From the NCBI RefSeq assembly GCF_048593235.1, contig NC_133618.1, positions 161,909,162 to 161,973,161 of the forward strand: a stretch of 64,000 nucleotides of DNA. Reading direction: 5' to 3'. Shown here piece after piece: positions 1 through 64,000 of the stretch (its first letter is position 1; every line of letters starts with the position of its first letter). Position numbers and translations under genes: made by a program. The notes beneath the pieces are model-generated. The model had not been told where the DNA came from. It ran no database searches and worked only from the letters and a program-made list of their open reading frames with translations. The DNA is from Sminthopsis crassicaudata (Eukaryota).

Positions 1-13045: not shown

Positions 13046-16000
13046 GTCTAGAGACCAGTGAAGCTGACAGGGAGTTGGTCAGGGTGGCATAGTAAACATG
13101 AGTTAAGAGTCATCACTTGATCCCACATTTTCCTATCTTTAAGTTTTTTTTTTGGGGGGGCTCACCTTCCTTTTCCCTCTTGCCTCTCTTGTAGGCTTTC
13201 TCTCACCTCAAAATTAAAGTAGAACCTAATTTCTGCTGATATTCTACCCAATTTAAACCTAAAGAAAGAAGATTGATATGTGCACAGACTGTAAATAATA
13301 GTTCTTCACCTTTTCCTTGCCTAAAGAGGAAGAAGTATGCACCAGGAAACTTGGCAGAAAAGCTCCTATTATTAATCATGTTAAATTCTGAGGATTGAAG
13401 CTTGTGCTAATTGCATGAGACATGAGAATACTTTCGGGTGTGACCGAACATTTAGCAGCAAAGATGGGCTGACCTAAACAATAGTTGTATAGTATATGTG
13501 TATGGTTCTCCTTAATCTCTATGGCTCATAGATATTGAAGGTAACTGGTAAATTCTGTGGCCTTTCCAATGAGAGAAAAAAGCCCAGGGAAGAAGAATTG
13601 TGCCCTTATCTTTAATAAACATCTTTGTGATTTTCATTCCATTATCTACTGTCATTGAGGCAGGACTGATGACCAGGTCAGCTCTTAGGTGGGAGCTTTG
13701 CATGAGCCTTCATTTAATTAATTTAGTTATTGGATACTGTAGCTTTAATTTCCTTTTGCTTTTGTCTGCCTGCAGAGATGTTAATATGCTCCTGCTTGGC
13801 CCATTTTTCATTCTCTGTGGAAATCCTGGCTTTCTTGAGCTCTTTAGGATAGATCCTCTGAGCTGAATTCTTCCAGCCAATGCAAAAATGTCAAGTTGGT
13901 ATCAATGTAGAAGACTCCAGTTGTGTTATTGCCCTGTGATTTGGATTAAAAAACCCCAAATCCTGTACCCATTTTCTTTATTTTCTAATTGAAAAGCAAT
14001 ATGGTATAGTGGATAGTAGGTTGGATTAAGATTTTGCCCCTGACCCTTATTAGTTGTATGTCCATGGGAGAATGAGTTTCAGTTTCCTAATGTATAAAAT
14101 GGGGACATTTATTATGTGTCTCAATGAAGCCTTAATGAAATAATATATGTAGAGAGCACTTTGTAACTTTAAAACACTTTATAGTCAGTTTTTATACTAT
14201 AAATATATGCTATGTTCTAAGGTTTTCTTTTTTTGCAGTTGGTTTCTTCCAGATTCTATTCTCCTCACACCCACCTTTTTTTCTTCTTCTTAGAAACCCC
14301 AAGCCAGGCCACACTAGAGAATATTTCATTTAAAATAAGGAAAGAGCATCTGACATGTTGCTGCCTTAGTGGGAAGAAAGTAGTTATGTCAGTTTTTTTC
14401 CACTTTATACCTGGTGAATCCTTTCCCTAAAGAGAAGCTAAGCTTTGGGTTCATTCGGTGATGGGATGGGATCTTGATTACTACCTTGAATTCCAAGACA
14501 AATGAGGCTTACCACATAAGCCAGAGAATCCTCACATACATGCTCCAGAAACTGGGGCCTTGTAGTTGCTTTATGACTATTGTAGGAGACTCTGGTGATT
14601 GTCCTTCTAATCTAAGGGATAACTAATTTCTCCCTGTTTCTGTGTCCCCTTACAATAAATTTTGTTGTCATTTCCTGAACACTGTGATCTAAGCCTGGAC
14701 ACTTGTCTGGTCAGGCTAATATAACCATTCGTCTGCTCTTGTGTGGGCCTTCCATAATTGGCAATGAAATTTATCTTATGGGTAAATAACTTCATTTTGC
14801 GCACAAAGGTACTTTCATGCAAAGTAAAGGATGGGACAATTCATATCCCAAACCTTGCATTTACAGCATTTATCACATCCCTTCTGAGACTGAAGCTGTA
14901 TCAATAATTTTCTTCATTTTATTTTTAAAAATGAAGAGGTTTAGAAGTTTTCTCATCTTCTAGATAGGTAAGAAAACTGGGGAGTAAGGTGGGGGAGGGA
15001 CTTTTAAAAGAGTATACAAAATAAGATTAGGAGGGTGGGGGAGAAGAAAAAGGGAGGGAATTTTAGAGGCATAGATAAAATAAGCAATAAGATGGCAAGG
15101 AAAAAAATGATAAGCTAAGGATATGAGGTAAAAAGAGAGGATGAGTAGGAAAATAGTGAGTGAAAAAATGGAGGGAAAATCACAAATTGTAATTAGAACT
15201 TTGTTAAATATTTGAGAATATGAGTCATTCCCCAATGGCAAATGATAGCCTTGTGCTCCAGAATTTATTCTCATTTTGCAGATCAGGAAACTAAAATCAG
15301 GGAGGATAAGATGTCTACCTGTCCAGGACCACATTGCTCTTTAGCTCCCAAGATGAGATTCCAACCTAGGTGTTCTTTTTTTTTTTCCTTTCTTTTCTTT
15401 TTTTTTTTTCCTAGGTGTTCTTTATTCTGTATTCAGCATTTTATCAATATGACTGTCTCTCAAAAACAAGTCAGCTAGAATCACCTATTAACTATATGGT
15501 CCTGGGTTTACTAGCTTCACAGGAGCAGAAATTTCTAGCTAGAGACAAAACCATAGCTAACTTCTGTTTTCATCTTTATGTTCTCTTCAGAAGAAAATTC
15601 AGCAATTTTGGGTAATGTTTCAGTATTCCATAATCCTTTTTAACCCAAAAAGACATTTCTGACATGATTCTTTCCTTAAAGATCACTTTCTATTTTTTCT
15701 CTTTATAGTGGAAATAGACATGAAAACATGGGGTCATGTTTTGCCATAAATTTCTTTTTTATATACTTAAGAATCATTGTTAACTTCTAGATTTTATATA
15801 CCAAAGGCAAAACACTTGATTCCTTTAGCTCCATTTTATAATCATAGATTCATATATTTAGATCTTAGGTTCATATATTTAGAGCACAGATTCAGATATT
15901 TAGAGCTTAAGGGACATTGGAGATCATGAAGTCTATTACCCCATTTTACATTAGAAAACTGAGGATTTGAGAGGTTAAGTGACTTGCTAAAGGTTACATA

Positions 16001-16581
16001 GAGGGTAAGTGGCTGAATTAAGATTTTGAATCAAGGGTCTCTGACTTCAGACCCAGTGTTCTTTCCAACTCTTATCCTTCCTTAGAAATGGGACAGGCTC
16101 CCTATTTTATAATTAATTAATAATTTCATTTTCATATTCTAGGTCTTCTCTAAGTTTTTCAAACTTTTAACTTAACGAGGCTATGGATTAAAGGGGTAGG
16201 AAGTGTTGTCTCTAACTTTAGCATTCACTTTAGTTATGCATAGGAGATGAGTTAATAATAAAGTCTCTGGTTTCCTCTAAAGTTTTGATGGACTTCTCGT
16301 GATCTCTCCTGGCCACTTGGTGGGGCTATAGACTGTTAATCTCTCTGCAGAGTGGCTTTTAGTTAGAAAAAGTAGATTCCTCTGTAAAGAAGTACTACAA
16401 CCCAGAGTTAGCCTTTATGAATTGCTGACCAGAATGAGGAACTGTAATTTAAATCTGAGATTTATCGATCTTAAATTAGGAGAGCCTGAATCTGTTTAAG
16501 TGTAGGTAATGACCTCATTTGATCCATTAAAAAAAAAAGATTCAACAAGAGCTAATTGGCTATTAAAACAAGGATTTGAGG

Positions 16582-16741
16582 GGGCAGCTAGGTAGCACAG
16601 CGGATAGAGTACCAGCCTTGAATTTAGGAGGACCCGAGTTCAAAACCTGGTCTCAGACACTTAACACTTCCCAGCTGTGTGACCCTGGGCAAGTCACTTA
16701 ACCCCAGCCTCAAAAAAACAAAACAAAACAAAACAAAAAAC
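16582..16741 (+). mobile_element. WSINE1-type SINE
   Basis: GGGCAGCTAGGTAGCACAG...; (AAAAC)n tail; 13-bp TSD CAAGGATTTGAGG at 16569-16581 and 16742-16754. Confidence 0.95.
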
Positions 16742-19145
16742 CAAGGATTTGAGGTTAGAGGTCTTGAATGAAGTTTCCCCATGCAACAGATATAGTAGAA
16801 AAAACAAGAATGATAGCCTGATAGCAAACTGAGGGATAGGCAAGATAACATGGTATGCTAAGAAAGGCACTGGACTGGGAATAAAGACGCTGAATTTAGA
16901 GCCAGAAGGATCCTTACAGGGTATCTAACCCAATGCTCTTATTTCATTGATGAAATAAAGGAGGCTAAATGACTTATGCACAGGTGCACAGGGAACAGCA
17001 CCAGGCTTTTGGACCAGGCTATAGCATTTAAAGCTAGACAGATCTAGTCCAGACTTCTTATTTTACAGATGAGGTAACTGAGGCACAAATACTTTTAAAA
17101 AATTCTCTAGAGTAGAACTGAGGTTTAAACCCAGATCTTTGGCCTTAAAATCCAAGACTTTTCTCACTATAGATCATTTCCTCTTACCTATGGATTTTAG
17201 TTCTGTTTTAGCTATTAAACATATTACGTGGGCAAATCATTCAATAGTAGCAAAATTCATCTTTACCTGTCAAAAAGGAATACTACTCCTTGCCATAGTA
17301 AGCAGGGGCAAAATGAGAGTGGAAAGTGAAAGTGTTAAAAACAATACTATACAAATGAAGGATTTTGGATTAGATACCTTTTTTTTTTGAATGTAGAAAA
17401 TAGAAGACTTGCTCCTCCAAATTAGGAAGAAAGTTGGGTGCCTCTAGGGTATGATTTTACTTTATTGGAACAGGTATAAACCATGAATCATGGTAGTGAA
17501 CATGAGAGAAAAGTGGCTGAATGGATGAGAGGAAGGGATTTTCAATTATGAGATAGGAAAAAGAATTCAGATAGAAATCAAAAGGTTGTCTAGAGGTCTT
17601 TTTCCTTTTCTGACAGATGAGCCTCAGAACCCTAAGGAGCTGTTCTGTCCATTAACACACACCTGACTTCCTTGATTGCTCAGAACCTTCAAAAACTGTG
17701 AGGAAGATGGCCATCATAGTGGAAAGTGAGCGTGCTCCAGAATCTTTCTGTTCTATTTGCTTCTCCCATGGTTGTATAGACCCAACTTTTTCCTCAATTA
17801 TCATCCTGGGTATAAATCTTGAGAATAAAATATTAAATTGGGGATATTATTTCCCTTCCCCAATCTCATTATTGTTGCCAACATTCTCCTACCAGCACTG
17901 TGAATACACAAAACACCAAGAGAACTAAGACCCAAAGAGCAAAATTTCCAGCTGTTTACCTTTTAGAAACCTACTTATATCCCTTTGAAATTCATCACCA
18001 AGTTCTATCAATTCTTTTAACAGCAGGTAAGTGATGTAGTTAAGTGATAGGATTTTAATGGGAGGTTACTGCTTTATTTAGCAATTTGGGAACTCAAGTA
18101 TCATCATTAAACATGGTTATGGTCTCACCAAGTCTCTAGGGAAGAAATGCCAAAACTTATTACTTTGAAAAAAATCATGGAAGTGAAGCATTGGAGTTGG
18201 TGACTCAGCCTGAATAAATTAGGAATGAACTTCAAGTAAAATTTAGAGTGAATAAAGAGCCAAACTTTNNNNNNNNNNNNNNNNNNNNNNNNNNNNNNNN
18301 NNNNNNNNNNNNNNNNNNNNNNNNNNNNNNNNNNNNNNNNNNNNNNNNNNNNNNNNNNNNNNNNNNNNNNNNNNNNNNNNNNNNNNNNNNNNNNNNNNNN
18401 NNNNNNNNNNNNNNNNNNNNNNNNNNNNNNNNNNNNNNNNNNNNNNNNNNNNNNNNNNNNNNNNNNNNNNNNNNNNNNNNNNNNNNNNNNNNNNNNNAAT
18501 GTCTATTTGTCTCTCCTTTCTTCTTTCCTTCTTTCCCTCCTCTTTTTCTTTCCTTCCTTCTCTCTTTTAAAGAAAAACCTTTCTAACTGCTTCCTAAATA
18601 GCAGCATTGCTTTATTCATCCCACCTTCAGATGCAAGTTCCTAAGTCTCTGGAAAGAGATAATATGGATTGCCCACTGGGATTTAAAAATGAATTCTAAT
18701 GACCTTGTGGTTTCTTGTCTGAAATAGTAAACTACTGACAAGTGACTTTCACCATTTTCTTGATGACTCAGTTCAGATGTGTGCCCTAATTTGGAAGACT
18801 ATTTTATTTTTGTATGTGATCTGTAAAAGTCTTCATATACTCAACAATCTAAGTATACAATAATTTTGAGTTAAAATATTGGTGATTATTTCTTAAGTTT
18901 TCTTTGTGTTCCTTGTTATTCATGCTATAGATATTCTGGATTTCCTGCACTTAAAGTGCATTTCATAAAAAGAGATTTATAATAGAGTCTAGTGAAAAAA
19001 GTGAGGAGTAAGAAATAGGGTTGATAATTAATGAAAATTATTTCTAGGGCATTAGTCCTCTGGGTAAAATATGAAGTATAATGTATGGCACTCTATAGAT
19101 TTTCTATGAGAAAAGTAACAATTATCTAGCATGGGAACAGCATAC

Positions 19146-19234
19146 CTGCAACCTTGGAATTGTAAGCCACTCCAACCCCACAGATGTTGTTATTGGCTGC
19201 TGCTGATACTTCCCCTGCACAGCGGGTCCCATGA
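19146..19234 (-). CDS. PCSK2: PCSK2 coding exon 7 (89 nt), contains catalytic His
   Basis: Minus strand: acceptor ttcttctctacag|TCATGGG, donor GTTGCAG|gtatgc. Translates (S)[29 protein letters not shown](G). The phase joins exon 6 (AG|T = Ser) and exon 8 (G|GA = Gly). Confidence 0.97.
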
Positions 19235-20159
19235 CTGTAGAGAAGAAGAAAGCTTACATTAAATACAAAGTCATCCAATGAGGTGGGTTTAAAGGACTTT
19301 GGAAAGAATTACTGAGGGAGGCTCTTGAAATTTTTTACCTAACCATAGAAACAAAAAAGATAACAAAAGATAGAATGATTATGTTAACAGGCACAGAAAA
19401 AGCCTTATAAGAAAAAAATACATTCATGTTACAAATTCTAAAAGAACAGACATGTGAGGGGCCTTTAATTGAAACTAAAACCTATATTGAAAATAATAGC
19501 TAGCGTTATTTATAATGAAGAAACATAAAATTTCCCAGTTAACAAGAGGCCACAGTATATCCTTATATTTATTTGACATAGTTCTGGAAATATTAGTCTA
19601 TAAATAGAATAAACCAAAGGTATAAATATCAGGAAACAGGAGATACAATTCTTTTTCTTTGTAGATATCATGATAATATATTTAGAAAACTTGAGTTAGT
19701 GAAGAAAATTTTTGTGATGATCAATAACTTTAGCTATTAATCTAGATACCTATAAAAATAAGCCTTTTATACACTACTGGTAGAAGCAGGAAGTAATAAG
19801 AAAATTTCATCCAAAATAATTACAAAATGCATTAAATGTCTGAATTAAACTTATCAAGATATAAGCAAGATTTACATAAATACAATAATAAAGCAGTCTT
19901 TTTAAACATAGAGACAAATAATTGAAGAGCTATTCTCTGCTTATAGGAGAGTTTTGCCAACATAATAAAAATAAAACATGTATCTAAACTAATTTTTAGA
20001 TTTAGTGCTATATTATTTAGATTACTAAGTGGACACTTTATAGATCCAGACAAACAATAGAAAAATTTATTTGGAACAATATAAGGTTTGGAGTCTCAAG
20101 GCTGATAATAATAAAAAGTACAAATGAAGGGCTAATGACATTACTAAACTTCAAATGAC

Positions 20160-20375
20160 ATACTGGCCCTGGAGTCAGGAGGACTTGAAGTCAAATCTGA
20201 TCTCAGACAGTTACTAGTGACCCTGGTCACTAACTCTATTTGTCTCAGTTCTTCATCTGTAAAATGAGCTGGAGAAGAAAATACTCCAATATTTTTGGTA
20301 AGAAATCTCCAAATCTTTATAGAGGGTTGGATATCACTGAAATGATTCACCAAGAACAATAATAACAATAACAGC
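20160..20375 (+). mobile_element. MAR1-type SINE nested in the old L1
   Basis: CORE body plus tail CTGGAGAAGAAAATACTCCAATATTTTTGG...AAC repeats. Confidence 0.75.
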
Positions 20376-20400
20376 TCATAGGTGTTAAAACTATTTGGAC

Positions 20401-20587
20401 TGGGGCAGCTAGGTAGCACAGTGGATAGAGCACCAGCCCTGAAATCAGGAGGACTTCAGTTCAAATCTGGCTTCAGACACTTAACACTTCCTAGCTGTGT
20501 GACCCTGGACAAGTCACTTAACCTGAATTGTCTCAGCAACAACAACAAAACAACAACAACAACAAAACAAATAAACAACAAAAAACA
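20401..20587 (+). mobile_element. WSINE1-type SINE nested in the old L1
   Basis: Full SINE body, (CAA)n tail, TSD TATTTGGAC at 20392-20400 and 20588-20596. Confidence 0.93.
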
Positions 20588-21974
20588 TATTTGGACAGGT
20601 AAAAACGTTGCAAAATGGACCAGTGGGAAAAAGTAGAAAAAAAACCCAGAAGTAATCAAAATAATTAGTACAGTGATTGATAAATCCAAGAGCATAACAT
20701 AAATTCCTGGGGGGGATTTCCTTTGCAAAGAACTTCTGGGAAAACTGGAAAGTATTTTGGTACAATTAGGTCTATACCATCAATTTACACCCTGCCACCA
20801 TAATAAATTCAGAATGAATATGTGACCTCAATATAAAAAGTTATGCCTTAAAATAAAAATTAAAAACTGGAATAGAATGAGCTCATATATTTTTGATAAT
20901 TATGAGTAGGGAAGAATTCTTAAGTAAACAGAGGAAGGAAAATATAATAAAAAATGCTTCCAAAAATGAAAAACTTTTGCAAAAACAAAATCATTGAAAA
21001 TAATAATAGAAGAGAAAAGGTAGATAGAGTGATAAAATATTTATATTAAAGGTCATTGATAAAAGTTTGATATTCAAAATTCAAAGGGAATTGACACAGG
21101 AATATTGCAGCAAGGACATTTCCACTGTAGATGAAAGATCAAAGGATATGAATAAACAGTTATTAAAAGAAGAATTGAAACTACAAATGATCAGATGAAA
21201 ACATTTTCCAAATCACTACTAGTAAGAGAAATGCAAATTAAAACAACATTGTGGTGTTACCTTACACCATGCAATTTGCATAGATGACCCCAAATGGTTT
21301 TTGAGGGATTGTGAAAAGATAGGCACAATAATACTTTGTACATGGAACTATGAACTATGAAGAATGAACTACTCTAAATACTAATCAGGAGTTACACAAG
21401 AAAATTGACCAAATTGGCCATATCTTTTGATTCAAAAATATAAATATTATGCAAATATACTAAAGAAATTAGAGACAGAAACAAATATCCAATATATGCC
21501 CAAATATTCCCTTCATAAAAACAAGGTAGAATTCTTGGAGAATTATGAGGGGAAAACTATGAATGTGATGAAATGATACAGTGAAGTAAGAAGTAACAAA
21601 TATGAAAAATTTAGAGAAGCATGAGAAAATTTCTATTCATTGTTGTAGAATGAAATAAGTTGTTCCAAGACACAAAAAAATCTAGTTGTAATAGCAATGT
21701 AAATGAAAATATCACTAAAAGCAAACTGAATTCAGAGTAAATGAAATACTGGTTAAAGTCTCATAGAACAGATAATGACCCTCAGATTGGTTCTAGCAGG
21801 ATAGACAGTAGTACATACATTGTTAGATGCAAATGTGCTCATAGTATCTGATGATTTTACTTTTTTTCTTCTCTATTTTTCTAAAAAAGAACTCTCATCC
21901 CTATTAGTGTCAGGAGAGCAGGTTACTATAATCTTGCAAATAGTGTTTTCTTCTAATTTTTTAGATAAAAATTT

Positions 21975-23810
21975 GTATTGACAGGCAGAGATGAAAAGGG
22001 AGATCATTCTAGGAAAGGGGAATAGACATTACAAAGGTATAGAGATGAAAAATGGCATGACTTTTGCAAGGGAGGAAATAAAGAGAGTTAGTATTTATTA
22101 AATGTCTACCACATGATGGGAAACTGTGCTATAATACAGTCATCTCATTGCCACTATTATTCCGATTTTACAGATAAAGACAATGAGGCAAACAGAGATT
22201 AAGTGAGTTGCTAGTACATGTCTAAGGTCAGATTTGAAGGTGGGTTTGTTTTCTTTTTTGACTGTGCCACATACTTGTAAGGAATGGAAAGTAGGAGAGT
22301 TTTTGATTTAATAGAGGAAAGATATTTATGATGCTGAACCATTTGAAAACACCAAAGACTTTGATCATGAGAACTTTTTTCCCCAGGTCTTTAGCAGCTG
22401 TGACTACTGAGGAGACAGAGCCTATCTACAGGGGAAATTGCCAGGTCACATTTCAGGAAGAAGTGGTTCTCTGGATGAAGGCTCTGAGGGGTAGGTTGGA
22501 AGGTGGATGGACCTTTGGTCTAGGGGGTGTTGTTTTCTTTCCCAGGGTTCTTGTGCTTACTTATCCATGATGATTGGTCAATGATTGGTGTTAATGGTAG
22601 TAGGGTTAGAAGCAAGGTCAGAAGTCTATGGGACATGGCTTTTCCCAGTGCTCTTGAGGCTACTCCCTTGTTGGTAGTCTGTTGGTATTGGCTGGTCAGC
22701 CAGTCACTCACCAAGCATGTTGATGGTAGAAGAGAAGGGTTGCTCCTTTAACTGAGGGCCAGACTAAAAAGAAGGTCTGTGGTTTGGATCTGGGGTTTTA
22801 TAATTCCTGGGGCTTCTCTATGAGGGTCTGAAGGGCACTGGACACATTTTGTATCTCATCCCTCCCTTAAGATACCTTGCTGCTTCAGATTGATTTGCCA
22901 AATAGAACTTTGTCTCTGATTCTTGAGGTAATTGGGATTCTTATTTTAATAAGTAGATGGGTACTGGTGGTGATGGTGGAGAGGTGGGCAGACTTACACT
23001 ATAGAAAAATCAGTAACTGTGTGGAGGATGGATTGGAATGGGGAAAGATGTGAGGCAGAGAGATCAATTAAAAGGGTATTGCAATAGCACTAGTGAGAGG
23101 TATTGTGGTCCTGGACTTGTTTGGTGGCTGAGTGGAGAGAAGGGGAGGTATATTAGAGATCAATCAATAAATCGCCAAAAAATTATTAACACTTTACTAT
23201 TATAAAGTACCTACCAGACACTATTATAGAGGGAGAAATGATAGGATTTGGATTTGATTTGTAGGATGAAAGTGAAGAATTAAAAATGAGACTGAGATTT
23301 TGAATGGAAAGATAGAGGTTTTCTCTAAGGGAATAGGGAAATTGGGAAAAGGTGAGAGTTTTGTGAGGAAAGATAATGAATTATGTTTTGAAAATGTCAA
23401 TTTTAAGATGTCTATGAGACATTTTATTGGCAGTGTCCAAAGGTACTTGAAAAATTGGAGCTCAAGAAAGTGACTAGAATTGGATACATAGATGTAGGAA
23501 CCTGAGAGAGAACTGCTGAAATCATCAAATGAATCTCTAAGTATAGAGGTAAAAGAAGAAAGGGCCTAGACTTGAGGCTAGGGGGATACTCATAGTTAAT
23601 GGGCATGACATGGATGAAGAACTAGCAAAGAAGAATGAGAAGCATTCAGATAGGATACAAGGTAGAGGAAAACCACTAGTTAGCTTTGTCACAAAAATCC
23701 TAGATAAGATAATTGGGGAGGAGATAGTGACTAACAAAGTTGAATGTTATGAAAAGATCAAGAAAAATGAGAACTAAGAAATGGTCATTAGACCTGGCAA
23801 TTAAGAAATC
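21975..23810 (-). mobile_element. L2 (minus strand), interrupted by a MIR and a solo LTR
   Basis: Purine-rich plus strand with inverted L2 motifs (e.g. TTTTAAGATGTCTATGAGACAT, GAGTCATC-like, GCAATTAAGAAATC). Confidence 0.7.
22345..22952 (+). mobile_element. Candidate old solo LTR inserted in the L2
   Basis: Two inverted CCAAT boxes (TGATTGG at 22571-22577 and 22582-22588), TTTATAA at 22797-22803, poly(A)-like AATAGAA at 22901, and a U5-like end. The segment is non-L2 sequence interrupting the L2. Confidence 0.5.
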
Positions 23811-23811
23811 A

Positions 23812-24075
23812 GACAGCTAGGTGGTGCAGCAGATGGAGAACTTGGCCTGTGGTCAAGAAGAAAAATTTAAATCTAACCTCAGACATTTACTAGCTGAGTG
23901 ATCCTGAGCAAGTGGATTAATTTCTATTTGCCTCAGTTTCTTCACCAGGAAGTAGGAACAGCACCTACTCCCAGGGTTATTGTGAGGATTAAATGAGATA
24001 ATAACTGCTAAGTGTTTAGCACAGTTCTTGGCATATGGTAAGCATGATATAAATGTTAATTCTTTTTCATCATCA
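23812..24075 (+). mobile_element. MIR
   Basis: CAGCTAGGTGGTGCAG...GCCTCAGTTTC...GGGTTATTGTGAGGATTAAATGAGATAATA... Confidence 0.8.
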
Positions 24076-27000
24076 TCATCACTGATAATTCTGTAAAGGT
24101 CAGTTTTATTTGAAGCATGAAGTATAAACTTTTTCCTCCCCTTAACCATTCCCCTTTCCTCCATATCTAAGAAAACAAAATCATTTGCCTGCAGAAAAAA
24201 ATCTAAAGGGAGAAATAATAAGCAAACAAATAAGCTATATGCTGAATGAATAGGAATTACTTAACAGAGAGAAGGCACTGGAATTAAAAGGCATTGGGAA
24301 AAGCTTCCTGTAGAAGATGGGATTTAGTTATTATTGAAGGAAGCCAGAGACAGAAATTAGGAGGAAATGTTTTCCAGGCATGGAAGTGTCTGTGTGGAAC
24401 ATCAAGGAGACCAGAATCATTAGACCAAAGAATTATGTGGTGGNNNNNNNNNNNNNNNNNNNNNNNNNNNNNNNNNNNNNNNNNNNNNNNNNNNNNNNNN
24501 NNNNNNNNNNNNNNNNNNNNNNNNNNNNNNNNNNNNNNNNNNNNNNNNNNNNNNNNNNNNNNNNNNNNNNNNNNNGATTGGAACTGCACTGTGGAAAATC
24601 ACTTTGGCAGATGAACAGAGGATGGACTGGAATGGGGAGAGACTGGATGCAGATAAATTTATCAACAGGCTACTTCCTTGATTTTCTCTAGGTTTGCTCT
24701 GATTTCTTTGAAATCATTAGTATTTGGGTTGGTACTCATTTTAATATTTGTTTTTAGCCATGAATATAGTCCTGCTGAGAAGAGGTTGGACTATACCATC
24801 TTTTTAGAATGTCTTACTCTTTACTGCTACAATTTCTAAGGCACATTTTACAAGTTTGGAGTTTTCTCGATGAAAACTGTCTAGAAAGACATTGTACTTT
24901 GCAGAGGATACTTACTGGCTGTGTGGTCCTGAGCAAAGTATTTAATATCTGTTTACCTCAGTCTCCTCATCTGTAAAATGAAATAACAATAGCACCTAGC
25001 TCCCAAGGTTTTTATGAAATCAAATGAGATTAAAAAGTGCTTAGCAGTATAAAATAATTAATAAGTGCTACATAAATTAATTATCATCATCATCTTTCAA
25101 AAAATAAATCAAAGTTTGTAGGGATCTTGGATTTCTAATTTTAAATATAAATCCTAAACTATCCCAAATGTTAAAATTTAAACCTGATCATCAGGAATCT
25201 CAAGACAATTGGATGTGCCTGGAAGATTCACAGGTCAATTTCACTGAAACCTATATTTATAACCTTATAAACTTTGGAAACAGAAACATTGGTGATACCA
25301 TTCTTTGGACAAAGAGAGCTGAAAAAATGGATGAATTAAACCTTTCAATATTTTCTGATATCTTTTACAATTGTATGGATAGACTTTGTCTGTTGGAAAT
25401 ACTTAATGAGGGTTTATACTTCTATCATCCAAATAATGGCTTAAAATACTTCACACAAAGGAGCCCATGGATTGCATTTCCTAGAAATGGTGTATTCTAG
25501 CTTCATGTTTCACTTATGCTGTTTGGGTAAGCATAGCTTTTACACTAATTTCATTTCATTTTATTTTTTAAAATCATAACCCCATGAATCTCTTATTAGA
25601 CTCACTTCACACAAGTGAATTTTAAAAAAACCCTTTTTCCATAAAACATGTATCTCCAGTGGGCTCAGAAATCCTTTTGTGAAGCTTTAAAGGAGGAATG
25701 AAACTAAAATATGTATATTGCATGAGGAGAAAGCCTTTCAATCACTCAGCAGGTTGTGTTCTACAAACTGCCTTTGGTGGTAAAAGATCTGGGGAGAACT
25801 TTGGGTTGCTAGGCACCCTTTATCCAGTTACCTTCAGGATTGTTATCAGTCTTATTTGAGAATTTAAGAAGGCACTTCATCTCAGTTTGCTGATAACTAG
25901 GAGTCCATCACAGACATTACTTTTATGGTTACCATCATCTATATGCCAACATACATCTCATAATATACTGTTATGAAGATTCAGCATTTTGAATCAATTA
26001 GGCAATGTGTTTTAGTGGACATAGGGCTAACCTTGGAATTAGAAGCCTAGATTTAAGTCCTTCCTTGGACCCAAATAACTGAGTGACCCAGATAAGTCTT
26101 ACTCAGTGTCTCAGTTTCTTCATTTGTAAGAAGTAATATTTACCCCACCTATCTCACTGGATTATAGTGAGGAAAGACATTTGTAAACCTTAAGATAAAG
26201 ATTACACACACATACACACACACACACACACACACGCACACACACGCACACACATGCACACACACATACACACACACATACACACCTATGTGTAAATAAT
26301 CTTTGTTGTTTAAATGGTCCTGATTTATCATTTAAATAAGTGCTTTGCTGAAAATGCTGAAACAGATAATCTGGGTATTTTTGAGTCTTATACTTTACAA
26401 GAAGCCTTTCCCATTCCCTCTGAGATTATCTCCAATTTATCCTGCTCATATTTTATTTGTAAGTATTTGTTTGCCCGTTGTCTTCTACTTAGACTTTTAG
26501 TTCCATGAGTTCAGCAGGGACTGTCTTTTGCTTTTCTTTGTATCCCCAGTGATTAGCAGAGCACTCAGAACATAATAAGTATTTGATAAATTCTACTTGA
26601 TTGACAAATTCTTGATGTTTAAATAATGAGTAGGAATTCTCTTCCATGCTTAATTTTTCACAGCACTTATTGAAAGTCAGAAACATCTAATAATGAACTC
26701 CAAATCAGAAACGAGAGGTTAGCATCTCACCTGTAGCCCATTGACTGCATAGATCCCTAAAACTAAGTCAGATTTAAATGTGGTCTGGAGACCAATTTAT
26801 TATGTACTTCAGAGTCTCACTGAAAGAGATACCAGCTTTCTAGCCTGCGAGAAGCACACTGACAATCTTGGAAAAGACAGTCACTTGAACTCCTTGTATT
26901 TTAATGGTAACTTGTAAGAATTAAAAGCCTACTATGTGCCCAGGACTGTGCTAGGTGATAAGAGGCACACTGATAAGTAAAACACAACTTTTTTTTTTCT

Positions 27001-42077: not shown

Positions 42078-42128
<51 letters not shown>
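42078..42128. repeat. (CA)n microsatellite
   Basis: Direct inspection. Other (CA)n tracts at about 5491-5524, 26206-26285 and 47899-47925. Confidence 0.95.
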
Positions 42129-42130
<2 letters not shown>

Positions 42131-42912
42131 GTTGCAGAGGAATTAAAGAACACTAACAACAGAGGTTGGGAAGGGTGAGGGGAGATCTAGAAAAGCTTGC
42201 CATAGGAGGTGGCACAAGAGTGAGCCTTGAAGGAAGCCAGGGACTAAGATACAGAGGTAAAGAAGGAGTCCATTCCAAATAGTTGGAATCTTGGAGAAAT
42301 ACCATGTTCACAGAATATTAAGTAAGATCGCGGGGCTATAACTTGGAGAGAGGGACTATTCAGTTCTGTTCCCTTTCCCCCCATAATTCCCATTTTATAG
42401 ATTTGGAAACTGAGGCCTAGAGAGATTAAAATACCTCCCTAAAATCACTTGGAGATGAGAAGTAGGATTCCCTCTGACTCCAGAACTACTATTTTACCTC
42501 CTCTACCATGCTATCCTTGGCTAGTTTTGTTTTTTCTCTATTTCATGGTAAGGCTACAGTCATTTGGGATCCTTTCATGGAGGTCAGGAAGGGGATTTCT
42601 TAGAGTTTTTATCTGCCTAGACATTTTCTTTTGTCTTCAATTGCCCAAAGTAATGCACACAGAATTCCTATGTCATAACTCAATAGACTGAAATGATGGG
42701 AAGATATATATATATTTTTAAGGATCTGCAGTCTTAAAATAAAATCAATTTGATAGTCATACCCTCCCAATCTCCCAATGATTTAGAGAGTGGCTGCTGT
42801 TCAGAAAGAAAGTATACAATTCAGTTGAGGATAGAGGGTACTCTATCAGTAAGCCTTCTAATATCCTGAAAAGCTAAGGTGAAGGAAGGGGAGCCAACAG
42901 TGCCCAGTTTAC

Positions 42913-42989
42913 CTGTTAAACCAGTCATCTGTGTAGCGAGGGTAAGGATAAGGGTCATTGCTGCTGAAGTCATAGCTCGCTTCCGCATT
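42913..42989 (-). CDS. PCSK2: PCSK2 coding exon 6 (77 nt)
   Basis: Minus strand: acceptor ccttgtgtttttcag|AATGCG, donor AACAG|gtaaac. Translates NAEASYDFSSNDPYPYPRYTDDWFN(S), matching PC2 as recalled. The 77-nt length and phase 0/2 match the recalled human exon 6. Confidence 0.97.
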
Positions 42990-44254
42990 CTGAAAAACAC
43001 AAGGGATCTCACTGGGTCAATAGGAAAACAGAGGCACAGGAAACAGAAAATGCTACACAGGGTAGACTTTCCATGTTAATAAATCCCTCCTTAAGTCATT
43101 TGGTAACAAACTTTTGCTCAGAGAGCTCTGAGAAAAAGGTAGAGGAAGGAGGTAAAGTTTGTCCTCCTGGTTCCCTTCTTCCCATTCCTTCCCATATTTC
43201 CCCTACCCTAAAAAGGTTCATAGGTTTTGGACCTGTAAAATCTTTAGTTTTATAGGTCAGAATACTGAAGGCCTGATGTTGGGGGGGGGGGTGTGATGTG
43301 ACCTGATTGAGATCACACAGGTAGCTAGTGTCAGAGTAAGAATATAAAATCAACTCACTCTAGTATCCTTTCTACTATACCAACCCAAATCATCCTTCCT
43401 AAAATACAATAATCTGTCCCAGGCTTTTGAGATGGTAGAAAATTCATGTATGGTGCATTGTCACCCTCTGAAAGTACTTACATTTAAAAAGAAGAGAAGG
43501 TGGTGTTTTAATACAAAGGATGATTCACTAATGGATTCAAATCTAAGTTAATGAGGTTTCTATCAGCTCTAGACCTAGAGTTCTATTTAAAAGACTTGTC
43601 CATTCCTTTCCTGTTTTTACTGACACTCACTATAAGTTGTTCAGGACTTTACAACATACACTATTATCACAGAATTGTGAGCTAAAAGACTCAGGAGGAA
43701 ATCCAGGAAGAACCTATGTATCTCCTTCATTCTAATCTCACTATATGGATTCTCAGAAGTCATTGAATTCATACATGACCAAAAACTCCTTTTACTAAAT
43801 ATACACAATCTTCTTGTTTTCAGTTTCTGTGATATGGTCCTGGTACGAGGGATTAAAAGGAGAAGTTAGCTATTTCCTTCCTTGTAAAACTTTATTGACT
43901 TGTGAAGTAATTAATATTTCTGATGATCTTATTATGTAATTTCAAAAGGACTCAGATATTGGGAACACAGAATCATCACTCAGGGGTGTGCAGGGAAATG
44001 TTCAACCACCTCCTCATTAAAAAATGTATATATGAGACTTTTTGTTTTGAGTCAATCAGGATTAAGTGATTTGCTCAGGGTCACATATAAGTATCTGAGG
44101 CAGGGTGGATGACAGAGTGAGAGAGAAGAGTTGAGAATTACTGATGTTGCAGTCCTGAGAGACTGGAAGAGTAGCAATACATTGTATAGAAATGATTGAT
44201 TGGCTAAAAATTCAAACTCCTTGAATTTTATTCTGTGAAGCTACTGGACATTTT

Positions 44255-44482
44255 GGATGGCACAGTAGATAGAGTGTTGGACTTGGAGTCAGGAAGACTT
44301 GATTTCAAGTCCTGCCTTGCTAGCTGGGGCATTAAGTATGCTATTTGATCTCTCACAGTTTTGGTTTCCTTATTTGTTCAAGTGGGATAGTAGTAGTACT
44401 TCCTACACAGAGTTGCCGTGAAGATTAGTTGATTGAAGCACTTATAAAGTAGCATAAAAATGTGCTAGCTATTGCTGTTATT
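44255..44482 (+). mobile_element. MIR abutting the 3' end of the TCP1-like fragment
   Basis: GGCACAGTAGATAGAGTGTTGGACTTGGAGTCAGGAAGAC...TGCTAGCTATTGCTGTTATT. Confidence 0.75.
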
Positions 44483-44484
44483 CT

Positions 44485-45049
44485 GCAACTTTCAATAGAC
44501 ATTCTTTCCTAACTTCACCTATGGGTCATCAAAATATGAACAAAGTTTCCTGGAAATTGAGTCAGATCTTTCACACGTTCATACTTAACACAAAGTATCA
44601 CATCCATCACCCACTTAGCAAAAATATCACCACTAACTCTGGAGATTTTTGAAGATCTGGATGTATAAACAGAATTTATTAGCCCATCTTTTCCAAATTT
44701 ATTCACATTAATTACTGACAAGATTTTTAGTGCTGGCCAGAACTGCTTCATTATTAACAAGTGGGTCTTCTTTGTTTTGGACACGTGATCTCATTGATAT
44801 AGGAAGTTTCTCAAGAGGCAATTCCCTTTGAGAAAGGAGATTGGCTACTAGTTTCCTAAACCAGTTACACAACCACTCTATGTCAGAGGTTACACCCAAA
44901 CAGAGGTCACTTTGACCCTCAGACCAACTTTAGCCATTTTATTACATGCCCTCTCAAGCAAGCCTATAGCCACCAATGATTGATGTGGTTCTGATTCCCA
45001 CCCCCATGCCCATAGTACTAATTTTACAAAGTTGCTGTGCGGATATTAG
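44485..45049 (-). pseudogene. TCP1: TCP1 (CCT-alpha)-like pseudogene fragment, exons 4-6 region, apparently semi-processed
   Basis: Minus strand LISAQQLCKISTMGMGVGIRTTSIIGGYRLA* aligns without gaps to TCP1 VIIAAELLKNADELVKQKIHPTSVISGYRLAC. After a 201-bp insert, EAVLASTKNLV/NKFGKDGLINSVYTSRSSKISRVSGDIFAKWVMDVILCVKYERVKDLTQFPGNFVHILMTH aligns to [75 protein letters not shown]. Stops at 44954-44956, 44515-44517 and 44509-44511; one 4-nt frameshift near 44705-44716. Confidence 0.85.
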
Positions 45050-46162
45050 ATCATTATATAAAAAACAACTAGCTAGGTGGTATCATGGATAGAGAATGGA
45101 CTTAAACTCAACTCAAATCCTGCCTTGCATATTTTTCTAGATGTGTGATTTTGGACAAATCAATTAATTTTTTTTCTTTACTTGTAAAACAGGGACAACA
45201 ATAATGGTAAAATGAAATGTTTCTAAAGTGCTTGGCAATCCTTAAAACAATATATAAATACTAGTATTTATTTTTCTGTTAGAGTTTGGACTCTATTTAC
45301 CCAGAGCTTCTGTGTTATTTTTCTCTAGCACAAAATTTCTCAGTGCAGATTTTCCAGGAAATCATGAATGTTTTCATATTTAATCCTGAGAAATTTATGG
45401 CAATTGTGGTGCTCTGTTGTAAAACTTTTCTTTTTCATCTTATAGTCCTAACAAGATGCACAGAGCTTGAGAAACACTTTCTTTTCTTTCAGTTCCTCTT
45501 GCAGTTCCATGATTGACAATTTCATGGCAGTAATTAACTGACATCCCTAAACTATGTATTTGTTGTAGGACAAAGAACTGACAATGACAGTAGAGAAGTG
45601 GGATTATCTGCTAATGCTAATGCATTCAATAAAATAAGCTTTCTTGGAGGATCTCAGTGTTGTACTCTGAGATCTCTCTTTTTGACTTGCCCAACTTTGG
45701 GTTGACCTTGTAGATCTTGGGAACATTTCACTTCTGGCTTTTGGATTGCCATGCTCCAACCTAGAGTAAGAACCTGTGGCAGTTGTAGATTATATGTATG
45801 TATGTGTATATGTGTATGCATATGTGTGTCTGTTCATTTTCTTCTATAATATGCATATACATATACACATACATACATACACATCATGGTGGTCCTGACC
45901 TGGATTATGACATGAGCTGTACAGTTATTCCAGCTTTCTTTCCAATTAGGCATGTAGAATTTTAAAGTTACAATGTACTGTAAAACTCATCTAGTTTAGC
46001 ACCCAATTTTAAAGAAGAAAAAACTGAGGTCCTCTCAGAGTGAAGTGATTTTAATAAGGTCACACAATTGCAGAGGGAACGCTGAATACTAATTACTGCA
46101 TCTAAATTCACTGGGTAATGATATTCAGTGAGCTAAAACCAAAGCTCCAAAAATTTTTGCCT

Positions 46163-46919
46163 CAATTTGGAACTATGCTCAAAAAGTTACCAAACTTTGC
46201 ATACCCTTTGATCCAGCAGTGCTACTATTGAGCTTGAATCTCAAAGAGATCTTAAAGAAGGGAAAAGGACCCACATGTGCAAAAATGTTTGTGGCGCCCC
46301 TTTTTGTAGTGGCAAGAAACTGGAAACTGAGTGGATGCCCATCAATTGGAAAATGGCTGAATAAATTATGATATATGAATGTTATGGAATAGTATTGTTC
46401 TGCAAGAAATGACCAGCCGGATGATTTCAGAAAGGCCTGGAGAGACTTACATGAACTGATGCTAAGTGAAATGAGCAGAACCAGGAGATCATTATTCACA
46501 GTAACAATAAAACTATATGACAATCAATTCTGATGGACATGCCAGTTGTTCAGTAATGAAGAGAGCCATCTACACCCAGAGAGAGGACTATGGGAACTGA
46601 ATGTGGACGGCAATACAGTATTTTCATTCTTTCTGTTGTTGTTTGCTTGCATTTTTGTTTTCTTTCACTTTGTTTTTATTCCTCCTTGAACTGATTTTTC
46701 TTGTGCAGCAAGATAACTGTATAAATAGTCATACATATATTGGATTTAACATATATTTTAACATATTTAACATGTATAGACTACCTGCCATCTAGGGGAG
46801 GGGATGGGGGCAGGGAGAGGAAAATTTGAAACAGAAGGTTTTGTAAGGGTCAATGTTAAAAATTATCCATGCATATGTTTTGTCAATTAAAAGCTATAAT
46901 AAAATTTTTAAAAAAGACT
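46163..46919 (+). mobile_element. 5'-truncated L1 (ORF2 C-terminus plus 3' UTR), older subfamily
   Basis: ATACCCTTTGATCCAGCAGTG... ORF2 end with stops; G-rich 3' UTR; A-tail; imperfect TSD TTTTTGC(C/T)TCAA. Confidence 0.92.
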
Positions 46920-49900
46920 TTTTGCTTCAAATGCAGGCATCTTGAACTGTGTTGGGAGCAAGATGTGCACCTTTAATTGGGATAGAGGTGGTGTGAAGCA
47001 GGAGAAAGAGATCACTCCAGGGCAAATGCACAAAGCCATTGTTTGGAAAGCTGCTGTATAGGAGAAGGAAGGAAGAGAGAAAAGAGTGGAATCGGAAGAA
47101 GCTAACTTCAGCCTGTCATCTGGTAATTTCCCATTTTTAACTAATTATCCTTGCTAACAAGGTCACAAGCTTTGTTTTTCTGTTGCTGATAAAGTACACA
47201 TACTTATTGTTATTGCTTTGGTTCAAAGCCCTGATTGCCTTGTCTGAGTTGTATCTTTGTCCAAACTGATCATTTGCACAAGGAATCTGGTTCATGATTT
47301 CTTTCTAATCTGCCAAATTTTCCTAAAATGCAGATCTGATCATATCATCCCCTAAATCTAGAAACTCCACTAGCTGTCTAGTATTTCTAGTATCAAATAC
47401 AAAATTCTCTGTTTTGTATTTAAAACTCTTTGCAACTCTACCCTTTGATGCCTTTCGAATCTTCATACAACACACTCATTTGTTCACATACTAGTTTCAG
47501 CCATTAGTACGTCTAGTTGTTAATTCATGCCTTTGCACTGACTGCTCTTTATCTCTGGAATATACTCCTTCTCTTCTCTTGAACACTCTGGTTCTTCTCA
47601 AGATTTAACCCAAACACTACCTAGTTAACAGAGCTCGCTCTCTGTTTCTCTGTTTCTGCCTCGCTCTGCTCATTCCTTCGTTCATTCCTTCCTTCTTCCC
47701 TTCCTTCCTCTTTGTCTCTTTTTCTTTCTCCTCTCCATGTCTTTTTCTTTCTCCTTCTTTTTCTCCCTTCCTTTCATGCCCTTAGTTTAGAGATAAATGC
47801 TTTATTTTTAAATTTTTTGGGGAGGATTACATTTTAAGTTCTGAGCTGTTTCCTTCTATTTCTCCCCATTCCATACTAGTAGAAAAGGCTACCATTTTAC
47901 ACACACACACACACAAACACACACATGTATCTATATGCATAAATGTGCATATATGTATGTGTGTATGCATATATGCATACACATATATGTGTGTATGTAT
48001 ATACATAATTTTCTGATCCCCACTCCAATCCTGAAGCTATTAGGGCACCTCCTTCCCAAAATACTTCATATTTATTTTGTTTACATTATATATTTAAGCA
48101 TTTGTGCAGATATGGTCTCTTCTATTAGCATGTAAACTACTTAAGGGCAGAGCCTGTTTCACTTTGCTTAGCACAGTGCCTCACACATAGTAAATAAGTG
48201 GTACAATAAATGCTAGTTGGTTGATTGATGGTGAATTCCAAAAGGCTAGCAATGGCTCACTAGGGAAGAGCAATAATTTCGCTGGGACTTTGTACTTATA
48301 AAGTCCAAACTAATCAGGTTTGTTTAATACAAATAAAATTTTTTTATTGCCCCAGAGTAAATCATATTGTATTTGAACTTGAGCATTTATAAATGTATGT
48401 TTGAATGTGGAGCCTTGGGAATGTTTTTTGGGAAAAGACGATATCCCCCAAAATTGAATTTTTGGCTAAGTTAGGGTTAACCTGAAAACTTTTTTCAACT
48501 CTTGCTGAATATGTATTAGTCTACTTTTCTGCCTAAGTCCTGTACATATCCAGAACATAATTTAATCTCTCTTTGATTCAGGATCTTGCAGTCCTGAGGG
48601 TAATCATTAGAAGCATGAATTATCACTGTACCGTGATGGAGAATAATCAGTGTACCATGATGAGATGAATCTCCACTGACCCTAGGAGAGCCCTTATGAA
48701 TTCCTTTGGGGAAGAAATCCCTGATGCCAGCTTATTTTCTCATAAAAGTGAGTTGCAGAAAAAAAGGGGAGCATTTAAGGGCTTTGCCTAGTTGGGATCT
48801 ACATCTTAGAAGGGAGAGTCAGAGATTGACAAGATTAGGCTCTGGATAGAAGATAGAAACTCATAGCTAAAGACCAGACAGTTGGATAATGCTCCACAAA
48901 AGAAGGAAGGGCCTGTATTTTGCATTAAGCTAAGAAAAGTCAAGGGAATCTGAATTCTTATGTGTAAAAAGAATTTGAGTAATTCAGCGATTGTTTCTTA
49001 AGTGCCTATTTTGTATACCTACTAGATAGCATAGTGGAGAGAGTGCTGGACCTATAATCAGAAATTCTGAGTTCAAATTGAGCCTAAGATACAGTAGTAT
49101 GTGATTTTGGGAAAGTAATTTACCTATGTCTGCCTCAGGAAAATTGGGTGAGTAGTAACACGTACCTCTCATGGTTTTTATTAGGTTGAAATTATAAACN
49201 NNNNNNNNNNNNNNNNNNNNNNNNNNNNNNNNNNNNNNNNNNNNNNNNNNNNNNNNNNNNNNNNNNNNNNNNNNNNNNNNNNNNNNNNNNNNNNNNNNNN
49301 NNNNNNNNNNNNNNNNNNNNNNNNNNNNNNNNNNNNNNNNNNNNNNNNNNNNNNNNNNNNNNNNNNNNNNNNNNNNNNNNNNNNNNNNNNNNNNNNNNNN
49401 NNNNNNNNNNNNNNNNNNNNNNNNNNNNNNNNNNNNNNNNNNNNNNNNNNNNNNNNNNNNNNNNNNNNNNNNNNNNNNNNNNNNNNNNNNNNNNNNNNNN
49501 NNNNNNNNNNNNNNNNNNNNNNNNNNNNNNNNNNNNNNNNNNNNNNNNNNNNNNNNNNNNNNNNNNNNNNNNNNNNNNNNNNNNNNNNNNNNNNNNNNNN
49601 NNNNNNNNNNNNNNNNNNNNNNNNNNNNNNNNNNNNNNNNNNNNNNNNNNNNNNNNNNNNNNNNNNNNNNNNNNNNNNNNNNNNNNNNNNNNNNNNNNNN
49701 NNNNNNNNNNNNNNNNNNNNNNNNNNNNNNNNNNNNNNNNNNNTTTTTCCCCACTCCTTCTCCTCCTCTTTCTCCTTCTTCTTGACAACATCTTCATTAT
49801 TAAAATGTGATCTTCTTACCAGTAGGAAATATCTCATTCATCATATTTATATCCATAGTGCCTTAGCACAGTGCCTGACACAATTGATAGACAAAATATT

Positions 49901-50455
49901 AGATGCAATGGATACAAAAGACAAAACCAGAATAATTCTGTCTTTCAAAGAGCTTACATTTTACTGGGGTGGCTGAGAGTGTTGATGTTTCTTACAATGT
50001 GCCTAAGTATAAAAGAAGTAATTTTGGGAGACAGAGAACCCTAAATTTTAGAGGAGAAAGGAAGACTTTCTACAGGAGATGTCACCTAGAACCAAGAAAT
50101 GAGGTGGAAATCCATCTCCTGAGAGTGGAAATAAGAGGAGGAGGAGACAGAGAAAACACAAACACACAGACACACAGAGGCAAAGAGACAGATACAGAGA
50201 TGATCTATTGATTGAGTTTGATGAAAAGCAAGGGGGCCACTTTGATGTGATCAAAACATGAAACACAAAAGGCCCTTTAGGACTATTTCTAGCCTCACCC
50301 TGGAAACTGAAGATTAAATTTGAATTCTTAAAACATTGCAGTTAATATAATTAAGTATATGTAAACTTTTTCCTTTTAAGGAAGAGAGATGTTTTATATC
50401 TGGGGTATGTATGTTGAAACAGGGTGAATCATCATCAGCTTTGGCATTATTTTCT

Positions 50456-51259
50456 TCTTTTCTTTTCTTAACATTTTATTTATTTATAATTTTTTGACAT
50501 GCATGAGTAATTTTTTTATACATTATCCCTTGTATTCATTTTTCCAAATTATCCCCTCCCTCCCTCTACTCCCTCCACTTGATGACAGGCAATCCCATAC
50601 ATTTTACATGTGTTACAATATAACCTAGATACAATATATGTGTGTAAATACCATTTTCTTGTTGCACATTAAGTATTAGATTCTGAAGGTATAAGTAACC
50701 TGGGTAGATAGACAGTAGTGCTAACAATTTACATTCACTTCCCAGTGTTCCTTCTCTGGGTGTAGTTATTTCTGTCCATCATTGATCAACTGGAAGTGAG
50801 TTGGATCTTCTTTATGTTGAAGATTTCCACTTCCATCAGAATACATCTTCATACAACATTGAAGTGTACAGCGATCTTCTGGTTCTATTCATTTCACTCA
50901 GCATCAGTTGATGTAAGTCTCTCCAAGCCTCTCTGTATTCCTCCTGCTGGTCATTTCTTACAGAGCAGTAATATTCCATAACCTTCATATACCATAATTT
51001 ACCCAACCATTCTCCAATTGATGGACATCCATTCATCTTCCAGTTTCTAGCCACTACGAAAAGAGCTGCCACAAACATTTTGGCACATACAGGTCCCTTT
51101 CCCCTCCTCAGTATTTCTTTGGGATATAAGCCCAATAGCAGCACTGCTGGATCAAAGGGTATGCACAGTTTGATAACTTTTTGGGCATAGTTCCAAATTG
51201 CTCTCCAGAATGGCTGGATTCTTTCACAACTCCACCAACAATGTATTAGTGTCCCAGTT
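50456..51259 (-). mobile_element. Young 5'-truncated L1 (ORF2 C-terminus plus 3' UTR)
   Basis: Stop-free ORF2 tail (TLIHCWWSC...IPFDPAVLLLGLYPKE...EWLGKLWYMKVMEYY); A-rich tail; perfect 16-bp TSD TTTGGCATTATTTTCT at 50440-50455 and 51260-51275. Confidence 0.95.
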
Positions 51260-52269
51260 TTTGGCATTATTTTCTGACCAATAATTGAGCACTGAAAGAA
51301 AATCTGTCTTGCTGATTTTCTATCATATAGGGCTTGGCCAAAGCAAAAGGTAGTATCTTTCTCCCACTGTTTTTCCTACTTCTCTCTTAGTTCCCTGATG
51401 CCTAAGAATCTATAAAGCAACTAGATGGCTTAGTAGATAAAACAGTAGCCTTGGAGTCAGGTAGACTTGAATTCAAATCTCTTTCTTCTCAGGCACCCCC
51501 CCCCCCATTAATTTTGTATCTCTGGGCAATTTAGCCTCATCTGTAAACCTTGGAAAACACACCTTCCCCATTGGGTTGTTGTGATGCTTAAATAAGATAA
51601 CAAATGTAAATCATTTTATAAACCTGAAAATTTCATAGCTAGCTATTATTGTTGTTATTACTATTGTTATTACTGTGATTTTGTATGCTGGCAGCTTTTC
51701 CTGGACAGCTCCCATTTGTATTCCATTTCTTCTAAGTTAGTCATCACTACTGGAGAATAATCTTATAAAGTGAATCCACCAAGGCATTAATTAATTAATG
51801 AGAATTTTTCACTCTTTCTCCTTTGCTAGACAATTATCCTTTTGCCTAGTATGAGTGTCCCCTATGATTCAGTCCTGGGCCCTCTTTTCTTCTTTCTCTC
51901 ATGATGATATCATCCATCCAGCTTTTATTTCCTGAACTCTTGTCCCAATTAATAATTGACAGGTTATCTCCAGTGGATATCCCATAAATAGCTCAAATCC
52001 ATCATATCAAAAATGGTACTTATTTTCAGGAAAACTGATCTCTCCTCCAAAATTCTCTATTTCTTATGAGAGTATCATTATCCTTATATGCATCTAAGTT
52101 TGCAAAATTTGAAGCCATTCTTTATTCTTCTCTTTCTCAATTGCCATGTTCAATCAGATGTCTTTCTCATCAACATCTCTTGTATCCATCATCTTCATCC
52201 TGTTCATAGAACTATTACTCTAGATGAGGACTTCTTAAATTTTTTCCACTCAAGATCCCTTTTCACTAT

Positions 52270-52412
52270 AGAAATTTTTATGTAACCTCAGATATATAGG
52301 TACCTAAAAGTTATACAAATAAAACATTTACTGATAATACATTGTATTTATGACCCCCAGATTCAGTTACAAGACCCCAAATAGGGTCATGAACCATAGT
52401 TTAAGAAGCTGG
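52270..52412. mobile_element. hAT-Charlie-like MITE fragment
   Basis: AATAAAACATTTACTGATAATAC...GACCCCAAATAGGGTCATGAACCATAGTTTAAGAAGCTG followed by a CTCTA-type target site. Confidence 0.5.
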
Positions 52413-53774
52413 GCTCTAAATTATGATCTTCTACTCTTTCACCTGGAGTTATTTCTCTTCTGCCCCTATACATAATTACTATTGTCCTCTCCTCCAAATT
52501 ATTTTGTCTTTATTTTGTTTATATAAATGCTGTTTACTTCAAAAGAATAAAAGTTCCTTGAGAGCAGGGAGTTTTTGTTTTTCTGTACCCAGCTTCTAGT
52601 ACAGTGCTTGCCACATAGTGAGCCCTTTATAAATGTTTATTGAATGACTGACTGATTACCAAAGTAGAAAGGTTGTGAGCCAGGAGCAGGCAACAGATTA
52701 TGATTTCATCTAAGAAGCCATTCAGAGAGTCACACAACACAATTGGCTTCTTTACAGAACATTCACACCTACTGTCAAACATTGTTCCCAACTTCTACAG
52801 AACTTATAGTCTAATTAGGGAGGAAAGATCTAAGCTTATGGAAATTAAAAGGCCAGGAAAAAAAGTAACAATTCAAGACAACAATAGATTCAAAAAGGAT
52901 GGCCCTGTTGGATTATGAAGCCAATAGGAAATGCCTTCTACCTTTTCCCTCTTTTTTGTCTCCTTTCTGCTTCCCCAGAAGAAACTTAGCTGACTGAACC
53001 ATGTAGCAGTTGCAGGAGAGCTCTGTTGAAGCATCCCAGTATGTATGAATTCATGAAAGTCAAATAAGAGTCTCCAGAAGAATTTTCAACCAGCAGCCAT
53101 ATTGCTACAGACAAAACTCAACTGTAAGGTGACTGAGCAGCTAAAAGATTCCAGACCATTATAGCTTCAAGAATTTTGCTATTGATTTCACTCATATCAA
53201 ACGTCGTCATGGCTGAATATTTTCAACTGCGTCTATTTGGGTTTTTCTGAAATAATTCTTCCACGAGTGCTTGTTTAACTATAATGTTCAGTTTACTTTC
53301 AACTGGAACCCACATTAAAGAGATCTATGTATATATTAAGCTTAGCAATAAAACTTAATGAAATTTAACATCTCTCAAGTACAGAGGGGAAAAACTCAAC
53401 CTTCCAGTTTTGGTTGCATTGCCAGAAAACCTTGCAATTTTTTTTCTTATTAGCTGCGTGACACATATGGACTTTGCAGAAAAATTTCCAATTCCCTATT
53501 CACAGTGGTAGTCTGAGCCTACAAAAGATAGCTGCCACATTTTTTTCTCAGGGTTCTAGAGTAGTGATGTCAAAGAAAAGTGGAAACAGGGGCTACTAAA
53601 CCAATTTTTCACCAATACTTGGAATGCACTTTTTTTTTTTCACCTTTGCCTAGGGGATTTTCAAGCCTGTTTCAAGGCTCAGCTCATGTGCCATTTCATA
53701 CAAGAAGTATTTTCTAATTTTCTTGTTGTAATAGTATTTAATCTTCCTCTCCTATTGATTATGCATATATGAGG

Positions 53775-53995
53775 GAAGCTGGATGTCTAGAATAAATAGA
53801 ATGCTGAGTCTGAAGTTAGGAACACCTGAGTTTAAAACTGGCCCCAAATACTGTGTGACCCTGAGTAAATCACTTAACCCTGTTTTCATTAATTTCCTCA
53901 TCTATAAAATGAATTGGAGAAGGAAATGGCAAACTATTTCAGAATCTTTGTAAAGAAAACCCATACGAGGCCACAAAATGTAGCACACAATTCAG
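53775..53995 (+). mobile_element. MAR1-type SINE
   Basis: CORE body plus GGAGAAGGAAATGGCAAACTATTTCAGAATCTTTG tail. Confidence 0.8.
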
Positions 53996-54819
53996 TAACA
54001 ATAATCTCTTTATTTGTTGGATACCCTCAGTAGGATGTAAGATTTGTGAGGGCAAGGGATGATTTTAATTTTTATCTTTATATCCTCATCTCTTAGTAGA
54101 ATGCTTTGCATATAGTAAAGATATTAAATGTTTGTTGGATTGGATCCCACATTGCCTTAAGTCCCCTTGGAAATTGGAAACTGGAGATGATAACATTGCC
54201 CACCTATATTGGAACTCAGAATTTCTAGAAGACTTAATGCTTTAAAAAGATTCCAGATTTCTTAGAAGGGATTATATTAATGCAAAACATTATTACTATG
54301 TATAATATCTTTGAATTCTCTTTGCTTGGATGAGAAGGTATTCTGGATGAAGGTCAATCTGAAGATTTCCTGCTGTTATGTAACTAATGATGAGTCTGTG
54401 GGGTTGATTTGTTTTCTGACTCCTGCTGCTCAGGAAGAAATGCTTCTTTTGATGCTGCCAAGAAATCCCTCAGATTAGAAGCAAACTAAATGCTAACTTA
54501 TTTGTAGCAGCTAAAAGAGGGCAAGTCATTTAAACATGAGGAATTTATAATAAAAAGATAAAAAATTAGGGGTCTAGCATATTTAGTTTGTCTTCCTGTC
54601 TTCCCTTTTATGATGTGACTTCAGGGGTGTCCAGGAAAACATGATACCTAGGTATGTATCTTTTCTACTTCTTTCCATAGTCATGGTTTCTAATTTCACA
54701 ATTTGAGAGTAAGTGAATCACAAAGACTTTTGAGCTTTCAGGAGTTCCTCTGTAGAAATTCAAGTAACCCATAGGAGGGATTGTAAGGATGTGGTTCCCG
54801 CAAAACAAGAGAAGGGAAT

Positions 54820-55384
54820 TGTAAGGGTCCTTTAAATGGGCGGCACCACAGTGCAACAGGAGATTAAGTTCTCCAGGAAGTATTCTCTGTGGATATAGGA
54901 CTGCCCTGTGGGTGGGATCCTGTCCATATTGAGATAGCTTCGCAATGGGTGACAGCTCTCTCGCTGGTTGGCTGTGTGTGTGACCTCACAGGCCCTTTAT
55001 AAGCCCACTGCAGACAGCAGTCGCTCTCTTTAACGTGGCTCCCTAGCCTGGGGTAGCCAAGACAAGCTAAGCTGATGGATAGCCAAGAGGTAAGGAGTTT
55101 GGTAGTGAACACGTGGGTCTTCAGACCAGGTATTCACTAGGGAGCTGACAAGTCAGGGTATTATGTGAGTAGGTATAATAAAGGCTTTTAAGATTACACA
55201 TGGCTGTTCTTGAGCGTGCTACTGGTTATTAAACTATAGATTCAAGAGATTGTGGCCAGAGACCTTTGAAGGCCTCAGAGGAGGCAAGCCAGGTAGAGTT
55301 GACACTGCAAAGGTCAGTGGTCAAAGGTATTCTGTTGGGCCTAGGACAGACTAGTAATAGTAACTGCCAGGAGGGCATGTTACA
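54820..55384 (+). mobile_element. ERV 5' LTR core (preceded by a 38-nt PPT-containing extension, 54782-54819)
   Basis: TGTAAGG...GTTACA; TATA-like TTTATAA at 54996-55002; AATAAA at 55177-55182; about 92-93% identical to the 3' LTR by hand count. Confidence 0.93.
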
Positions 55385-55386
55385 AA

Positions 55387-55404
55387 TGGCGCTTGAACAT
55401 GGAC
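55387..55404 (+). promoter_or_regulatory. Primer binding site, tRNA-Lys(UUU)/Lys3-like
   Basis: TGGCGCTTGAACATGGAC, 2 nt after the LTR end; 15/18 match to the Lys3 PBS TGGCGCCCGAACAGGGAC. Confidence 0.85.
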
Positions 55405-55501
55405 ACATCAGGAATTATCAGGTTTTGGAAATATTTAATATTCAGGATTAAGATTCTGAAAGATCCGGTAGAAACTCCACTTAGTAGGGAAGGCAGGCAA
55501 T

Positions 55502-56266
55502 ATGGACCCAGGTAACTCTGGGATCGGGCTCAAGGATACAGCTGAACATAATGCTTATATAAATAGGTTAAAGAGCCAGATGGAAGATCTTTTAACAAAG
55601 ATCACCAGTGAAGAATAGCAGGAAGCTTGTAATCAAGCTCCGAGAAGGCTATCCCCACACCCATTAAATACAGCTCGGACAGGGAGCAACCTAGAGCTAA
55701 TGTGTTTGTATGACAGCATAGAGTTTAAAATGCAACAACTAGAAGTTGAGTTGAAAATAGAATGACAAACAATTAAAAAAGAGTTGCTGGAATTGCAGGT
55801 TAAATTACAGGTTGAGATAGAGAAAGAAGAAAAAGCTAGGTTACTACACAAACCAGTGGCTGAAGCTAAGGAGAGAAATAAACGAACCACAAGGACTTCA
55901 GTTGGAGAAATTCTTCTTAGCGTTTTGTTGGTTTACCTCGTGCATTATTGTCTTAAGGAATTTATTGATTACTCTTCCATTGAGAAGAGGCTTAGTTCTT
56001 TTTATGTGCAAAGCTCAGGTTGGATTTTAAATCAGCCTTTGGGGAATTTTCCATTTCCTCTTCCCTCAGCCCGACCTTCATGGGCCAAGGAAGGAGGAGG
56101 AGGAGGAAAAGGAAGGGTGATAATATCATCAGCACTGCCCATTAATCCATTTAAAACTCCTGTGTCTTCATTTCAAAAGACAGGAGTGGGCTTTATGGCC
56201 AAAGGGAAAAGGAATTGTGGTGTATTGATTATAATCAGAAAAATTTTAAAAATACAGTTCAGTTAA
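55502..56266 (+). pseudogene. Disrupted ERV ORF in the gag position, coiled-coil rich
   Basis: One frame from ATG 55502 (MDPGNSGIGLKDTAEHNAYINRLKSQMEDLL...) to 56266, with in-frame stops at 55616-55618 and 55763-55765. Heptad-like EFKMQQLEVELKIE*QTIKKELLELQVKLQVEIEKEEKARLL. Confidence 0.55.
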
Positions 56267-56719
56267 TTTCTAAGAAACCTTACAAGGACCTTCCAGTTAG
56301 AGTGGAGTTTTATACTTATAAAACCTTTAGGATAGTCTTTGGAGAGTTGAAACTCCTCTTTTCTAACCTCGTGGATTTTTCACTTCCACAGGTGGGCTTG
56401 ATTTCCCAACCCCCTACGAGTACTTATAAAACAGTGTTTATGTTTAGAATGGTTTGGAAAATTGCTGTTTTAATCACTAGAATAAATAGACAGTGTGTGA
56501 TCTTTGACCCAGGAGGAAAAGTAATATCAGATTTATTGATTCACACTCCTGAAGTACAATTCGGTATCAGAAATTCAAACTTTGATTTTTAGGCAAAAGA
56601 ATTCAGGGATATAGCTGAGTGTTCTTTTTTCATTAACTGTATGAGTGGCAGGCCACTGAAAAGGTATCAGCTCTCTTAAGAACTTCGAGAGTGAGTGAGA
56701 AAGCACTCAGATAAATATA

Positions 56720-57192
56720 CCCTACATGTCCATTTTCAGAGTGGACCTTCAAATCATTTATAATCAGGCTGCTAGAATCTTATATTTGCAAATTGTGATA
56801 ACTAAAGAGGAAGCTAAGAGCATGGCAGAAGGCTACACAACTTATCTTTCTTTCACTCTCCTATACTCCCTATAGGACAAAACCCTTATGATTTGAAATT
56901 TAATGTTTTAAGACCAATGGACATTATGGCTTCATTCCAATCTGGAGAAGCAGCTAGACATGTGAGCAACCATTTTTCCATTGTAGAAATTTCACATGCA
57001 TTTAAGACAGTTTGTGGATTGGCTTACAAATATTTTGCCTTTAGGTGTTTTTGCATTGAATTTGACTTTGCCCATTCCATTGGCATTTCTTATAATCCTA
57101 TTAGTAAAGTCATTACTGCACAGACTGTATCCCCAAGATCTTCTCTTCTAAACAAAAGAAGGGAATTTTGGGATTTGCACAAGATGTGGTAA
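56720..57192 (+). pseudogene. Decayed pol relic: RNase H end, integrase zinc-binding and core domains
   Basis: LHVHFQSGP (RNase H end). YNQAARILYLQIVITKEEAKSMAEGYTTY/HSPILPIGQNP resembles the IN HHCC region. QSGEAARHV...KTVCGLAYKYFAFRCFCIEFDFAHSIGISYNP resembles betaretroviral QTGE..HV...KTDNGPAY.S..F..F......H.TGIPYNP. Confidence 0.75.
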
Positions 57193-57212
57193 TACATATA
57201 TGTGATTGCTTG

Positions 57213-57472
57213 CAATTTTTAAATTTTGATTTTACATTTTTAAATTCTTTTGATTCTGCATTTTTAAGTTATTTTGATTTTACATCTTTAAAGTATTTTG
57301 ATTTTACATTACTATTTTGATTTTATATTTTTAAATTATTTTGGTTTTACATTTTTAATCTGTTTTGGCTTTACACTTTAAAATTATTTTTGTTTTACAT
57401 TTTTAATCTATTTTGGTTTTACACTTTTAAATTATTTTGGTTTTACATTTTTAAATTCTTTGCATTTTACCT
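57213..57472. repeat. AT-rich ~24-bp minisatellite (about 11 degenerate copies) inside the ERV integrase
   Basis: Unit approximately TTTTAAATTATTTTGGTTTTACAT, repeated in tandem. Confidence 0.9.
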
Positions 57473-57574
57473 TAGCAATGCACTTTGGGCATACACAGAA
57501 AGTGCAGCTAAGTGACAGACTGACTAACTTTTGTCTGACTTTTGTTAATCTTTTTGATAACAATTTTGTTTCCA

Positions 57575-57700
57575 CTGTGATGTGGAAAGGCCTGGATGGC
57601 ATTTGGAAAGGCCCAAGTTGGGCCCCAGGTACATTCTTTCCTAGGTGCAGATCCAGCAGCAGAGTTCATCCCCACCAGAGACATTTGTAACCTGGGGATC
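57575..57700 (+). pseudogene. Integrase C-terminal domain relic
   Basis: VMWKGLDGIWKGP resembles the betaretroviral IN C-terminal V.W.D...W.GP motif. Confidence 0.7.
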
Positions 57701-58484
57701 CAAGAGAAGGACCAGACAACAGCCCAGAGGGACCAGCCAGATGTCAGCAGCCCTCCAGATGCTGATGGCAGCAATGCCCCTCCTGACCATGACACCAGAG
57801 ACAGCAGACAGTTCTAGTGTTGCAGCTGAAATGGACTGTTTTGGGTGATATGCAATATAAAGACTGTAAATGGACAATGGGCCTGCTTGCTCCTCCCGTA
57901 GCTACTTGCCATATGATGGCCTGGGGAGAGGCTTTGCCCTATGCTTTCTATTGAAAGACTATGCTTTTAAATTAGTGGGTGAAAAACCAACACACCCACC
58001 TGCCGTTGTTATTGAGACAATGTTACTGGACATGACTTTGCTTATGTGCACCTGTGATAAGCTAGAATTGCTCTAGGATTGTGAAAAGTGCAATAGAGAA
58101 TTGTGAGAAACTAGAATTGGTCTAGAATTGTGATGAATGTAACTAGAATTGTGACAACCTATCTCACTAATATTTAATTGTTAACTAGAATTGCAATATT
58201 TTACCTTGTTGACTTCCCACCTCAGTGTTGACACCCTACCTCATTGGCATCCAACCTCTTTGGCTTATTATCTCCCTGAGTATGACTTTGATGAATGGGT
58301 TGAACACTTGGGCCACTGTTGAGCCTAGTTCTCATTGTCATACTTCTGTTTTCTGATCTGCTGCTTTGTACCTCCTTGGGCATAACACTGTCATCTCATG
58401 GATCAAGTGAACTATAGCTGGTGCTAAAAGTTTAGCTTGATGAGATGTGCGGCTCCCACAAAACAAGAGATGTGCGGCTCCCGC

Positions 58485-58502
58485 AAAACAAGAGAAGGGA
58501 AT
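58485..58502 (+). promoter_or_regulatory. Polypurine tract of the ERV
   Basis: AAAACAAGAGAAGGGAAT lies immediately 5' of the 3' LTR start TGTAAGGG. Confidence 0.85.
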
Positions 58503-59064
58503 TGTAAGGGCCCTTTAAATGGGCAGCGCCACAGTGCAACAGGAGATTTGAGTGGCCCAGAAGTAATCTCTGTGGATATAGGACTACCCTGTGGGTGGGA
58601 TTGTCCATATTGAGATAGCTTCGCAATGGGTGACAGCTCTCTCGCTGATTGGCTGTGTGTGTGACCTCACAGGCCCTTTATAAGCCCACCGCAGACAGCA
58701 GTCGTTCTCTTTAACCTGGCTCCCTAGCCTGGGGTAGCCAAGACAAGCCAAGCTGATGGATAGCCAAGAGGTAAGAAATTTGGTAGTGAACACGTAGATC
58801 TTCAGACCAGGTGTTCACTAGGGAGCTGACAAGTCAGGGCATTATGTGAGTAGGTATAATAAAGGCTTTTAAGATTACACGTGGCTGTTCTTGAGTATGC
58901 TACTAGTTATTAAACTATAGATTCAAGAGATCCTGGCCAGAGACCTTTGAAGGCCTCAGAGGAGGAGAGCTGGGTAGAGCTGGCACTGCAAAGATCAGTG
59001 GTCAAGGTACTCTGTTGGTCCTAGGACAGACTAGTAATTGTAACTGCCAGGAAGGCATGTTACA
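58503..59064 (+). mobile_element. ERV 3' LTR
   Basis: Direct repeat of 54820-55384; ends GCATGTTACA, followed by the TSD AGGGAT. Confidence 0.95.
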
Positions 59065-59619
59065 AGGGATAATGCCTTAGGCTACTATCATCTAAAATAG
59101 CCATCTTGCTCTTTGTCAAAGCAAAGTGAAAATGGAGGTGGAATGAGTACCTGAAAGTGAATCAAGGAGATCATGAAAAAGGGTCACAGGAGCAAATCAA
59201 AGTGCTAATTTCACCATTTTGCCAAGGAATGGGCTCTGCCTTCTGAACTGGGAGAATCAATCAGACTGACTGAGTTGCAGAGAAAATAGAATATTCCTAT
59301 TCTCATCTAAATCACAAGAACAGAGAGTTAGCTGGGCGATATCTAGTTTTAACACCCAGCACTCCCCCAAACACACAGACAGGAGTTTACTAGGGATTGA
59401 AGGTAAGAGTTGAGTGCATTTTTTGTTTGTTGTTGGCTGATACTCCTCATCCTAACACCACTTGTAAACTTTTTGAGGGTAGGAACTATTTTTAAATTTT
59501 TGTTTTTGTACCCTGGTCACTTGCTTAGCATATAGAGACATTTAATGCTTATTGGATTGTATTGGACCTCACATTGCATAAAACAAATTGGAAAATAAAG
59601 CTGATAACATTACCTATCT

Positions 59620-60320
59620 TTGTTTTGATCCATTTCAGTGTTATCCTTAATTCTTTCCTCTCTTTCATCTGATATATCCAATTATTCACCAAATATCATC
59701 ATTTCTACCTTCAAAACATCTTTCATATTCATTCCCTTTTTTTCCATTCACAGAACCAACACTCTAATTATGGACCTCCTCACCTGGTTCACTAGGCTAT
59801 TGCAATATTCTCCTAATTGGTCTACCTGACTCTAACATCTCTCTTCTCCAATTCATCCTTCATACAGTCCTGAGACTTAGTTTCATTAAATTCAGATTCG
59901 ACTATATAACTCCTCCAGCCAAACTCCTTTATTTAGTATTTAAAATCATTTGAAAATGGATTCTAAGTTATTCTTCCACTCTTATTGCATATTACAACAC
60001 TATGACTCAGTGAATTTGACTTTCTTGTTCCCCACAATTGATACTCATTTCTTTCTTCTTTGCCTTTGCATTGTCTCTCTCATTCCTTCAACTTTGTATT
60101 TGACACCTCTCTTGATCCTTTGTCTTCTAGTCCTGACCCCACTTCTCTAGAAATCACCATGTGTCTCTTTTATTATATTTATATATGTTGTCTCGCCTTG
60201 GCTACATTGGAAGTTCCTCTAGGATGGAGACTTTTTTCTTTTGTCTTCCTACCCCTGGTACCTTGCACTGTTCCTGGCATATAGTAGGTACTTTATAAAT
60301 ACTTATTGCTTGATTAATAG
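59620..60320 (+). mobile_element. L2 3' region
   Basis: CCTGGTTCACTAGGCTATTGCAATATTCTCCTAATTGGTCTACCTG...GTTCCTGGCATATAGTAGGTACTTTATAAATACTT. Confidence 0.8.
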
Positions 60321-63300
60321 AACTGGAGTGTAAGATGATTACTTTTTACTCTAGAATAGAAGTAGGAAGAGACATTTAAATATCTATTTTTTCATCTTTC
60401 CTAAATCCTCCCCTTCTTTCTCTACCTCTTCCCTTCTCTTCTAGTAACAAATGTTTTCTAAGAACCTGCTTTCACATCAGTGAAGAATTGGTCTAAATAT
60501 TTCATATGGATGAAAAGATTCTGGGGTTAGTGTGTAGATTCAAACATCACCAGGACCAAATAAATTCAGAGGTTATCTTTCATCATAAATGAATGAATAA
60601 AAAGTATTTATTAGGTACTTAATATATCCTAGTCACTATACTGAGTTGTCATCACAAATAAAGGCAACCAACACAGACCCTGCCCTTAAAGAGCTTCTTC
60701 TCTCATAGATGAAGACAAGGTGTGTAGGGAAATAATAGCTGGGGAAGATCGTTGGGGAGAGTGAAGATAGAATGGTCATTGAAATAATAGTATAATTGAT
60801 TGACATGTTCTTGCCAGAAGTGGCTATAATGATCTGATTCTGCTCTCAGAGCTAGAGTTGGAGAAAAGGTGGGCTCATGTTCTGTGCTAGTATGGTATGG
60901 AGATGATAGGAAAGTAGCCTGGGGACCTGAGGCCTGGTAAACCAATAAGAAATCCTCATCAATCAGAGCCTAGGATCACAAGAGTAGAACTTTTATTTCA
61001 ATTCCAGAGGGAGGCAGAGGCTTAAGAACAGGCAGGATCAATGGGGGACAGCTGAAAGATGGGGCAGTAGGCTTGAGACTAGGAAGGATGAGATGAAAAA
61101 TATAGATGAATTTGTCTCCTTTTAGACTCATCAAAGTGGGTCTCAGTGAATATGGAATTGAAATAGAACAAATGACATTGAAAATCAGTCATTATAGTCT
61201 GTGAAGTGGTGTCAAAAGATCATTATTATTTCATTAGAGATTACTTAGAAAGAGAGAAAAACTCAGAAAAATGGAAAATTTGAGAATGAGGATAGCCTAG
61301 GATAAGGGTTAATGAGAAAGAAGATAGCCTTGGATAAGACATTAGATTTCATTTAGATAATCTAATAGAAGAATAATGAGCAAGATCACATAGTTGCCCA
61401 AGGCCTAGGTGGAAAATATTGACAAGTAGGTAGACAACGACCCCAGAAAACATTATTGAATTTTCACAGATGGAAAGATTAAAGTGAATGGGAGTGGTTT
61501 GAAAATCAATTTAAGCCCAATTCCCTGCTATTGCACAAAGACAGAACAAACTGTCGAGAGCTGTAATAGAAACAGTATAAATCAGCTCAACAAGGGATAG
61601 AAATGGCTTTGGAAAAGAAAACCAGGATAATGTAGTCATCATAATCTAAATTTGCATTGTCAAGGTGATGAGTTATAAGTATATTTGCAAGCTAATCTTG
61701 ATGGCTTTGGTGTTGAGATGGTCTTGGGGAGAACCTGCTTAATCTTTATATCATCTGGTCATCCCCAAAATGTTTAGTATTATTTAAAATGAGAGATCTC
61801 ATGATCATTCATGAAAGTTAGGCATATTGCCAATATCAAGGACCCAGAGAAAAATAGCCATTTTCTGTGATTGCACTAAGCTCTAGTCCAGGAATCTTAA
61901 GAAACATTGAACTCTAATTGTGTCTAATCCCAGAAAGAGTAAACATGAATTTAGTAGAAAGAGTTACTCCAGTAGGTTTGTTAATTTTATCTATTCCTCT
62001 GAGGCTTTGCTCTAAACAATACCCCCCCCCCCCAAGTTCCTTTTCTCTTTCTTTTCTCTCCTTTCCTTTCCTCTCCTCCTCTCTTCTTTTTTTCCCTCTT
62101 TCTTTGTTTTCTTTCTTTTCCCCCTTTCTTTCCATCTCTTTTCTTTTCCTTTTCCCCTCTCCCTTTCTTCTCAACTGAGGTTGGTGACTCAGTGAATAAA
62201 ATGGTGGTTCTAGAATCAAGATGGCCCAAATTCAAATCTGTGACTGGTTCTGAGTAAGACACTTATTATTTGTTTGCCTCAACTATAAAAGGATCTCCTA
62301 GAATAGTTATAAGGATCAAATGAAATAATATTTGTAAAATACTTACATTAGCTAGCAATAGTACTACATAACTGCTCATTCTATTCTTTTCCTACTTGAA
62401 GACACACATAAGTAGCTATTTCTTTTAGTAAAAACCCAACTCAACCCAACCAACCAAACAACAACAAAAAGAAAAGAAACTAAACCCAGAGCACCCTACC
62501 AATCCCAGAAGCCTCATTGTCGAGAATGTCAAAACCTGGAAAGTAGCAATAGATGGTTGAGAGGCAAAGTAGTGCAGTAGAGAAACTTCTGACTTTGGAG
62601 CTGCAAGCCATTTACTAGCACTATGACTTTGCACGATTCACTTATTCTCTCTAGGTTGCCCTTCTCTCTCTCTTTTTTAATGAACCAAAAGGATTGCACT
62701 TTTTGGCTTTGAAGATATCTTCAATTCTAAATAAAAGATTCTAAGTTAGGGGATGCTTTAGATTTTGGAAACATTTTCCTATTGTGATTTGTGTATTTTT
62801 TAAAAGTGACCAAGCTCAGATACTTGTCAATGGTCTTTTAAGTTCCTTTTCTGAGCCCCTAGCTCTACACTTAGGTCCATCTTTTACTTAAAATCAAAGG
62901 TTTAGTGAATGTTTTCAGGATAATTTTGCCCAGAGAATAGAGGTTAGCCAAGGTCTCTAGGGATCTTGTGAAGTCAGATAGTACTGCAGCTTGTAAATGT
63001 TAGCGTGCTAAAACCTGAAAGATGCAGAATGGACTAATTCTCTTTCATTGGGAAGTTGTTTGAATCTCAGCACCAACTAAGACCAATTTTATATTCTCAG
63101 GTAAAGGGAAATGTGACAAAAAGGACTGATCCCCAGCTGTTCTAGAGAAAGATTAAATGTACTTCTGGTGCCTTTCACAGCTATTCATCATTTTAATTGG
63201 TTTTAAAGCTAAAAAAACTTTGACAGTATGTGTGACGGAAATCTAACTTCATAATTCATAAACTATGGAAAAGTGATTATGGTCTTCATTTGTAAGCTGT

Positions 63301-64000
63301 ACACATAGCATATTAAGTTGCTACAGGGAGGGAGCCCAAGAATCCCCATTCATCATACAATCATTAGGCTGTACAGAGAATGCTAATGACTGAGTTATGT
63401 AAGCCAGCCACCAATGAGGGAAATATTGTATGCCTTCGGTCATGAGGCATTTTTGGGATGAAATGGGATTTTCCTTTTTAATAAATGATGCCCCAAGTAG
63501 GTATAATAAGCTTCATGCCATATGCTATGTTTCCCAGCTATCAATCCAGTTAAATTCGGAAAGCAAAAAATAGGGTCTCTGTATTAGAGGAAATTTGAAT
63601 CACCATACAGGCAAAATGAAGAAGCTGAACTTGCTGGTTCTAAAACATATGAGTTTATAATGCCAAATCCTGGTATAGTGAAGACTAACCTTTACAATTC
63701 AACTCAAATTCCACTTCTTACATGAAGTTTCCCTTCTAAGCTGGAGGAGATGCAATCCAATTCAATTAATATTTATTAAGCCCCTACTGGGGTGAGGGGC
63801 AGCATGATATAGTCGAATGAACATTAGCTCCAGAATCAGGATTGTGTGATGTGATCCTAGAGCTCTGTTTCCTCATGTATAACATGAAGTAATTTCTAAG
63901 ACTCTTTCCAATTCAAGATTTATAATTCAACATAAGAAATGTAGCTAGGTGCAAAATAGTAAACATAATAAAGGTTTGAAGTGATTCCATGTATTTGAAA

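What the first reader, a model, noticed from the sequence alone, without database searches (positions are those of the whole stretch)
44485..45049. Semi-processed TCP1 copy in PCSK2 intron 5: insert at the intron-4 position, intron 5 absent
Seen: a gap-free 98-nt block (45049-44952) matching TCP1 codons 94-126, then 201 bp of unrelated sequence (44951-44751), then sequence matching codon 126 onward that runs straight through codon 163 without interruption. Established (recalled human TCP1 CDS exon sizes 64, 86, 129, 98, 111, 182...): intron 4 interrupts codon 126 and intron 5 interrupts codon 163. Inference: this is a retrocopy of a partially spliced TCP1 pre-mRNA, which is rare. The splice dinucleotides appear decayed (GG for GT, AA for AG). 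Homology also begins at the exon-4 start, so intron 3 may have been retained as well. No ORF in the supplied track covers the whole fragment.
Basis: partly seen in the sequence, partly recalled or inferred. Interest (0 to 1): 0.7.

Follow-up and report, generated by a model that had tools for sequence, protein, structure and literature searches.

The report
Decayed TCP1 retrocopy fragment, odd spacer
This is a dead, RNA-derived fragment of the chaperonin gene TCP1 inside a PCSK2 intron; 201 bp sit exactly at TCP1's intron-4 position but are not a recognisable copy of that intron, so the rare "half-spliced retrocopy" reading stays unproven and the object is fairly ordinary.

Summary
The observation largely holds. 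On the minus strand, 45049-44952 derives from TCP1 exon 4, although it is not gap-free and its middle 30 nt are unrecognisable. Then come 201 bp of non-TCP1 sequence (44951-44751). Exon 5 and exon 6 sequence follows, joined in register with no intron 5 (44750-44495). The recalled exon sizes (98/111/182) and intron positions are correct in two dasyurids, pig, turtle and frog, and marsupial TCP1 does have intron 5. The copy is therefore RNA-derived. It arose on the marsupial lineage and is about 31% diverged.

Intron 4 of TCP1 has hosted the snoRNA SNORA29 since before marsupials and eutherians split. The spacer has no trace of it; a copy decayed at this pseudogene's rate would be missed only 2.5-10% of the time. 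The spacer shows no significant similarity to present-day intron 4 (533-535 bp). About 70 nt of it are an internal fragment of an interspersed repeat that today's intron lacks. So it is not an intact retained intron 4.

Against that, exon 4 is bounded by non-exonic DNA exactly at both of its splice junctions, which is unlikely by chance (about 1 in 800). An incompletely or aberrantly spliced template (about 0.45) and a later insertion into a processed copy (about 0.35) remain nearly level. Orthologous loci would decide.

The parts
45072..45278 (+). MIR-type SINE, near full length, antisense to the TCP1 piece; its head lies 22 nt from the exon-4 block
   Evidence: Aligns to the other flanking SINE over about 200 nt (score 43 vs shuffles 26+-4). 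Depth is 10-60x baseline at >=80% likeness.
45050..45071 (-). 22-nt stub between the SINE and the exon-4 block; not exon 3. It could be an intron-3 end or target DNA
   Evidence: 5/22 matches to the exon-3 end, 9/22 to the exon-2 end, 10/22 to the intron-3 end (p 0.06).
44952..45049 (-). TCP1 exon-4-derived block (codons 94-126). The 3' 34 nt are 94% identical, the 5' 30 nt are recognisable with indels, and the middle is scrambled. TGA replaces Cys125 at 44956-44954
   Evidence: E 3.6e-6; p 0.0013.
44751..44951 (-). 201-bp spacer exactly at the exon 4/5 junction; not recognisable as intron 4 and lacking SNORA29
44776..44845 (.). Internal fragment of an old interspersed repeat, inside the spacer. 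Other copies lie at 41809-41972 and 12704-12875
   Evidence: nhmmer E 2.5e-5 with a profile built without the spacer. Depth is 1.7-2.3x baseline at 44758-44851 only. Homology does not extend over the rest of the spacer.
44636..44750 (-). TCP1 exon-5-derived sequence (111 nt plus 4 inserted nt, giving a frameshift and an in-frame stop)
   Evidence: 67% identity to Antechinus exon 5; profile E 1.3e-9; reading frames.
44495..44635 (-). TCP1 exon-6-derived sequence (positions 1-144 of 182), joined directly to exon 5; two stops near its end
   Evidence: 70% identity; profile E 1.4e-11; PDB E 2e-11.
44250..44485 (+). MIR-type SINE, near full length, antisense to TCP1; its tail lies 9 nt from the end of TCP1 homology. 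No TCP1 sequence follows it
   Evidence: depth up to 90,000; tRNA-like head in the loose ends. No exon-6 tail, exon 7, 8 or 12 downstream.
42913..42989 (-). PCSK2 coding exon (NAEASYDFSSNDPYPYPRYTDDWFN) with AG/GT borders. It shows the TCP1 piece lies sense in the upstream PCSK2 intron
   Evidence: Sequence read. Identity is from my own knowledge of the PC2 protein, and an earlier scan note places PCSK2 exon 8 at 9384-9561.

Best explanation
Shown: this is a dead fragment of a reverse-transcribed marsupial TCP1 (CCT-alpha) transcript, covering exon 4 to two-thirds of exon 6. It lies sense in a PCSK2 intron, between two later or unrelated MIR-type SINEs. Exons 5 and 6 are joined as in spliced RNA. 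The copy formed on the marsupial lineage after about three-quarters of the marsupial-branch changes in TCP1 had occurred. It has since decayed neutrally (about 0.32 substitutions per site, with stops and frameshifts) and has lost everything 3' of exon-6 position ~145.

Inferred: the template was an incompletely or aberrantly spliced TCP1 transcript, so that non-exonic RNA flanked exon 4 on both sides. That RNA would be the end of intron 3 upstream and intron-4-derived sequence downstream. The intron-4-derived part is not the whole intron. Either the snoRNA-bearing core was already missing from the RNA (cryptic splicing, or a cassette exon taken from intron 4), or it was deleted and patched after integration. 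What remains is 201 bp, including a roughly 70-nt repeat fragment. The element has no function today.
For: TCP1 identity and exon-by-exon homology.
Intron 5 absent in the copy but present in dasyurid TCP1.
Spacer boundaries coincide with exon-4 position 95-98 and exon-5 position 1-2.
Exon 4 reaches its first bases (p 0.0013-0.003) and is preceded by 22 nt that are not exon 3.
My estimate of the chance that both edges of exon 4 meet non-exonic DNA within about 3 nt of splice junctions in a fully processed copy is about 0.03 x 0.045 = 1.3e-3 (inference).
Weak junction-anchored resemblance to the real introns: 5' end of intron 4 p 0.05 and p 0.04 against Antechinus; end of intron 3 p 0.06.
Marsupial origin: 28 vs 9 diagnostic sites (p 0.003), with about 73% of marsupial-branch changes already present.
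Neutral decay, even across codon positions (0.65/0.75/0.66).
Semi-processed retrocopies are an established class (PMC4151081).
Against: SNORA29 lies in intron 4 in frog, pig and both dasyurids, but is absent from the spacer and from the whole window. Simulations show such a copy would be missed only 2.5-10% of the time.
The spacer is 201 bp against 533-535 bp for the dasyurid intron.
There is no similarity to intron 4 above shuffles.
The second dasyurid's intron 4 gives no anchored signal (7, when 13-19 is expected for true homologues), and the 3' end gives none.
About 70 nt of the spacer are a repeat fragment not detectable in either dasyurid TCP1 locus.
No poly(A) tail or target-site duplication survives.
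Retained-intron retrocopies are a small minority of retrocopies (prior from my own knowledge, roughly 1-2%).
Confidence: 0.45

Rival explanations
1. An ordinary, fully processed TCP1 retrocopy. It happens to be 5'-truncated (or later deleted) at the exon 3/4 junction and later received about 201 bp of unrelated DNA at the exon 4/5 junction. That DNA would be an old repeat fragment plus unclassified sequence, arriving by transposition or as repair filler.
For: The spacer has no SNORA29 and no intron-4 similarity.
A third of it belongs to an interspersed repeat family with copies 2.9 kb and 32 kb away.
This neighbourhood is dense in later SINE insertions, with two abutting the fragment.
Large losses clearly happened here, since the whole 3' part is gone.
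Processed retrocopies vastly outnumber semi-processed ones (my own knowledge).
Against: It needs two independent coincidences with splice junctions, jointly about 1e-3 by my estimate.
The repeat piece is an internal fragment of about 70 nt without termini, poly(A) or a target-site duplication.
The 106 nt next to exon 4 are single-copy and unrelated to that repeat, so a single clean transposon insertion does not fit.
Confidence: 0.35
2. Exactly: a retrocopy of a pre-mRNA with the complete intron 4 retained, the 201 bp being that intron simply decayed.
For: Position at the junction. Intron 4 is short in some lineages (256 bp in turtle).
Against: The source lineage's intron 4 carried a 137-nt SNORA29, which the spacer lacks.
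Outside the repeat fragment the longest stretch is 106 nt, too short to hold it.
The repeat fragment is absent from the modern intron.
Confidence: 0.03
3. A patchwork made in one event. Reverse transcriptase would have switched between templates, or a double-strand break would have been filled with several captured pieces (a TCP1 cDNA fragment, other RNA or DNA). That would explain an internal fragment with no poly(A) tail.
For: It is an internal fragment lacking its 3' end. TCP1 homology ends within 9 and 22 nt of SINE ends. The spacer is composite.
Against: The SINEs are antisense to the TCP1 piece (loose ends), which a single continuous cDNA would not give.
The model does not explain why the breakpoints fall at exon junctions.
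Nothing specific supports it.
Confidence: 0.12
4. A DNA-level duplicate of part of the TCP1 gene, or a copy of a marsupial TCP1 that naturally lacks intron 5.
For: Non-exonic DNA flanks exon 4.
Against: Dasyurid TCP1 has intron 5 (2291 and 1668 bp), and its position is conserved from frog to mammals. The exon 5/6 join in the copy is exact. No intron similarity.
Confidence: 0.02

Closest known systems
Processed (retro)pseudogenes of housekeeping genes, made by LINE reverse transcriptase
   Same: cDNA-type join of exons 5 and 6. Lies at an unrelated locus (a PCSK2 intron, whereas the parent gene sits next to a thiolase gene). Neutral decay with stops and frameshifts.
   Different: Only an internal piece survives (codons 94 to about 210). 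No poly(A) tail or target-site duplication is visible. 201 bp of non-exonic DNA sit at one parental intron position.
Semi-processed retrocopies (e.g. mouse preproinsulin I; TMF1 insertion in CYBB; PMC4151081)
   Same: One parental intron is removed, while non-exonic sequence occupies the exact position of a neighbouring one. Possibly also unspliced at intron 3.
   Different: In the known cases the retained sequence is demonstrably the parental intron. Here it shows no homology, is 201 bp rather than about 535 bp, lacks the intron's conserved snoRNA and contains a foreign repeat fragment.
TCP1 intron 4 as host of the H/ACA snoRNA SNORA29 (Rfam RF00429; PMC4824147)
   Same: The spacer occupies the position of this host intron.
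   Different: No SNORA29 remnant is present. This is the main argument against simple intron retention.

Membership tests
Processed retropseudogene | Significant homology to the parental mRNA | tested here: met
Processed retropseudogene | A conserved parental intron is precisely absent | tested here: met
   Intron 5 is absent, with the join at 44636/44635. It is present in dasyurid, pig, turtle and frog TCP1.
Processed retropseudogene | 3' poly(A) tail | tested here: not met
   The copy ends at exon-6 position ~145 against a SINE, and no exon-6 tail, exon 7, 8 or 12 follows. The tail may have been lost secondarily.
Processed retropseudogene | Target-site duplications | tested here: inconclusive
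   None is evident by eye at the fragment ends or around the spacer. At this age they would be expected to have decayed.
Processed retropseudogene | Located away from the parent gene | tested here: met
   The window holds PCSK2 exons. The parent TCP1 is flanked by a thiolase gene.
Semi-processed (intron-retaining) retrocopy | Non-exonic sequence exactly at a parental intron position while another intron is spliced out | tested here: met
Semi-processed (intron-retaining) retrocopy | That sequence is homologous to the parental intron | tested here: not met
   No similarity above shuffles. Anchored tests are weak and inconsistent. The intron's conserved SNORA29 is absent. Power for the non-snoRNA parts is only moderate (67-88%).
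Semi-processed (intron-retaining) retrocopy | Splice-site dinucleotides GT...AG at the borders | tested here: not met
   The borders read GG...AA. This is compatible with decay, so it is uninformative.
Transposable-element insertion (for the spacer) | Whole insert matches one repeat family, with termini, tail and target-site duplication | tested here: not met
   Only 44776-44845 matches. The family's homology continues beyond that in the other copies but not in the spacer. No repeat library was available.

The most novel reading that the evidence does not exclude
The template was a TCP1 transcript in which only the snoRNA-bearing core of intron 4 had been removed, by cryptic splicing or snoRNA-linked processing, leaving the intron's flanks between exons 4 and 5, with intron 3 unspliced. 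The pseudogene would then be a fossil record of an alternative processing route for a snoRNA host intron in an early Australian marsupial.
Probability: 0.15. Interest if true: 0.4.

Novelty: new member of a known kind. Interest (0 to 1): 0.2.

Why it matters
It matters little in itself, being one more decayed retropseudogene fragment in an intron. Two things are useful. First, a conserved intronic snoRNA (SNORA29 in TCP1 intron 4) is a much sharper test for claimed intron retention in old retrocopies than comparing neutrally decayed intron sequence, and here it rules out the simple reading. Second, if the spacer did come in with the RNA, the locus would record an unusual TCP1 splicing intermediate. 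That is mildly interesting for snoRNA host-gene processing, but not a new kind of element.

Tried and rejected
- Protein-level searches with block 1 alone found nothing in the PDB or Pfam. Two earlier calls failed because my coordinates were out of frame.
- The HMMER search with the 89-aa ORF returned only five fragment proteins. Full-length TCP1 was reached indirectly, via P0003 and then a cluster listing.
- Rfam on the region found no snoRNA, only a chance FTHFS hit at E 0.67.
- Spacer against introns 3, 4 and 5 and reverse-complement intron 4: chance level.
- Two-species intron 3 and intron 4 profiles against 46600-43000: nothing. The strong intron-6 hit there is a shared young repeat, not TCP1 homology.
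- Search for exons 1-3 upstream and exon-6 tail, 7, 8 and 12 downstream: nothing.
- The stub does not convincingly match the end of exon 2, which would indicate an exon-3-skipped isoform: 9/22, weak.
- A single template-switch chimera with the flanking SINEs was considered. I marked it down once the SINEs proved antisense to TCP1.
- Relative dating of the repeat fragment against the retrocopy: the three repeat copies are equidistant and about as old as the copy, so this is uninformative.
- Target-site duplication around the spacer or the 3' SINE: only weak short matches by eye, not pursued.
- The orthologous PCSK2 intron in other marsupials could not be fetched. All 24 listed sequencing runs are the same organism, and the PCSK2 gene is probably too long for the encoding-contig tool (my estimate; not tried).
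- Two proteins that may be primate- or human-derived (P0001, P0110) were not looked up further, and no contig of theirs was fetched.

Full report
WHAT IS THERE

Reading the minus strand from 45400 to 44200 shows, in order:
- a MIR-type SINE (about 45278-45072);
- a 22-nt stub;
- a block resembling TCP1 exon 4 (45049-44952);
- 201 bp of other sequence (44951-44751);
- sequence resembling TCP1 exons 5 and 6 (44750-44495);
- 9 nt, then a second MIR-type SINE (about 44485-44250).

Further downstream on the same strand lies a PCSK2 coding exon with AG/GT borders (42913-42989). I recognise it from my own knowledge of the PC2 protein, and an earlier scan note places PCSK2 exon 8 at 9384-9561. The TCP1 piece is therefore sense within a PCSK2 intron. 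I did not verify that it is intron 5.

IS IT TCP1?

Yes.
- The 89-aa ORF 44515-44784(-) matches CCT-alpha residues 137-201 of solved TRiC structures at E 2e-11.
- A bat TCP1 protein gives E 7e-12 by tblastn against the whole window, and nothing else in the 64 kb is convincing.
- Block 1 alone finds nothing as protein. At DNA level, a five-species exon-4 profile hits 44996-44955 at E 3.6e-6 in a whole-window search. Exon 5 gives E 1.3e-9 and exon 6 gives E 1.4e-11.

GETTING A REAL GENE STRUCTURE

The decayed ORF shares no 5-residue word with real TCP1, so I used the one HMMER job. Through a frog TCP1 fragment and a cluster listing I reached P0128, the TCP1 protein shared by Antechinus flavipes and Sarcophilus harrisii. 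I then fetched two dasyurid TCP1 loci (L001, L002) and loci from pig, sea turtle and Xenopus.

Splice junctions were placed by requiring GT/GC-AG and that each exon plus the first bases of the next exon translate to the known protein. The pseudogene pieces were never joined, and all comparisons with the window were made exon by exon.

Exon sizes are 64/86/129/98/111/182/127/176/124/193/164 in these species (turtle exon 1 is 67), and the last exon varies between 214 and 223. Intron 4 splits codon 126 and intron 5 splits codon 163, and both positions are conserved from frog to mammals. Dasyurid TCP1 has intron 5 (2291 and 1668 bp), which removes the rival "marsupial TCP1 lacks intron 5".

ANATOMY OF THE COPY

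| Piece | Exon positions | Window | Identity |
|---|---|---|---|
| Exon 5 | 2-103 | 44749-44644 | 67%, with +3 and +1 nt |
| Exon 6 | 4-144 | 44632-44495 | 70%, with -3 nt |
| Exon 4, 3' part | 62-95 | 44988-44955 | 32/34 |
| Exon 4, middle | 31-61 | about 45020-44989 | 7/31, chance level |
| Exon 4, 5' part | 3-30 | 45048-45021 | recognisable with three 1-nt indels |

- Exons 5 and 6 abut in register at 44636/44635, so there is no intron 5.
- The 5' part of exon 4 lies in the expected register (banded test: 4/3000 shuffles and 5/1500 real-sequence controls reach the observed score).
- So the block is exon 4 from about its first base to its last, but it is not "gap-free".
- The 22 nt upstream are not exon 3 (5/22, where about 15/22 would be expected).
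- No exon 1-3 sequence lies beyond the SINE, and no exon-6 tail, exon 7, 8 or 12 lies beyond the other SINE.
- Disablements include TGA at Cys125 (44956-44954), a frameshift and a stop in exon 5, and two stops near the end of the exon-6 part.

AGE AND SOURCE

- Identity to Antechinus is even across codon positions (0.65/0.75/0.66), the neutral pattern.
- At 47 sites where Antechinus and pig differ, the copy agrees with the marsupial 28 times and with pig 9 times (p 0.003).
- At 23 polarised marsupial-derived sites it carries the derived base 13 times and the ancestral base 6 times. After correcting for its own decay (retention 0.74 at invariant sites), about 73% of the marsupial-branch changes predate the copy.
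- It therefore arose from the marsupial TCP1 gene well after the split from eutherians.
- Earlier notes in this scan call the genome a dunnart. I did not verify that, but the closeness to dasyurid TCP1 fits.

IS THE SPACER INTRON 4?

Position says yes. The spacer fills exactly the gap between exon-4 position 95-98 and exon-5 position 1-2.

Content says no.
1. Length: dasyurid intron 4 is 533-535 bp (pig 383, turtle 256, frog 799) against 201 bp.
2. Similarity: local alignments of the spacer to introns 3, 4 and 5 are within the shuffle range.
3. The snoRNA: intron 4 contains SNORA29.
   - Rfam finds it in intron 4 at L001:6290-6426, L002:6356-6490, pig L003:3312-3451 and Xenopus L005:4614-4748.
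   - PMC4824147 states the same for human.
   - It is therefore ancestral and was present in the source gene.
   - The spacer scores 11 against SNORA29 (shuffle maximum 13-14).
   - A SNORA29 profile finds nothing near the fragment, while the same method recovers all three exons.
   - Rfam at E<=10 finds no snoRNA in 44100-45500.
   - Simulated copies with 38-42% differences plus indels would score that low only 2.5-10% of the time.
4. The repeat fragment: a profile built from two other window copies (41809-41972 and 12704-12875), with the spacer left out, hits 44776-44845 at E 2.5e-5 and hits nothing in the dasyurid TCP1 loci.
   - Contigs of two DNA samples laid at >=80% likeness show 1.7-2.3x baseline depth only at 44758-44851.
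   - The remaining spacer and both TCP1 blocks are single-copy there.
   - In the other two copies the repeat continues on both sides, but not in the spacer.
   - So the spacer holds an internal repeat fragment of about 70 nt, plus 106 nt and 25 nt of unique sequence. Neither unique stretch can hold a 137-nt snoRNA.
5. Junction-anchored comparisons are weak and inconsistent.
   - First 40 nt against the intron-4 start: p 0.05, tied with intron 11.
   - The 106 unique nt against the first 140 nt of intron 4: best of 11 introns in Antechinus (11, p 0.04) but only 7 in the 94%-identical second dasyurid, when 13-19 is expected for true homologues.
   - The 3' end gives no signal.
   - The stub against the end of intron 3: 10/22, p 0.06.

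WEIGHING

An intact retained intron 4 is excluded.

What remains in favour of an RNA-borne origin is geometry. Exon 4 meets non-exonic DNA within about 3 nt of both of its splice junctions, while exons 5 and 6 are fused. For a fully processed copy this needs a truncation or deletion boundary at a junction (about 4.5%) and an insertion at a junction (about 3%), jointly about 1e-3. These figures are my estimate, an inference.

Against that stand three things: the low prior of intron-containing retrocopies, the missing snoRNA, and the foreign repeat fragment. These require either an aberrant transcript (cryptic splicing or a cassette exon that excluded the snoRNA core) or later deletion and patching.

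My rough likelihood accounting puts "the spacer came with the RNA" and "later insertion by coincidence" within a factor of two of each other. It flips with reasonable changes in the guessed rates. I therefore give 0.45 and 0.35, with 0.12 for one-event patchwork models and small values for the rest. All listed sequencing runs are the same organism and I did not attempt to fetch the long PCSK2 gene from other assemblies, so the decisive test was out of reach: whether orthologs have an empty site, the same spacer, or a longer one with snoRNA remains.

FLANKING SINES

Both are near full length and homologous to each other. Both are sense on the + strand, shown by the tRNA-like head sequence in the loose ends before 44256, and so are antisense to TCP1. 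This corrects an earlier notebook entry. It also argues against a single continuous template-switch cDNA. TCP1 homology ends within 9 and 22 nt of SINE ends, and the whole 3' part of the cDNA is missing. That shows large rearrangements happened here, but I cannot reconstruct them.

LITERATURE

Semi-processed pseudogenes are a recognised minor class, with mouse preproinsulin I and TMF1-in-CYBB as examples (PMC4151081). My searches found no paper on a TCP1 example.

VERDICT

This is a real but ordinary decayed TCP1 retro-fragment. The attractive inference of a retained intron 4 fails its sharpest test in its simple form and survives only as a remodelled or partial-intron scenario that cannot be told apart from a coincidental insertion. 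Interest is low.

Noticed in passing
L001:5481-5617 and 6290-6426; L002:5547-5683 and 6356-6490; L003:3312-3451; L004:2293-2427; L005:2241-2378 and 4614-4748: SNORA29 changes copy number and host intron within TCP1. Dasyurids carry two copies (introns 3 and 4, 93% identical to each other), pig one (intron 4), Xenopus two (introns 1 and 4), and sea turtle one (intron 1 only). This suggests intragenic duplication, loss or gene conversion of the snoRNA.
   Followed up: partly
window 44955-44988: A 34-nt stretch of the exon-4 block is 32/34 identical to dasyurid TCP1, while the rest of the copy is about 69% identical (scan statistic p about 0.02). Exon-4 positions 31-61, just upstream, are completely unrecognisable. 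This patchiness is unexplained.
   Followed up: partly
window 46199-46599: A young repeat, present in both orientations, is also found in dasyurid TCP1 intron 6 (nhmmer E 2e-75 and 2e-48). It is a shared transposable element, not TCP1 homology.
   Followed up: no
window 41809-41972 and 12704-12875: Two copies of an unclassified old interspersed repeat (64% identical over 176 columns), the family to which about 70 nt of the spacer belong. I could not name the family without a repeat library.
   Followed up: partly
window 44279-44501, 44509-44659, 44656-44814, 45080-45500: Low-depth contigs from runs guessed to be RNA (X7, X10) cover parts of the region. They may be PCSK2 intronic pre-mRNA or contaminating DNA, and there is no sign of a discrete transcript.
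   Followed up: no
window 45000-45012 and 44942-44953: The heptamer GGGCATG occurs in the scrambled middle of the exon-4 block and again at the first bases of the spacer. This may be a trace of slippage or patch repair, or it may be chance.
   Followed up: no
window 7200-7498, 8609-8837, 9823-10119, 18269-18497, 24444-24575, 34645-35468, 49200-49743: Seven runs of N (2554 bases in total).
   Followed up: no
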